A stretch of 64,000 nt of DNA from a virus: the IMG/VR virus record IMGVR_UViG_3300025645_000053, positions 13,924 through 77,923 of that record, one strand, 5' to 3'. Numbering within the stretch: the stretch's first letter is position 1; each line of letters starts with the position of its first letter. Position numbers and translations under genes: made by a program. Positions 1 through 64,000 of this stretch are shown piece after piece. A model generated the notes under the pieces. That model saw nothing but the letters and a program-made list of their open reading frames with translations. It ran no database searches and had not been told where the DNA came from.

Positions 1-1
1 T

Positions 2-133
2 GATGGTGATGATTTTAGTAATATCAATGAAAATTCTAAAAAAGCTGATTTGAATAAAGCTTTAAAAAGCATGGGTAAAAACCGAATCTTTACTCGAGTT
101 TTTGCAAAAACATTAGCTGAGGCAATAGCATAA
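2..133 (+). CDS. 3' end of a gene entering the window, possibly the CobT/VWA-like partner of the CobS ATPase
   Basis: Open frame ...KADLNKALKSMGKNRIFTRVFAKTLAEAIA* with its stop overlapping the next ATG; identity inferred from position only. Confidence 0.45.
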   Translation, partial: DGDDFSNINENSKKADLNKALKSMGKNRIFTRVFAKTLAEAIA

Positions 134-357
134 TGGATATCGTGATTATAGTTTCTGGAATTTACTTCATGGGTTGTCTGATAATGGTTTTTTGTGAACC
201 GATACTAAACAAAAATGAAGAGGCAGATTATCCGGGCATGGTAATACTGTGGCCGATTGCGGTAGCGGCAATTATAGCAGTATTACCATATGTCGCGCTA
301 CAGATACTCATCATTACGCCAGTTTCAAAGGCCGGTAAAAGATTCTTTGGAGAATAA
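133..357 (+). CDS. small membrane protein
   Basis: Two hydrophobic segments; TAATG coupling to the upstream gene. Confidence 0.6.
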   Translation: MDIVIIVSGIYFMGCLIMVFCEPILNKNEEADYPGMVILWPIAVAAIIAVLPYVALQILIITPVSKAGKRFFGE

Positions 358-455
358 GGCTATTCCTTTTTGTTCTAAAAATAACGCAATAAACTATATA
401 CATTTGTTCTAGATTTGATATAATAGATCTATAAATTGAACTGAGGAATAAAAAC

Positions 456-632
456 ATGAGATTAGCAATTGAACAAATTATGAAAGCCGCCAAGTGTACC
501 GAAGCGCAAGCAAACACTATCGAGAATTACATCGATGATAATTGGCTTATTGATTGGTCAGAAGATTCTTTACGCAAAATCAACAAAACTGCTCGTGAAG
601 CGGTTATAGCCTTAGAACTAAATGTTCTATAA
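456..632 (+). CDS. small early hypothetical protein (58 aa, not in ORF track)
   Basis: MRLAIEQIMKAAKCTEAQ...; GAGG RBS and early promoter module upstream. Confidence 0.7.
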   Translation: MRLAIEQIMKAAKCTEAQANTIENYIDDNWLIDWSEDSLRKINKTAREAVIALELNVL

Positions 633-690
633 AAACTATATACATTACCGAATAAAATTGATATAATAGATCTACAAATTGAGTTAAGGA
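624..690 (+). promoter_or_regulatory. early promoter module (TATACA-type -35, TATAAT, AGATCTACAAATTGAGTTAAGGA leader)
   Basis: 29-bp TATAATAGATCTACAAATTGAGTTAAGGA also at 13521, 28861, 29742, 49862 and 56274. Confidence 0.85.
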
Positions 691-697
691 ATAAATT

Positions 698-1846
698 ATG
701 AATACCGAATGTTTTGATGTTATCACCGCCCGTCTTACCGCCCTTCCTGAAAAAACTTACAAGAAAGCCGATATTGTCGCTGCTTGTTCCGATGTTGAAA
801 ACCGCCATGTACAGCGGTTCATTTACCGTGCAATGGTTCGAGTTAAAACTGGAGTTTACGCTTTACCTAACGACGGTGTCTCTGCACCCGTTAAAACCAC
901 TCCTGTCAATCCAATTGCTCAAGCTGTTGTAGAAGCAACTCAGCCTCAACTACAGACCTATATTGATGATTCCGTATATATCCCAAAGGCCGATAGCTTA
1001 TATGTCCCTTGGGGCAACTCGAAGTCAGTTTCTGATGTTGTAAAAGCAGGTATATTCTTTCCAGTGTATATAAGCGGTATGTCAGGCAACGGCAAAACGA
1101 TGATGGTTGAGCAAGCTTGTGCAAAACATAAACGACAATATATACGTGTACAGATTACACCAGAAACTGACGAAGACGATCTTATCGGAGGTTTCCGTTT
1201 AATCAATGGAGATACCGTATTCGCAGAAGGTCCTGTTATCAAAGCAATGCGTAAAGGTGCAGTTCTTCTTATTGATGAAATTGACCGTGGAACTAATAAG
1301 ATCATGTGTTTACAAGGTATCATGGAAGGTAAACCTATTCTTATTAAGAAAACTGGTGAAACTGTAGTACCTGCCGAAGGATTTCAAATAATTGCTTCAG
1401 CAAACTCAAAAGGTCGCGGTTCTGAAGATGGCCGATATGCTTCTTCAATCATCGATGATGCTTTTCTTGAGCGGTTTGTTGTTACAATGGAACAGCCTTA
1501 TCCTTCTGAAGCAACTGAACGTAAGATACTTAAACTTCATGGAGATTTATATGGAGTTGACGATACCGAATTTTTTGAGAAACTTGTTATGTGGGCTCAA
1601 GCAATTCGTAAGACATTCTTTGAGACAGACGGCGCAGGTATTGGTGATCTTATTACTACTCGCCGCTTGACACATATCGTTAAAGCAGTAACAGTTTTTA
1701 AAGACCGAAAGAAAGCTGTTGAACTTTGTGTAAACCGTTTTGATGCCGATATTCGTGATGCATTCATTGACCTTTATGGTAAAATCGATGCTGGCGAAGA
1801 TTTGCAAAACGAAGACAGTGGCGAAGATACTCATTTATCTTTTTAG
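698..1846 (+). CDS. cobS: CobS/MoxR-like AAA+ ATPase
   Basis: Walker A GMSGNGKT, Walker B LLIDEID, AFLERF; typical of marine T4-like phages. Confidence 0.85.
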   Translation: MNTECFDVITARLTALPEKTYKKADIVAACSDVENRHVQRFIYRAMVRVKTGVYALPNDGVSAPVKTTPVNPIAQAVVEATQPQLQTYIDDSVYIPKADSLYVPWGNSKSVSDVVKAGIFFPVYISGMSGNGKTMMVEQACAKHKRQYIRVQITPETDEDDLIGGFRLINGDTVFAEGPVIKAMRKGAVLLIDEIDRGTNKIMCLQGIMEGKPILIKKTGETVVPAEGFQIIASANSKGRGSEDGRYASSIIDDAFLERFVVTMEQPYPSEATERKILKLHGDLYGVDDTEFFEKLVMWAQAIRKTFFETDGAGIGDLITTRRLTHIVKAVTVFKDRKKAVELCVNRFDADIRDAFIDLYGKIDAGEDLQNEDSGEDTHLSF

Positions 1847-1914
1847 AAAAAACTATTGACACGCGAGTTATTATTTGATATAATAGCTCTATTAATTAAA
1901 CAAAAGGAAAAACT

Positions 1915-2595
1915 ATGAAATTATCTAATGAAACTATGTCTTTGCTTAAAAACTTTGCACTGATTAACTCTAACATTGTGATTGGTGCAGGTTCTAAACT
2001 TAAGACTATTAACGAAGCAAAAAACGTGATGGGATATGCTGACATTGCCGAAACCTTTCCTGTAGAGTTTGGCATTTATGATTTAGGTGAATTCCTAAAT
2101 GTTTACAATATGTTTGATGATCCTGAATTAGAGTTTGATGAAAAACTTCAGTCAGTTGTTATCAGTCAAGGTAAACGTCTTGTTCGCTATCGTTTCTCAA
2201 ATACTGAAATTCTTACATCTGTTACTAAAGAAGTTAAAATGCCTAAAGCTGACTTGGCGTTCCACTTATCTTCTGATGATCTTGCTGCTATTCGCAAAGC
2301 AACATCGGTATTAGGTGTCTCTGATGTTGTTATTACAAATAACGGTGAAGATTCGTTACTTGTTACTACAACTGATGTTAAGGATTCTAGTTCAAACCGC
2401 TTCGCTATTGAAATTCCATGTGAAGGTTTATCTGATACTGAATTTAATCTTATATTCAATGTATCAAACTTCAAAATGGTTCAAGGCGATTACGATATTG
2501 AAGTTTCATCTAAACTAATTTCAAAATTCACTAACACTGCAGCTAATGTTAATTACTTTATCGCTCTTGAGAAGAGCTCAACTTATGGAGAATAA
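1915..2595 (+). CDS. 45: sliding clamp gp45
   Basis: MKLSNETMSLLKNFALINSNI, FGIYDLGEFL, YFIALE; TTGACA-17-TATAAT promoter upstream. Confidence 0.95.
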   Translation: MKLSNETMSLLKNFALINSNIVIGAGSKLKTINEAKNVMGYADIAETFPVEFGIYDLGEFLNVYNMFDDPELEFDEKLQSVVISQGKRLVRYRFSNTEILTSVTKEVKMPKADLAFHLSSDDLAAIRKATSVLGVSDVVITNNGEDSLLVTTTDVKDSSSNRFAIEIPCEGLSDTEFNLIFNVSNFKMVQGDYDIEVSSKLISKFTNTAANVNYFIALEKSSTYGE

Positions 2596-2596
2596 T

Positions 2597-2872
2597 ATGT
2601 CAAACGAAATCGAAGATGTGGAATTACAGGATCTTGATGTTATAGTAGATCTTGAAGAAACTGAAGAAACTAAGTCATTCATTGATGTTAACGATTTAGT
2701 TGACTGTGTAAAGGTTATCGACTTATGTTCTAAACGTGGTGCCTTTGAAGGAACTGAGTTACAATTGGTTGGTACGCTACGACAGAAATTAGTTGACTTC
2801 GTCAATGCAGTTTCACCACCAGAAACTGATGATGATGCTGATTCTACTGAAGCTAACGAACCGTCGGAATAA
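2597..2872 (+). CDS. conserved acidic hypothetical protein
   Basis: GGAG RBS; IDLCSKRGAFEG motif. Confidence 0.7.
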   Translation: MSNEIEDVELQDLDVIVDLEETEETKSFIDVNDLVDCVKVIDLCSKRGAFEGTELQLVGTLRQKLVDFVNAVSPPETDDDADSTEANEPSE

Positions 2873-2886
2873 CTTGATACAAACGG

Positions 2887-2907
2887 AATAGCCTTCGGGC
2901 TATTTTG
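2887..2907 (+). terminator. rho-independent terminator
   Basis: AATAGCC-TTCG-GGCTATT followed by T run. Confidence 0.75.
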
Positions 2908-3035
2908 TGAATAACTTGATATAAACTGGGTAGTCTTAGGCTATTCGGTGAATATCTTAATACAAAGGTTGAACTTTTGTGAATAAAGAAACTAATAATT
3001 TACGTGAATATATTAAATTTAAGGAAATGATTGAA

Positions 3036-3284
3036 ATGATGTTATCCAACCCTAAAGATAAAGAAAGATTGAAAGCTGGTGTAAAAGAATTGTCTGACTC
3101 TATGACTCGTGTTGAGGCCGAGCGTGATCTTCAAAAAGATATCGTTGAGGCAGTATTTGACGAGATCGGTGTTGACAAAAAAATCATTAAGAAGTTTGCT
3201 TCGATGTATCATAAACAAAACTTTACCCAAGTTCAAAGCGAGTTTGAAGAAGTTACTGGTTTATACGAAGACATCTTTGGTTAA
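3036..3284 (+). CDS. dsbA: double-stranded DNA-binding protein DsbA
   Basis: ELSDSMTRVEAERD...MYHKQNF...LYEDIF; size and context match. Confidence 0.8.
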   Translation: MMLSNPKDKERLKAGVKELSDSMTRVEAERDLQKDIVEAVFDEIGVDKKIIKKFASMYHKQNFTQVQSEFEEVTGLYEDIFG

Positions 3285-3291
3285 TTTCTGC

Positions 3292-3307
3292 AGCGGCTTC
3301 GGCCGCT
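3292..3307 (+). terminator. UUCG hairpin, probable terminator
   Basis: AGCGGC-TTCG-GCCGCT. Confidence 0.6.
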
Positions 3308-3370
3308 ACTATTTACATTGTATGATTAATGTGATATAATAGTTTTTTATAGTTTATGGAGTAAATGTGA

Positions 3371-4309
3371 ATGAGTGTAGAATTCCTTTGGTGTGAGAAA
3401 TATCGCCCAAAAACAATTGAAGACTGTATATTACCAGAGTCTTTAAAGAAAACCTTTACTGAAATCGCCGAAGGTGGTGAATTACCTAATATGATGTTCA
3501 GTGGTACTGCAGGCGTTGGTAAGACAACTGTCGCTCGCGCATTATGTACTCAGTTGGATCTTGATCACATTGTGATTAACGGATCAGAAGAAGGCAACAT
3601 CGATACTTTACGAGGCAAGATAAAACAGTTTGCTTCAACAGTGTCATTAAGTGGCGGTTATAAAGTTGTTATTCTCGACGAAGCCGACTATATGAACCCA
3701 CAGTCAACCCAACCTGCACTTCGTGGTTTCATTGAAGAATTCTCGAAGAACTGCAGATTTATTCTTACATGTAACTTCAAGAACCGTATTATTGAACCAC
3801 TGCATTCTCGATGTTCAGTTTACGAATTTCAAATACAACCTAAGGAACGTCCTAAGATTGCGATGGCTTTCTTTAAACGGTTGCAAACAGTTCTTAAAGC
3901 AGAAAACGTTGAGTTTGAACCTGCTTCATTAGTAAAGCTGATTGAAAAGCATTTCCCAGATTGGCGTAGAGTTTTAAACGAATGTCAAAGATATAGCATC
4001 TCTGGTAAAATTGATGCTGGTGTTCTAACTAATGTTAGTAACGAAAACATCAAAGCTTTGATGGGTTATCTTAAGGATAAAGACTTCAAGACAATGCGTA
4101 AGTGGGTTGTTGATAACATTGATGTTGAAGCACAAACTATCTTCAGAATGGTTTATGATAACATGGAAGATAACGTTAAGGCCAGTTCTATACCTCAGCT
4201 TGTTTTAATCATCGCCGATTACCAACATAAAAACGCGTTTGTTTGCGACTCAGAAATAAATCTTGTAGCAATGTTTACCGAAATAATGTCTGCAGTTGAG
4301 TTTAAATAA
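3371..4309 (+). CDS. 44: clamp loader large subunit gp44
   Basis: LWCEKYRP, GTAGVGKT, DEAD, SRC motifs. Confidence 0.97.
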   Translation: MSVEFLWCEKYRPKTIEDCILPESLKKTFTEIAEGGELPNMMFSGTAGVGKTTVARALCTQLDLDHIVINGSEEGNIDTLRGKIKQFASTVSLSGGYKVVILDEADYMNPQSTQPALRGFIEEFSKNCRFILTCNFKNRIIEPLHSRCSVYEFQIQPKERPKIAMAFFKRLQTVLKAENVEFEPASLVKLIEKHFPDWRRVLNECQRYSISGKIDAGVLTNVSNENIKALMGYLKDKDFKTMRKWVVDNIDVEAQTIFRMVYDNMEDNVKASSIPQLVLIIADYQHKNAFVCDSEINLVAMFTEIMSAVEFK

Positions 4310-4371
4310 CTATTGACATGCCGTGTGAACTGTTATATAATAGTTCTATAAATTTGATTGAGAGAAACTAA

Positions 4372-4965
4372 ATGCCTAAAAATGTAATTTATGATTATGA
4401 AACACTGGGAACCGACACGCGTAATGCGCCGATCCTTTCGCTTGCTATCATGAACTACGATCCTGATAGATTTATGTCTGAAAACCCATATACCTTTAAA
4501 GAACTTTGTAGTCGGGCTGCTGAATATAAATTCGATATCATGGAGCAAGTCAAATCGTTTGGTAAAGTTATCAATAAAGAAACTCTTGATTGGTGGAAGA
4601 AACAGCCTAAAGAATTGCGTGATGCTCAGCTAACACCAACACCCGACGATTTGTCTATCACTGAGCTGAATGCCTGCTTCAAGAATCATTGCCACCAAGC
4701 TGATGCAATATTTACCCGCGGCAATACTTTTGATCCTATGATCACTACATTTACTTTGGCTGACCAAGGTTTAGGCGAACCATATAATTGGGCAAAGGTT
4801 CGTGATACTCGTAGTTTCATTGAAGGACTATCTTATACCTCAGGTTTGAATAACAAGTTTATTCCTGAAGGTCTTGAAGATGTTTTTGTTGCTCACGATC
4901 CTATACACGACATCGCAATTGATGTAATGCGTATGCAAAGTGTTATAAGAGAAGTATTCTTATAA
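4372..4965 (+). CDS. dexA: 3'-5' exonuclease DexA
   Basis: DYET, RGNTFD, RDTRS, HDPIHD (DEDDh) motifs. Confidence 0.85.
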   Translation: MPKNVIYDYETLGTDTRNAPILSLAIMNYDPDRFMSENPYTFKELCSRAAEYKFDIMEQVKSFGKVINKETLDWWKKQPKELRDAQLTPTPDDLSITELNACFKNHCHQADAIFTRGNTFDPMITTFTLADQGLGEPYNWAKVRDTRSFIEGLSYTSGLNNKFIPEGLEDVFVAHDPIHDIAIDVMRMQSVIREVFL

Positions 4966-4992
4966 ATAATATCTTTAGCCAAGGTATTAACT

Positions 4993-5778
4993 ATGTTGTT
5001 AAACTATATTACATTCATAACAGCAATAGTAATTGCACTTGTTGCAGCTTACTTCTCAATAGCAGGTTTGTCCGCTATCTTTGCAGGAGCTGCAATATCA
5101 GTTATAATAATGGCCAGTGTTTTAGAGCTTGGCAAATTAGTTGCAGCAACATGGTTGCATCTTGAGTGGAAATGTGTTACAATAGGTATTAAGATATACT
5201 TATTAGTTGCGGTGGTAGTTCTTATGTTAATTACAAGTATCGGTATCTTCGGTTATTTGTCAAAAGCATATCTTGAACAAACCTCCGGTAATGCTGGTGT
5301 TGCGATTGAAGTGTCTCGTCTTGAGAAAACAATCGGATCAGAACAAAAGCGTTTAGATTCGGTTGATTCTCAGTTAGGCGCACTTGATGCAGCATTGGAT
5401 AAGTATATCGAACTTGGGTATGTTACAAAAGGACTTCAAGCTCGTACAGCACAAAGCGAGCAACGTGTGCAGTTGGATTCGTTGAGAACAATGTCAATGG
5501 ACAAACTGTTTAAACTAAATAATGAATTGTATGAATATACATTAGAAGATGCAAAGTTTGAAGCTGAACTTGGTCCCATTAAATATATCGCAGAAATGCT
5601 TTATGGTAATGATGCTGAAGACAAGTATGGCAGCGCAGTTCGTCTAATGATATTTATGCTTATATTTGTGTTTGATCCGCTTGCTGTTATTCTTTTGATT
5701 ATCTCGGCTGGAAGACTGAGCAAGTCTAAAGAAGCGCCAAGCATCGTTTCGTCGGATCAGATCTTAAACTTGGAGTAA
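4993..5778 (+). CDS. membrane protein with coiled coil
   Basis: Three N-terminal TM helices, GPIKYIA, FVFDPLA; TATAAATA at 4962. Confidence 0.7.
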   Translation: MLLNYITFITAIVIALVAAYFSIAGLSAIFAGAAISVIIMASVLELGKLVAATWLHLEWKCVTIGIKIYLLVAVVVLMLITSIGIFGYLSKAYLEQTSGNAGVAIEVSRLEKTIGSEQKRLDSVDSQLGALDAALDKYIELGYVTKGLQARTAQSEQRVQLDSLRTMSMDKLFKLNNELYEYTLEDAKFEAELGPIKYIAEMLYGNDAEDKYGSAVRLMIFMLIFVFDPLAVILLIISAGRLSKSKEAPSIVSSDQILNLE

Positions 5779-6161
5779 TGATGAATCCTTTTGATTATGT
5801 AAATTCCATTACGTTAAGCAAACGTAATATTATGGTAACACCAGAGGATGAGAAAGGTTATGCAGCCTTTCTTATCAACCGTGGCCTTTCGCAGTTCCAA
5901 GATACTATCTTTTATGCAAATGAAATGAATCGGTATCACAAATTGGACAATAAACTGCAGTATCAGTTTCTTATTAACATTGTACGGAAACGGAAACGTT
6001 TCTCTAAATGGGCCAAGGCTGACACAGCTGATGCTGATATAATTGAAGCAATTAAGATTGTATACAATTATAGTAATGATAAGGCTAGACAAGTTGTCGG
6101 ACTTTTATCAAAAGATCAAAAGTCCGCGCTGCTCGAAAAAATACATAAGGGTGGAACTTAA
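5778..6161 (+). CDS. 62: clamp loader small subunit gp62
   Basis: FLINRGLS, ANEMN, RKRKRFSKWAK. Confidence 0.92.
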   Translation: MMNPFDYVNSITLSKRNIMVTPEDEKGYAAFLINRGLSQFQDTIFYANEMNRYHKLDNKLQYQFLINIVRKRKRFSKWAKADTADADIIEAIKIVYNYSNDKARQVVGLLSKDQKSALLEKIHKGGT

Positions 6162-6694
6162 CGGTGCTTACACTTTGCTCCGTGATAGCGCGCGTATGTT
6201 GCAAGTTGAACACTTTCGCCGCAATGTTCACAATTGATTCTAGGACGGTTCAGCGCGGCTTGAGATTGCAGCTTTTTAGTTTCGTCTGTAGTGATAGCCC
6301 CTAATCTTGATCCGTCCTTATTAGCATACAGTTCTTTCATGGATTTTTTGAATTTGTTAGATCTTTCATCAGTCCATTTAGGAAGAGTCATGCCTTTAGT
6401 TGGCGTCGGATTTGTTTTCATTCTAGCAGCGACACGTTTTTTAACATGTTCTTTAGTTTGCTTCTTTCCAGTTAAAGCTGCAGAAACGGCTAGTCTTCTA
6501 GCTTCTTCGCCGCTTATTTGGCCTGAAAGAGCTTTATACGCAATTAGGTCTTGCAAACGATTATGCTTTTCGTATAGAGCAAGGTGGGCAAGAGCGTGTT
6601 GTTCTACAGTCAGTTTTATTAAATTTGACTGATCGTCGCTACCGCCAGCATGGCGCGGGATGATGTGATGTTTGTGATATATAGTATTAGGCAT
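6158..6694 (-). mobile_element. free-standing HNH homing endonuclease with NUMOD3-like repeats
   Basis: HKHHIIPRHAGGSDDQSNL...EQHALAH; minus-strand TATAAATA at 6762-6769; AAGGAG RBS inside a hairpin. Confidence 0.9.
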
Positions 6695-6792
6695 GTAGCT
6701 GCTCCTTACAGTTATTGTGTTTAGGGACAGAGGTTATTGGCGTAACCTCTTGTTCTGATATTATTTATAATAATATGAATTTCGGATAATGT

Positions 6793-6984
6793 ATAAATAT
6801 TGTCAGGAAGCGGAAACGTTTCTCTAAATGGGCTAAGCAAGACAAGACCAATTTAGAAATGATTGAAGTGATTAAGACGTATTACGGGTATTCAAACGAC
6901 AAAGCCCGTCAAGTACTATCTCTTCTTAACAATGAACAGTTGAATGAACTACAGCGGAAGGTTGACCATGGTGGAACAAAATAA
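6793..6984 (+). pseudogene. 62: orphan second copy of the gp62 3' end
   Basis: Open frame INIVRKRKRFSKWAKQDKTNLEMIEVIKTYYGYSNDKARQV...GGTK* preceded by an in-frame stop; 23 bp identical to 5991-6013. Confidence 0.88.
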
Positions 6985-7384
6985 ACAAGTAGAGTGGACT
7001 CCAAACACAATGTTGGAAATTACACTAAATGAACCCGACGACTTTTTAAAAGTACGCGAAACATTAACACGAATTGGTGTTGCATCGCAACTTGATAAAA
7101 GATTATATCAGTCTTGTCACATATTACATAAACAAGGAAGATACTTCATTGTACACTTTAAAGAATTATTCATTCTTGATGGCAAAGCATCAAACTTATT
7201 TGAGAATGATATTCAACGACGCAACACGATCACAATGCTGTTATCAGATTGGGGATTAATTAATGTTGTAAATCCTGATGAGGCAAAAGACACTGCTCAT
7301 CTAAGACAAATAAAAATCATCTCTTTTAAAGAAAAGGATGAATGGGATTTACAGCCAAAATACAATATTGGAACAAAATCCTAA
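6968..7384 (+). CDS. regA: translational repressor RegA
   Basis: DDFLKVRETLTRIGVAS, LYQSCHILHKQGRYFIVHFKELF. Confidence 0.97.
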   Translation: MVEQNKQVEWTPNTMLEITLNEPDDFLKVRETLTRIGVASQLDKRLYQSCHILHKQGRYFIVHFKELFILDGKASNLFENDIQRRNTITMLLSDWGLINVVNPDEAKDTAHLRQIKIISFKEKDEWDLQPKYNIGTKS

Positions 7385-7389
7385 TACTG

Positions 7390-7522
7390 TATAAATAAAA
7401 AGATTGGGGTTACTATAAGGTTTTATGGTAACCCGCAATAACCGCGATGCATCTTTGATGGTCGCACCTTAATAAAACGGATGCCGAAAGGATCCACGCA
7501 CCTTGCTAATTAGGAGGCAAAC
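7390..7522 (+). promoter_or_regulatory. late promoter plus four-hairpin 5' UTR, ROSE-like RNA thermometer
   Basis: TATAAATA 7390-7397; successive hairpins; the last pairs TTGCT (7503-7507) with the AGGAGG SD. Confidence 0.7.
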
Positions 7523-7978
7523 ATGTCGAACTACGATAAGTATGATTACAGCACACAAAACCCTTTAGAAAAAATCTTTTACGATTCAGGATTCCCTTCC
7601 AATCTTTTTGATACTTTGCTATCAAAAGTAGGTAATACCACAACTTCATTCCCACCTTATGACATTATAAGCGAAATAAATGAAGAAGACAAATCGTATC
7701 GCGTGATTATTTCTATGGCGTTAGCTGGCTTCGATAAAGATGAAATTAATATCGAGCAAAAGTCGAATATCTTAACAATTTCTTCTGAAGGTAAATCGAA
7801 GAAGAAAGACGTAAAATACATTCAGAAAGGTATTTCTAAAAGAGCCTTTGAAAATAAATTTAAGCTATCACAATACGCTGTAATTGCTAATGCAACTATG
7901 GAAAATGGTATGCTTGAAGTATTAATTGACTTTGAAATTCCTGAAGAACTGAAAGCAAACAAAATTCAAATTAAATAA
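7523..7978 (+). CDS. hsp20: small heat-shock protein Hsp20 (IbpA-like)
   Basis: FPPYDI, ALAGF, GISKRAF, ATMENGML. Confidence 0.92.
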   Translation: MSNYDKYDYSTQNPLEKIFYDSGFPSNLFDTLLSKVGNTTTSFPPYDIISEINEEDKSYRVIISMALAGFDKDEINIEQKSNILTISSEGKSKKKDVKYIQKGISKRAFENKFKLSQYAVIANATMENGMLEVLIDFEIPEELKANKIQIK

Positions 7979-7993
7979 ATTATAGGAGTTATT

Positions 7994-8284
7994 ATGTCAG
8001 ATAATGTACATGTTTTAAGATTGATCACAGGTGAAGAATTAATTGCAGTAGTTGAGTCCTTTGATGGTACTGTCTATAAGATTAATAATGTTGCGGTATT
8101 AATACCTACACAAGATAACTCTTTAGGACTAGCTCCCTTTATGGCTTACTGTGAAGATGGTCCCCTTGAATTGCGAGGGTCAGACGTCATGTTTACACGT
8201 ACACCAGTCGAAGGTTTGGCAAAACAACACGGTAATATGTTCGGTAAAATAGTAACTCCTTCTAAGAAAATTATATTGGGTTAA
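7994..8284 (+). CDS. conserved hypothetical protein (Sm-like fold likely)
   Basis: LRLITGEELIA ... IVTPSKKII; usual neighbour of gp43. Confidence 0.7.
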   Translation: MSDNVHVLRLITGEELIAVVESFDGTVYKINNVAVLIPTQDNSLGLAPFMAYCEDGPLELRGSDVMFTRTPVEGLAKQHGNMFGKIVTPSKKIILG

Positions 8285-8308
8285 ATTTAAGAAAGGGTAT
8301 CATTTCTA

Positions 8309-8337
8309 TTGACATGATACCCTTTTTGTTATATAAT
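8309..8337 (+). promoter_or_regulatory. sigma70-type promoter of gp43 part 1, overlapping a hairpin
   Basis: TTGACA-17-TATAAT; AAAGGGTATCAT/ATGATACCCTTT inverted repeat encloses the -35. Confidence 0.8.
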
Positions 8338-8367
8338 AGTATTTGATTTTTACAATGGAGTACCACC

Positions 8368-9363
8368 TTGACTGAATTCTATACCTCCGTCGCCCGCTAC
8401 GGCAATTCGCTTTTATATCGTGGATACAAAGGCAAGCATAAAGTACGCGAAAAGATAAAGTTCAAACCTACCTTATACCTCAAAGATAACGAAAGTGAAA
8501 CAAAAGCACTTGATGGCGTTTCAGTTTCTCCAATGCAATACTCTTCAATGCGCGATGCAAAAGAATTTATTGAGCAATACAAAGATGTGCCTAACTTTGA
8601 AATATACGGCAATCGTAATTACATAGTTCAATACATTCAAGAAAAGTTCCCTGGTAATATTGCGTTTGATATGGACAATGTTAATGTTGCGGCTATTGAC
8701 ATTGAAGTTGTTGCTGATGAGTTTCCACATGCCGAACAGGCACTATATCCTATTGTTTCAATTGCAATGATGTCTACTCAAGATAGCATGCGACGTGTAT
8801 GGGGATTACCTAACTATAAAAATACTCGTGATGATGTAATTTATTATCACTGTAAGAACGAAGCCGAACTGTTAATGAAGTTCATAACACATTGGTCAAA
8901 TCCTGAATATACTCCAGATATCGTTACAGGCTGGAATACTCGATTCTTTGATACACCTTATATTATCAATCGACTTGCTAAAACTTTAGGTATTGAATTT
9001 GCCAAAAAGTATTCTCCATGGGGTTTGATAAATGAACGCATGGTTACGGTTAACGGTCAAAAGCAACAGAGCTACGAAGTAACAGGATTGCCTGAACTTG
9101 ATTACATGGAGTTATTTAAGAAGTTTACTATTAATACATTAGGCGCTCAAGAATCATATAAACTTGATCATATTGCAAACGTTGTGCTTGGCGATCGGAA
9201 ATTGTCATACGAAGAAAACACACAGATGTATGCTTTACTACGCGACGCCGAAGGCTGTAACCCTGACGAGAAACTGACCAAGCTAGAAGACATGGACGAG
9301 TTACAACGCACGTGTCTTCTTCGTGATCGTGTACGCGCCTTACGCTTGTCTCGAGGGGTTTAG
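8368..9363 (+). CDS. 43: DNA polymerase gp43 part 1 (N-terminal domain, ExoI and ExoII)
   Basis: IDIEV (ExoI), GWNTRFFD (ExoII), ESYKLDHIA; ends in a non-polymerase tail. Confidence 0.93.
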   Translation: MTEFYTSVARYGNSLLYRGYKGKHKVREKIKFKPTLYLKDNESETKALDGVSVSPMQYSSMRDAKEFIEQYKDVPNFEIYGNRNYIVQYIQEKFPGNIAFDMDNVNVAAIDIEVVADEFPHAEQALYPIVSIAMMSTQDSMRRVWGLPNYKNTRDDVIYYHCKNEAELLMKFITHWSNPEYTPDIVTGWNTRFFDTPYIINRLAKTLGIEFAKKYSPWGLINERMVTVNGQKQQSYEVTGLPELDYMELFKKFTINTLGAQESYKLDHIANVVLGDRKLSYEENTQMYALLRDAEGCNPDEKLTKLEDMDELQRTCLLRDRVRALRLSRGV

Positions 9364-10053
9364 TTTGCAATTATCATCATGCCAGCGCTTTAAGTTAGAA
9401 TATGTGGTTACTACATTACAGTGTTGACATTTTCGAGTTTTATGATTTATTTTCCCACGGGCGATTTCATCACTAAATTGGCCAAGGCTGTCGATATAAA
9501 TGCCCCACCCTTTTGCCGACATCTTGACTGCGCCTTTATACGCTCTTATAAGCGAATTAATATCGTGTTGGCTAATCACGTCGGCATGCTTGGTATGGAA
9601 GTCCATACGGGTCCCTTTAAAGACGGTTGTACTGTTTTTAAACGTGTATGTGTGATCGTCATAGTTGGGATTAGCCTTTCCGCTAGAGCGTATAGAACAC
9701 GCTTCTATAAACCGGCGTTTATGCGCTTCATAAATAGTTGATGAGAATTTTAGACCTAGCCGTTGGGTATATCCAAAGTGAAAAAACGTATGAAGCGCGA
9801 ATGTCATTTTACATGTGTCTTTGCCAATAGTGAATTTAGTTAATAGCAAATGGGCGATATAATGCTCTCTAAATGTATATGGGAGCATTATTGTTCCACC
9901 AAAACTGTGGGGTAGCACATGATGATTTTCATGCTCAGCCGACGTATAAGTACGTTGTTCACTGACTATTTTATTTGCTAATGCTAAATACGCCCGATAA
10001 TACTTGTTGCATTTAAAGTTATTATAATTTAAAAATTCGTTTACCATTGACAT
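9340..10053 (-). mobile_element. MobE-like HNH homing endonuclease
   Basis: ENHHVLPHSFGG...REHYIAHLLL; C-terminal CQHC...RWHDDNCK. Confidence 0.85.
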
Positions 10054-10075
10054 TACATCTCTATTAGTTTATAAT
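10047..10075 (+). promoter_or_regulatory. sigma70-type promoter of gp43 part 2
   Basis: Perfect TTGACA-17-TATAAT; AAGGA RBS before 10103. Confidence 0.85.
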
Positions 10076-10102
10076 ACTATATATAACATTAAGGATCTTA
10101 CT

Positions 10103-10792
10103 ATGAACATTGATTATTTACTTAGCTCTAATCTAGATAATTTATCTGACGATGAATTGATTGCCTTAGATGCTGAGCTTACGGCAGAAGCTAATCTGCT
10201 CGCCGGATACAAAGGAATTGATTATAATATAGTCGATATTGAGTTAATTCTTCGCATGGATGATAAACTTCAATTGATTGGTCTGGCTGCGACGATGGCT
10301 TATAGCGCTGGTGTTAATTACGGTGATACATTAGGCACAACTGCTATTTGGGATGCTATCATCTATCGTGATTTGTGTTCTCGTAACATGGCTGTACCAC
10401 CTAACAAGCATAAGTTCAAAGATGCGTTTGAAGGCGGCTGGGTTAAAGCTCCTAAGGTTGGTCTACATAATTGGGTAGTATCATTCGATTTGGCATCGCT
10501 TTATCCCCACTTAATAATGCAAGCAAACATATCTCCAGAAACCTTAGTTGAAGGCGATCGTATAGACGGTCTTACAGTTAATAACTTGTTGGAACGTAAA
10601 AGCTTTGAGGTACCAGACGGTCGAGCGTTATGTCCTAATGGAGTTATGTTTGATACCGAAAAGCAAGGTGTCATTCCTGCGCTAATCAAAACCAAGTATG
10701 CCGCTCGTAAACGTATCAAAAAAGAAATGCTTTCAGCGCAACAAGAATTGGTTAACGTCGAGGAGGAAATGAAACGTCGAGGTATCACTTAA
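10103..10792 (+). CDS. 43: DNA polymerase gp43 part 2 (ExoIII, motif A, first fingers helix)
   Basis: DYNIVD (ExoIII), FEGGWVKAP, SFDLASLYPHLIMQANISPET. Confidence 0.93.
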   Translation: MNIDYLLSSNLDNLSDDELIALDAELTAEANLLAGYKGIDYNIVDIELILRMDDKLQLIGLAATMAYSAGVNYGDTLGTTAIWDAIIYRDLCSRNMAVPPNKHKFKDAFEGGWVKAPKVGLHNWVVSFDLASLYPHLIMQANISPETLVEGDRIDGLTVNNLLERKSFEVPDGRALCPNGVMFDTEKQGVIPALIKTKYAARKRIKKEMLSAQQELVNVEEEMKRRGIT

Positions 10793-10947
10793 TGATACTT
10801 CACTTTGACTCATTGTCTAATAGCGATTTCACGGAGTATTTACGCAAAGCAAACGCTTTACATCGGCTTGGTCACTTTCGACATTTAACACCGCGTGAGT
10901 TAGCAAAACATATTTATGATACTGAAATGAAAAATAAATGCGAATAA
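10792..10947 (+). CDS. small hypothetical protein (51 aa, not in ORF track)
   Basis: MILHFDSLSNSDFTEYLRKANAL...ELAKHIYD; TAATG coupling. Confidence 0.6.
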   Translation: MILHFDSLSNSDFTEYLRKANALHRLGHFRHLTPRELAKHIYDTEMKNKCE

Positions 10948-11044
10948 CTGCAGTATTAAGAATGTGATATGTATAAATAATAATGAACAGAGTGGTATTG
11001 GTAGTACCACTCCATCCTCAGACATAACCAACAGGAAATTACTC

Positions 11045-11788
11045 ATGTCCATTACTATTTATCAACACCAGTTAGACACTCATTTAGAAACTGTAATATC
11101 ATCATTAAAAGCAGGCGAGTCATTACTTCAGCTATGCAAGAAATACAGCATAAACTATCATGCCTTTCGTAAAGTGATAAAGCGTGATTATCCAACGTTG
11201 TTGTCAATGAAAAAGTCAAAACAAATGCGTGAAAGAATGTCTGCTTCAACTCGGAAGTTCTCACCTGACGAAGAGCAACATATAATTGAACGCTACATGG
11301 CCGGCGAAAGCGCATATCAGATTCTTAAAGACTATGATGTTGTAGTCAATGTTATATACAGCATTCTAAAAAGAAACAACATTCCTAAGAATAACCAGTC
11401 CAGTTATTGGACTGATGAAATGCGAGAAAAGCAACGGCAGTTGTGCTATGATGGTATTGTTGGCATACATGCTCAAGGTGATGGTGCATATCGTTTCACT
11501 AAACCTGAGAGAGACTTTGCTAAATGGTGTGAAGATAACACCATTGCATACGAAAGACAATTCCAAATAACAAAAGGCACTCACCGTTATGATTTCATTA
11601 TAAGCGATACTAATATCTTAGTAGAAATTGATGGTGAATATTGGCATAGCACACCAGAACAAACCGCAAAGGACCGTTCGTTTGAGGAATATGCAATTGA
11701 CAACGGTTACGCCGTTATTCGCTTTACTGATAAAGAAATGCGTAAAACAAAAAATAATTGTTTACAAGCACTTAAAAGTTTGATATAA
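11045..11788 (+). mobile_element. DUF559/Vsr-like endonuclease with N-terminal HTH repeats, probable homing endonuclease
   Basis: TKPE, RYDF, VEIDGEYWH, GYAVIRF; TATAAATA at 10972 and a hairpin upstream. Confidence 0.8.
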
Positions 11789-11789
11789 T
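11761..11789 (+). promoter_or_regulatory. sigma70-type promoter of gp43 part 3
   Basis: TTTACA-17-TATAAT; GAGGA RBS before ATG 11817. Confidence 0.75.
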
Positions 11790-11816
11790 AGAACATTACA
11801 ATATGAGGAATACACT

Positions 11817-13169
11817 ATGGATTTAAAAACACTAAGCGACGATGAGCTGCGAGCTTTACATTATGAATACAGTAAAAAGTATTCAACGCTTGACAACCAA
11901 CAAATGAGTATCAAAATCCTAAACTTATTGGGCCTCTAATCAGGAATGATTAGATGAGAATCGGGTGAACTCAGGGAAGGCTTTAATATGCTAATCCTGA
12001 GCCAAGACCTTTATTATGTAAAGGTAAGGTGCAACGACTATCCGAAAGGAGTAGAGATCAAGTGGTCTCGAAGCGCCCGACAGCCAGACCGGCTGATGAT
12101 ATAGTCTGATCTTATACGAAAGTATAAGCTGGGTTCGTCCCGGGATATGATTAACGCTCGTATCCGAACATCATGAATGAACAGTTTGTATGGTGCGATG
12201 GGTTCAGCTTACTTCAGATATTTTGATTTGCGAATGGCTGAAGGCATTACATTGTATGGTCAGTTATCAATTCGTTGGGCTGAGAAATCGTTTAACAACT
12301 TCATTAATAAAATCATGGGTACTACCAAATGTGATTATGTTATTGCTGCTGATACTGATTCTAATTATTTAGATTTTGGCCCACTTGTCGAAAAACTCGG
12401 ATTAGCAAAAACTAATGATACTAAAGGTATTGTTGATATTATCGACAAAATGTGCAGCGATCAGTTTGAACCAATGATTGCTAAATGTTATGACGATCTT
12501 GCTAAATACATGCATGCCTATCAGAACAAAATGGTTATGGAACGTGAAGTAATTGCTGATCTTGGTATATGGACTGCAAAGAAACGTTATATACTAAATG
12601 TACATAACTCTGAAGGTGTATCATTTAAAGAACCTAAACTAAAGATCATGGGTATCGAAGCAATTAAATCTTCAACACCAGCAATATGTCGTGATGCTTT
12701 AAAGAATATCTTCAAGGTTATAATGACTGGTTCTGAGCTTAAAACCCGTAAGGCTATTACTGACTTTCAAGAGTTCTTTCATGCTCAGCCGCCTGAAGCA
12801 GTATCGTTTCCACGTGGAGTTTCTGATATTGTTAAATGGCGCGATGGTGACGGATATAAGTCAAGATGTCCTATACATGTACGCGGCGCTATAATGTATA
12901 ATGTTGGTATTGAGCAGAAGAAACTTAAAAAGTATACTGCAGTTCGTAATGGCGACAAAGTTAAGTTCTGTTACCTTAAGTTGCCTAATCCCATCAAGGA
13001 AAATGTTATTTCGTTTCCTGATTATTTACCGCCTGAGTTAAATTTGAATGCGTATGTTGATTATGATAAGCAATTCAGTAAAACCTTTATAGATCCAATT
13101 GAACCTGTACTTAAGGCTATCGGTTGGTCAGTTGAAGAGCAGTCGAGTTTGGAGGATTTCTTCGGTTAA
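11817..13169 (+). CDS. 43: DNA polymerase gp43 part 3, spliced: join(11817..11920,12176..13169)
   Basis: Exon 1 MDLKTLSDDEL...QQMSIKI plus CT|A restores KILMNSLYG (motif B); ADTDS (motif C), KKRY, C-terminal SSLEDFFG. Confidence 0.92.
11921..12175 (+). ncRNA. ORF-less group I intron (255 nt)
   Basis: 5' exon ends in U with P1 CCU|AA..UUGGG; terminal G; P7 GACTA/TAGTC; TCAGGG/CCTGAG pairing; removal restores frame and motif B. Confidence 0.92.
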
Positions 13170-13273
13170 GGTATATCCATATATCAAACAGTTCTATAAA
13201 AAACTATATACATTAGTCGAACTGTTTGATATAATAGTACCATAAATTGATAACAACCTAACGGAAATACATT

Positions 13274-13492
13274 ATGACTATACTTGCTAAAGCTCAAAGC
13301 CCAAAAATCGAAATAAACCTAGACGGTCCTGACGGCAATGCTTATTGTCTATTAAGCTGCGCTAGATACTTATGTCAGAAATACGCTCTTGACTATGATG
13401 CAATACACGCTGAATTAACTGCTGGCGACTACGAAGATCTTATTCAAACTTTCGATAAACATTTTGGTAATTATGTGAATTTATATAGATAA
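13274..13492 (+). CDS. hypothetical early protein
   Basis: INLDGPDGNAY motif; early promoter upstream. Confidence 0.75.
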   Translation: MTILAKAQSPKIEINLDGPDGNAYCLLSCARYLCQKYALDYDAIHAELTAGDYEDLIQTFDKHFGNYVNLYR

Positions 13493-13562
13493 AGTTGTTG
13501 ACAAGTCAAACCAAAATTGATATAATAGATCTACAAATTGAGTTAAGGAATAAAAATACATT

Positions 13563-13982
13563 ATGGCATTTATCACTACTATCGTTACCGAAGATCTTAT
13601 CGAAAAAACCAAAACATACATCACTGATGTCGTTAACCCACTAGTTGCTTTAGGCAATCATGAAGAAGCAGTTGTAACAAAATCATTCTTCGGATTGTTT
13701 ACTACCACTAAAATGATATCACCATATGCTGAAGACGTAGAGTTTATCATTGAAGATAACGATCTTATTGGCATATTGTCTTACACTGATCTTGATGAAT
13801 CTTATACTGTGTATTTTCGAAGCGATGCGCTTGAATTAATCAGAACTATTGCTTCATTTCAAGGCAAAGGTACAATCGGTTTAAGCGATAAAGAATTCGC
13901 GACTTTCAATAGATTCAAGAATACTGACGTTGATTTGTTAGTTCTTGAAGTACAAAACCTTAAGGATTCAATAAATGCTTAA
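13563..13982 (+). CDS. hypothetical early protein
   Basis: Promoter module and AAGGA RBS. Confidence 0.7.
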   Translation: MAFITTIVTEDLIEKTKTYITDVVNPLVALGNHEEAVVTKSFFGLFTTTKMISPYAEDVEFIIEDNDLIGILSYTDLDESYTVYFRSDALELIRTIASFQGKGTIGLSDKEFATFNRFKNTDVDLLVLEVQNLKDSINA

Positions 13983-15300
13983 TCTTGATAATGTAGTTAA
14001 AACCATAAAGGCTCTTGAGTCGACAACAAAGCGTCTTGAAAAAGAAGCGATATTGACAAAGGTTTTGTCTTCGACTGAGCCTTGGGCTGAAGTATTCATT
14101 GACGGTTTTAAAGCTGCGCTTGATACATATACGACATATGGTGTCAAAAAGCTGCCTTATGGTAAAGACGGTAAAAGTTGCGAAAGCACTTATTCTCGGT
14201 TTTGTGCTGTTGCTCGCAATCTGAAAAATCGTGAATTGACTGGTCATAATGCACTTGACGCGCTTGATGTATTTGCTAATACTCAATGCTCAGAATATCA
14301 TTGGGTCGGTTTCTTTAGACGGATTCTTTCACGTGACATGCGCTGCGGAGTCAATGTATCGACATGGAATAACGTTGCAAAGAAAGCTAATAAAGATGCT
14401 ATGATTCCAGTATTTAGTTGTCAACTTGCAAAGGACGGCGCTAAAGAAAAAGCTATCACTGGTACTAAACTTGTTGAAGTAAAACTTGATGGTGTACGTG
14501 TTATCACTATTGTTCGCCCGGATAGAACAGAAATGTATAGTCGGAACGGAAAACGTCTTGATAACTTTGTTAAGGTTCGCGAATGGTTTGAAGCAAAGGT
14601 TGCTCCACATATTGCTGAAGCAATGGTATTTGATGGCGAAATTATGTCAAGTTCATTCAATGATTTAATGACTCAAGTACGTCGTAAGTCTGATGTTCAA
14701 ACTGATGATGCAGTTCTTCATGTATTCGATTGTTTACCGCTTGAAGACTTCAAAACTGGTTTTTATCCCAGGAGTAATATTGTTCGTAAAGAAACACTGA
14801 CCACTTATGCTGATTTCTTTAACGATAGAATTATTCGTGCTTGCTCTCATAAAGTTGTCGACTTCGATACTGAAGAAGGACTTGCATCATTCAAACAATT
14901 GAATAAAGAAGCGATTGATGGCGGATACGAAGGTCTAATGTTAAAAGATCCTCAATCTCCATATACATGCAAACGTAATAAAGATTGGTTGAAGATTAAA
15001 CCATTCATTGAAGTTACGCTTAAAGTTATTGCAATCGAAGAAGGTACTGGAAAGTACGTTGGTTCAACAGGAGCATTGGTTTGTGAAGGAGTTGACGATG
15101 GCGTAGCGATTACTGTAAACGTTGGTTCAGGATTAACTGATGAAATGCGTAAAGACATATGGGCTGACCAATCAAAAGTCATTGGTCAACTTGTCGAAAT
15201 AAAAGCAGACGCTGTGTCTCAAAACAGTAATGGAACAAATAGTTTACGGTTCCCACGGTTTAAAACCTTCCGTGGATTTGACATTAACGAGAAACTTTGA
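13975..15300 (+). CDS. 30: ATP-dependent DNA ligase
   Basis: EVKLDGVR, FDGE, EGLMLK, WLKIK, SLRFPRF. Confidence 0.95.
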   Translation: MLNLDNVVKTIKALESTTKRLEKEAILTKVLSSTEPWAEVFIDGFKAALDTYTTYGVKKLPYGKDGKSCESTYSRFCAVARNLKNRELTGHNALDALDVFANTQCSEYHWVGFFRRILSRDMRCGVNVSTWNNVAKKANKDAMIPVFSCQLAKDGAKEKAITGTKLVEVKLDGVRVITIVRPDRTEMYSRNGKRLDNFVKVREWFEAKVAPHIAEAMVFDGEIMSSSFNDLMTQVRRKSDVQTDDAVLHVFDCLPLEDFKTGFYPRSNIVRKETLTTYADFFNDRIIRACSHKVVDFDTEEGLASFKQLNKEAIDGGYEGLMLKDPQSPYTCKRNKDWLKIKPFIEVTLKVIAIEEGTGKYVGSTGALVCEGVDDGVAITVNVGSGLTDEMRKDIWADQSKVIGQLVEIKADAVSQNSNGTNSLRFPRFKTFRGFDINEKL

Positions 15301-15334
15301 TATAATAGATCTACAATAAACTGGAGAAGTAAAT

Positions 15335-15472
15335 ATGAGTGAAAGTAACAAGAAAGTAAGAAACTGGCAGGCAGATCCTCAGGCAGCATATGAGTATGTT
15401 TTCAATACTCACTTTTGGGGTGACCGTAATAACGCAGGCGACAATTACAAGCCTAAACCTAAAAAAGCTTAA
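15335..15472 (+). CDS. small hypothetical protein (45 aa, not in ORF track)
   Basis: TTGACA-17-TATAAT promoter, GGAG RBS, MSESNKKVRNWQ... Confidence 0.6.
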   Translation: MSESNKKVRNWQADPQAAYEYVFNTHFWGDRNNAGDNYKPKPKKA

Positions 15473-15690
15473 GAGAGCCTCTCCTGCTACCGACTTTGTC
15501 TAAGGTAAAGCCAATCGCTATCTTCGGACGTGATGTTCCCTTAGTTGAGGTAAGCACACTGCGAGAAAATGCCACAGAGATTGGTCTGAATCTGTGGAGA
15601 TGGCCGTTTAGGACTGAGATTGTAAGTCATATGTGTACAGTATGCTGATAATGAGGATAAGGGTTATAATGACCGTCTCCCTCAACTTTT
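15473..15690 (+). ncRNA. candidate structured ncRNA or leader
   Basis: GC-richer non-coding stretch with nested stems AGTTGAGG/CCTCAACT, GGAGATGG/CCGTCTCC and CCACAGA/TCTGTGG. Confidence 0.45.
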
Positions 15691-15711
15691 AATTAATTAT
15701 TGGAGTATTAA

Positions 15712-16131
15712 ATGAGTAAAGATTGGTGTAAAGACATTGCTGAAATGCACGAGAAATATAAAGTTCGCGGTTGGGTAGCAAACAATCCTGAGAAACTTAA
15801 AGAGTTTTTGGCGTTTCGTATCATGTTTTTAGAAGAAGAACTTAATGAAACATATGCCGCGCTTGAAGCAAAAGATGCTGAAGAGCTTGTAGACGGTTTG
15901 ATTGATTTGTGTGTTGTCGCAATTGGTACGCTTGATGCGTTCGCTATCGACCCATACAAAGCTTGGGACAGAGTTCTTAAAGCCAATATGGCAAAAGAAG
16001 TTGGTCAGAAAGCTACGCGACCTAACGCACTTGGTCTTCCTGATTTGATAAAGCCGACAATGGAATCGCACGGTTATGATTGGACTGCACCATCGCATGA
16101 AGGTAATCACGGTTTGTTCACTAAGATATAG
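15712..16131 (+). CDS. MazG/PRA-PH-like dNTP pyrophosphatase
   Basis: EEELNE...EELVDGLID, ANMAK, LIKP. Confidence 0.8.
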   Translation: MSKDWCKDIAEMHEKYKVRGWVANNPEKLKEFLAFRIMFLEEELNETYAALEAKDAEELVDGLIDLCVVAIGTLDAFAIDPYKAWDRVLKANMAKEVGQKATRPNALGLPDLIKPTMESHGYDWTAPSHEGNHGLFTKI

Positions 16132-16230
16132 CCATATTCTTTTAAGTTCTAATAAACTTATTGACATGGAAGTCAATACTTGATATAATAGTACCATAAA
16201 TTGATAACAACTATTTGGAAATATTATATT

Positions 16231-16512
16231 ATGACTACTCGCTCAAACGCTTATATCACCACTCTTGACCCAACTTCAACTGACGACATGGCAATACTTG
16301 CCAAAATCCGCGCACGTGTTACTGCCGCAAATAAAAGATCTTTAAAACAACAACGTGTTTGCGTTCGCGGCCGTAAGCCTATAACTAAAAAGACAATTAC
16401 TAACTTCTGGACTGGCCACACAAGCACTGTTGGTTTTGACCACGGTGGCAATGTTGTTGGTGGCCTTGCCAATGCTTCTTCACTTGATGTTTACATTTAC
16501 GCGCGTCGTTAA
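16231..16512 (+). CDS. hypothetical early protein
   Basis: Follows an early promoter module. Confidence 0.65.
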   Translation: MTTRSNAYITTLDPTSTDDMAILAKIRARVTAANKRSLKQQRVCVRGRKPITKKTITNFWTGHTSTVGFDHGGNVVGGLANASSLDVYIYARR

Positions 16513-16526
16513 TTGGAAATTATATT

Positions 16527-16982
16527 ATGAAAAATTTATTGAAAAATACTACATATTTGGGTTCTCTTTCTATAGATGGCAAAAGGTTAAAGTTTTCACG
16601 TGCATTAAACATGGCACGCTGTAACGTTATTGCTATGGGCGACGTTGTCTATTTCATGTGTATTAAAAACAAAATCCATAAAATAGGTATTGCTGGCGGT
16701 GAAACCGGCTGGGAAAGTCGGGTTAATATGTACAGTAAAGGTGAAACCGAAGGGGGTGATGCTACTAATCGCCGTATATTTAAAGAATTGCGCGAAATGT
16801 GCGAAACTAATATTGACATTTACGCAGTTTCCGCTCCTCGCCAAAAGATTGTATTGACATGTCCCATTAAAGGTGATATAATAGAACATTATGTACAAAC
16901 TCATCGCGCAGTTGAACTCAGTTTAACTCAGCAGTATATCAAAAGCGGCGGGGAGTTAAGATTCTGCCGCCAACTCAACTAA
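16527..16982 (+). CDS. GIY-YIG nuclease, endonuclease II (DenA)-like
   Basis: VVYF..KIG, RVNMY, DAT, IDIYA and a conserved Glu; layout resembles T4 EndoII. Confidence 0.55.
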   Translation: MKNLLKNTTYLGSLSIDGKRLKFSRALNMARCNVIAMGDVVYFMCIKNKIHKIGIAGGETGWESRVNMYSKGETEGGDATNRRIFKELREMCETNIDIYAVSAPRQKIVLTCPIKGDIIEHYVQTHRAVELSLTQQYIKSGGELRFCRQLN

Positions 16983-16992
16983 GGAAACCACT

Positions 16993-17460
16993 ATGACTGA
17001 AAGATCATCAGTAAAAGTATTACAAGAATGCATTGAATTGCAGACCGCAAAGTCTCGTGATTATCAAAACGCTAAATCGACCGTTCGTCAAGCTGACTAT
17101 TATCCGCATGGCGTAAATACCATTATGGATATTATTCATGCTAAAACCCTTCGTATACGTTCTGTTATCGAAGCAATGGAAAATGATCCTGATTATAAAC
17201 CTAACTTTGAGTCGATGGAAGATTCACTTAAAGACATGATTAACTATGCTTCGTTTGCAGTTGCTTATTCACGTGGTGAAGTTGACGGCCAGTCTACCGA
17301 TCGCGATTTCTTAAACCGTCAACTTAATGCGCCTGTATCTGATTCTGAGCCGTCTACTCTTTTAAAACCATTTACTGATGAAGATATAGACGCTATGAAT
17401 ATGTTTCCAACGCATTCTTATGAAATTTTAAAAAATAACTGTGAAGAGCAGATGATATGA
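16993..17460 (+). CDS. nucleotide-modification-associated domain protein (Nmad1/DUF1599-like)
   Basis: KSRDY, KTLR, EDSLKDMINYA. Confidence 0.7.
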   Translation: MTERSSVKVLQECIELQTAKSRDYQNAKSTVRQADYYPHGVNTIMDIIHAKTLRIRSVIEAMENDPDYKPNFESMEDSLKDMINYASFAVAYSRGEVDGQSTDRDFLNRQLNAPVSDSEPSTLLKPFTDEDIDAMNMFPTHSYEILKNNCEEQMI

Positions 17461-18203
17461 ATATAGATGACATACGCGACCATTTCGTTGATGAACTTGA
17501 ATGGCACCAAGAAACAATTGATCGTGGTGGTAATAAGACGCTTGAAATGGTTGGTGCAAGTTTTATTGCTGACGATCCATGTATCTTCGGTACGCCTAAT
17601 ACTGAATACATTGACGCTGAGATCCGTTGGTATTTAACACAATCAACTAATGTTGGTACGCTTGCAAATATTTATGGCAAAACACCAGTTGCTTGGCAGG
17701 CAACCGCAAATCTTTATGGTGAAATAAACTCTAACTATGGCCATCTAATATTTGCTGAAAAGTTCCATAACCAATTCAAACAATGCTTAAATGAGTTAAA
17801 GGGTAATCCGTTTTCGCGTCGTGCTATCATGGTTTATAACCGTCCGTCTATTTGGATTGAATATAACGAAAACTCTAAAAACGATTTCATATGTACTAAT
17901 GCGGTATCATATTACATTCGTGATAATATGTTACAAGCTGTAGTTCAAATGAGAAGTAATGATTGTTGGGCAGGTTATAGAAATGACTATGCGTGGCAAA
18001 TGTACGTAATGGAATTGCTTAAAGACAATTATAATGAGTCAACTAATTCAGATATTAAAATAGGCAACCTTCATTGGCAAGTACAAAATTTGCACGTCTA
18101 TGAGAGAAACTTTTACTTAGTTGATCATTATAGTAAAACTGGTGAACACCATATATCAAAATCTGATTACATATCAACGTATCCTAAAAGTGAGTATATC
18201 TAA
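17457..18203 (+). CDS. 42: dCMP hydroxymethylase-like enzyme (thymidylate synthase fold)
   Basis: INSNYG, DFICTN, MRSND, GYRNDYAWQ, LHVYER match T4 gp42, including the dCMP-specific Asp. Confidence 0.88.
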   Translation: MNIDDIRDHFVDELEWHQETIDRGGNKTLEMVGASFIADDPCIFGTPNTEYIDAEIRWYLTQSTNVGTLANIYGKTPVAWQATANLYGEINSNYGHLIFAEKFHNQFKQCLNELKGNPFSRRAIMVYNRPSIWIEYNENSKNDFICTNAVSYYIRDNMLQAVVQMRSNDCWAGYRNDYAWQMYVMELLKDNYNESTNSDIKIGNLHWQVQNLHVYERNFYLVDHYSKTGEHHISKSDYISTYPKSEYI

Positions 18204-18646
18204 TGAGCAGTCTTTGGAACGAACGGTTTCTAGCGTTAGCACGTGAAGTAAGCACTTGGTCCAAAGACCCATCAACTAAAATCGGAGCGGTTGCAGTACG
18301 TGACCGCCAGATTCTTTCGGTGGGTTATAACGGGTTCCCACGTGGAGTTGAAGACACTGCCGAACGTTTAAACAACCGTGAAACAAAATACAAATATGTA
18401 GTTCATGCAGAACAGAACCTTATATACAATGCTGTTAATAATGGCGTCAGTTTAAAGAATTCTGCTTTATATGTTTGGGGACTACCCGTTTGTAGCGAAT
18501 GTGCAAAGGGAGTTATTCAAGCAGGTTTCTCAAAAGTTTATTGGGCAACCGATTCTAATAAAACTATTGACAAACGATGGGAAGTATTATATAATAGTAC
18601 TGTTGAAATGTTTAATGAAGTTGGAATAGAAGTATATGCCTTATAA
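18203..18646 (+). CDS. cd: dCMP deaminase
   Basis: SKDPSTKIGA, GYNG, HAEQN, CSEC. Confidence 0.93.
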   Translation: MSSLWNERFLALAREVSTWSKDPSTKIGAVAVRDRQILSVGYNGFPRGVEDTAERLNNRETKYKYVVHAEQNLIYNAVNNGVSLKNSALYVWGLPVCSECAKGVIQAGFSKVYWATDSNKTIDKRWEVLYNSTVEMFNEVGIEVYAL

Positions 18647-18986
18647 TGGAAACACTCTTGTAGTTGATTTTGATGATACGCTTTGCATACATCCACATGA
18701 TGACAAGTCTAACATCGCTTGCGGTAAACCAAATTACGATCTTATAAGTGAAATTAATAGGCTCTTCGATAAGGGCTTTGACATATTCATATATACTGCA
18801 CGCGGTCACTTCAGCGCCGACAATCGAGCTGACGCTGAACATAAATACCGTAATGTTATTGAAGTATGGCTAATGGAACATTCTGTTAGTTACACAAAGC
18901 TTTCGTTTGATAAGCCTTATGCAGTTTATTACATTGATGATAAAGCAATAAGGCCAGATGAACTATACTTATTGGAGAAGTTATGA
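18636..18986 (+). CDS. HAD-family phosphatase (capsule-biosynthesis phosphatase-like)
   Basis: DFDDT, YTARG, KP..YYIDDKA. Confidence 0.85.
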   Translation: MPYNGNTLVVDFDDTLCIHPHDDKSNIACGKPNYDLISEINRLFDKGFDIFIYTARGHFSADNRADAEHKYRNVIEVWLMEHSVSYTKLSFDKPYAVYYIDDKAIRPDELYLLEKL

Positions 18987-20509
18987 TTGGCATAATACCT
19001 GCTGCAGGTCGCGGCGTAAGATTCAAAGAACTTGGTAAACAATACAGTAAAACCATTTTACCGTATAAAGAAGTACCTATCCTCATTCATCAAATTAAAT
19101 GGCTAGAGGATTCTGGCTGTAACGATATTAGAGTTGTAGTAAACCATCAAGAAGAAACTGTACACGATATGTTGGCGATGTATGGAAAGACTCAAGTTAA
19201 AGTTGTACGTCAACAAGAACACAATGGTTTATCAGGTGCTATCTTTGCGGCTTTAAAACCAGAAGATAACGATTCGGTATTGATTGTCCTTGGTGATATT
19301 GTTGTTAAGTCGGATGCGTCTAAATATTTCAATGAAAACTTTGTGTCTGTCATTGAAGTAGAAGACTATGCTAGATGGTGTATGGTTCAAACATCAGCGA
19401 ATAAGATTTCTACATTTATTGATAAACCTACGGAACGGCCTGATACCAATCTTGCTTTAAGCGGTGTATATCATATTCTCGATTCGGTTAACTTATATGA
19501 GTTATTACGTGAGCAATTGCAACATGAAGAAACTAAGATCGCAGGCGAATTTCAGTTAAGTGGTGTTTTACAATCAATTGCTGATTGGGATCATATGATA
19601 ACTGTGTCACTTGGGCATATTGACTTTGGGACTCTTGAAGAATACTTAAGTAATCGTTCAGTTAAAAACTCAAGATCTTTTAATAATTTGTACGTCGATG
19701 ATGTAACGGTTCGAAAGTCGTCTGAAACACATGGACAGAAATTAATAGAAGAATTCAATTGGTATAATAACTTGCCCATGGGACTTACATTAAACACGCC
19801 AAGAATGCTGTCACACGAGTTCTTTGATCCGCATCAATGCGTATGTTACGTAATGGAAAAGATATTGGCACCAACGTTCCGCGAAATATATTTGTTTCTT
19901 GATACTTCAACCGAAACTTGGAGAACAATCTTCAATTCATCGTTTAGGCTATTGAACAAGATGGAGTCATATGGACAACCTAACAACTTTATGGACACGG
20001 TTGTTAAAAAGACGGTTTCACGGGTAAACGATATTAATCTTGCAATTAATCACGACATAATAAACAAATTCATTATAACATTAGAAGACGCTGTTGCTAA
20101 ACATGAGCATGTACCAACATTAATGCACGGCGACTTTTGCTTTAGCAATCTGATGTACGATTTCAATTCTGACCGTGTTACTATGATAGATCCAAGAGGT
20201 CAGCTATTTGGCGATCATTATTACGAAGTAGCTAAGTTGATGCATTCAGCGGTATATAATTATGATATCATTGATTCTGAACTCTATGTTAAAAACGGTA
20301 ATGATGTTCGTTTGTATTCAAAGGGTAAAGAAGAGGTTGCGGCTGAGTTCATGCGCATTCTAAAGAATAATTACAGCGATGAAGATATTCGTTACATTAA
20401 GATTATTGTTGCCAGTTTGTTCTTAAGCATGATACCTTTACATTCGCACAGTAAAACTAACCAAGAACAATATTATAAAATATTTAAAGATATCTATTTA
20501 CATTTATAG
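18983..20509 (+). CDS. sugar-phosphate nucleotidyltransferase fused to an APH/choline-kinase-like kinase
   Basis: IPAAGRGVRF...K, LGD; C-terminal HGDFCFSN, IDPRG. Confidence 0.85.
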   Translation: MIGIIPAAGRGVRFKELGKQYSKTILPYKEVPILIHQIKWLEDSGCNDIRVVVNHQEETVHDMLAMYGKTQVKVVRQQEHNGLSGAIFAALKPEDNDSVLIVLGDIVVKSDASKYFNENFVSVIEVEDYARWCMVQTSANKISTFIDKPTERPDTNLALSGVYHILDSVNLYELLREQLQHEETKIAGEFQLSGVLQSIADWDHMITVSLGHIDFGTLEEYLSNRSVKNSRSFNNLYVDDVTVRKSSETHGQKLIEEFNWYNNLPMGLTLNTPRMLSHEFFDPHQCVCYVMEKILAPTFREIYLFLDTSTETWRTIFNSSFRLLNKMESYGQPNNFMDTVVKKTVSRVNDINLAINHDIINKFIITLEDAVAKHEHVPTLMHGDFCFSNLMYDFNSDRVTMIDPRGQLFGDHYYEVAKLMHSAVYNYDIIDSELYVKNGNDVRLYSKGKEEVAAEFMRILKNNYSDEDIRYIKIIVASLFLSMIPLHSHSKTNQEQYYKIFKDIYLHL

Positions 20510-20554
20510 TAAAATTTGATATAATAGCTATCTAATCAACTAAGGGGGAACATT

Positions 20555-21799
20555 ATGGGTCGCACGTACGTGATCGGGAAGATCGGCAAGTCTATAAAAT
20601 TTAAGCCTAGCACGTGGGGTGCTATCGGCGGAGATAATGAAGCACCCACACTATATCTTAAGTTAGCTGAACTTAATCCTGATGATACTTTTATCATGAT
20701 AGGCAAAAGCGATCTTTATAAGATGCGTGGCTTGCCCACAAATCTTCATGATGCCTGGGCACATTACACGAAAGGTGAATCTGATGCCATAGCGTTTATA
20801 ACTAATCATCTGAAGAATACTAAGGTTGATGCTGGAATTATGGTAGCTGGTCCAACTGGCGACGTAAACTTTCAAGAAAGGATATACACTCTATCTTCGA
20901 TTAAAGCAGGTAAACCACAACTAGCCAAAACTCTGTTTATGCACGAGAATTACAGCGGTCCTATTTATGATTATCTTAATGATAGCATGATACCTTGGAT
21001 AATGATTAACAATGATCCGCGGTATTTAAAGCTTGGCCGAGATATGTTTAATATGCCAAAAGAAATACTTTCACAATACGATTCAGCTAAATTGTATCGT
21101 CACATATCTTCATATGAAGACCAAACTCTGTTAGTCGATCATCGAGTACAATATAAGTATGCTGGTGTAGAAAAAGTCTTTCTTATTAATAAAGAATTGG
21201 TTAATATCGAAAAGACTAAGAAGTTTATGGTAGTTCTTAATGAAGGAAGTAATGGTGTTAGTTCGCGCTATAACAAGTTAAAAGAATATGTACTTGACCA
21301 CGTTGAGGACGTTGATATTTATGGCAAATGGGATGAAGACACTGTAAAAGGCGATAAGCGCTTTAAAGGGTCGATTAAGTTTGAGGAACTGCAGCAGATG
21401 TTACCTGAGGTCAAATATTCCTTTATGATATCTATTCGAGACGGTTGGGTTACAATGAAAGTTTGGGAATTGATTAGCAATGGTATTATACCGTTCTTGC
21501 ATCCAAATTATGACGACCAACACCATATTGCAGTACCCGAGTTTTTGAGACTTAGTAAACCTGAAGAGTTACACGAGCGCATTGAGCAACTTGAAAACGA
21601 CCCTGTCTTATATAATAAGATATTACAGGAATGCCAATATCTTATTACACCAGATGATACAAGCGGCAAAGTATTATGCGATAAGATTACTAGTACAATA
21701 AATAACTATCGAAGCTCTACTACAGGAACCAAATCTTATGATGAAGTTCTTCAAGAAATAGCCGATGATAGTAATGATTTAACGCACTTCTTTGGATGA
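20555..21799 (+). CDS. GT-B glycosyltransferase (beta-glucosyltransferase-like)
   Basis: NDPR, VDIYGKW, FKG, TMKVWE, IPF..YD; own promoter. Confidence 0.7.
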   Translation: MGRTYVIGKIGKSIKFKPSTWGAIGGDNEAPTLYLKLAELNPDDTFIMIGKSDLYKMRGLPTNLHDAWAHYTKGESDAIAFITNHLKNTKVDAGIMVAGPTGDVNFQERIYTLSSIKAGKPQLAKTLFMHENYSGPIYDYLNDSMIPWIMINNDPRYLKLGRDMFNMPKEILSQYDSAKLYRHISSYEDQTLLVDHRVQYKYAGVEKVFLINKELVNIEKTKKFMVVLNEGSNGVSSRYNKLKEYVLDHVEDVDIYGKWDEDTVKGDKRFKGSIKFEELQQMLPEVKYSFMISIRDGWVTMKVWELISNGIIPFLHPNYDDQHHIAVPEFLRLSKPEELHERIEQLENDPVLYNKILQECQYLITPDDTSGKVLCDKITSTINNYRSSTTGTKSYDEVLQEIADDSNDLTHFFG

Positions 21800-23031
21800 T
21801 TAATAAAATGAAAAATGATTATAGTTGGGCCCCTCACATACCGCTTATTGGCGGCCTCCCACTTGGCGCAGAAGCAGCACTAGGTAAAGCACCTAAATTT
21901 GTATCAAGTCTTGATGGGTTTTGGGCTAATGATAGTCTTTATATGAACCATCAGAACGAAACGCTGTCTCGTGGAATAGACTACCGACCTTTAGACCCAG
22001 GCGAACGCAGTTTTGTTGAAAAGGTTAACATTGTTGTATCAACACCACCATGCGCAGGTTTATCACAATTGAATACTGGTAAAGCTAACTCTGCAGCAAA
22101 AGGTGCTGATGCCGAAAAGAATCAGTTTATGTACATCGCGGCTGAACAGGCAATGAAGTGTTATGATGCCGATGTAATCGTTGGCGAGAATGCTCCTGCG
22201 CTATATACAAATAAAGGAAAGCCAGTTGCGGATAAGCTTTTACAAATTGCACGTGATAATGGGTATTCTTTCTCATTGTATAAAACAACTACCTCTTTAC
22301 ATGGTATTCCTCAGAATCGCGACCGTACGTTCTACACATTTTGGAAAGGCGATAAAGCACCAATTCAATCATGGTTTAACGAATCACGTAAAAACTTCCC
22401 TGATTACTTGAAAGAAGTAACCAATGAAATGTCTCACCAAAGCGACATTATCAATGATAAAATCGGTACTGGCGAATCGTATTATAACTTCATTCAGTAT
22501 AAGAACCCTGGCGAAAATCCTCGTGATATTGTGATTGCGAATAATTGCTCAACTGCATTCAATTATGTTAGGCGCGGTGGCTTCTTACAGGAAGCGATTG
22601 ACTACTTTGAAGCGATTGATGATACAAAAGGCTTGCATTTAGCAACACATGCTAAAATGAAATTCTCTAAAGGCTTAGGCATTTGGGATGGTTCAACTCA
22701 CGTATTCAATGAATGTATGAATGCATGTATCAGTCGTAACATGAATGATACAATTCATCCAGTGCATGACCGTTCAATGACTATTCGCGAAGCATTACAT
22801 ATGATGGGCTTTCCGCATAACTTCAGTCTCCCTGGTGGAAAACGTAGTGTACCGTTTATTGCTCAAAACGTTCCGGTATGTACTGCAGCGTCAATGGTCG
22901 GTGAAGCAGTTAAGTTTTTAAATGGCGAATTGGAATTATCTGATAGTGATTTTGTTAAACAAAACAATCATCATCAACGAATAGATGCAGGCAATATTGC
23001 AACAAACACATTAGAACAATTCATTGCGTAA
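21796..23031 (+). CDS. atypical C5 cytosine methyltransferase-like protein
   Basis: PPCAGLS, ENAP, HGIPQNRDRTF, RSMTIREA..MGFP; motif I reads PLIGG. Confidence 0.8.
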   Translation: MINKMKNDYSWAPHIPLIGGLPLGAEAALGKAPKFVSSLDGFWANDSLYMNHQNETLSRGIDYRPLDPGERSFVEKVNIVVSTPPCAGLSQLNTGKANSAAKGADAEKNQFMYIAAEQAMKCYDADVIVGENAPALYTNKGKPVADKLLQIARDNGYSFSLYKTTTSLHGIPQNRDRTFYTFWKGDKAPIQSWFNESRKNFPDYLKEVTNEMSHQSDIINDKIGTGESYYNFIQYKNPGENPRDIVIANNCSTAFNYVRRGGFLQEAIDYFEAIDDTKGLHLATHAKMKFSKGLGIWDGSTHVFNECMNACISRNMNDTIHPVHDRSMTIREALHMMGFPHNFSLPGGKRSVPFIAQNVPVCTAASMVGEAVKFLNGELELSDSDFVKQNNHHQRIDAGNIATNTLEQFIA

Positions 23032-23087
23032 ACCATTGACATCAATACAGAACTGTGATATAATTAATTGAATTGGAGTAATACACT

Positions 23088-24029
23088 ATGAAAATATCTT
23101 TAACTATATTTCAGTCTCTGTACGATAACAAAACTCATCGGCAGTTCACGGTTAGCGATTGGCCCGACTTCGTTGAGTTTTTATATACGCTATCTAAAAA
23201 ACCGATAAAGTCAAAAACCGACGCAACACTGATTTCGCCTGCGGTATACAAGGAAGACCGTACTCGAAGTAATGATGCTGTTACGTGTTGGGGTGGTTGG
23301 GCAGCAATGGACGTTGACGCTCATGACTTTACAAATGAAGAACTTCAGGAAACGCTAAAAGCAAAATATGGTCAGTACTCATATGTATGTTATAGTACAG
23401 CAAGTTCATCAATTAAAACCCCTAAGTTCCGCTTAGTATTCAAACTCGACAAAAGAATAGAAAGTCAAAAGATTCGCCAGCTTTGGTATGCACTTAATAC
23501 TGAAATTGGTGAACTAGGCGATCGTCAAACAAAAGACTTAAGCCGCATGTATTATATTCCAGCAACATATGATAATGCAAATAACTTTATCTTTCATAAT
23601 GACGGTAACACTATTCCTACTGAAGAAATAATCAATAAACATCCGCTACCATCACGCAAAACTGGTAAATCGTTTTTTGATAGAATGCCTGAGTCAATGC
23701 AAAAGATGTTTATTGAACATCGTAAAACTCAGCTGAGTAATACATCGTATAGGTGGAATAACTATTCGGATTGTCCGTTTCTATCAAAAAGAATGCTTGA
23801 CTCATACCGAGCTACTACCTATCAAAAAGATTCAGGAAGATACATAAAAATGTACGAAGTTATGGTGCATGTCGCATCAAATGCAATAAAGAAAGAATAC
23901 CCAATAACTGGAGGAGAGATAGTAGATTTGTGTAAACAAATTGATATGGAAACTGGTAACCGCTATGCAAAACGTGCATGGGATACCGAAGCAAACCGAG
24001 CAATTGAATATGCATATAGAAATAATTGA
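23088..24029 (+). CDS. primase-like protein (AEP/prim-pol type)
   Basis: MDVD, YSTASS, PKFRLV, KDLSRMYYIP. Confidence 0.7.
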   Translation: MKISLTIFQSLYDNKTHRQFTVSDWPDFVEFLYTLSKKPIKSKTDATLISPAVYKEDRTRSNDAVTCWGGWAAMDVDAHDFTNEELQETLKAKYGQYSYVCYSTASSSIKTPKFRLVFKLDKRIESQKIRQLWYALNTEIGELGDRQTKDLSRMYYIPATYDNANNFIFHNDGNTIPTEEIINKHPLPSRKTGKSFFDRMPESMQKMFIEHRKTQLSNTSYRWNNYSDCPFLSKRMLDSYRATTYQKDSGRYIKMYEVMVHVASNAIKKEYPITGGEIVDLCKQIDMETGNRYAKRAWDTEANRAIEYAYRNN

Positions 24030-24089
24030 TTGACATTCATGTGTGTTTTTGATATAATAGATCTAAATTAATAAAAGAGGTTTTACTTT

Positions 24090-25142
24090 ATGAGTCTGAT
24101 GGCAAAATTAAAAAAGAGTAGTCGAATCAAAGAAACTGAGATTCTTTCAGAGTCAAAACTATTCAATGAAATGGAAATGACACCAACCGATGTTCCTATG
24201 ATGAACGTTGCGTTAGCAGGTGGCCTTGAGGGCGGTATATCGCCAGGGTTAACGGTTTTTGCAGGACCAAGCAAACACTTTAAGACAAGTTTCTCATTAA
24301 AGATTGCGGCTGCATATCTTGCTGAGCATAAAGACTCGGTAATGATGTTTTATGACTCAGAGTTTGGCTCACCGCAATCGTACTTCGAATCGTTTGGCAT
24401 TGACTTAGATCGAGTTTTACATGTCCCTATCACTGATGTTGAAGAACTTAAATTCGATTTAATACATCAACTTGAAAACATTGAAAAGAAAGACAAAGTT
24501 ATTATCGTAATTGATTCTATCGGTAACCTTGCATCTAAGAAAGAATTGCAAGATGCTAAAGACGCTAAATCAGTTGCTGATATGTCGCGTGCAAAAGCAC
24601 TTAAAGGCTTATTCCGTATGGCAACTCCGTATCTTACAATGCGTAATATTCCAATGCTAGCTATTAACCATACTTATCAGGAAATGGGTTTGTTTCCAAA
24701 GGCTATTGTTAGTGGTGGTACTGGTATTTACTATAGCGCATCAACTATTTGGATACTAGGTCGCCGTCAACAAAAAACCGGTACTGAAGTAACAGGCTAT
24801 GAATTCGTCATTAACGTTGAGAAGTCTCGTTATGTTAAAGAGAAGTCAAAGATACCAATTACCGTTACTTGGGAAGGCGGCATTGAAACTTACTCAGGAT
24901 TGATTGACGTAGCAATGGCTGGTAACTTTGTACAGAAACCTAAGAACGGTTGGTATGCAATTGTTGATCGTGAAACTGGTGAACTAGGTCCAAACAAACG
25001 TCTTAAAGATACTATGAACGCCGAGTTTTGGGATCCATTATTATCATTAACGGCCTTCCAAGAATTTATACGTGGAGTATATAAAATTGGTTATAAGTCT
25101 ACTTTAACTGAAGAGTTCTTAGGTAATACAGTTCAAGAATAA
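24090..25142 (+). CDS. uvsX: RecA-like recombinase UvsX
   Basis: AGPSKHFKT, YDSEFG, DSIGNLAS, SGGTG. Confidence 0.96.
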   Translation: MSLMAKLKKSSRIKETEILSESKLFNEMEMTPTDVPMMNVALAGGLEGGISPGLTVFAGPSKHFKTSFSLKIAAAYLAEHKDSVMMFYDSEFGSPQSYFESFGIDLDRVLHVPITDVEELKFDLIHQLENIEKKDKVIIVIDSIGNLASKKELQDAKDAKSVADMSRAKALKGLFRMATPYLTMRNIPMLAINHTYQEMGLFPKAIVSGGTGIYYSASTIWILGRRQQKTGTEVTGYEFVINVEKSRYVKEKSKIPITVTWEGGIETYSGLIDVAMAGNFVQKPKNGWYAIVDRETGELGPNKRLKDTMNAEFWDPLLSLTAFQEFIRGVYKIGYKSTLTEEFLGNTVQE

Positions 25143-25212
25143 AACTAAAATAACTATTGACATCGACAGGGAAGTCGGATATAATAGTATATTACGAATT
25201 GGGGATACGCTA

Positions 25213-25455
25213 ATGGCATATAGCAGTTTAGGATCATACAAGAATCATCATTACACTATTGATGATCCTATATCTTTACGTAGGGAAGTGCGTGAGCACG
25301 ATACTAATAAATTAGTAGCATTTGTATCAAAGGAAATAGTTGACGCGATGCAAGACGATATTACGTTAAAATTGGAGATTATTAGAAGTGCTGGCATGTT
25401 AACGATTAACCCGTGGTCTTTTGAACCATACACCACAAAAATTGAGGATTTATAA
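25213..25455 (+). CDS. hypothetical protein
   Basis: Own promoter and RBS. Confidence 0.6.
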   Translation: MAYSSLGSYKNHHYTIDDPISLRREVREHDTNKLVAFVSKEIVDAMQDDITLKLEIIRSAGMLTINPWSFEPYTTKIEDL

Positions 25456-25730
25456 TGTACAAGTTTATTGATAGCGACCAATATGATACAATGCCAATAC
25501 AGATAACTGAAGGAGATTTTGCTGATACAGTTTTTCGTTATCATAGTCTAGAAATTACTGAAGAAGAGGACGGCCTGAATATCAGTTACAAATTCGATAT
25601 AATCGAAGGCAGTGAAGAACTCCGCGAAGATGTAAAATTCCATGAGCTGATGAGTGCAACTTTGAATACGATAGTTGAAGCAAGCGCCAAAGAAGCCATT
25701 GAAGCTAAGGAACTTGTTGATGGAAACTGA
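25455..25730 (+). CDS. gp40-like protein
   Basis: Acidic; lies between uvsX and gene 41 as gp40 does in T4. Confidence 0.55.
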   Translation: MYKFIDSDQYDTMPIQITEGDFADTVFRYHSLEITEEEDGLNISYKFDIIEGSEELREDVKFHELMSATLNTIVEASAKEAIEAKELVDGN

Positions 25731-27108
25731 GTTAGAGTCGATGATCCTAAAGAGCCTTATAACTAACGAAGGTTTTACAAGAAGAGTAATCCCGTTTTTA
25801 AAGAAAGAATACTTTGAAGGACGCCATGCCAATATCTTCAATAACATTATTGATTTTGTTGCAAAGTATAATAAGTTGCCTAACATTGAAGCGCTAAGCG
25901 TTGAGCTGCAGTCTGGTGATATATCAGATGGTCAGTATGAAGAATCCGCAATGGCTTTAAATGACCTTAAGAACGTTGATGAAAAGGTTGATGAAACTTG
26001 GTTACTCGACTCAACTGAAAAGTGGTGCCAAGACCGTTCTATTTACCTAGCAATTATGGAATCTATATCAGTTATTGACGGCAAACACAAAACTTTATCA
26101 AAGAATAGTTTACCTGAGTTATTACAAGATGCTTTAGCAGTTTCCTTTGATACCAACATTGGTCATAGTTATCTTGCTGATTCCGACTCTCGGTTTGAGT
26201 TCTATCACAGGAAAGAAGCACGTTTGCCGTTTGATTTAGAAATGATGAATCGTATTACAAAGGGTGGGTTACCTCCAAAAACATTGAACTGTATCATGGC
26301 ATCGTCAGGTGGTGGTAAGTCACTAATGATGACGCATATTGCGGCTGCGGCTATGATGCAAGGCAAAAACGTTCTGTATATTACAATGGAAATGAGTGAA
26401 GAAAGTATAGCACAACGTGTTGATGCAAACATGCTTAATATTTCACTTGATGACTTACTTTTGATGCCTAAGAATCTATACACTGATCGTATGGCAAAAC
26501 TGAATAAAAAAACTAATGGCGAGTTAATCATAAAGGAATATCCAACAAGTTCTGTTCACTGTGGACATTTCCGAGCATTACTTAATGAATTAAAAGTTAA
26601 GAAGAAGTTCGTCCCACAACTCGTAGTTGTTGATTATATTAATATCTGTACAAGTTCAAGATTGAAAGGTGGTGGTATGGATAACTCATACATGTTAATA
26701 AAATCAATAGCTGAAGAATTGCGTGGACTTGCTGTTGAAAATAACTTTCCGATTATAACCGCAACGCAAACAAACAGAGCAGGCTTCGGTGATACTGATG
26801 TTGATATGAATAACGTTTCAGAATCATTTGGTTTACCGGCAACATGTGATATGTTACTTGCATTGATTACAACACCAGAACTTGATGAATTAAACCAAAT
26901 AATGGTAAAACAATTAAAAAATCGTTATGGTGACATTAGCACATATACTCGTTTCATGCTTGGTATTGAACGCGCTAAAATGCGTTTATACGATGCCGAA
27001 GATGACGCTAGTGATGGACTTGTAACAAGCAATTCTGCACCAGTTGCTTCAACTTCACCATTCTCAAAGAAAGAAAAACCACAAGGCTTCCAAGGATTTA
27101 AAGTATAA
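25720..27108 (+). CDS. 41: replicative helicase gp41
   Basis: GGGKS, ITMEM, VDYINI, AEELRGLA, TATQTNR, SESFG, QLKNRY. Confidence 0.96.
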   Translation: METELESMILKSLITNEGFTRRVIPFLKKEYFEGRHANIFNNIIDFVAKYNKLPNIEALSVELQSGDISDGQYEESAMALNDLKNVDEKVDETWLLDSTEKWCQDRSIYLAIMESISVIDGKHKTLSKNSLPELLQDALAVSFDTNIGHSYLADSDSRFEFYHRKEARLPFDLEMMNRITKGGLPPKTLNCIMASSGGGKSLMMTHIAAAAMMQGKNVLYITMEMSEESIAQRVDANMLNISLDDLLLMPKNLYTDRMAKLNKKTNGELIIKEYPTSSVHCGHFRALLNELKVKKKFVPQLVVVDYINICTSSRLKGGGMDNSYMLIKSIAEELRGLAVENNFPIITATQTNRAGFGDTDVDMNNVSESFGLPATCDMLLALITTPELDELNQIMVKQLKNRYGDISTYTRFMLGIERAKMRLYDAEDDASDGLVTSNSAPVASTSPFSKKEKPQGFQGFKV

Positions 27109-27602
27109 TGATAAGAGTAATATTTGCAGTAGAAACTCACATGGGGTATTCTAATAAGGGCACGATGCCTGATTGGAAAAGTACAGCTGACTTTAAGCAT
27201 TTCAAAGAAAGCACTGAAGGTCAGATAGTAGTCATGGGGTCGAAGACATGGGAAGATCCTATGATGAAAAGACCTTTACCTAACCGCATTAATTGTGTTG
27301 TTTCTACACGTGACGATTTGATTAATGCTGATAAAATAAATCATTTAATAAGCAGCCAAGATCTTGTAAGTCAAATGCGATTACTTGAAAAAACGTATCC
27401 AAACAAAGATATCGTAATCATCGGTGGGTGGAATATTATTAGTCAATGTTTACCTGTTATCGAGAAAGTTACTTTAACTGTAATGTATGAAAAATACGAG
27501 ACTGATAAGAGACTTCCTTTGGGTTGGTTAATAGGATACGGTCTAGGTAAAACGTTTAAACTGTCGGATGGCAAAGGAAAAGTGGTTGAGTATATAAAAT
27601 GA
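27108..27602 (+). CDS. frd: dihydrofolate reductase
   Basis: DFKHFK, VMGSKTW, RPLPNR, IIGG. Confidence 0.92.
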   Translation: MIRVIFAVETHMGYSNKGTMPDWKSTADFKHFKESTEGQIVVMGSKTWEDPMMKRPLPNRINCVVSTRDDLINADKINHLISSQDLVSQMRLLEKTYPNKDIVIIGGWNIISQCLPVIEKVTLTVMYEKYETDKRLPLGWLIGYGLGKTFKLSDGKGKVVEYIK

Positions 27603-28591
27603 GAGATTATGATAAAGTACTCAGAAACATATTAGAAAATGGCCAACCAACCGATGATCGTACCGGTGTTGGCACGTTTGCTACATTCGGCGAAAGAATG
27701 GAGTTTGACTTAAACGAAGGGTTTCCTGCTATAACAACAAAACGTTTGGCATGGAAGTCAGTCGTAAGTGAGTTACTTTGGTTCCTTGAAGGATCAGATG
27801 ATGAACGCCGACTCGCTGAAATCCTGTATGATAAGCCTCGAGCAGAACTAGTTGATAAGAAAACTATCTGGACTGATAATGCCGATAATCAAGGTAAAAA
27901 CTTAGGATACATTAATAGCAATAATGCTAAAGGTCTTGGTCCAGTTTATGGCGTTCAATGGACAAGTTGGTATAACGGCGCAACTGACGAGCACCATAAC
28001 CAAATAATTGAGTTGATTGATGGTATTAAGAATGATCCATATTCAAGAAGACATATACTAAATGCTTGGAACGTCTCAAATATACCAAAAGCAGATGATT
28101 TTATGACAAATGAGCCATTGACGAAAGAAGCGTTCTTAGAAAAATTAAAAAATAATAAAGAATTTAATTTGAAATATGGGAAAAGACTAAAACCCGGACG
28201 AAACCCTATGGCATTACCGCCTTGTCATGTTATGGCTCAGTTCCATGTTCAGAATGGTAAGCTAAGTTGTCAGATGTACCAACGGTCGGCTGATATGTTT
28301 TTAGGTATTCCTTTTAATATTGCAAGTTACGCTTTATTAACTCATATGATTGCTAGTATTACTGGATATGAAGTAGGTAAACTGATTATAATAATCGGCG
28401 ATGCTCATATCTATAAGAACCATGTTGAACAAGTTAAAGAACAATTGTCACGTGAGCATTATCCGTTACCTACACTTACAATGCCTGCTTTAGGTCCAAC
28501 TGAAGTTAGCATTTCACGAACTAAAACCGTTGATTACATTCTTGAGAATTATAATCACCATCCAACTATTAAAGCGGAGATGGCCGTATGA
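27599..28591 (+). CDS. td: thymidylate synthase
   Basis: DRTGVGT, ELLWFL, GPVYG, MALPPCH, QRSADMFLGIPFN. Confidence 0.97.
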   Translation: MRDYDKVLRNILENGQPTDDRTGVGTFATFGERMEFDLNEGFPAITTKRLAWKSVVSELLWFLEGSDDERRLAEILYDKPRAELVDKKTIWTDNADNQGKNLGYINSNNAKGLGPVYGVQWTSWYNGATDEHHNQIIELIDGIKNDPYSRRHILNAWNVSNIPKADDFMTNEPLTKEAFLEKLKNNKEFNLKYGKRLKPGRNPMALPPCHVMAQFHVQNGKLSCQMYQRSADMFLGIPFNIASYALLTHMIASITGYEVGKLIIIIGDAHIYKNHVEQVKEQLSREHYPLPTLTMPALGPTEVSISRTKTVDYILENYNHHPTIKAEMAV

Positions 28592-28791
28592 TCGAATATG
28601 GAGTGTATCTAATATTTCTTGTAATAGCTTTAGCATTTACATATAGAAGTGCTAGCAATAAAGCATACAGTTATGGGTTTATTAGAGGCAGTACTGTTGC
28701 CAGCCAACGTTTAATTGGTTTGTTAATTGAGCATGATAAAATAACTGAAGATGAAGTACTGGCTTTTTTGAAATTAATACGAAATAAATAA
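28588..28791 (+). CDS. small membrane-anchored protein
   Basis: N-terminal TM helix; ATGA coupling. Confidence 0.6.
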   Translation: MIEYGVYLIFLVIALAFTYRSASNKAYSYGFIRGSTVASQRLIGLLIEHDKITEDEVLAFLKLIRNK

Positions 28792-28900
28792 ATGAATATG
28801 GATATTCTTTTAAGTTCTAAAAATAATGAAATAAACTATATACATTATCTGTAAATTTGATATAATAGATCTACAAATTGAGTTAAGGAATAAAAACATT

Positions 28901-29149
28901 ATGAAAGATTTAAGAACTGTACTAGACCTAATATGCGAACTTGCTGACAACGATGCCGCTGCTGCTTATCAAATACCTAACGCATCGTTCGATGACGTTT
29001 ACTTTGAAATCCCTTTTGAAAAATTTGAAATGCTATCAGGCTTATCGCTTGAAGCTGCTCAAGACTTAGAATTTAACGAAGAATACCAAGGTTGGGTTGC
29101 TTACGACAAATGCCTAGACGCGGTTGTTCTTGGCGGCGCTGAATGTTAA
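28901..29149 (+). CDS. acidic early hypothetical protein
   Basis: Follows early promoter repeat. Confidence 0.7.
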   Translation: MKDLRTVLDLICELADNDAAAAYQIPNASFDDVYFEIPFEKFEMLSGLSLEAAQDLEFNEEYQGWVAYDKCLDAVVLGGAEC

Positions 29150-29275
29150 AAGGTTTTGAATTAGTAGGAACGGAATATGGATATTCTTTTTTGTTCTAAC
29201 AAAGTTATTGACATGGACGTCAATAGTTGATATAATAGTACCATAAATTGATAAACAAACTAAAGGTAATAAAAC

Positions 29276-39553: not shown

Positions 39554-39844
39554 TTGAAGACTCTAGGAACGATCGAAGATAAGCTAGATCGGCTAAATGA
39601 GATATTAAGTTCAATCACGTCATCAAACAAAATAATTGGAGCTGACTTACACATAATACGCCAAGAAATTAAAAATTTCAAAGTTGAGATTGAATTCATT
39701 AAAGCTAATATTAAAAAACTTGACAACAGTAACCAAACCAAAGTAAATAATAAGACTTCGGTTTTGGGCGGTTTAAAAGTAATAGGTATCGCAAGTATAG
39801 GTTTTGCAATATCGTTAATCGGATTTTTTTTTACAGGTGTATAA
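39554..39844 (+). CDS. coiled-coil protein with C-terminal TM helix
   Basis: GGAG RBS, TTG start. Confidence 0.55.
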   Translation: MKTLGTIEDKLDRLNEILSSITSSNKIIGADLHIIRQEIKNFKVEIEFIKANIKKLDNSNQTKVNNKTSVLGGLKVIGIASIGFAISLIGFFFTGV

Positions 39845-39857
39845 GGGGCAGTAGTAT

Positions 39858-40187
39858 ATGAACGCTAATGGGAGCAGTGATCACGAAGCAAGACTAGATA
39901 GAATAGAAAACAAAATTGACCGCTTAAGTGAGGCTATGATAGACTTAGCTCGAGCCGAAGAAAAGCTTGTCAATTTTGAAAGATTCAACCAACAGTTATT
40001 AGAAAGAGTTAACAACACATTTATGCAAATTAACGAAAGAATGCATGAACTTGAAATGAAGATAGAAACCGCACATGACGAAACAAAAAAGAACACTGCA
40101 ACGGTACAAATAATTAACCGAGCAGCAATAATCGTCGGTGGTGCAGTTGCTGCAGTATTAGGTAAGCTATTTATTACAGGAATTTGA
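39858..40187 (+). CDS. coiled-coil protein with C-terminal TM helix
   Basis: RLDRIENKIDRLSEAM..LARAEEK. Confidence 0.7.
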   Translation: MNANGSSDHEARLDRIENKIDRLSEAMIDLARAEEKLVNFERFNQQLLERVNNTFMQINERMHELEMKIETAHDETKKNTATVQIINRAAIIVGGAVAAVLGKLFITGI

Positions 40188-40188
40188 T

Positions 40189-40383
40189 ATGAAAAAAGCT
40201 AATTGGTTGAAAAACAGTATAGCAACGCCAAATGGTTTTTATTCCAAGTCTGGCGAAAAGCTAAAAGGAAAGAACCTAACTCAGGCCGAGTGTGATGCGT
40301 GGAATGGAGTTAAGAATATAAAAGAAGCGGGTGCCAATAAAGACGGCATCATGACAAAAATAAAGATGATGTTCAAACGTTAG
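40189..40383 (+). CDS. hypothetical protein
   Basis: Tightly packed in the operon. Confidence 0.6.
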   Translation: MKKANWLKNSIATPNGFYSKSGEKLKGKNLTQAECDAWNGVKNIKEAGANKDGIMTKIKMMFKR

Positions 40384-40384
40384 T

Positions 40385-40753
40385 ATGGGAATGTTTGATT
40401 TACTAAATGATAGTACGTTTAGGCTATATGCGGCACGCGTGTACAAAAACTCGAATAATACAACAGTTCAAGAATTTGACGAAGACTTAAACCGTATCAA
40501 ATATTTGGGAAGATTATTCAAGCGGTACCACTTACACGATGATCTTCAAGAACGATTGATATTAAATCATATTATAGTTCTGTTTAACGTATTTGATATA
40601 GAAGGTGCTCTCAAATTAGTATTCTTCAAAACCGAACGTGATCATTGGCCGTATCTTAAAACATTTCTAATATACGCAAATTTTTTATCAGACAATGCAT
40701 TGGTCGAGGTACCTTTAGACCAAGAAATAATAAGCAGATTGAGGGCAATATAA
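40385..40753 (+). CDS. conserved T4-like hypothetical protein
   Basis: EFDEDLNRIKY, ERLILNHII. Confidence 0.75.
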   Translation: MGMFDLLNDSTFRLYAARVYKNSNNTTVQEFDEDLNRIKYLGRLFKRYHLHDDLQERLILNHIIVLFNVFDIEGALKLVFFKTERDHWPYLKTFLIYANFLSDNALVEVPLDQEIISRLRAI

Positions 40754-40754
40754 C

Positions 40755-41324
40755 ATGGGTTTAATAGCAAGTGCGGCAGGCACGTTTTATACTTACAAGT
40801 TTTTACGAATACTTACTCAGGATTGGAAAGATACACCGGCATTTAGAAACGGTATTGTAGATGCTAAGGGTAAAGTTTTAAGAAAGGCATCTACTTTGAA
40901 TAGTAACGAAAAGGATGAGTACACTCCGTTCCATCGTTTAGTATTTAATATCAAAAGACTAATTGAAAAACTTCCGATCAATAATAAATTGACTTCTTAT
41001 GCGGCTGCGTTGTATTTGCTTAAAGAGAACTACGATATTGATATGGAAACAATATTAGAAGAACTTGAAGCCGAGCAAGACTTGACTGAAAGCGCATGGT
41101 TTATTGGTGAAGATAATCATTTATCACCGGGGTTATATAAACTAAAAGAAAACATTCACGATCAGATTTCTGATACGTTTTTTAACAAAGGTTCTTCGGT
41201 TATTGTTAATGAAAATAACCACAAAGGCAATGTAATGAATGTCGGTATATATAATGTACAACATAAATTATCGTCAATCAATTTGACCGTTACTGCAAAC
41301 CAATTAGAGAAGGGAAAGCTATGA
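40755..41324 (+). CDS. conserved T4-like hypothetical protein
   Basis: YTPFHRLVFNIKRL, SYAAALYLLKE. Confidence 0.75.
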   Translation: MGLIASAAGTFYTYKFLRILTQDWKDTPAFRNGIVDAKGKVLRKASTLNSNEKDEYTPFHRLVFNIKRLIEKLPINNKLTSYAAALYLLKENYDIDMETILEELEAEQDLTESAWFIGEDNHLSPGLYKLKENIHDQISDTFFNKGSSVIVNENNHKGNVMNVGIYNVQHKLSSINLTVTANQLEKGKL

Positions 41325-41500
41325 GAAGCTTATCAAAAGTAGAAGAAGTCGCAGCAAATTCGGTATCTGGCGGTGGAGTTGATATGAACCCTACTGGCAA
41401 CTACGATAACGATATAATGCACAAACGCAATCAAGGTTCTGAGTCATTAAAGAAATGGCTTGAAGCGTGCAGTAAGTCTAAAAAGAAATCGGGATTATAA
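41321..41500 (+). CDS. small hypothetical protein (59 aa, not in ORF track)
   Basis: EEVAANSVSGGGVDMNPTG; ATGA coupling. Confidence 0.55.
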   Translation: MRSLSKVEEVAANSVSGGGVDMNPTGNYDNDIMHKRNQGSESLKKWLEACSKSKKKSGL

Positions 41501-41503
41501 ATT

Positions 41504-41962
41504 ATGTTAACTATCATAGGTTCTTTAATCGGCTTTGCCGGTTCAACAATTCCATCTATAATGGATTTCTTCAATAAGAAGCAAGATGCAAAATTAGAAC
41601 TTGATATGCTAGCAATGAAAATTGAAATGCAAAAACATGCAGGTGCTTCTGAACTTAAGATGTTTGAAAAGACTCAGTATTCTGAAGAACATCAACGATT
41701 AATTGATCATGACATTGCGTTAACAAAAGATGTTGGTTGGGTAGGTGCATTACGCAAATCTGTTCGACCTATTATAACGTATTGCTTCTTCGGGCTTTTT
41801 GTTACTGTTAAAGTTACCTTTCTAATACATGTTATGGAAGATCCAAATATGGATTTTAATGAAGCAATACAATTAGTATGGGATATTGAAACTCAATCAA
41901 TGTTTGCTGCTGTATTGTCATTCTGGTTTGGTTCAAGGTCATTAGACAAACTACGTAAATAA
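41504..41962 (+). CDS. putative holin (3TM family)
   Basis: SVRPIITY, FWFGSR and TM helices. Confidence 0.65.
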   Translation: MLTIIGSLIGFAGSTIPSIMDFFNKKQDAKLELDMLAMKIEMQKHAGASELKMFEKTQYSEEHQRLIDHDIALTKDVGWVGALRKSVRPIITYCFFGLFVTVKVTFLIHVMEDPNMDFNEAIQLVWDIETQSMFAAVLSFWFGSRSLDKLRK

Positions 41963-42000
41963 TTATCTGTATATCTACACTCCTCCCGATTGACTAATCT

Positions 42001-42029
42001 ATTATAACAAGATATCATCAACTTGTCAA
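42001..42029 (-). promoter_or_regulatory. minus-strand sigma70-type promoter
   Basis: Reverse complement reads TTGACA-17-TATAAT. Confidence 0.65.
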
Positions 42030-42139
42030 TAGTTAATTTCAGTTATATTCATATTCTTTTAAATTCTATAGAAACTATATACATCAACGTTATTGTTTGA
42101 TATAATAGTATCTTAAATTGATAAGGAAAAAAAAAAATT

Positions 42140-42496
42140 ATGATTGAATCGGTTTACATCACAAATAACATACACAATGCCACGATGTTTATTCAGGCAA
42201 ACCTTCCTTGGAAAAGAATTCGAGAAAACGAATTTGTATGGGTTAACGAACGTATACGCATCATTAATAACATAGATCATTTACGTGGTTGTAGAGTTGA
42301 CATTGCTTATATGGATTATCATGGATATAGTCAATTGAGATTTTATGAACGCGATGCAATTGCCGAGCGTCTTCATATGATCAATGCAAAAATCAAAGAT
42401 GCCCATAATTTTGTTGAAACAAATTATGGTAGCAAAATTCGTGGATACAGCTACGATACTATTATAATAGATGATTACGACGAAAATAGCGATTGA
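42140..42496 (+). CDS. early hypothetical protein
   Basis: Early promoter module upstream. Confidence 0.65.
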   Translation: MIESVYITNNIHNATMFIQANLPWKRIRENEFVWVNERIRIINNIDHLRGCRVDIAYMDYHGYSQLRFYERDAIAERLHMINAKIKDAHNFVETNYGSKIRGYSYDTIIIDDYDENSD

Positions 42497-42551
42497 CATT
42501 ACCTATCATTTGATATATAATAACTAAAGAATAAACATAAGGCGATAATAA

Positions 42552-44183
42552 ATGAGAGATATTTTAGTTACTAAACGCGACGGAACAAAAACTCCACTTG
42601 ACATTAACAAAATACATGATGTAGTAGAATTTGCTTGTGCAGGCTTGACCGGTGTTGCACCATCTGAAGTCGAAGTAAAAAGTCATATCCAATTCTCAAA
42701 TGGTATTACTACTAGTGATATTCAAGAAACTCTAATCAAATCAGCGTCAGAACTAATCAGCGAAGAATCACCTAACTACCAGTACGTTGCAGGACGTTTA
42801 ATTAATTTCCATTTACGGAAACTAGTCTACGGCCAATTCGATCCTCTAGACCTCATTGAGCATTATAAAAACAACGTTCTGTTAGGTTGGTACGATAAGA
42901 ATCTTTATAACCAATATTCAAAAAATGATTGGGAATTTCTTAATTCAGTTATAAACCATAGTTTGGATTTCAACTTAACATATGCTGCTATGGAACAGTT
43001 TAGAGGCAAATATCTTGTACAGAATAGGGTAACGAAGGAAATATTTGAGACACCTCAGATGCTTTATATGCTCGTATCAATGACATTGTTTGCTGATTAT
43101 CCAGTAGAAACAAGAATATCGTATGTTAAGAAATATTATAACCATATATCGAAAGGCAATATCTCATTACCTACTCCGATACTTGCAGGTGTAAGAACTC
43201 CTGATAGACAATTTAGCTCATGTGTATTGATTGAAACTGAAGATAGTCTTAACTCAATTAGCGCAACCAATGCTGCTATTATTCGATATGTTAGTCAGAA
43301 AGCAGGTATCGGTATTGGCGGTGGTTCAATTAGAGCAACTGGTTCTCCTATTCGTAATGGCCAAGCATCACATACCGGTGTTATTCCTTTTTATAGAACA
43401 TTTCAGAGTTCAGTAAAGTCATGTTCACAAGGCGGAGTTCGTGGCGGTGCTGCTACTTTATATTATCCGGTATGGCATCTTGAAATTGAAGATCTTTTAG
43501 TATTAAAGAACAATAAAGGCGTTGAGTCAAATCGTTTACGTCAAATGGATTATGGCGTACAGTTTAACAAATTAATGTATGAACGTTTAATAACTAATGG
43601 TAACATTACATTGTTTAGCCCAAGCGATGTTCCTGGGTTATATGATGCATTCTTTGCCGATCAGGATAAGTTCAAAGAAATATACGAAAAGGCTGAACGT
43701 ACTACTCATATACGAAAGATAACTGTTAAAGCACTTGACTTGTTTACTACCTATATTCAAGAACGTAAAGATACTGGTAGAATTTATCTACAGAATGTTG
43801 ATAACGTAAATATACAAGGGTCGTTTAAACCTGAAGATGCACCAATCAAAATGTCTAATCTTTGCGTAACTGGCGACACTGAACTTGACATTATTGTAGA
43901 TGGCATTTCCATGTTTAACGTGCCAATCATTGATGTTATAGGTTATGCTTGTAGAGCACGTGAAGTGAAGGTTAGTGCATATGATATTGAAACTAATACG
44001 TTTAAGTATAGCAAAGTCTCAAAAGGTGCGATGACTGGTCGGGACCGAGAGTTAATGGAAATCGAAGATGACACAACAGGCAAAAAGGTAATATGCACGC
44101 CTGAACATCAAATATACACTAAGAACCGTGGATATGTTGAGGCTAGAAATTTAGTTGAAACTGATGAACTTTTTATAGGATAA
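42552..44183 (+). CDS. nrdA: ribonucleotide reductase alpha, N-part plus split intein N-half
   Basis: ATP cone, FSSCVL, QGGVRGG, KMSNL|CVTGDT...CTPEH. Confidence 0.95.
   Translation: MRDILVTKRDGTKTPLDINKIHDVVEFACAGLTGVAPSEVEVKSHIQFSNGITTSDIQETLIKSASELISEESPNYQYVAGRLINFHLRKLVYGQFDPLDLIEHYKNNVLLGWYDKNLYNQYSKNDWEFLNSVINHSLDFNLTYAAMEQFRGKYLVQNRVTKEIFETPQMLYMLVSMTLFADYPVETRISYVKKYYNHISKGNISLPTPILAGVRTPDRQFSSCVLIETEDSLNSISATNAAIIRYVSQKAGIGIGGGSIRATGSPIRNGQASHTGVIPFYRTFQSSVKSCSQGGVRGGAATLYYPVWHLEIEDLLVLKNNKGVESNRLRQMDYGVQFNKLMYERLITNGNITLFSPSDVPGLYDAFFADQDKFKEIYEKAERTTHIRKITVKALDLFTTYIQERKDTGRIYLQNVDNVNIQGSFKPEDAPIKMSNLCVTGDTELDIIVDGISMFNVPIIDVIGYACRAREVKVSAYDIETNTFKYSKVSKGAMTGRDRELMEIEDDTTGKKVICTPEHQIYTKNRGYVEARNLVETDELFIG
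43863..44180 (+). mobile_element. split intein N-fragment (106 aa)
   Basis: Block A CVTGDT; block B CTPEHQIYTKNRGYVEA. Confidence 0.92.
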
Positions 44184-44263
44184 ATTGCTAAAAAGGTAGG
44201 TAGAGAGATTTCAGTTTGTATAAATAAACTATAGAAATAACTCTACCTACCAATGAGGCAATC

Positions 44264-44983
44264 ATGTTTATAGTTTACGAGCATAAGAACACTTTAAATA
44301 ATAAAAAATATATCGGATACACGTCAAAGACAATGAACGAAAGATTACACAAACATTACATTAACGCGATTTCAGGAATGGATAATCATTTCTATAAAGC
44401 GATACGTAAATATGGTTTGGAAGTCTTTGAGTCGAAAATATTAGAAACTGTTGCAACACAACTTGAAGCAACTAATTTAGAAGTTAAACATATCGAACTT
44501 AACAATAGTTTTAAGGAAGGTTATAACATGACAAAAGGTGGGGACGGTGGTTATGTTGTTCCAGCCGAAAAACGTGATGATTGGATCAAAAAACTAACAG
44601 CATCCTCGACCAAAGAAAACAATGGTATGTGGAGTGGAATATCAGATGAAACCATATTATCATATGCTAGAGAGTTCTTTTTAAGCGAGGGTCATTCTAG
44701 TGGAATGCAATCGTTTATTAATTATGGCGTAAAGAAATATTCCATACCAAAATCATATTCAAAAAATAGGTTCGGCGGCAAGACATTAAAACAGGCATAT
44801 TGTGAAAAGTACAATGTTAACCCAACTGAACTAAAATATGTCAAATCTGCTGCTCACCGCGAAAAATTAAAAAACGCGAATATTGGTAAAAACTGGTATT
44901 CAAATGACAATTTAAAAACATCATACCAAGCGAACTCACTCCCGGGAAACGATTGGTATAAAGGAAGAAATTATGGGTATTAA
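44264..44983 (+). mobile_element. GIY-YIG homing endonuclease between the intein halves
   Basis: IVY...KYIGYT, RLHKH, GYNMTKGGDG; TATAAATA at 44219. Confidence 0.92.
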
Positions 44984-46064
44984 AATAAGAACACTTGATT
45001 ACACTGAAAACGTGTATGACATTACCGTTCCTGAAACTAGTAACTTTTTTGCTAATGGTATACTAATACACAATTGCGCAGAAATTGATTTGCCGACAAA
45101 ACCTCTTGATGATATTAATGATGAATCCGGTGAAATAGCATTGTGTACGTTATCAGCAATTAATTGGGGTAACATTAGTGATCCTTCTGAGTTCGAAGAG
45201 ATATGTGACTTGTCAGTTCGGGCTTTAGATTCATTACTTGATTATCAAGATTATCCAGTTAAAGCAGCATACATTGCAACTATGGGTCGTCGTCCACTTG
45301 GTGTTGGTATTAATAACTTAGCGTATTGGCTTGCTAAAAACGGTTATACTTATCAAGGCATTACTGAAGAAGGATTGTCACATTTACATGAATGGCTTGA
45401 AGCATGGTCTTACTATTTGATTAAATCTTCTATCAATCTTGCTAAAGAAAAAGGGGCGTGTGAATGGTCACGTGAAACTAAGTATTCACAAGGTTTATTT
45501 CCAATTGACACTTATAAGAAAGATGTTGATTCATTAGTTGGTAATAACTTAAAAATGGATTGGGCTGCATTACGTAATGAAGTTAATGAACATGGGATTC
45601 GTAATAGTACTCTTATGGCTATCATGCCTTCTGAAACTTCATCTCAAGTAATTAACTCGACGAACGGTATTGAAGCGCCAAGAGCCTTAGTTTCAATCAA
45701 ACAATCAAAAGATGGTATATTGGCACAAGTTGTTCCTGAGATCCGTAAGTTAAAGAATAAATACGATTTATTATGGGATCAGAAATCACCTGAAGGTTAT
45801 TTAAAAATATGTGCGGTCATTCAGAAGTTTGTTGACCAAGGCATAAGTGTTAATACATCGTATAACCCTAAGCACTACGAAGATGGCAAAATGCCTTTAA
45901 AAACTCTGATTCGTGACTTATTAACTTTTTATAAATATGGAGGCAAACAGCTATATTATTTTAATACTTATGATGGTGCTGGCGAATTAACATACGAAGA
46001 AGCCAATGATAATCCTGTCAGTGAAGAATTGGATGAAGATGATTGCCCGAGTTGCAAATTGTGA
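44973..46064 (+). CDS. nrdA: split intein C-half (34 aa) plus ribonucleotide reductase alpha C-part
   Basis: VYDITV..NFFANGILIHN|CAEI; RRPLGVG, MPSETSS, KQLYY, CPSCKL. Confidence 0.95.
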   Translation: MGIKIRTLDYTENVYDITVPETSNFFANGILIHNCAEIDLPTKPLDDINDESGEIALCTLSAINWGNISDPSEFEEICDLSVRALDSLLDYQDYPVKAAYIATMGRRPLGVGINNLAYWLAKNGYTYQGITEEGLSHLHEWLEAWSYYLIKSSINLAKEKGACEWSRETKYSQGLFPIDTYKKDVDSLVGNNLKMDWAALRNEVNEHGIRNSTLMAIMPSETSSQVINSTNGIEAPRALVSIKQSKDGILAQVVPEIRKLKNKYDLLWDQKSPEGYLKICAVIQKFVDQGISVNTSYNPKHYEDGKMPLKTLIRDLLTFYKYGGKQLYYFNTYDGAGELTYEEANDNPVSEELDEDDCPSCKL

Positions 46065-46510
46065 AAAAAGCAATGTACGTATCAAGAAAGGTATTAAACA
46101 GCGAAGATATTATAGCTTGGGCGGAGGCCCAGGCGTTTCCGCAAATAGTATCAGCAAAAGACATGCATGTCACTTTAGCATTTTCAAGAGAACCGGTTGA
46201 TTTCAATGAAGTCGTTAATAGAAACGACAAGATAACAATCAATGGCGGAGAACGTGAAGTAAAACATTTAGGCCCAGACGCCGCAGTTATAAAATTCTCA
46301 TCAAAAGTATTATCTAAAAGATGGAAAGAGTTATGTAATATAGGTTGTTCGTGGGACTATGATGGTTACCAACCGCATATAACAATCACGTACGATGGTT
46401 CAAAAATAAATGTTAAAGACATGACTCCATACAAAGGCCCAATTATTTTGGGTCCAGAAATAGTTTCCGAATTAGATGCGGAATGGATAGATAAGGTAAA
46501 AGAAAAATAA
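46061..46510 (+). CDS. acb1: 2H phosphoesterase, anti-CBASS Acb1 (T4 57B)-like
   Basis: YV, HVTLAFSR, DYDGYQPHITITY and C-terminal LDAEW match the Acb1 layout. Confidence 0.8.
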   Translation: MKKAMYVSRKVLNSEDIIAWAEAQAFPQIVSAKDMHVTLAFSREPVDFNEVVNRNDKITINGGEREVKHLGPDAAVIKFSSKVLSKRWKELCNIGCSWDYDGYQPHITITYDGSKINVKDMTPYKGPIILGPEIVSELDAEWIDKVKEK

Positions 46511-47604
46511 TGTTTAAATCTTTTGATGTAAATACAAATGATAGTATCACCAAGAATATGTTCTTTGACGAGCCGGTCGCAATTGCACGATACGATATAC
46601 AAAAGTATCGCACACTTGAGTCCTTTACAGAATCACAATTAGGATTCTTTTGGATGCCTGAAGAAATCGACGTATCGAAAGATGCTAAAGACTTTAAAGC
46701 ATTATCCAACCATGAGCAGCATATCTTTACTAGTAACTTAAAACGACAAATTGTATTAGACTCAGTTCAAGGCAGATGTCCTTCAGCAGTGTTTGGCCCT
46801 TTGGCATCTTTACCTGAATTAGAAAATTGGATAACTACTTGGGTATTCAGCGAACAAATTCATAGCCGTTCATACACACATATTATACGTAACATATATT
46901 CTAATCCGTCTGAGGTATTTGATGGTATTACTGATATAAAGGAAATCACTGATTGTGCTGAGTCAATTTCAAGGCACTATGATAATCTTGCACGCCATAA
47001 CGAACAGGCTGCGGTTGATAGTTCATTGTTTGGAACGTATGAACATAAGAAGCTATTATGGTTAGCACTACAGGCAACCAATTCTCTTGAAGGTTTACGT
47101 TTCTATGTTTCGTTTGCGTGTTCATGGGCATTTGCTGAAACCAAAAAGTCAATGGAAGGTAACGCTAAAATCATAAAGTTGATTTGTCGAGATGAGAATC
47201 TTCACCTTGCTTCAACGGTATTCATGATTAAGAGTTTGCCGCGTGAAGATGAAGACTTCGCAAAGATTCGCGATGAGTGTCATGACCAATGTGTTGAGAT
47301 ATACGAACAGACTGCAGAACAAGAAAAAGAATGGGCAAAGTACCTTTTTAAAGATGGTTCAATGGTTGGTCTTAACGAGTCAATGTTATGCGCTTATATA
47401 GAATGGTTAGCACATCGCCGAATGAAATCCGTAGGTCTAACTACTAAATACCCTGGTGGATCTGATCCTTTGCCTTGGACTAAAAAATGGATAGCAGGTG
47501 GTAATGTACAAGTTGCACCTCAAGAAACTGAAATATCTAGTTATACCACTGGCGGTATAAGTAAAGATGTTAACGAAGAAGAATTTACGGGATTTCAACT
47601 ATGA
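46510..47604 (+). CDS. nrdB: ribonucleotide reductase beta subunit
   Basis: FFWMPEE, EQIHSRSY, EGLRFYVSF, RDENLH, VAPQETE. Confidence 0.97.
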   Translation: MFKSFDVNTNDSITKNMFFDEPVAIARYDIQKYRTLESFTESQLGFFWMPEEIDVSKDAKDFKALSNHEQHIFTSNLKRQIVLDSVQGRCPSAVFGPLASLPELENWITTWVFSEQIHSRSYTHIIRNIYSNPSEVFDGITDIKEITDCAESISRHYDNLARHNEQAAVDSSLFGTYEHKKLLWLALQATNSLEGLRFYVSFACSWAFAETKKSMEGNAKIIKLICRDENLHLASTVFMIKSLPREDEDFAKIRDECHDQCVEIYEQTAEQEKEWAKYLFKDGSMVGLNESMLCAYIEWLAHRRMKSVGLTTKYPGGSDPLPWTKKWIAGGNVQVAPQETEISSYTTGGISKDVNEEEFTGFQL

Positions 47605-47834
47605 AAAAAGACAATGTAGTATGGTCAAAACCTAATTGTACTTTTTGCGTAAAAGCAAAAGATTTATTAGATCAGAACAATATTGAATATAGCGAGAATG
47701 AAATCGGCAATGGTTTTACGAAAGAACAATTACTTGAAGTTGTTCCGACTGCTCGCTCAGTGCCACAGATATTCCTTGATGGGAAACATGTCGGCGGGTT
47801 TGATAGTCTCGAATCAATTTTAAAAGGGGAATAA
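47601..47834 (+). CDS. nrdC: glutaredoxin
   Basis: CTFC, SVPQIF, GGF. Confidence 0.93.
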   Translation: MKKDNVVWSKPNCTFCVKAKDLLDQNNIEYSENEIGNGFTKEQLLEVVPTARSVPQIFLDGKHVGGFDSLESILKGE

Positions 47835-47835
47835 G

Positions 47836-47970
47836 ATGACACAACATGAATGTAGTAATTGTGCGGCAAGTTTCACACTTGAAGCAACGGATCAGGAAAC
47901 AGCTGAGTTAAATATATCGTACTGCCCATATTGTGGTACTGAAATAATTGAGGAACTTGACTTCTCTTAA
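47836..47970 (+). CDS. small zinc-ribbon protein (44 aa, not in ORF track)
   Basis: CSNC...CPYCG. Confidence 0.7.
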   Translation: MTQHECSNCAASFTLEATDQETAELNISYCPYCGTEIIEELDFS

Positions 47971-48006
47971 TAAATATTCCATTAGAACTCAATAATGGAA
48001 TAGAAT

Positions 48007-48441
48007 ATGTGGTATTATAAAGGCGAGGAGTTTACGAGCGAAGACATTGGTGATTACATTGGCATGGTATATTGCATAACTGATTTATCAAACGGTATGA
48101 AATATATTGGAAAGAAAGGCTTGATGTCAGTTCGTAGGCTACCTCCTTTAAAAGGGCAAAAGCGTAAACGTAAAAAGATCGTAGAGACTGATTGGAAAAA
48201 GTATTATGGTTCGTCAGAGCAAGTTAAGCTGTTAGTTGAAGAAAAAGGTCCAGAGAACTTTAAAAGAGAAATTCTATATCTCTGTACAATGAAAGGTGAA
48301 ATGACTTACCTAGAAGCTAAGGAGCAATTTGCCCGTGATGTATTACTAAAGCCTGACGAGTACTACAATAAATTTATAGGAACACGCATACACGCAAAAC
48401 ATGTTGCAATATTAATGAATAAAGTTGTTGACATCAACTAA
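48007..48441 (+). CDS. GIY-YIG family nuclease
   Basis: GMVY..KYIGKK, YYGSS, FKREIL, YYN; RBS lies in a hairpin. Confidence 0.8.
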   Translation: MWYYKGEEFTSEDIGDYIGMVYCITDLSNGMKYIGKKGLMSVRRLPPLKGQKRKRKKIVETDWKKYYGSSEQVKLLVEEKGPENFKREILYLCTMKGEMTYLEAKEQFARDVLLKPDEYYNKFIGTRIHAKHVAILMNKVVDIN

Positions 48442-48491
48442 TAAATGTTATATAATAGTTCTATAAATTAATAATGAGATAAGGAACGAGA

Positions 48492-49352
48492 ATGATAATA
48501 GTTGATTTTAACGGTTTGGTAATTCCGGCGCTAACTGCGCAAAAAGGTGCTGACCTTGGTGATGAAGATTTTGTTCGTCATGTCATATTAAACTCTTTAC
48601 GCATGTACAATAAAAAGTATCGAGAAAAGTACGGCCAAATGGTTATTGCTTGTGATGCAGGCGACGTATGGCGTAAAGATTACTTCCCCGAATACAAATG
48701 GTCACGTAAAGCTAATCGTGATAAAGATAGTAAAATAGATTGGAAAGCGGTATTTGGTATTGTCACTAAGATACGCGAAGAAATCGTTGCTAACTTTCAT
48801 TATAAAGTTGTATTGGTTCCTCGTACTGAAGCAGATGATATCATTGGCGTATTAGTTGAAACCACTCAAGAGTTTGGTAATTGCGAAGAAGTTATGATCG
48901 TATCATCTGATAAGGATTTTGCTCAACTTCAAAAGTATTCTAATGTACATCAGTTTTCACCGATTACTAAAAAGGTAATTAAAGAGCCTCATCCTAAAAC
49001 GTTTTTGTTTGAGCATTGCTTTAAAGGTGATAGTTCAGATGGTGTACCAAACATATTATCAGCTGATGATTGCTTTAAAGAAGGCGTTCGACAAACAGCT
49101 TTGTCTGCAAAGCGTAAAGCTGTGTTCCATGCAAATATAGATAAACTGGAATCGGTTATGACTGAAAGCGAATATAAAAACTTCATTCGTAATAAAAAGA
49201 TGATTGACTTGGGTGACTTACCTGAAGAAATTGTTGAGTCGATTCTAAACGTATACGCAAATGTTAAGACTTCATCAAAATTAAAAATAATGAATTATCT
49301 TATTAAAAACCGTTGCCGCAATTTACTTGAATGTGTAGGAGATTTCCACTAA
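48492..49352 (+). CDS. rnh: RNase H / 5'-3' exonuclease
   Basis: IVDFN, EADD, SSDKDFAQL, GDSSDGVPN. Confidence 0.95.
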   Translation: MIIVDFNGLVIPALTAQKGADLGDEDFVRHVILNSLRMYNKKYREKYGQMVIACDAGDVWRKDYFPEYKWSRKANRDKDSKIDWKAVFGIVTKIREEIVANFHYKVVLVPRTEADDIIGVLVETTQEFGNCEEVMIVSSDKDFAQLQKYSNVHQFSPITKKVIKEPHPKTFLFEHCFKGDSSDGVPNILSADDCFKEGVRQTALSAKRKAVFHANIDKLESVMTESEYKNFIRNKKMIDLGDLPEEIVESILNVYANVKTSSKLKIMNYLIKNRCRNLLECVGDFH

Positions 49353-49804
49353 TGACTGATAAGTTAGATATTAAATATGTTTATAGCGTGCTTGGCGCTG
49401 TTCAGCACGCAAAAAGCAAAAAAGAAAAGGTAGAGTTATTACAAAAGTATAACTCACAAGGTTTACGAGATGTACTTTATTGTCAATATTCAAATACCAT
49501 AGAGTTTGCATTACCTGAAGGTTCACCACCTTATACACCATACGACGTTATTAAAAATATACCAAAGCAACTTAGTAAAATTGGCCCTAAGATAATGAAG
49601 TTTTTAATTAAGAATGGGCCTGGTGACAAATGGTTGCCGGTAAAACGTGAACGCAAGTTCTTAGACTTGATTGAAACTATTCATCCTAGAGATGCTGAAA
49701 TCGTCATTGCTGCTAAAGATAAAAAACTTAAGGAAATGTTTCCAACTATTACAAAGAATGTGGTTTTGACGGCTTTCCCAAACTTATTGGGAAACGTGCC
49801 CTAA
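49352..49804 (+). CDS. conserved T4-like hypothetical protein
   Basis: LPEGSPPY, KRERKF, IHPRDA. Confidence 0.75.
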   Translation: MTDKLDIKYVYSVLGAVQHAKSKKEKVELLQKYNSQGLRDVLYCQYSNTIEFALPEGSPPYTPYDVIKNIPKQLSKIGPKIMKFLIKNGPGDKWLPVKRERKFLDLIETIHPRDAEIVIAAKDKKLKEMFPTITKNVVLTAFPNLLGNVP

Positions 49805-49897
49805 TAACTAAAGGTTATACTATATTACAAAAGGTTATTGTACATCTGACAGGTATATTGATATAATAGATCTACAAATTGAGTTAAGGAATATATT

Positions 49898-50464
49898 ATG
49901 AATTTGTTTGTTTTATCCGATTGTCCGTTCGAGGCTGCAAAGTCTCATTGTGATGTGCACGTTAATAAAATGATCATCGAGACTGCGCAAATGCTATCTA
50001 CTGCGCACCGTCTCCTTGATGGTAAAATGTTTATTGAGTTAAGTAAAGGTGGTAGCCGTTTAAAGAAATGGGACCACCCCACTTTGCATTCTCTTCTATA
50101 TAAGTCCACTCATTACAACCACCCATCAGCAGTATGGATTCGCGAAACTTCAAATAATTACAACTGGGCATATAACTTGTTTAAAGGTTTGTGTAATGAA
50201 TATACTGCTCGACGTGGTAAGGTTCATGCAACTGAAAAACTTTTAGACTTGGCTCTAATACAGCAACCCGTTAATATCAAATCAGGTTCTCAAACTACAT
50301 TTGCGATTTGCATTGCCGATGAATACGAACTTGCTGATATTAAAGATCCCATTGAGGCGTATCGTCGTTATTACATTAAGAAAAACAACGAGCAGTTTAA
50401 CATGGGTTGGATTGCGAATAAGCCTGAATGGTTTACTACTGGTGAATACGGAGTTGTTTTATAA
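49898..50464 (+). CDS. pyrimidine-dimer glycosylase (DenV)-related protein
   Basis: MNLF, HVNKMIIETAQMLSTAH, HYNHPS. Confidence 0.75.
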   Translation: MNLFVLSDCPFEAAKSHCDVHVNKMIIETAQMLSTAHRLLDGKMFIELSKGGSRLKKWDHPTLHSLLYKSTHYNHPSAVWIRETSNNYNWAYNLFKGLCNEYTARRGKVHATEKLLDLALIQQPVNIKSGSQTTFAICIADEYELADIKDPIEAYRRYYIKKNNEQFNMGWIANKPEWFTTGEYGVVL

Positions 50465-50676
50465 TGTATACTATTGAAAAAGAAATCACTCAATGGCCAG
50501 AAGGTCAAGACTTCAATCATTCGTATTTGTTTGATGACCGCAAACGTTGTGTTGGATATATACCTAAAGGTACTGAAGTAATTAAGATGTTTGCGAAACC
50601 AAGCTTAAAGTTTTCGCGTTCGTATCGTAAATTTAAAAAGGTAGGTACATACGATGAATCAAGAAATGCTGCTTAA
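50464..50676 (+). CDS. hypothetical protein
   Basis: TAATG coupling. Confidence 0.65.
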   Translation: MYTIEKEITQWPEGQDFNHSYLFDDRKRCVGYIPKGTEVIKMFAKPSLKFSRSYRKFKKVGTYDESRNAA

Positions 50677-50816
50677 AGTTTTAAGTATAATTGTTATAAT
50701 AGGTTATCTAACAGGTTTAGTCCTAGTGCTACATTCTACACTTGGCTCACCTGTTGCGGTGATGTTAGTCATTTGCTATTTAGTTTTTGTTTACAAAATA
50801 TTTAAGGAGCCAAAAC

Positions 50817-51584
50817 GTGAAAATTAGTTATTACTCTGATCTTCATTTGGAATTTGATTACCATAAATGGGATCACATATTCAATGACGGTGCTGACGTA
50901 ATGGTTCTTGCAGGCGATATTGGTGTTAAGAATCGACAGGTCGAGTGGATTTTAGCTCAGCCGCATAAACATATCATTTATGTGCCGGGAAACCACGAAT
51001 ACTATCAGTCTTCAATCGAAAGTGTTAATCGTAAACTCGACAATGCATTTCGGGGCACTAATGTACACTTTTTGCCCGAAGGCGAACATGTAATCATTGA
51101 CGGCGTGCTATTTGTTGGTGCAACAATGTGGACTGATTATTATCTGCATGGTGGTGCTACTATGCCTCACTCCCAATATAAAGCACAGACTTCTATGAAT
51201 GATTATAAACATATTCGTACTGAGCCTGACTATCGAAAAATATCACCAAGATACACGTCTGAGTTATTTGCAAAGCACACTAAAAAGATTGCGGCTGCTT
51301 TACAGTCCGAAGAATATAACAAAAGCGTGGTGGTGTCACACCATGCGCCATCCGAGATGTCAATACATGAAGACTATAAAGGACAATTATTATCGCCTGC
51401 TTACGCATCCAACCTTGAATCATTTATGGGCGAGCATAAACCTGATATTTGGATTCATGGGCATGTTCATAACAGTTTCGATTATAACATTTATAATACT
51501 CGTGTTCTCTGCAACCCACGCGGTTATGTCGCGGCTGGCGAACCTAATCTTGATTTTGCACACACGTCGGTGATTGAAATATGA
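50817..51584 (+). CDS. metallophosphoesterase
   Basis: SDLH, AGD, GNHE, HHAP, HGHVH. Confidence 0.92.
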   Translation: MKISYYSDLHLEFDYHKWDHIFNDGADVMVLAGDIGVKNRQVEWILAQPHKHIIYVPGNHEYYQSSIESVNRKLDNAFRGTNVHFLPEGEHVIIDGVLFVGATMWTDYYLHGGATMPHSQYKAQTSMNDYKHIRTEPDYRKISPRYTSELFAKHTKKIAAALQSEEYNKSVVVSHHAPSEMSIHEDYKGQLLSPAYASNLESFMGEHKPDIWIHGHVHNSFDYNIYNTRVLCNPRGYVAAGEPNLDFAHTSVIEI

Positions 51585-51961
51585 GTCAAGCTACTTATGA
51601 TAACAAATCATCCATGCTTCGTGAATATTGGATTGACCGCAAGCTAGTATTGGATATTGCAAAGGAAGACCTTAGTCGCCCACTTCCTGAAAATTTCATC
51701 GATGCCAATGAATGGGAAGATGGCAAAATAACTGGAAACAAAATTGCTATACTTGGCTATGACTGGTGCCAATGCTGTGATGAGGTACATTTTATAACTC
51801 AGCAAATTGAAGAAAATCCATTAATGGATGATTTGCCTTTAAGCGTTAGTGAATGTAATGGGTGTGGGTCAATGTTTGAAAGACCTGAAGACACCGAATT
51901 AAATAATGCTATGGGCACTTGGTATTATTCAACGCCAGAAGGGTATTACTCAATTGACTGA
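51581..51961 (+). CDS. hypothetical protein (possible Zn site)
   Basis: CQCC and CNGC. Confidence 0.6.
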   Translation: MSQATYDNKSSMLREYWIDRKLVLDIAKEDLSRPLPENFIDANEWEDGKITGNKIAILGYDWCQCCDEVHFITQQIEENPLMDDLPLSVSECNGCGSMFERPEDTELNNAMGTWYYSTPEGYYSID

Positions 51962-51962
51962 C

Positions 51963-52265
51963 ATGGAACTGTTTGTTAATCTTAAAGTCCGAACGGTTGG
52001 AACTAAAAAGGTTTGGGTTAACATCTTATATGAAAAAGGTCAAGGGTATTGGTGTTATACGTTTTACCCTGGGTATAGGTATGAAGTATATGTAAAGTTC
52101 GATGATGTTATTCGTGTAAGGGATTCTAATAAAGACTTAAGATATGTATTGTCCAGTATTATAAATGACAAGAGATATTTTGAAAGAAACCATTTAGTCG
52201 ACGAACATAAAATATTAAATCATTACGAGTTTATTATAAGGAAAACCATGAATGAAATTTCATAA
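51963..52265 (+). CDS. hypothetical protein
   Basis: Tightly packed in the operon. Confidence 0.55.
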   Translation: MELFVNLKVRTVGTKKVWVNILYEKGQGYWCYTFYPGYRYEVYVKFDDVIRVRDSNKDLRYVLSSIINDKRYFERNHLVDEHKILNHYEFIIRKTMNEIS

Positions 52266-52644
52266 AGACGGCACATTGCCAAAAGACAACGAAATATTTG
52301 TCTTTGGTTCTAACTTAAAAGGAGTACACGGGGCAGGGGCGGCTGCTTGTGCAGAGCACATGTATGGAGCAGAAATGGGAAAAGGTCAAGGTCTTATTGG
52401 ACAATCGTACGCTATACCGACAAAGGGTTGGTGTATTGAGACTTTGGATATTCAACAAATAGCTGAGTATATAGATAAATTTGTATCTTATACGCACGGT
52501 AACGATACTATTGATGACAGATTTTTTGTCACAAGAGTTGGGTGTGGTTTAGCTGGGTTTAAAGATTCAGCGATTGCCCCATTATTTAAAAACGCAAAGA
52601 ATTGCAGTTTCGCAAAACAGTGGAAAAAATACTTAGAGGATTAA
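52252..52644 (+). CDS. macrodomain-related protein
   Basis: FVFGSN..G.HGAGAA, YAIPTK, VGCGLAG. Confidence 0.65.
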   Translation: MKFHKDGTLPKDNEIFVFGSNLKGVHGAGAAACAEHMYGAEMGKGQGLIGQSYAIPTKGWCIETLDIQQIAEYIDKFVSYTHGNDTIDDRFFVTRVGCGLAGFKDSAIAPLFKNAKNCSFAKQWKKYLED

Positions 52645-52646
52645 AA

Positions 52647-53012
52647 ATGTTTAAATTTATAGTAGTTGGTTTGATAGTAATGGTCATGATGTTTGCTCCT
52701 ACAGCAAAAGCCGGTGATGCGAATGATGCGCTGCAAAACATTTGTGAAATAGTTGCGAAGGATAAAAAATCAGCTCTTCGTAGAAAATTAACCGCAGTTA
52801 AAAATCAGTTCTTATTAAGGTTTAATGATTATTATAATAACATTACTTGTGATGGAATGTCATTAATATCATATGCGGATAAGCACAAAGGAATGCGCAG
52901 TTTAAGGTTTATGTCAACTCGGCTGAAAGCAGATACACTTAATAACGCAAATTATACTGAAGTACTATCACCTGCATCTGTTAAAATTATTCAGCGAAGA
53001 ATTGGTAAATGA
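52647..53012 (+). CDS. secreted protein (DUF3718-like)
   Basis: Signal peptide; ICEIV, LRRKL, ITCDGMSLI. Confidence 0.6.
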   Translation: MFKFIVVGLIVMVMMFAPTAKAGDANDALQNICEIVAKDKKSALRRKLTAVKNQFLLRFNDYYNNITCDGMSLISYADKHKGMRSLRFMSTRLKADTLNNANYTEVLSPASVKIIQRRIGK

Positions 53013-53284
53013 AAGGCAGATTAGGGTTTTTACTTATAGCATTTTTGCTATTAGGATTTGTATATTATGTAAGTCCCGATATTAAATTTCCTTTGATAAT
53101 CCACAAGTTATCATTGGTAAGTATCGCGGCAGTATTAGGTTATTTCCTTGATGTGATTCTGTTTCCAAAATACAGACCTCATGAAATGACTGATGCAACT
53201 CACCCTACAATTGTCGCTGCAACATTGATTAGACGCGCGATAATTATGATGTCAGTTATACTTGGAGTAACAATGGGCGTATGA
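53009..53284 (+). CDS. putative holin
   Basis: TM helices; LGYFLD..LFP..RP, RRAII. Confidence 0.75.
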   Translation: MKGRLGFLLIAFLLLGFVYYVSPDIKFPLIIHKLSLVSIAAVLGYFLDVILFPKYRPHEMTDATHPTIVAATLIRRAIIMMSVILGVTMGV

Positions 53285-53940
53285 AGTATTTGATACTTTC
53301 GCTATTGTTTGTCGGCGCCGGAGTATTCTCGAAAGAGTTTATTCCGGATAACGCGGCAAAGTATAAACGTGATCTTATGCGACATTCTCAATACCATTTT
53401 GGTTTGAATGCACCTACCGCAGTTTTTGCTGCGCAGATACATAAAGAATCAACTTGGAATCCAAATGCAAAAAGTCCGTATGCCGATGGTTTAACTCAGT
53501 TCACTCCAGAGACTGCGGAATGGGTTTCTGGAAAGTTTCCTGCTTTAGTTGCAAACGAACCGCTTAATCCAATATGGGCAATACAAGCATTATTAATATA
53601 TGATAAGTATTTGCTTGATAGAATTACCTATTGGGGTGGTGAAGGTACACTTAAAGTTTGTGATGATTGGTCATTTGCTTTGTCTGCTTATAACGGCGGT
53701 TACGGTTGGGTTATCAGAGATCGTAAATTGACAAGAGCTGATGGTAAAGATCAAAACGTTTGGATTAATAACGTTGAGTTATATACTGATAGGAGTGACG
53801 CTGCTCGAAAAGAGAACCGCGGATATCCTGATAAGATATTACATAAGTTAGCGAATCTTTATCGGCAAAATGGTTGGGGTCCTATAATTGTTTGCGATCC
53901 TATAACATATAATTTACAACATAAGTGTATAATGAAATGA
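53281..53940 (+). CDS. SLT-type lytic transglycosylase / endolysin
   Basis: QIHKES, GLTQF, AYNGG, ENRGY; N-terminal signal or anchor. Confidence 0.88.
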   Translation: MKYLILSLLFVGAGVFSKEFIPDNAAKYKRDLMRHSQYHFGLNAPTAVFAAQIHKESTWNPNAKSPYADGLTQFTPETAEWVSGKFPALVANEPLNPIWAIQALLIYDKYLLDRITYWGGEGTLKVCDDWSFALSAYNGGYGWVIRDRKLTRADGKDQNVWINNVELYTDRSDAARKENRGYPDKILHKLANLYRQNGWGPIIVCDPITYNLQHKCIMK

Positions 53941-54266
53941 AAGATAAATATGATTTATTACTTGATTGGGCGAAGGACCGTATCAAGTCACGCGTAAAAA
54001 TGTGTATTGTTGATGTTTCAGTTTATGATCCAACCAAAGACTCACTCCCAAACCATGCTCGTGGCAGACCGTTTAAAATAAAATTAACACCAGTATTAAA
54101 CGATGAAGTAAAGCCAGAATATTCGGTTATGTTTGTACTTGACATTGAGGTGCTATACTTGGCTGATGATAGAGAAGAATTCATTGATTACTATCTAAGC
54201 AGGTGTGCTCATGGTATAGCTCAAAGTATGTTTTTAGAACCAACAAATATATCATATTCTTTTTAA
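53937..54266 (+). CDS. hypothetical protein
   Basis: ATGA coupling. Confidence 0.55.
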   Translation: MKDKYDLLLDWAKDRIKSRVKMCIVDVSVYDPTKDSLPNHARGRPFKIKLTPVLNDEVKPEYSVMFVLDIEVLYLADDREEFIDYYLSRCAHGIAQSMFLEPTNISYSF

Positions 54267-54336
54267 TTATTATACATTGGATGTAGATTTGGATATAATA
54301 GTACCATAAATTGATAACAACTATTTGGAAATGATT

Positions 54337-54726
54337 ATGAGAATATTAAATACACGCAATACCCGATATATCAACCTAGCAAACAATGTTGCTACTTACC
54401 TTGGTATTCAAACAGAAGCAATTGATATAGCATTTGAAATGGAAAGTGAAACTGCTTCTGACTACGGTTATTGTGATGGCAATGTTGAATATGCCGACAT
54501 ATCAGTATACCGCAAAATTTATGGAGAAAAGGTTGAAGATGAAGAAATCTGCCGTACAATCATCCATGAATTAGTACACGCAAAGCAATTTCTTGAAGGG
54601 CGACTTATAATTGAGTCAGGTGTTTATTCATGGTTAGGCAAAGAATATTCAAATAATCTTAAAGAATCACCATGGGAACTTGAAGCAATTGCGCTTGAAG
54701 TCGAACTTCAGGAAATGTATAAATAA
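54337..54726 (+). CDS. zinc metallopeptidase-like protein
   Basis: HELVHAKQ, PWELEA. Confidence 0.8.
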   Translation: MRILNTRNTRYINLANNVATYLGIQTEAIDIAFEMESETASDYGYCDGNVEYADISVYRKIYGEKVEDEEICRTIIHELVHAKQFLEGRLIIESGVYSWLGKEYSNNLKESPWELEAIALEVELQEMYK

Positions 54727-55061
54727 CAACCTAGAGGAATTGATGCATGATGCATGGCCGCCGTCGTAATTTAAAGTCAGCAAAACTGAGAAAGAATTCA
54801 AACTTCGCGTTAACTAATGATAAAGATCAATTAACCTATACCAAATGGCCGCCAACAACCTTGGCTGCAAAACCCCCTAACTTTAAATAACAGGAAAACA
54901 TAGTAATGATTACGTTTATGGTGGTATTCGTTATCGCCTCATTGGTCAGTATAACCGCAGCTTCATTAATTATATTGGCAATTGGTAGGTCAATTAGAAA
55001 GAAAACTATTGACATTAAGAGCATAGTGTAATATAATAATATTTGAGATGGAGGTATTGAT

Positions 55062-55544
55062 GTGATTTTGTTTTTTCATGGTTTAAACAGTAGTAATAAC
55101 ACCAATAAGTTTGCTACGATTGATAGAAAAAAGTATTGTGAAACGGTTGATTATCTGGAGTTAGGATATGATGCCGTTAACAATTTGTATGATGAGTTGA
55201 TTGACAGAATTAAACCTGATGTATTAGTCGGTCATAGTTTAGGCGGCTATTGGGCATTAAAGAAGTCCGCTGAACGTAATATACCTTGTGTATTATTAAA
55301 CCCATCACTATTCCCTAAGTATGACGGATATACCGCTTTATCCGAACAAGAGTTACAACGTGCACCTGCAGTTCATGCTTATATTGAATTAGGTGATAAA
55401 GTAATACCTGCAGTTTTAATAAATGAATTCTTAAAAGCAAGAGCGCATGTAACAACACACGATGCAGGCCATCATAGAATTGAGTATGTAGAAAATATTA
55501 ATAAAATCATTGAACGACATTACGCATATGAATATATTCATTAA
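55062..55544 (+). CDS. YqiA/UPF0227-like alpha/beta hydrolase
   Basis: FHGLNSS, GHSLGG, LNPS, GHH. Confidence 0.85.
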   Translation: MILFFHGLNSSNNTNKFATIDRKKYCETVDYLELGYDAVNNLYDELIDRIKPDVLVGHSLGGYWALKKSAERNIPCVLLNPSLFPKYDGYTALSEQELQRAPAVHAYIELGDKVIPAVLINEFLKARAHVTTHDAGHHRIEYVENINKIIERHYAYEYIH

Positions 55545-55580
55545 TATAAATAAGTTAAACACTGGCAACATAGGAACAGT

Positions 55581-56207
55581 ATGAAATCATTTAAACAATT
55601 CAAAGAAGAAACTAAACTAAACTTATGGCACGCGATGCTTAATGAACGCTTTGTGAATTTATTAGGCAATGATGAAAAGAAATCTGAGTACGCTCAAGAA
55701 GTCTTTGATATGATTCAAAAAAGTTATGAGGCTATCGGTGGACAAAAAGGTAAAGGTTTTAAATCGCCTGAAGATATGATTGATAATATACCTTTTTGGA
55801 AATTGGTAAGGACAAGTGGTAAGATCGTTGCGGGTGCAATGTATCGTGATAAGGGTGGCCGTAAAAGAGTTGCAGTTTTTACTAATGGAACTATTGCAGG
55901 TAAAAAAGGTATTGCTTCAATAATGAAAGAAGACTTTGACCGCGCATACTTTGAAGTGTCAGGACCAAGTTTAGGTTTTGCGGTCAAACTATTAGGTATA
56001 GATTTTATCAAAAGCTATGCTAAAACACCAGCACAGGCTACTGATATATTAAAAACTGACCTTAATGAAGTTCCACCGAAAGACAGTTATATAACAAAGT
56101 ATCCTGCTTTAAAACCATATTTCTATCAGCGCGAATTGGGCGGAAAGCTAATTACTAAAATTATGTTAGGCACTGTCGGTATGAAAATCGTTATGTCTGA
56201 GATATGA
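55581..56207 (+). CDS. late protein with capsid-targeting leader (GNAT-like fold possible)
   Basis: TATAAATA at 55546; MKSFKQFKEE; SYEAIGG, FEVS. Confidence 0.65.
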   Translation: MKSFKQFKEETKLNLWHAMLNERFVNLLGNDEKKSEYAQEVFDMIQKSYEAIGGQKGKGFKSPEDMIDNIPFWKLVRTSGKIVAGAMYRDKGGRKRVAVFTNGTIAGKKGIASIMKEDFDRAYFEVSGPSLGFAVKLLGIDFIKSYAKTPAQATDILKTDLNEVPPKDSYITKYPALKPYFYQRELGGKLITKIMLGTVGMKIVMSEI

Positions 56208-56309
56208 ACAAAAGGTAATAATGATATTCTTTTTTGTTCTAATAAAGCTATTGACACAATTCGCTATTGTTGATATAATAGATCTACAAATTGAGTTAAG
56301 GAGTATTAA

Positions 56310-56528
56310 ATGAAACAGATTAATTTAGATTTTACAGGCTATAGCAAATTATCGGCTGAAGCCTTGCAGGAAAAGTATACTGCAGCAAATCGTACGTATT
56401 TAAGTTTGCAAGCAGCTGAACAGTTATATCATAGTGAAGCTGACTTGCGAAGAGCTAATTCTATTGAGTTAGGTGCTATACGTGAAGCTTCGTTATTAAA
56501 CAAGTATGATTTAAAAAACCAGTTTTAA
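56310..56528 (+). CDS. early hypothetical protein
   Basis: Follows early promoter repeat. Confidence 0.65.
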   Translation: MKQINLDFTGYSKLSAEALQEKYTAANRTYLSLQAAEQLYHSEADLRRANSIELGAIREASLLNKYDLKNQF

Positions 56529-56539
56529 GGAATTATATT

Positions 56540-56947
56540 ATGTACGATGAGTACCCAAGGTATCAGGTTATAGTTGATGGCTTTGAAGCTATTTTAGAAA
56601 TGAATGTATCTGATGAAGGTATAGATTGTGAATTTGCTGATGGTACTGAAAAGCTATTAGCATTAAGCACTCCTTGTGAAGTTACTATTATGGAAACCCA
56701 ACCAATATCATGTTTAGCTGATATCATTGCGCTGTTCACATCCCCTAAGTATTACACCACGACTGGTAATTCTGAAAGCAATGCGTTTCTACAAGAATTT
56801 TCAGAGTTCGAAGTGAACATTGAGGATTACGACGGTGATAGTCTAATTTCTTCGATAAATGCATTGCAAATGCAATTAATCGGCAAGCTGAGTAAACCAA
56901 AAATAATGACACTTCAGCAAGTATTTAATAAGTATGTTGAAGATTAA
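56540..56947 (+). CDS. acidic hypothetical protein
   Basis: AAGGA RBS. Confidence 0.65.
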   Translation: MYDEYPRYQVIVDGFEAILEMNVSDEGIDCEFADGTEKLLALSTPCEVTIMETQPISCLADIIALFTSPKYYTTTGNSESNAFLQEFSEFEVNIEDYDGDSLISSINALQMQLIGKLSKPKIMTLQQVFNKYVED

Positions 56948-56971
56948 TAACTGAAAGAGGAACATCTGTAA

Positions 56972-58117
56972 ATGGCAATAAATGCAAAAATTGATAGCAT
57001 CCTTAAAAGAGAAGCTATACGACAAAATGAAACGATTGAACTTATTGCTAGTGAAAACTTTGCAAGTCAAGCAGTAATGGATTTAGCAGGTAGCATTTTT
57101 ACTAACAAATATGCTGAAGGTTACCCTGGGAAGCGATACTATAATGGTTGTGATCATGCTGATGAAATAGAAACATTAGCTATTGATACGCTATGCAAAC
57201 TGTATGGTTCTAAGTTTGCTAATGTGCAACCTCACTCAGGCGCTAATGCTAACCTTGCGGTCTTCAAAGCATTCTTAAAGCCTGGAGATACAATTCTTGG
57301 TATGGACTTATCTAGCGGTGGTCACTTATCGCATGGTGCTGGAGTAAATGTGTCAGGCGCGTGGTTCGATGCTCATACATATGGTGTTGATGAAAACGGC
57401 TTATTAGATTATGAAGAGATTTCTGCAGCAGCTATTAAACATGAACCTAAGATAATCATTGCAGGTGCTAGCGCATATCCACGTCAAATTGATTGGCAAA
57501 AGTTTAGAGATATTGCTGATGAAGTTGGTGCAATATTATTTGTAGATATGGCGCATTACTCAGGATTGATTGCGGGTGGTGTTTATGATAGCCCAATTGG
57601 TATTGCTGATGTTGTAACTTCAACTACACATAAGACACTTCGTGGTCCTCGTGGCGGTATTATTTTATGGGATAACCCAGAATACACTCGTAAGATCAAC
57701 GGTGCTATTTTCCCAGGGACGCAAGGTGGTCCTTTGATGCATATCATTGCAGCTAAAGCACAATGTTTCATTGAAGCTAGTGATGTTGAGTTTAGCGTAT
57801 ATGCCAAAGATGTTATTAAAAACTCACAGGCAATGTGTAAAGTATTCAATGCTAATGGGTTTAAGATCCTGACTGACGGTACTGATAGCCATATCATATT
57901 AATGGACTTAAGCAATAGTAAATATAGTGGACGTGAAGCTGCTGATTTGCTTGAAGAGAATGGTATTACCGTAAATAAAAACGGCGTACCAAACGATCCT
58001 CGCCCTTTCATGGAAACAAGTGGTATTCGTATTGGTACGGCTGCTGAAACTTCGCGTGGACATTATGAAACGTGGTTCACTGAACTTGCAGAACGAATCG
58101 TAAAGATTCTAAGTTAA
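56972..58117 (+). CDS. glyA: serine hydroxymethyltransferase
   Basis: LIASENF, NKYAEGYPGKRYY, GGHLSHG, TTHKTLRGPRGG, SGIRIGT. Confidence 0.97.
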   Translation: MAINAKIDSILKREAIRQNETIELIASENFASQAVMDLAGSIFTNKYAEGYPGKRYYNGCDHADEIETLAIDTLCKLYGSKFANVQPHSGANANLAVFKAFLKPGDTILGMDLSSGGHLSHGAGVNVSGAWFDAHTYGVDENGLLDYEEISAAAIKHEPKIIIAGASAYPRQIDWQKFRDIADEVGAILFVDMAHYSGLIAGGVYDSPIGIADVVTSTTHKTLRGPRGGIILWDNPEYTRKINGAIFPGTQGGPLMHIIAAKAQCFIEASDVEFSVYAKDVIKNSQAMCKVFNANGFKILTDGTDSHIILMDLSNSKYSGREAADLLEENGITVNKNGVPNDPRPFMETSGIRIGTAAETSRGHYETWFTELAERIVKILS

Positions 58118-58242
58118 AGCAATTTATATACTGAAGAGGAATATGGATATTCTTTTTTGTTCTAAAAACAATGCAATTAACTATATACACAACTGCAGTT
58201 CTTTGATATAATAGCTATACAAATTGAGTTAAGGAATACATT

Positions 58243-58614
58243 ATGTTTAAAGTAATAACAACCCAGTTCAGAGAAAACTATGGTGCCCACGATTGGTCTG
58301 GTGAAGGCGCCTGTCCTCAGTATTGGAAAAACAAAGGTGGTACCACTTATATTCTTTGTGGCGAAATGACTGAAGCAGATATTGCTGAAATTAGCAATTG
58401 CATTGAATTTTCTGACGAGTACGCTTCTGAGTCAATACTTTCAATAAGTGCCACTTCTTCTCCAGCGGATTTCTATGAAGAATGGGAAACTCCAGTTAAC
58501 GTCACTAAGGTTGCCGGCGAGTTCAGGGCAGTTTCCAAACATAAGAACGTATTACGCGGGCACACACTGCTAGCGTGTGGCGAAACTTCTAACTATACTG
58601 AGATGGTGTTATGA
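58243..58614 (+). CDS. conserved phage hypothetical protein
   Basis: TQFRENYGAHDW..CPQYWK.KGG. Confidence 0.75.
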   Translation: MFKVITTQFRENYGAHDWSGEGACPQYWKNKGGTTYILCGEMTEADIAEISNCIEFSDEYASESILSISATSSPADFYEEWETPVNVTKVAGEFRAVSKHKNVLRGHTLLACGETSNYTEMVL

Positions 58615-58907
58615 TGCATGGCTCGATGCGACATACGTCATGCGGACGTAAGAAGAGTTACAACGCATGGTCAACAAAGAAACAAGCAACGCCTGAATTC
58701 CAGCCTTTAGAAGTTAAGAGTGAACCTTACCGTAGGTCAACCGTGGTTCACAAATCAGTCGATAGTGGCGCCCACAATACTCAAAAGAAAGAGAGTATGG
58801 TTTACACAGGAACCCTAATCAAGGGTATCGGTACAATGCACAAGTCAAATGCTGTTCCAGTAATTGACGTACAACAAATGAAAGATTTAGCGAGGATGAG
58901 TAGATGA
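58611..58907 (+). CDS. conserved phage hypothetical protein
   Basis: YTGTLIKGIGTMHKSNAVPV. Confidence 0.75.
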   Translation: MMHGSMRHTSCGRKKSYNAWSTKKQATPEFQPLEVKSEPYRRSTVVHKSVDSGAHNTQKKESMVYTGTLIKGIGTMHKSNAVPVIDVQQMKDLARMSR

Positions 58908-59119
58908 AAGTTGAGTTGTCAGACGAATCAGCAAATATGCTTATGAGAGCCGAACTCTCTCAGCAACTTAAATGGGCCTTAGAAGATTTAGCGAATTTAG
59001 ATAAAGGTGTGACTGTTAATATATTTACGTACAATGACCCCGAAGCCGACAGAGTGGAAATACTCAAGGACATTGCGGCGTTCGAGAGAATCATGTCTTA
59101 CTGGAAGGCAGTACAATGA
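58904..59119 (+). CDS. hypothetical protein
   Basis: ATGA coupling. Confidence 0.6.
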   Translation: MKVELSDESANMLMRAELSQQLKWALEDLANLDKGVTVNIFTYNDPEADRVEILKDIAAFERIMSYWKAVQ

Positions 59120-59138
59120 GTGAAGGAAACCTTAGATT

Positions 59139-59513
59139 GTGATTAGTTACAGTACAAACTGGATGGGGCCAATCTCTACTAAGTGGTACGAAGATAGGAA
59201 CATACCTTATGTTATGAAGAAATCAAAAGGAGTATTAGAACCTTTTCCTGTCAGAGAGTATAAAGATTATGTAGAGTATTCTTGTGGACGTATAGACATC
59301 TACGGGCTTGATGAGGAAGAATACTGGTGTGGTAAAAGCGAGTACGGTGTTGCCCCTATGCGCCACGAAGACTGGAATGCCTTTGGTGATTGGTTGGACA
59401 ATATAAAAGATGAAAGACTGATTACATATGAAGAACTGATACGCCAATTTGAAGAACACTACGGCCAACCAATAAGGTGGTCAACTGGATTACTGAAAGG
59501 AAGAGACGAATGA
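59139..59513 (+). CDS. hypothetical protein
   Basis: MISYSTNWMGP. Confidence 0.65.
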   Translation: MISYSTNWMGPISTKWYEDRNIPYVMKKSKGVLEPFPVREYKDYVEYSCGRIDIYGLDEEEYWCGKSEYGVAPMRHEDWNAFGDWLDNIKDERLITYEELIRQFEEHYGQPIRWSTGLLKGRDE

Positions 59514-59605
59514 GTGAATATACACCAGACAATTGGGTTATCATTAAAATAACTCATGTTGGAAGTGAACCAGTTTATAAAGACTTAGCGAGGATGAGTA
59601 GTTAA
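59510..59605 (+). pseudogene. truncated gene fused to a duplicate of the 58611 gene end
   Basis: MSEYTPDNWVIIKI...VYK|DLARMSS*; 23-bp near-identical repeat of 58881-58903. Confidence 0.6.
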
Positions 59606-59606
59606 T

Positions 59607-59798
59607 ATGGCAACGTATACTTATAAATGTACAGAAGACATTTGTGATGTTGATGTATTTGAAATAAAACAGTCAATGAAAGATGATTCGTTGACGGTAT
59701 GTGAGGAGTGCGGCAACGCTTCTTTAGTTAAGATTATCACAGGCGGTAACTTTGTTCTTAAAGGCAAAGGCTGGACTGGTAAATTGGGAAACCGATAA
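59607..59798 (+). CDS. FmdB-like zinc-ribbon protein
   Basis: YTYKC..C, CEECG, FVLKGKGW. Confidence 0.85.
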   Translation: MATYTYKCTEDICDVDVFEIKQSMKDDSLTVCEECGNASLVKIITGGNFVLKGKGWTGKLGNR

Positions 59799-59820
59799 AC
59801 TATCTCAATGCTATGCATTC

Positions 59821-59870
59821 CAATATACCCTCTACGGTATATTTGCTTCAATATACCCTCTACGGTATAT
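59821..59870 (+). repeat. two copies of a 22-bp hairpin-forming repeat
   Basis: CAATATACCCTCTACGGTATAT at 59821 and 59849. Confidence 0.9.
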
Positions 59871-59911
59871 GGTTTTAAGATCATTATAAATACTTCAGAG
59901 AGGGTATTAAA

Positions 59912-60307
59912 ATGAAAATAGTATTATTAGACGATTCTGACATAGCGTTGGCAGTCAATTCGTTTATCTTTACATCAGAGTATGCTAAAACAGATATATT
60001 ATGTTTTAACGATGTTGATAAAGCGGTTGATTATATAACAAACACAAAAGAAAACATGATTGTGCTCTTAGATTATTACAGGCCAAACACTGATGGTGTT
60101 GCGGTATATGAAAGTATAAAAGCCAAATGTCAGTCATGTAATCAGAACAAAAAGTATATTTTGTTTTCAATTGATGCAAGCGCTGAACTTAAGAGGCGTG
60201 CCGAAGCAACTGGTATGGAATGCTCAATTGATAAACATGGCCATAGACTTGACATTTTAAATAAAGTTAAGTCAATCGAGAATAAATACTTTTCACATTC
60301 TATATAA
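59912..60307 (+). CDS. single-domain response regulator (CheY-like)
   Basis: LLDD, LLDYYRP..DG, LFS, IDK; TATAAATA at 59885. Confidence 0.8.
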   Translation: MKIVLLDDSDIALAVNSFIFTSEYAKTDILCFNDVDKAVDYITNTKENMIVLLDYYRPNTDGVAVYESIKAKCQSCNQNKKYILFSIDASAELKRRAEATGMECSIDKHGHRLDILNKVKSIENKYFSHSI

Positions 60308-60387
60308 CTAAACGTTCTAATAAAGTAGTTTACATTGTAGCATATTATTGATATAATATTAACATAAATTGATTGAAAGGAAACTTT

Positions 60388-61266
60388 ATGAACAAAATGA
60401 TACTGACCGTTGGGGCATCATGCTCTGGCAAAACTACTTGGGCTGAAGAGTACGCGCGTAATCGTTCTATTACTAATATTAACCGCGATGATATGCGTTT
60501 CCTCGGTAAAAAGCGCAATTGGGACAACTGGAAATTCACTAAAGCTAACGAACGCAAAATATCTGCGGCATGTGACCATCTTGCTGTTACGGCGGTTGAA
60601 TATCGTTCAGATATTATAGTTTCTGACACCAACCTAAATCCTAACGTACGCGCTGAATGGAAAGAGTTTGCGTACCTTCACGGATATTCATATCAAGAAA
60701 AAGTTTTTGAATGCTCGTGGGATGAGTTACGTAAAAGAAATTCTCAACGCGAAGGTGGTGTTGCTGAAAACGTTCTGTGGAAACAATATCTGAAAATGAA
60801 TGCGTATCTTTGTAAGCCTGTACATGAGCACTGCGATAATCCTAAAGCAATCATCATTGATGTCGATGGAACTATTGCTAAAATGGGAGGTCGTGGTCCT
60901 TATGATTACGATAAAGTAAAAAATGATATTCCACGTAAGTTTGTTATTGCAATGATTAAAGGTGCACTACGTGAAGCAATCGCAAAACCAATCTTTCTAT
61001 CAGGTCGAGATGCTATATGCTATCAAGATACTCACAATTGGATTGCTGAGCATTTTGGTGGTGGCAACATAGAACTTTATATGAGACCTGAAGGTGATAG
61101 GCGTAAAGACTTCGTTGTTAAGGAAGAATTGTTCTGGGACAATATTGGAGAAAAGTACGATGTTGTCGGTGCGTTTGATGATAGACCGCAAGTACTAAGA
61201 ATGTGGCGTGAACTGGAGATCCCTAACATCATTGATGTTTCAGGCGATCGTTATTCTGAATTTTAA
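60388..61266 (+). CDS. pseT: polynucleotide 5'-kinase/3'-phosphatase
   Basis: GASCSGKT, NRDD; DVDGT, SGR, FDDR. Confidence 0.95.
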   Translation: MNKMILTVGASCSGKTTWAEEYARNRSITNINRDDMRFLGKKRNWDNWKFTKANERKISAACDHLAVTAVEYRSDIIVSDTNLNPNVRAEWKEFAYLHGYSYQEKVFECSWDELRKRNSQREGGVAENVLWKQYLKMNAYLCKPVHEHCDNPKAIIIDVDGTIAKMGGRGPYDYDKVKNDIPRKFVIAMIKGALREAIAKPIFLSGRDAICYQDTHNWIAEHFGGGNIELYMRPEGDRRKDFVVKEELFWDNIGEKYDVVGAFDDRPQVLRMWRELEIPNIIDVSGDRYSEF

Positions 61267-61280
61267 GAGGAAATATTAAT

Positions 61281-61823
61281 ATGCAAGTAAAAATTAAAAA
61301 GTATTCAGACCATTTTGGATTATCATATAAAATTGCTCGATTGTTTAGGCCAATCATCGGTGATGACCGTGTGTACACGCTTTTAGATAAAATTGAAAAA
61401 ATCCCTGGGTACGATTATGGCGAATCGTTAAATGGCATGTATAATAATTGGAAAGAATCAAAGCGTATTAATGTTAAAATTGATCGTTGGGATACGTATT
61501 CAATGGATAGTACTTTAACGTATATCATTCTTCCAATGTTAAAACAGCTTAGGTCTGAATTAAATGGTGCGCCTCTTACTGATTTTAAAGACGCTGATGA
61601 AGAGTTCCATCCTTCTATAGAAGACCTCGAGAGAATGAAAGTCCAACCAGGGTGGACTGATGCTAACTTTTACAAACGTTGGGAGAATATTATTGACAAA
61701 ATGATAGAAGCGTTTGAAATACATCAAAGAGATGATGCTTTATTCCAAAACGATGCCGATAGAGTCAAGCGAGACGAAGGTTTGAGACTGTTCAGTAAGT
61801 ACTATATCAACCTATGGACTTAG
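61281..61823 (+). CDS. conserved phage hypothetical protein
   Basis: IDRWDTYSMDSTL, GLRLF.KY..LW. Confidence 0.75.
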   Translation: MQVKIKKYSDHFGLSYKIARLFRPIIGDDRVYTLLDKIEKIPGYDYGESLNGMYNNWKESKRINVKIDRWDTYSMDSTLTYIILPMLKQLRSELNGAPLTDFKDADEEFHPSIEDLERMKVQPGWTDANFYKRWENIIDKMIEAFEIHQRDDALFQNDADRVKRDEGLRLFSKYYINLWT

Positions 61824-61977
61824 AACAAAAAGGAATATAAAGTCCTCTCGGGGCCCATAAATGTTCTAATAAAGTCGTTGACATGGAAGTCATTATTTGG
61901 TATAATAGTACCATAAATTAAATAAACTTGGAGAAGCATCATGATTATCACTGTTCAACTATTATGGAGCAAGGCGA

Positions 61978-62241
61978 ATGAGTGAACCTTACGTAAAATG
62001 TTATCCTGACATTATGGGCGCAACTCATACTGGCGATGATAATCTTTATTACAAATACACTTCAAACGGTTACATGTTACTTGAAGACGGCGAATGGGAT
62101 TATGTTACGTATCTACCAGATCTTCGAAGACTTGACGACATCCGAACTACGGTTCAACAAAAGTGTGAAATCATTCGGCTTTCAGATATTGTCGAGACAC
62201 TTGAAAGCGAAATTGAAGACTACGAACAGAAAAATATTTAA
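61978..62241 (+). CDS. hypothetical protein
   Basis: Downstream of an early promoter. Confidence 0.55.
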   Translation: MSEPYVKCYPDIMGATHTGDDNLYYKYTSNGYMLLEDGEWDYVTYLPDLRRLDDIRTTVQQKCEIIRLSDIVETLESEIEDYEQKNI

Positions 62242-62257
62242 TTATTAGGAATAAATT

Positions 62258-62845
62258 ATGAAAGAAAAAGTTATTGTAGTTGACGCAGATGGCGTCTTGT
62301 TAGATTGGACATATTCGTTCACACAATGGATGACTCGCCACGGGTACCCTAAAGTTGATGTTCATACGTATGACATGGCTGAAGTTTATAATATGCCTAA
62401 GGTAGAGATACAAAAGTTGATTCGTATCTTTAATGAGTCCGCTGCTATTTACAATCTTCCTCCACTTCGAGATGCAATTAAATACATTCGTAAATTGCAT
62501 GAAGAGCATGGGTATGTATTCCATGTAGTATCATCGTTAAGTAACGATTACAACGCGCAACACCTTCGCACTAAAAACCTCCAAAACCTGTTTGGTATTA
62601 CTACGTTTGAGAAATTCATTTACCTTGATACTGGTGCTGATAAAGACGAAGTCCTAAGAGACAATTATGGTGACACTGGTTGTTATTTTGTTGAAGACAA
62701 AGTTGAGAACGCTGAATGCGGTGTTGATTGTGGTTTAGAGTCAATACTAATGATGCATACTCATAACATGGGTATTGAAACTTATGAGAGTATACATCGG
62801 GTTTGGGATTGGAAAGGCATTGTTAATATTATTACTGAGTTATAA
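62258..62845 (+). CDS. HAD-family nucleotidase-like protein
   Basis: DADGVLLDW, VEDK, HN. Confidence 0.8.
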   Translation: MKEKVIVVDADGVLLDWTYSFTQWMTRHGYPKVDVHTYDMAEVYNMPKVEIQKLIRIFNESAAIYNLPPLRDAIKYIRKLHEEHGYVFHVVSSLSNDYNAQHLRTKNLQNLFGITTFEKFIYLDTGADKDEVLRDNYGDTGCYFVEDKVENAECGVDCGLESILMMHTHNMGIETYESIHRVWDWKGIVNIITEL

Positions 62846-62933
62846 GTATATTCTTTTTTGTTCTAATAAAGTTGTTGACACGGACGTCAATATTTTGTAT
62901 AATAGATACATAAATTGATAAAGGAAATACATT

Positions 62934-63128
62934 ATGACTGTTAAACAAAATTGGTTTGAAACTCTAAATGCCGCTCTTGAAGCTGAAGGTTTAATCGAGG
63001 CATGGGATATATCATTCGATCCTATATCATATGGTCAAAATTTTAGATGGACACATGACGGCAAACAGATTTCAATATTCAGAGAAAACGATGGGCGTTA
63101 CGAACGTCCAATACACTACAGGTTATAA
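62934..63128 (+). CDS. early hypothetical protein
   Basis: Follows early promoter module. Confidence 0.7.
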   Translation: MTVKQNWFETLNAALEAEGLIEAWDISFDPISYGQNFRWTHDGKQISIFRENDGRYERPIHYRL

Positions 63129-63130
63129 AC

Positions 63131-63361
63131 ATGCCGCTATATGAATTTAAAGACACCAACACTGGTGAAACCTTTGATAAAATGTTAAAGATTGCTGAAC
63201 GCGCTCAGTATCTTGAAGACAACCCGCATCTTCAAACTGTGGTAAGTGCACCAAGAATCGTTACTGGTGTAGGCGCTCAAATCAAAACTTCGAGTCAGCA
63301 CAAAGAACTGATTAAAGAAATCAAAAAGAATCACCCAAAGAATACTATCAATGACCACTAG
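63131..63361 (+). CDS. FmdB-related small protein
   Basis: MPLYEFKDTNTGE, YLEDNP. Confidence 0.7.
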   Translation: MPLYEFKDTNTGETFDKMLKIAERAQYLEDNPHLQTVVSAPRIVTGVGAQIKTSSQHKELIKEIKKNHPKNTINDH

Positions 63362-64000
63362 ATATAATCACCTCAACGAATCGTTTTTAGAATACGACGA
63401 TATGAAAACCGTTTCTGAAAACAAAAAACGTATTTACGTAACGCCTAAAGGTGGTCGCTTCGTATCAATAACAACAATGCTTGGTTACTTAAGTCGAGAT
63501 AAGTTAGACAGTTGGCGAGCAGCTGTTGGTGTTGAAGAAGCAAATCGAGTAAGTCGAATTGCTGCAGGAAGAGGTACACAGGTTCATTCTATTATAGAAA
63601 ACTACATTAACAATGAAGAAGTTAATGAACAAAAGTTAATGCCTCACATCAAAGCTAACTTTAATAGTATCAAACCTTTACTCCACAATATCAATAACGT
63701 GTACTATCAAGAAGTTGCGTTATATTCAAACGTTTTAAGATTAGCAGGTAGAGTTGATTGTATCGCAGAATATAATGGCGTACTATCAATTATAGATTTT
63801 AAGACAGCCGCTAAACCTAAAAGACAAGAATGGATAGATGATTATTTTATTCAATGCACGTTTTATGCATGCGCATTCTTTGAGCTTACAGGTATAGAAA
63901 TAAAGCAAGTCGTCGTTCTTATTACGGTCGACGGTAATCCCCCACAAGAATTCATTCAACCCGTAGGAAATTGGTTGAAGAAACTAATACAAATGCGAAA
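63351..64000 (+). CDS. PD-(D/E)xK exonuclease (Cas4-like family), runs off the window
   Basis: SITTML, RGTQVH, AGRVDCIAEY, IIDFKT, YFIQC..Y read by hand. Confidence 0.88.
   Translation, partial: MTTRYNHLNESFLEYDDMKTVSENKKRIYVTPKGGRFVSITTMLGYLSRDKLDSWRAAVGVEEANRVSRIAAGRGTQVHSIIENYINNEEVNEQKLMPHIKANFNSIKPLLHNINNVYYQEVALYSNVLRLAGRVDCIAEYNGVLSIIDFKTAAKPKRQEWIDDYFIQCTFYACAFFELTGIEIKQVVVLITVDGNPPQEFIQPVGNWLKKLIQMR

Follow-up and report, generated by a model that had tools for sequence, protein, structure and literature searches.

Four described systems come closest. In gene 43 of Aeromonas phage 25 (NC_008208; Petrov, Ratnayaka & Karam 2010, J Mol Biol 395:457, summarised in PMC2988022) the order is 43A, endonuclease and an intron-bearing 43B; this architecture is published (outlined in PMC2988022 and PMC3061061), and according to the summary the two halves purify together and have activity (PMC2988022). 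Bicistronic gp43 is listed for the T4-related phages 133, 44RR2.8t, 31, 25 and 65 (Petrov et al. 2006, as cited in PMC3061061), and an engineered split Pfu is also known (PMC3061061). The tails of the split NrdA of Aeromonas phage Aeh1 have been proposed to have come with the endonuclease (Crona et al. 2011, PMC3045599) and play their part at a later stage of oligomerisation rather than when the heterodimer forms (PMC3045599). Among the "fractured genes", one SbcD-like case without an intein carries short additional termini where it is fractured (PMC2677866).

In this study, we analysed a window of 64,000 nucleotides (positions 13,924 to 77,923 of IMG/VR record IMGVR_UViG_3300025645_000053) from a T4-like marine phage. 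The gene for its essential DNA polymerase is occupied by two selfish endonuclease cassettes and a self-splicing intron, and for this reason the enzyme is built from three pieces that are translated separately. The gp43 of this phage is cut through the proofreading domain, which is new within the literature that could be searched; no published description of such an exonuclease-domain cut was found there. The initial annotation of the locus, made from the sequence alone, had made a real finding that it partly misread, and its interpretation is partly supported.

Results

The T4-type polymerase gene (gp43) consists of three cistrons but four coding segments (8368-9363; 10103-10792; 11817-11920 + 12176-13169), since a stop codon and a group I intron lie within 11817-13169. 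The first two pieces are where the initial annotation had placed them, while its third, taken to run uninterrupted from 11817 to 13169, is not one open reading frame: it has a stop at 11937-11939 and an intron at 11921-12175 that had been overlooked. All catalytic motifs of the exonuclease and the polymerase are intact and invariant across the family alignments, and no second family-B polymerase ORF was seen in the region examined.

Piece 1 (8368..9363, + strand; 331 aa, TTG start), delimited from its ORF, families and alignment, carries the N-terminal domain with ExoI (DIEV) and ExoII (TGWNTRFFDTPY). Piece 2 (10103..10792, + strand; 229 aa), delimited in the same way, carries an extra head, ExoIII (YNIVDIEL), motif A (DLASLYP) and the first fingers helix, and ends ..EEEMKRRGIT; this distribution of motifs over the two pieces had been assigned correctly, as had the terminal peptides. 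The window's own pieces also occur in the protein collection as P0001 and P0220, on several contigs. Piece 3 begins with exon 1 (11817..11920, + strand; MDLKTLSDDELRALHYEYSKKYSTLDNQQMSIKI + CU), which holds the second fingers helix and the first half of motif B and is collinear with C48C1 NQQMAIKILMNSLYG. It is followed by an ORF-less group I intron of 255 nt (11921..12175, + strand; Rfam RF00028, 98.1 bits, E=4.1e-25, full model) and by exon 2 (12176..13169, + strand; phrog_1918 positions 46-381 of 382) with the rest of motif B (A, then AUG AAC.., read as L-MNSLYG), motif C (DTDS) and the thumb. The splice sites were placed from sequence and protein collinearity, the 5' site after U11920, with a U-G pair in a 5-bp P1 (CCUAA/UUGGG), and the 3' site after G12175. 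The intron interrupts motif B between KIL and MNSLYG, and its predicted splicing gives exact collinearity across the motif. A permissive Rfam scan of 7500-14000 detected no further introns. RNA splicing, which the initial annotation would have counted against its reading, therefore belongs to the expression of this gene but at neither break; the pieces are separately expressed, as it had claimed, and neither break is spanned by an intron or an intein.

The three top sigma70-like sites of the region (12/12, 12/12 and 11/12 with TG) are exactly those upstream of the three cistrons and each is followed by a Shine-Dalgarno sequence, in agreement with the promoter and RBS previously attributed to each piece. 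They are TTGACA-17-TATAAT before piece 1 (8309..8337, + strand; 12/12), a 12/12 site before piece 2 (10047..10075, + strand) that overlaps the start of the HNH gene described below, and TTTACA-17-TATAAT with an extended -10 TG before piece 3 (11761..11789, + strand; 11/12), inside the 3' end of the second endonuclease gene. The piece 2 promoter is identical in L083, an independent contig, and was not seen in L086. A T4-late-promoter-like TATAAATA (10972-10979) and a 13-bp hairpin (10985-11017), together at 10972..11017 on the + strand ahead of the second endonuclease gene, may have a regulatory role.

The first break lies between ExoII and ExoIII, at about RB69 residues 306-319: the native part of piece 1 stops near residue 293, with the RB69 gp43 alignment reaching residue 306, and residues 37-219 of piece 2 align with RB69 319-499. 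Alignment to intact gp43 bears out the extra termini reported here, which are absent from unsplit relatives and conserved at ~40% identity. Tail 1 (9247..9360, + strand), the 38 extra C-terminal residues of piece 1 (..ELQRTCLLRDRVRALRLSRGV), is near neutral as a whole, with a charge of +4.8 in its last 20 residues; its motif C/I-L-L/V-R-D-+ is conserved, and R319, D320 and R329 are invariant in the break-1 family alignment. Head 1 (10103..10210, + strand), the ~36 extra N-terminal residues of piece 2 (MNIDYLLSSNLDNLSDDELIALDAEL..), is kept in ~18 clusters and is acidic (-8.5). Compared between the window and L083, the tail and the head have changed relatively more in amino-acid sequence than the native flanks, so that they are under moderate constraint.

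Gap 1 is occupied, except for 49 nt, by a free-standing Mob-like HNH homing endonuclease gene antisense to gp43 (9340..10053, - strand; phrog_655 E=1.6e-18), the tblastn matches of which carry Mob-like HNH annotation and the 3' end of which shares 24 nt with the end of piece 1. The gene has the same place and orientation in L083 (88%) and L086 (52%), and in L086 the distance from the endonuclease start to the next cistron is just 20 nt. The break-1 insert is absent from unsplit relatives, and the head was found in 17 of 150 cluster representatives from metagenomes, at 230-254 aa or 573-591 aa, eight of which have a three-part gp43. The split forms are polyphyletic (single clade rejected, AU p=5e-8; at least 7 forced changes). 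DNA identity to L083 is raised (84-99% inside vs 61-83% outside) in a ~1.2-kb tract (9090..10260) covering the native end of piece 1, the tail, the endonuclease gene, the promoter, the head and the native start of piece 2, which we read, from these comparisons, as a mobile cassette with co-converted flanks. Silent changes per identical-residue codon number 0.19 in the cassette vs 0.42 in the flanking polymerase (window vs L083; Fisher p=2.6e-11). The block of tail, endonuclease gene, promoter and head has half the silent divergence of its flanks and moves as one unit; thus, the tails travel with the endonuclease.

The AF2 model of piece 2 has a helix at 3-8, a loop, and a helix at 16-69 that runs on into the ExoIII helix and is N-capped by S15. 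The initial annotation held that its reading would fail if the same segments were dispensable in-frame insertions in unsplit homologues; an in-frame copy does occur, in the natural relative P0175, which bears the break-1 insert. There, the head half is homologous to the split forms (4/500 shuffles) while the tail half is not significant, and AF2 predicts, with only moderate confidence in the hairpin (pLDDT 60-81), a helix at 323-340, a turn, and a helix at 345-384 continuing into ExoIII.

The second break matches the ends of PHROG families 2062 and 1918 and is a split of the published 43A/43B type. A split of this kind with an ..EMKRRG tail and an LSDxxL head was present in 8 of the 80 first marine loci and 11 of the 80 later ones, and at some loci a stop/start overlap occurs without an endonuclease. 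The terminal residues described as extra tags at this break are mostly the native fingertip turn, since the unsplit fingertip of L083 reads ..KKEG-STAELEALRY... In gap 2, a 51-aa ORF of unassigned function (10792..10947, + strand), the ATG of which overlaps the piece 2 stop (TAATG), has no family match and no relative in any fetched locus. It is followed by a free-standing Vsr-like (DUF559) endonuclease gene with an HTH region (11045..11788, + strand; Pfam DUF559 30.5 bits, cut-off 20.6), with an ATG at 11045 in a reading frame open from GTG 10964 and I-Bth0305I as best solved relative (3r3p, E=0.13). There is thus an endonuclease gene in each gap, as first noted, Mob-like HNH in the first and DUF559/Vsr-like in the second.

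Discussion

Taken together, we consider it highly probable that the replicative family-B polymerase of this phage consists of three polypeptides that assemble without covalent joining, that the third requires intron removal, and that break 1 is a mobile cassette and break 2 an old 43A/43B split. The third polypeptide would be translated only once the self-splicing group I intron leaves its mRNA. Break 1 would come from a cassette made up of a C-terminal tail, the antisense Mob-type HNH gene, a promoter with RBS and an N-terminal head. Head 1 would extend the ExoIII helix at its N-terminus, capped, and tail 1 would form a helix, basic at its end, lying antiparallel on the acidic head, the two forming a split helix-turn-helix hairpin that adds docking surface to the native interface between the halves of the exonuclease domain, as is thought for the tails of Aeh1 NrdA-a/NrdA-b. 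We infer this physical pairing and the activity of the three-part enzyme, while the anatomy of the gene, its intron and promoters, the conservation of tails and heads, the mobility of the cassette as one unit and the predicted helices are shown. The Aeh1 tails are dispensable for the heterodimer and needed at a later assembly step (PMC3045599), so "docking" may oversimplify break 1. Break 2 would be an old and widespread split at the tip of the fingers hairpin, held together by two native antiparallel fingers helices. The targets of both endonucleases are guesses; the Vsr-like enzyme most likely drives homing of the adjoining ORF-less motif B intron (collaborative homing, as in Aeromonas phage 25).

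The initial annotation saw matching termini at both breaks. The heads are indeed alike at the family level, where both share DLSxLSDxEL, and the tails give no convincing match. That the termini resemble each other through shared physical needs alone, with no common descent, falls somewhat short of being probable. A free N-terminus would have to nucleate a long helix (capping box, acidic first turn) and a free C-terminus to end one (basic residues, Gly cap); the predicted cap at S15 with helix 16-69 next agrees with this, as does the unsplit L083 fingertip, which already reads ..KKEG-STAEL.. and so has both the Gly and the S-x-x-E cap natively. Pairwise likeness between tails is no better than composition-preserving shuffles, and Crona et al. 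anticipated that split genes with no relation to each other would converge on tails of complementary charge (PMC3045599). However, a capping box would need less than is seen: the heads stay alike for 4-5 residues on the upstream side of the cap (D-L/Y-S-x-L), and their likeness spans 25 profile columns.

This longer likeness is what a common origin would explain, in which the exonuclease-domain cassette is a transposed split fingertip (helix N end, endonuclease, helix P start), a possibility that we regard as rather doubtful. With hhalign, the break-1 head profile aligns with the 43B head profile over those columns (..dls.LSD.EL..L..) at a score of 26.4 (P=3e-5), which none of 150 column shuffles reaches (maximum 11.8), and 12 of the 18 individual break-1 heads beat at least 97% of composition-preserving shuffles. 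For the tail profiles the score is 13.7, with the null reaching at most 11.1, and head-vs-tail cross comparisons remain within the null. The break-1 insert is predicted as a helix-turn-helix resembling a small fingertip and its tails travel with the endonuclease, a transposition that carries tails along having been proposed by Crona et al. (PMC3045599). On the other hand, besides the weak pairwise tail likeness, the supposedly shared "RG tail" varies, other break-1 tails ending ..KRKQNT, ..SRKPSLSLNS or ..RRLASK. The shared head motif is short and includes a textbook helix start (hydrophobic staple and S-x-x-E capping box) that selection could yield twice, no fetched split fingertip locus has a Mob-like HNH gene, and the LSDDEL codons differ between the two heads (Ser TCT vs AGC). 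If a common origin were true, a portable self-complementing helical hairpin would allow an endonuclease to move into a new position within an essential gene. The proposed LEM/SAP-like module has no LEM or SAP family matches, and among 525 six-frame ORFs of the 77.9-kb contig the loose head motif is found in the first 45 residues of only the two downstream gp43 pieces, with no reuse of the module seen in other genes of this contig. Repair by short docking peptides is known in principle; assembly tails that arrive with a mobile endonuclease had already been proposed (Crona et al. 2011, PMC3045599).

Non-covalent assembly of three polypeptides remains the preferred reading, and bridging of one or both breaks into a single polypeptide by hidden-core RNA splicing or protein trans-splicing is very improbable. 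One group I intron that looks functional is indeed present in the gene, phage polymerase genes often harbour introns and inteins, and several break-1 relatives have an apparent, putative intein-like insert after DTDS. Against this, that intron is the only one in the permissive scan, the antisense ORF leaves just 49 nt of gap 1 (20 nt in L086), the tails are translated and conserved at 40% identity, and consensus promoters and RBS precede each piece. An intein would need more than the 38 + 36 extra residues, and a conserved Cys1, a terminal HN and an intein family match are all absent, upholding the absence of inteins first reported, and break 2 is kept with overlapping stop/start codons in many loci. 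A decaying pseudogene or an assembly artefact, suggested by the metagenome-type 77.9-kb contig and the TTG start of piece 1, is hardly credible given that L083 has break 1 too (84-90% identity), several contigs in the protein collection carry the window's pieces, the catalytic motifs are all intact, the native parts differ from L083 mostly by synonymous change, both kinds of split recur in many clusters, and the region examined has no other family-B polymerase ORF.

Like Aeromonas phage 25, to which it is only distantly related, the window phage has a fingertip 43A/43B split with a free-standing homing endonuclease gene between the halves, and in the motif B region its 43B holds a group I intron without an ORF; the 43B head of phage 25 carries LSNDEL, similar to the heads in the window. 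The endonuclease of phage 25 is GIY-YIG and Seg-like whereas that of the window is Vsr-like/DUF559, its intron follows ..NSLYGAL whereas that of the window follows ..KIL, ~7 codons upstream, and it has no exonuclease-domain break. Break 2 is also shared with the bicistronic gp43 phages and split Pfu, in which the halves are translated independently from a break at the fingers-hairpin tip; unlike the window, these are two-part enzymes and none is described there as cut in the exonuclease domain. As in the "fractured genes" (Dassa et al. 2009, PMC2677866; I-Bth0305I, PMC3239194), a Vsr-like endonuclease lies between the halves of a replication gene and control elements arrive with the insert (PMC2677866), but most of those genes depend on split inteins (PMC2677866), of which gp43 in the window has none. 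Break 1 resembles nrdA-a/mobE/nrdA-b of Aeromonas phage Aeh1, where a Mob-type HNH gene splits an essential enzyme inside its active-site domain, both halves have tails absent from unsplit homologues, the C-tail basic and the N-tail acidic in the same charge pattern as at break 1, and no RNA or protein splicing occurs at the split (PMC3045599). The gene differs (ribonucleotide reductase vs gp43), and mobE is on the sense strand and overlaps nrdA-b whereas the HNH gene in the window is antisense. The Aeh1 case is a single phage, whereas the gp43 cassette is widespread and moves as a unit.

Results

Anatomy of the gp43 gene and its intron

The gp43 gene was delimited by ORF listing, family scans and alignment to the unsplit relatives phage C48C1 and Syn33 (~45–57% identity). 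Piece 1 (8368-9363, TTG start, 331 aa) encodes the N-terminal domain, ExoI (DIEV) and ExoII (TGWNTRFFDTPY), and piece 2 (10103-10792, 229 aa) encodes ExoIII (YNIVDIEL), motif A (DLASLYP) and the first helix of the fingers. The initial annotation, which described three pieces, was largely right in its observations and missed a group I intron. It had taken the third piece as one ORF; the reading frame runs for 40 codons to a stop at 11937-11939 and is open again from 12177. Rfam RF00028 matches here at full length (11902-12128, 98.1 bits, E=4e-25), the sole hit of an Rfam scan of 7500-14000 with an E-value limit of 1. The intron is 255 nt long, contains no ORF and lies near motif B in the cistron for the downstream half of the fingertip-split polymerase (43B). 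On sequence inspection, 11920/12176 is the sole splice choice that has a U preceding the 5′ site and a G preceding the 3′ site and that also keeps the protein collinear. A P1 of five pairs (CCUAA/UUGGG) places U11920 in a U-G pair, and the joining of CU to A AUG AAC yields ..QQMSIKIL-MNSLYGAMG, an indel-free match to ..QQMAIKILMNSLYGALG of C48C1. Rfam's own P1 pairing would put the 5′ splice site after U11911; this was rejected because it would delete the motif B lysine, whereas U11920 keeps collinearity. With splicing at 11920/12176, the gp43 gene consists of three cistrons and four coding segments, the third cistron being formed by exon 1 (11817-11920) and exon 2 (12176-13169), and motif B (Kx3NSxYG) is present only in the spliced form. 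When 8300-13250 was compared with the phage collection, the intron core (~11959-12112) was the only near-identical DNA. It matches, at 80–86% identity, part of a hypothetical protein gene of an Acinetobacter phage and part of a primase/helicase gene on a phage contig associated with oysters, and thus related introns may sit in other replication genes.

The top three sigma70-like sites in 8200-13400 directly precede the three cistrons, one each (8309-8337 and 10047-10075, both 12/12, and 11761-11789, 11/12 with TG), and a Shine-Dalgarno sequence lies 3′ of each site. Gap 1, between pieces 1 and 2, is nearly filled by an antisense Mob-like HNH ORF (9340-10053, PHROG 655), which leaves 49 nt of non-coding space; its tblastn matches are genes annotated as Mob-like HNH homing endonucleases in RB16 and others (27–30% identity). 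Gap 2 holds a DUF559/Vsr-like nuclease ORF (11045-11788) that scores above the Pfam cut-off and has I-Bth0305I as its best solved relative. Just 5′ of this gene lie a T4-late-promoter-like TATAAATA and, after it, a 13-bp hairpin (10972-11017), which recalls the hairpins reported ahead of free-standing endonuclease ORFs (PMC2677866). A 51-aa ORF (10792-10947) in the same gap is TAATG-coupled to piece 2, is without a family match or a relative in any fetched locus, and may be cargo of the break-2 insert. No ribozyme core (P3-P8) flanking the endonuclease ORF at either break was found with Rfam in 7500-14000. The surrounding genes, a RegA-like repressor (6944-7384), Hsp20 (7523-7978), a small ORF with no assigned family that is conserved in L083, the window's closest relative (7994-8284), and an ATP-dependent DNA ligase (13975-15300), are consistent with a replication module of T4-like type; gp43 is also preceded by a RegA-like gene and hsp20 in C48C1 and by hsp20 in Syn33.

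A split in the exonuclease domain

Break 1 falls between RB69 residues ~306 and 319, where unsplit relatives read KLSYEEHGNLxxLYKEDYQKFIDYN without an insert. Alignment to intact gp43 bore out the extra termini described initially and delimited them as 38 residues on piece 1 (the tail) and ~36 on piece 2 (the head), which are absent from C48C1, Syn33, the unsplit locus L235 and 12 other unsplit genes and have one in-frame counterpart, in the stored relative P0175. Among the best 150 cluster representatives considered from an exhaustive profile-free search with piece 2, 17 carry a homologous N-terminal head (consensus ..IDxLxxxDLSxLSDDELxxL..). Eight of these are 230–254 residues long and end at the fingertip, making them middle pieces of three-part enzymes, and several are 573–591 residues long and split at break 1 only. 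A metagenome scan with the head alignment returned almost solely unsplit genes, which match through ExoIII alone. Apparent in-frame heads in unsplit genes (tblastn, query residues 8-215) were discarded as through-alignments over the native KLSYEE..LYK segment rather than inserts.

The motif L(Q/E)(R/K)xC(L/S)(L/V)RD(R/K)(V/I/F)(R/K) is common to the tails of five piece-1 proteins, in which R319, D320 and R329 are invariant at ~40% overall identity. The tails end variously in ..SRGV, ..KRKQNT, ..SRKPSLSLNS and ..RRLASK, so that the "RG tail" proposed as a shared feature of both breaks is not a feature of the break-1 family. The suggested likeness to a LEM/SAP helix pair also found no support at the level of domain families, as none of the three pieces matched such a Pfam family at E up to 0.01. 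The reported lack of an intein held at both breaks: no intein family matched, the alignments showed no conserved Cys1 or HN of the kind found in intein N and C blocks (Cys/Ser1 .. HN + Cys/Ser/Thr), and the extra residues are too short for a split intein. Elsewhere in the polymerase, five relatives of pieces 2 and 3 (P0092, P0095, P0163, P0192 and P0214), most of them split at break 1, have a motif C that runs on as DTDS-VVGDS..(I/V)DG.. and then ..YVMKHRVKKKM(F/Y)KIK..TEDHS.., an insert that looks like an intein-type element judging from these motifs.

The antisense HNH gene of gap 1 also stands at this place in L083 (84–90% identical) and in a second locus, L086 (42–52%), both of which lack break 2 and the intron. 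Conversely, the proteins nearest to piece 1, P0222 and P0223, have break 2 and lack break 1, so the two breaks occur independently. In IMG/VR, single-protein and alignment searches with the HNH gene yielded no relatives besides L083 and L086, and no Mob-like HNH or Vsr-like relatives were found in any other fetched locus.

Mobility of the break-1 cassette

On a tree of the region from ExoIII to the fingers (157 rows), the break-1 state requires 15 changes, with at least seven of them forced by well-supported branches, and a single clade of break-1 forms is rejected by the AU test (p=5e-8). The unsplit L235 is closely related to the split group of L086. Silent changes between the window and L083, counted in codons for identical residues, amount to 0.38 in piece 1, 0.49 in piece 2 and 0.41 in exon 2 for the native polymerase, and to 0.12 in the tail, 0.21 in the HNH gene and 0.19 in the head for the cassette (pooled, 0.19 for the cassette vs 0.42 for native sequence; Fisher p=2.6e-11). 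DNA identity between the two is 84–99% over ~9090-10260 and 61–83% outside it. This raised-identity tract reads as the footprint expected from homing with short co-converted flanks, and the comparison shows that tail, endonuclease, promoter and head have a common ancestor more recent than that of the surrounding gene.

The fingertip split

Break 2, by comparison, is a known kind of split. With motif A on one side and motif B on the other, it cuts the fingers hairpin at its tip, as in other polymerases divided into an upstream 43A and a downstream 43B. Piece 2, of which residue 219 aligns to RB69 residue 499, ends at position 501/502 of phrog_2062 (the 502-residue "43A" family), and exon 2 accounts for positions 46-381 of phrog_1918 (the 382-residue "43B" family). 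The same split is present in 19 of 160 fetched marine loci, with tails of the form ..LVDIEEEMKRRG(I/L)x and heads containing ..(D)YSxLSDxxLxxL..; in some of the 19 the stop and start codons overlap and there is no endonuclease. Likewise, of ~240 stored proteins fetched, ~50 (470–545 residues) end at the fingertip like piece 2. The marine 43B starts (L003-L045, L198-L227) share an N-terminal extension, MGYLIGG(A/N).., of ~25 residues before the LSDxxL helix start. In one of these loci (L003:2789-3721) the space separating 43A from 43B is occupied by a purM-like gene (310 aa, AIR synthetase-like) with its start overlapping the 43A stop, and there a metabolic gene uses the fingertip split like any other intergenic site.

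The initial annotation had interpreted the termini at both breaks as helical tags forming one reassembly module. For break 1 this interpretation holds in spirit; for break 2 it is mostly wrong, since the unsplit fingertip of L083 (..EEKIKKEG-STAELEALRYQCDKRYSTLDNQQ..), set against that of the window (..EEEMKRRGIT* / MDLKTLSDDELRALHYEYSKKYSTLDNQQ..), shows that the "RG tail" and "LSDDEL head" are mostly native turn. The break-2 termini consist mostly of a native Gly C-cap and an S-x-x-E N-cap, with only about eight residues added.

Predicted docking of the pieces

An AlphaFold2 model of piece 2, run with 19 head-bearing sequences, has a short helix (3-8), a loop and a single helix (16-69) at pLDDT ~80–85, in which L14-S15-D-D-E18-L19 would form a hydrophobic staple and capping box; the model thus presents the break-1 head as an extension of the ExoIII helix. 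P0175 is one natural protein with a 59-residue in-frame insert at the break-1 site. Its model (mean pLDDT 83), from an alignment that excluded split pieces because their tails were misaligned, contains a disordered loop, a helix (323-340), the turn WKNP and a helix running into ExoIII (345-384), that is, a helix-turn-helix. The second insert helix aligns with the head of a related split protein, P0143 (4/500 shuffles), and relatedness of the first insert helix to the break-1 tails was not demonstrable in the shuffle test. The charge of the head is -8.5; that of the tail is -0.2 overall and +4.8 over its final 20 residues. Tail and head probably form a split hairpin that would add to the native interface between the halves of the exonuclease domain.

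Discussion

Are the termini of the two breaks one module?

Among the 525 ORFs of the contig, L[ST][DE]x[EQ][LIV] near the N-terminus is found only in the two downstream gp43 pieces. The family profile of the break-1 heads can be aligned with that of the 43B heads along 25 columns at an hhalign score of 26.4 (P=3e-5), none of 150 column shuffles scored above 11.8, and, taken singly, 12 of 18 heads outscore 97% or more of their composition-preserving shuffles. On these comparisons the likeness of the heads is real. The tail profiles reach 13.7, compared with at most 11.1 under the null, head-vs-tail profile comparisons fall within the null, and none of the five individual tails was convincing against composition-preserving shuffles.

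The two heads may have come independently to begin with a strong helix start that bears an acidic face, a convergence that we consider nearly an even proposition. The capping box predicted for break 1, the mostly native turn at break 2 and the individual tail results sit easily with it, and the extent of the head-profile alignment speaks against it. Descent is somewhat less likely: the tail-endonuclease-head block in the proofreading domain would be a transposed copy of the split fingertip, a helical hairpin, self-complementing and portable, that begins with DLSxLSDxEL and travels with a homing endonuclease. The head profiles favor such a copy; an apparent copy of the 43A tail in the break-1 tail (e.g., TEIAKRK vs TELAKRL) failed composition-preserving shuffles. 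If the transposed-hairpin reading is true, an essential enzyme could be divided between two genes at any of its surface loops with function kept, and the three-subunit family-B polymerase would be the visible outcome of one module acting twice.

Significance

The gene organization suggests that a replicative family-B polymerase can tolerate cuts through both its proofreading active site and its fingers, with both catalytic centers drawn from separate chains. The arrangement is not a one-off, as it recurs in many uncultured T4-like phages, and genes of this type will be wrongly annotated by automatic pipelines, as pseudogenes or gene fragments. A docking hairpin that proved truly portable would account for the ability of free-standing endonucleases to colonize essential genes and would offer a natural design for split-protein engineering.

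Comparison with known systems

According to the listing in PMC3061061, natural splits of PolB fall within the fingers, within the palm or at the N/palm junction. In agreement with the initial annotation, which knew of neither, the literature searched contained no description of a gp43 in three parts or of one divided within its exonuclease domain. Relative to that literature, the break site in the proofreading domain, the three-subunit form of gp43 and its wide occurrence are new, as is the sequence evidence that the proposed docking peptides are cargo of an endonuclease cassette.

The downstream part of the gene has a close parallel in Aeromonas phage 25, the record of which has the same layout of 43A, an endonuclease and then 43B with a group I intron; the halves of its split polymerase co-purify and are active (PMC2988022; PMC3061061). 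The window likewise has a free-standing endonuclease gene between 43A and 43B (11045-11788) and an ORF-less group I intron in 43B near motif B, of which L083 has an intron-less allele. However, the nuclease is GIY-YIG in phage 25 and Vsr-like in the window, and the intron follows NSLYGAL in phage 25 and KIL in the window, ~7 codons apart. These differences make the window an independent build of phage 25's design.

For break 1, the nearest parallel is Aeh1 NrdA, for which the principle of tails arriving with the endonuclease has already been published (PMC3045599) and is thus not new. As in that system, a Mob-type HNH gene stands at the break and the two termini are oppositely charged, the acidic head and basic tail end of the window being the pattern reported for the essential tails of NrdA-a/NrdA-b (PMC3045599). 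For the window, conservation of the tail motif and the predicted helices are in keeping with a possible role of the tails in activity or assembly. The joint movement of tail, endonuclease, promoter and head evident from silent sites supports, at the sequence level, the proposal made for Aeh1 NrdA, in which a selfish endonuclease brings its own antidote to the fragmentation of the gene.

Follow-up and report, generated by a model that had tools for sequence, protein, structure and literature searches.

Sugar-coated cytosines decide the escape of phages from restriction, CRISPR and type IV systems. In the T-even phages, glucosyl-5-hydroxymethylcytosine (glucosyl-hmC) is produced with the gp56 dCTPase, the gp42 dCMP hydroxymethylase, the gp1 kinase and α- and β-glucosyltransferases. 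The locus described here raises the question of which base would result when a gp42-type enzyme and a DNA glycosyltransferase are accompanied by genes for a sugar donor and by a relative of the C5-cytosine methylases. It lies in a 64,000-nucleotide stretch (the window, whose positions are used throughout) of an IMG/VR contig of 77.9 kb, 43% complete, that comes from an uncultured T4-like phage of marine origin. An earlier note, made from the letters alone, had seen at 15712-23031 a cluster of MazG-like, gp42-type, dCMP deaminase, HAD phosphatase, nucleotidyltransferase-kinase, GT-B glycosyltransferase and C5-methyltransferase-like genes, together with a separate canonical thymidylate synthase gene (td) at 27599, and all of these family matches were confirmed. 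We consider it likely that the cluster encodes a two-stage cytosine hypermodification, leading to a glycosyl-5hmC whose sugar would come from a phage-made NDP-sugar.

Layout of the block and synthesis of the modified nucleotide

The block runs on the plus strand throughout and is tightly packed, with every ORF where the earlier note had placed it and with overlaps of start and stop codons at 17457/17460, 18203, 18636/18646, 18983/18986 and 21796/21799. A sigma-70 promoter of perfect consensus (TTGACA-17-TATAAT, 15278-15306, plus strand) is found upstream of the block, more perfect copies are located at 16161-16189, 16854-16882 and 18567-18595, and an 11/12 match at 20497-20525 precedes the glycosyltransferase gene. 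The late-promoter motif TATAAATA does not occur between positions 10980 and 30694. Early expression from host-type promoters is the best explanation for this block. Dozens of independent IMG/VR contigs contain the same cluster genes grouped together, which indicates that their association is not due to chance. A megablast search of the 7.3-kb block against GenBank phages gave no close relatives, and our literature searches found no description of a module composed of gp42-type, HAD, nucleotidyltransferase-kinase, glycosyltransferase and methylase-like genes.

The gene at 17457-18203 (plus strand) matches the T4 dCMP hydroxymethylase over residues 1-242 (1b49, E 6.9e-74; PF00303, 1.6e-13). Its catalytic cysteine, equivalent to C146 of E. 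coli ThyA, sits in the motif NDFICTN, aligned with SDFMCTN of T4, and the equivalents of L143D, D169 and N177D are all present, with the RND and NDF motifs visible in the alignments. Among the criteria for gp42-type enzymes, N177D accounts for cytosine specificity and L143D/E for water access, whereas D169N is the mark of the 5-hydroxy-dCMP synthases (PMC13326640). At this last position the enzyme of the block reads RSND, whereas RB69 and LC53 read RSQN, and its identity to gp48 of RB69 is only 28%. The hmC production proposed by the earlier note is in keeping with these residues, and the gene most likely encodes a predicted 5-hydroxymethyl-dCMP synthase and not a 5-hydroxy-dCMP synthase of the RB69 type.

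Other nucleotide enzymes would work along with it. A MazG/PRA-PH-type NTP pyrophosphohydrolase (15712-16131, plus strand; PF01503, 2.1e-8, above the cut-off; phrog_671, 2.2e-18), with homologs of 48-69% identity in 18 module loci, is a candidate dCTPase; as an ortholog of gp56 it was ruled out, given that it shows no similarity to RB69 gp56. In the contig, which is 43% complete, we found neither a dNMP kinase nor a dCTPase of the gp56 type, and consequently a complete replacement of cytosine is an assumption. A dCMP deaminase follows the gp42-type gene (18203-18646, plus strand; PF00383, 5.3e-18; phrog_174, 2.5e-42), and a DHFR gene precedes the canonical td in a plus-strand pair at 27108-28591 (PF00186, 9e-23; td at 27599-28591, PF00303, 1.8e-93), a probable source of folate and dTMP accompanying the cluster. 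On the basis of the families to which these enzymes belong, we assume that the MazG-like protein converts dCTP to dCMP before replication; the gp42-type enzyme would turn dCMP into 5-hydroxymethyl-dCMP, and the deaminase, DHFR and td would balance dTMP and folate. The resulting hm-dCTP would then be incorporated into the phage DNA.

Smaller ORFs are interspersed among these genes, all on the plus strand. The one at 16201-16512 gave no family match and is conserved in loci L006, L053 and L054 (44-52% identity). The ORF at 16527-16982, which must be the one called an EndoII-like nuclease in the earlier note, has homologs of 39-41% identity in 6 module loci and is scored as GIY-YIG-like by the language-model Atlas (0.96, with 204 shared features); sequence searches of Pfam, PHROG and the PDB gave no match, not even to T4 EndoII, which leaves a possible stand-alone GIY-YIG-type nuclease as a lead from the Atlas only. 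The Nmad1/DUF1599-like protein at 16993-17460 is also among the weaker assignments: it matches phrog_1485 (2.3e-13), and its match to PF07659 (3.8e-5, 24.4 bits) falls just below the Pfam cut-off of 25 bits; homologs of 54-64% identity adjoin the gp42-type gene in 11 loci.

Synthesis of the donor and transfer of the sugar

Next in the block is a HAD-type sugar-phosphate phosphatase (18636-18986, plus strand; TIGR01689, 5.5e-12; phrog_1238, 6.3e-21), with its motifs DFDDT, T, K and DD all intact, showing 35% identity to ORF051 (gp51) of RB69 and 37% to its counterpart in LC53. It is followed by a fusion of an N-terminal sugar-1-phosphate nucleotidyltransferase and a C-terminal APH-like sugar kinase (18983-20509, plus strand; PF00483, 1e-12; PF12804, 9.5e-13; PF01636, 1e-4), which aligns end to end with the AfhE-like protein of LC53 (24% over 476 aa, E 7e-11). 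Within its family, for which 216 homologs were found, HGDFCFSN and IDPRG are invariant, and the family profile has RmlA/GalU-type enzymes as its nearest PDB matches (3hl3, 9e-17). Relatives in IMG/VR surfaced only with an alignment-based scan, as a scan with the single sequence returned none.

Proteins gp51 (AfhF) and gp52:53 (AfhE) of RB69 were described in 2025-2026 as the UDP-arabinose enzymes of RB69-like phages (PMC13326640), and both elements of that architecture, a bifunctional nucleotidyltransferase-kinase and a HAD phosphatase, occur in the block. The combination of kinase, phosphatase and nucleotidyltransferase supports the prediction that the phage encodes its own NDP-sugar pathway, as the earlier note had argued, whereas, given the homology to AfhF and AfhE, such logic has a precedent in phage DNA modification. 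By analogy with these homologs, and in parallel with nucleotide synthesis, the kinase domain of the fusion would add a phosphate to C1 of a sugar phosphate taken from the host, the HAD protein would cleave off the distal phosphate, and the RmlA-like N-terminal domain would produce a UDP- or dTDP-sugar. As identities are only 24-35%, substrate specificity cannot be transferred from the characterised Afh enzymes. Moreover, neither the contig nor five relatives with a completeness of 91-100% encode the arabinose-5-phosphate isomerase (SIS domain, PF01380), on which ground phage-made arabinose-5-phosphate was rejected for this lineage.

This gene company could also suggest the RB69 base itself, arabinosyl-5-hydroxycytosine made via a flavin-dependent 5-hydroxy-dCMP synthase, since homologous HAD and nucleotidyltransferase-kinase genes adjoin a thymidylate-synthase homolog in RB69, DLP3 and LC53 as well. 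We rejected 5-hydroxycytosine on the D169 signature. With an enzyme that is close to T4 gp42 (E 7e-74) and distant from RB69 gp48, no SIS isomerase, and a transferase unrelated to the first arabinosyltransferase of LC53, the whole scheme is very improbable here.

The transferase in question (20555-21799, plus strand) is a GT-B protein whose sole PDB sequence match is the T4 β-glucosyltransferase (BGT, family GT63; 1bgt, E 1.5e-7; phrog_7922, 1.6e-10), covering residues 103-358; a PDB search with the family profile gave a weaker BGT match (0.002) than the single sequence. When its AF2 model (pLDDT 83) was compared with the PDB using Foldseek, the six best folds were all T4 BGT (2e-12 to 6e-9), with about 14% identity in the structural alignment. 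Residues D100, R195, R269 and E272 of BGT, which we take to be the catalytic acid in the first case and nucleotide-binding residues in the other three, have their equivalents in D143, R238, K302 and E305. Among relatives, position 143 is D or E, R238 and K302 do not vary, and E305 hardly varies. As a homolog of a DNA glucosyltransferase in both sequence and modelled fold, the protein is predicted, with good support, to act on DNA and not on LPS or protein, in agreement with the earlier note, and would attach the sugar to the hydroxyl of 5hmC in the DNA after replication.

A reading of the sugar genes as an auxiliary metabolic set for a cell-surface or protein glycan, unlinked to DNA, could draw on the match of the HAD protein to a capsule-biosynthesis phosphatase family (TIGR01689) and on the Pfam results for the transferase, which are weak and confined to generic glycosyltransferases. 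We regard it as highly unlikely given the kinship of the transferase with a DNA-specific enzyme, the codon overlaps that tie these genes to the gp42-type and deaminase genes, and their joint recurrence in dozens of phage contigs.

A closer competitor is that the base is plain glucosyl-hmC as in T4, with the donor genes merely supplying the phage's own UDP-glucose (glucose-6-P to glucose-1,6-bisP to glucose-1-P to UDP-Glc). UDP-glucose is the donor of the closest known relative of the transferase, the nucleotidyltransferase domain is nearest to glucose-1-phosphate thymidylyl- and uridylyltransferases, and the cluster itself lacks a sugar-tailoring gene, with no SIS isomerase found either. In this regard, to call the donor unusual, as the earlier note did, was an overstatement, because self-made UDP-glucose is compatible with the evidence. 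We nevertheless hold plain glucosyl-hmC to be unlikely. The characterised HAD and nucleotidyltransferase-kinase homologs make UDP-arabinose, not UDP-glucose (PMC13326640), and the transferase has diverged far from BGT. Moreover, relatives with the same pair of transferase and methylase-like genes carry other sugar cassettes, namely SIS and Rpe-like proteins with a nucleotidyltransferase-kinase, a HAD-kinase with an RfaE-II-like transferase, or a cassette with an added GalE-like epimerase, and these pentose- and ketose-phosphate enzymes and the epimerase therefore point to non-glucose sugars. The transferred sugar is thus most likely a pentose such as arabinose, or some other non-glucose sugar.

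The C5-methylase-like partner

The last gene of the block (21796-23031, plus strand; PF00145, 1.4e-18) encodes a divergent C5-cytosine methyltransferase-like protein, and its start codon overlaps the stop of the glycosyltransferase gene by 4 nt. Where related IMG/VR loci extend far enough upstream, the gene for this BGT-like transferase directly precedes it in 63 out of 66, and a gp42-type gene is found upstream in all 26 loci having at least 6.5 kb of upstream sequence; the gp42-type genes of methylase-centred loci keep the D/D/D signature without exception (33/33). No case of a glycosyltransferase fused to the methylase-like protein was found, the long forms bearing other extensions. The methylase-like gene is genuinely and tightly linked to that of the glycosyltransferase, and its product belongs to the module.

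What it does there is more difficult to say. The earlier note had envisaged a further SAM-dependent step, which is chemically awkward: the protein is homologous to C5-methylases and the C5 of hmC is already substituted, so DNA fully substituted with hmC offers such an enzyme no obvious substrate, and neither the modified base nor the sugar on it can be methylated by this protein in any simple way. As the least exotic guess, it would be an ordinary SAM-dependent DNA C5-methylase acting on cytosines that escaped replacement, or on host DNA, outside the chemistry of the sugar base. Motifs IV, VI, VIII, IX and X show no variation within the family: 25 homologs share PPCAGLS (IV), GENAP (VI), QNRDR (VIII, QxRxR), TIREALHMMGFP and QNVP, as well as RE. 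The AF2 model (pLDDT 90) has M.HaeIII, DNMT1 and M.HhaI as its best folds, and superposes on them. An acid is also kept at N45-D46, which we take to be the motif II position as in M.HhaI, and the stretch separating motifs VIII and IX is conserved among the family members, in line with a single shared target. On the other hand, an ordinary methylase leaves its constant BGT-like and gp42-type neighbours unaccounted for, and motif I reads IPLIGG instead of FxGxG, with the first glycine replaced by leucine and the Pfam match beginning at profile position 10. One family member is, moreover, fused to the helical domain of the 5-hmdU DNA kinases. All in all, we see the ordinary methylase as a plausible reading held with less than even confidence.

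A more speculative reading is that the enzyme does not methylate plain cytosine and that its C6-attacking cysteine acts on 5hmC or glycosyl-5hmC in DNA, exchanging or converting the C5 substituent, so that the final base would not be a simple glycosyl-hmC. We hold this to be doubtful; if true, ocean phages would commonly carry out a post-replicative cytosine chemistry of a new kind. In any case, that an hmC glycosyltransferase and a C5-methylase-like enzyme should be obligate partners is a clear puzzle, and one that lends itself to testing.

Known systems and relatives of the module

The block shares with the T-even phages an ortholog-grade gp42 enzyme with an identical active-site signature, a BGT-homologous transferase, dCMP deaminase, td and DHFR, and early expression. 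Unlike in T4, homologs of gp56 and gp1 were not found in the fragment, where a MazG-type enzyme occurs instead, and the block has its own NDP-sugar synthesis genes and a C5-methylase-like partner. With the Afh-type arabinosyl-5-hydroxycytosine system of RB69, DLP3, HY126 and LC53 (PMC13326640) it has in common the AfhF-like HAD protein and AfhE-like fusion, with a GT-B transferase and a homolog of thymidylate synthase as neighbours, as well as the donor logic from sugar phosphate to bisphosphate, 1-phosphate and NDP-sugar. It differs in its 5-hydroxymethyl precursor (D169 is kept), not a 5-hydroxy one, in having no arabinose-5-phosphate isomerase and in the BGT-like lineage of its transferase; with such low identities, its sugar may differ too.

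In the phage MT-TET(5mYOX)-GT pathways, which are post-replicative (PMC8256090; bioRxiv 10.1101/2023.12.21.572611), a C5-methylase-family gene likewise adjoins a DNA glycosyltransferase acting on 5hmC. This route was rejected for the block since neither the contig nor five complete relatives carry the Tet_JBP/TET dioxygenase (PF12851); unlike in those pathways, hmC would come from a gp42-type enzyme before replication. The module thus seems to join the hmC route of T4 with the donor-making route of RB69-like phages, a combination that is most likely new.

The complete gp42-HAD-nucleotidyltransferase-kinase-GT-methylase-like module is found in 7 of the 42 loci centred on the nucleotidyltransferase-kinase, and a tblastn screen detected a relative of the methylase-like protein in 436 IMG/VR contigs, most of them without cultured hosts. 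Such abundance, together with the swapping of the sugar cassette between relatives of the module, makes it probable that the module represents a family of marine viral DNA bases that have yet to be described.

A few carriers are in culture. Pseudoalteromonas phage vB_Psh_XG4 (PP712099) has in the same order a thymidylate synthase homolog (D-type), HAD, nucleotidyltransferase-kinase, glycosyltransferase (37%) and methylase-like (43%) genes, and differs from the block in a second GT-like gene. Enterococcus phage 9183 encodes Tmk, a D-type thymidylate synthase homolog, dUTPase, HAD, nucleotidyltransferase-kinase (30%) and glycosyltransferase (30%); this phage and its fellow cultured carriers TJE4 and Planchet, also from Enterococcus, lack, unlike the block, the methylase-like gene. 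Our literature searches turned up nothing on the chemistry of XG4 or 9183 DNA, and both phages, being cultured, give direct access to that chemistry.

Base, transferase and sugar donor

Judging by homology, the ten ORFs of the + strand block at 15712-23031 appear to combine two known systems, that of T4 and that of the UDP-arabinose (Afh) enzymes of RB69-like phages, in a new arrangement. An earlier note had proposed that the phage builds its own unusual NDP donor and attaches it to hmC, possibly with a further SAM-dependent step. Its outline of hmC, phage-made donor and DNA transferase was right, although it overstated the novelty of the donor logic and included a SAM step without clear chemistry. 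Family searches bore out the clustered genes for a MazG/PRA-PH pyrophosphohydrolase (15712-16131), a thymidylate-synthase homolog (17457-18203), a dCMP deaminase (18203-18646), a small HAD phosphatase (18636-18986), a nucleotidyltransferase fused to an APH-like kinase (NT-kinase, 18983-20509), a GT-B-like protein (GT, 20555-21799) and a PF00145 protein (MT-like, 21796-23031). The Nmad1/DUF1599 call (16993-17460) falls 0.6 bit below the Pfam cut-off, yet the protein has a phrog_1485 hit (2e-13). The only ORF that fits the 'EndoII-like nuclease' is 16527-16982, whose product found no sequence match in Pfam, PHROG or PDB and is GIY-YIG-like by the language-model Atlas only, a lead rather than a finding.

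The thymidylate-synthase homolog matches the T4 dCMP hydroxymethylase over residues 1-242 (E 6.9e-74). As described by Lee et al. (PMC13326640), N177D leads to cytosine specificity, L143D/E accompanies a non-methyl product, and D169N (E. coli ThyA numbering) is the mark of 5-hydroxy-dCMP synthases, the flavin-dependent enzymes to which the 'gp42-like' proteins of RB69 and DLP3 belong. The window enzyme carries D at all three diagnostic positions (NDFICTN, RSND and RND), with RSND in place of the RSQN of RB69 gp48 and its LC53 homolog, and is only 28% identical to RB69 gp48; for these reasons its predicted product is 5-hydroxymethyl-dCMP, in line with the hmC base first thought of.

For the 414-aa GT, the T4 DNA beta-glucosyltransferase (BGT) was the sole solved protein matched by sequence (1.5e-7, residues 103-358 versus 55-325), and PHROGs assigns it to this enzyme as well. 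The six best PDB neighbours of its AlphaFold model (ten relatives, pLDDT 83) are all T4 BGT (2e-12 to 6e-9), the next fold following at 5e-8 and the T4 alpha-glucosyltransferase ranking 11th. Alignment to BGT places an acid at the position of the catalytic D100, and R238, K302 and E305 at those of the nucleotide-binding R195, R269 and E272. Homology in both sequence and modelled fold thus points to a transferase of the DNA-acting kind, and not to one acting on LPS or protein, the alternative raised at the outset.

With regard to the donor, the HAD protein shows 35-37% identity to RB69 ORF051 (gp51) and its LC53 homolog and has retained DxDxT, T, K and DD as motifs, and the 508-aa NT-kinase aligns with the LC53 NTP-transferase protein (24% identity over 476 residues, E 7e-11). 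Among 30 NT-kinase homologs the transferase half has an invariant GxGxR...K, and the kinase half an invariant HGDxxxxN and IDPRG. According to the portion of PMC13326640 that cites work on phage HY126, AfhE phosphorylates arabinose-5-phosphate at C1 and later synthesizes UDP-arabinose, AfhF stripping the 5-phosphate between both steps. The kinase-phosphatase-nucleotidyltransferase logic proposed earlier is therefore right, as the AfhE/AfhF homologs indicate, but was already known for phage DNA. The nucleotidyltransferase domain has its nearest relatives among the glucose-1-phosphate thymidylyl- and uridylyltransferases, a kinship that suggests a UDP- or dTDP-sugar as donor. Unlike the Afh system, however, a SIS-type arabinose-5-phosphate isomerase is absent from the window's contig and from five relatives 91-100% complete, so the starting sugar phosphate must come from the host; moreover, the identities of the window enzymes are too low to carry over sugar specificity.

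Variation of the sugar supply among relatives

The NT-kinase family comprises 216 members (36-60% identity) and 42 IMG/VR loci, nearly all of them with a HAD gene beside it. Donor cassettes differ between contigs sharing the GT-MT pair and the gp42-type gene. In locus L053, whose gene order otherwise comes nearest, the NT-kinase shares just 24% identity with that of the window, whereas others carry a HAD, an HxlB-like SIS isomerase, an Rpe/AlsE-like 3-epimerase and an NT-kinase (L111, 3446-6697), a HAD-kinase fusion with an RfaE-domain-II-like transferase (L087, 6340-8711), a HAD-PRK fusion with a double NT (L081, 4789-8270) or an added GalE-like epimerase (L012, 6028-7023). The module thus holds on to its base and its transferase-methylase pair while swapping the sugar supply. 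Such an exchange of cassettes points to several different sugars within the family and somewhat away from plain glucose.

Cultured phages also carry the module. Pseudoalteromonas phage vB_Psh_XG4 shows the order TS (D-type), HAD, NT-kinase, GT, a second GT-like gene and an MT-like gene, and Enterococcus phages 9183, TJE4 and Planchet the order Tmk, TS (D-type), dUTPase, HAD, NT-kinase and GT, with the MT-like gene absent. Our literature search found no published account of the DNA chemistry of these carriers or of the module. Between NT-kinase and transferase, the loci with the closest NT-kinases have a conserved ORF of 464-480 aa that matches nothing in Pfam or NCBIfam and that the window lacks (L007 11526-12920, L011 6223-7665, L012 3063-4469). 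In Stenotrophomonas phage DLP6 (L003, KU682439), a HAD homolog unannotated in GenBank lies at 25151-25465 of the record, 5′ of the NT-kinase gene AAY80_029.

The methylase-like protein

The module is widespread in marine phages, and the MT-like protein, tightly linked to it, is its truly puzzling component. Its family includes 1670 proteins and 436 IMG/VR hits, and the neighbourhoods of the best 80 of these 436 loci were searched with the window's proteins. Within this set, 66 loci extend 1.5 kb or more upstream, and 63 of them have a BGT-like gene immediately 5′ of the MT-like gene on the same strand (median spacing of 165 nt between tblastn matches); the 26 that extend 6.5 kb or more upstream all hold a gp42-type gene, and every gp42-type gene recovered from MT-like loci (33/33) has the D143/D169/D177 signature. 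The linkage is one-way, as more distant BGT-like genes (loci L027, L040 and L045, and the Enterococcus phages) occur without an MT-like gene.

The MT-like protein retains the PPC, ENAP, QNRDR, RE...GFP and QNVP motifs, which are invariant in 25 homologs, but at motif I it has IPLIGG rather than FxGxG. The structures that best fit its model (pLDDT 90) are M.HaeIII, DNMT1 and M.HhaI, and the model also superposes on a carboxy-SAM-using C5-carboxymethyltransferase (8yf3). DNA with C5-substituted cytosines offers a C5-methylase no evident substrate, which leaves the SAM-dependent step of the earlier note without clear chemistry. No Tet_JBP dioxygenase was found in the window's contig or in five complete relatives, so the MT-TET-GT route described by Burke et al. 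and by Pyle et al. was rejected.

Two leads are relevant to this puzzle. P0254, an 889-aa metagenome protein of the family (36% identity; IPLVGG, PCAGLS, ENAP, QNVP), has a fused N-terminal region that contains the 5-hmdU DNA kinase helical domain (PF18723, 6e-11), with no Walker A visible by eye. Cyanophage S-TIM5 (L051, NC_019516; 3676-4512 and 6896-8113) encodes a distant MT-like homolog (32%) and, 2.4 kb away, a thymidylate-synthase homolog in which RSND and N177D (as VPLD) are found, suggesting nucleotide-level cytosine modification in this cultured cyanophage as well. The plainest guess is a 'mop-up' methylation of unreplaced cytosines, though the protein may instead react on hmC or glycosyl-hmC itself.

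An early unit and its source

Start/stop overlaps run through 16993-20509 (17457/17460, 18203, 18636/18646, 18983/18986) and again at 21796/21799. Five perfect (12/12) TTGACA-17-TATAAT promoters, four with an extended -10 TG, occur within 8 kb on the + strand (15278-15306, 16161-16189, 16854-16882, 18567-18595 and 23036-23064), and the GT gene is closely preceded by an 11/12 copy at 20497. Exact sigma-70 consensus copies are far above chance expectation, the total of loose matches not being enriched, and no late-promoter motif TATAAATA was found inside the block, which is an early unit driven by the host polymerase.

The source record, of which the window covers bases 13924-77923, is a 77.9-kb linear IMG/VR virus contig, 43% complete (CheckV), in which neither a dNMP kinase nor a gp56-type dCTPase was found; G+C is ~36% across the whole window. 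The block is flanked by T4-type replication genes for the C-terminal half of a DNA polymerase (12177), ligase (13975), primase (23088), UvsX (24090), gp41 helicase (25675), DHFR (27108) and the canonical thymidylate synthase td (27599-28591). These genes, and the 53% identity that the helicase shares with its counterparts in Methylophilales phage Melnitz and marine cyanomyoviruses, identify the source as an uncultured marine T4-like phage; a nucleotide search of the GenBank phages with the block found no near-identical record. The polymerase is encoded by a split gene, since the product of the separate ORF at 12177-13169 corresponds to the C-terminal part alone of a family B enzyme (phrog_262 positions 520-852). 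The 330-aa td product has a ~33-residue insertion just before the catalytic-cysteine motif, relative to the aligned S-TIM5 thymidylate-synthase homolog. Finally, a 1404-aa protein (34514-38728) combines a strong phrog_18612 match with a weak C-terminal one to the PARP catalytic domain (PF00644, 1.3e-4, below cut-off).
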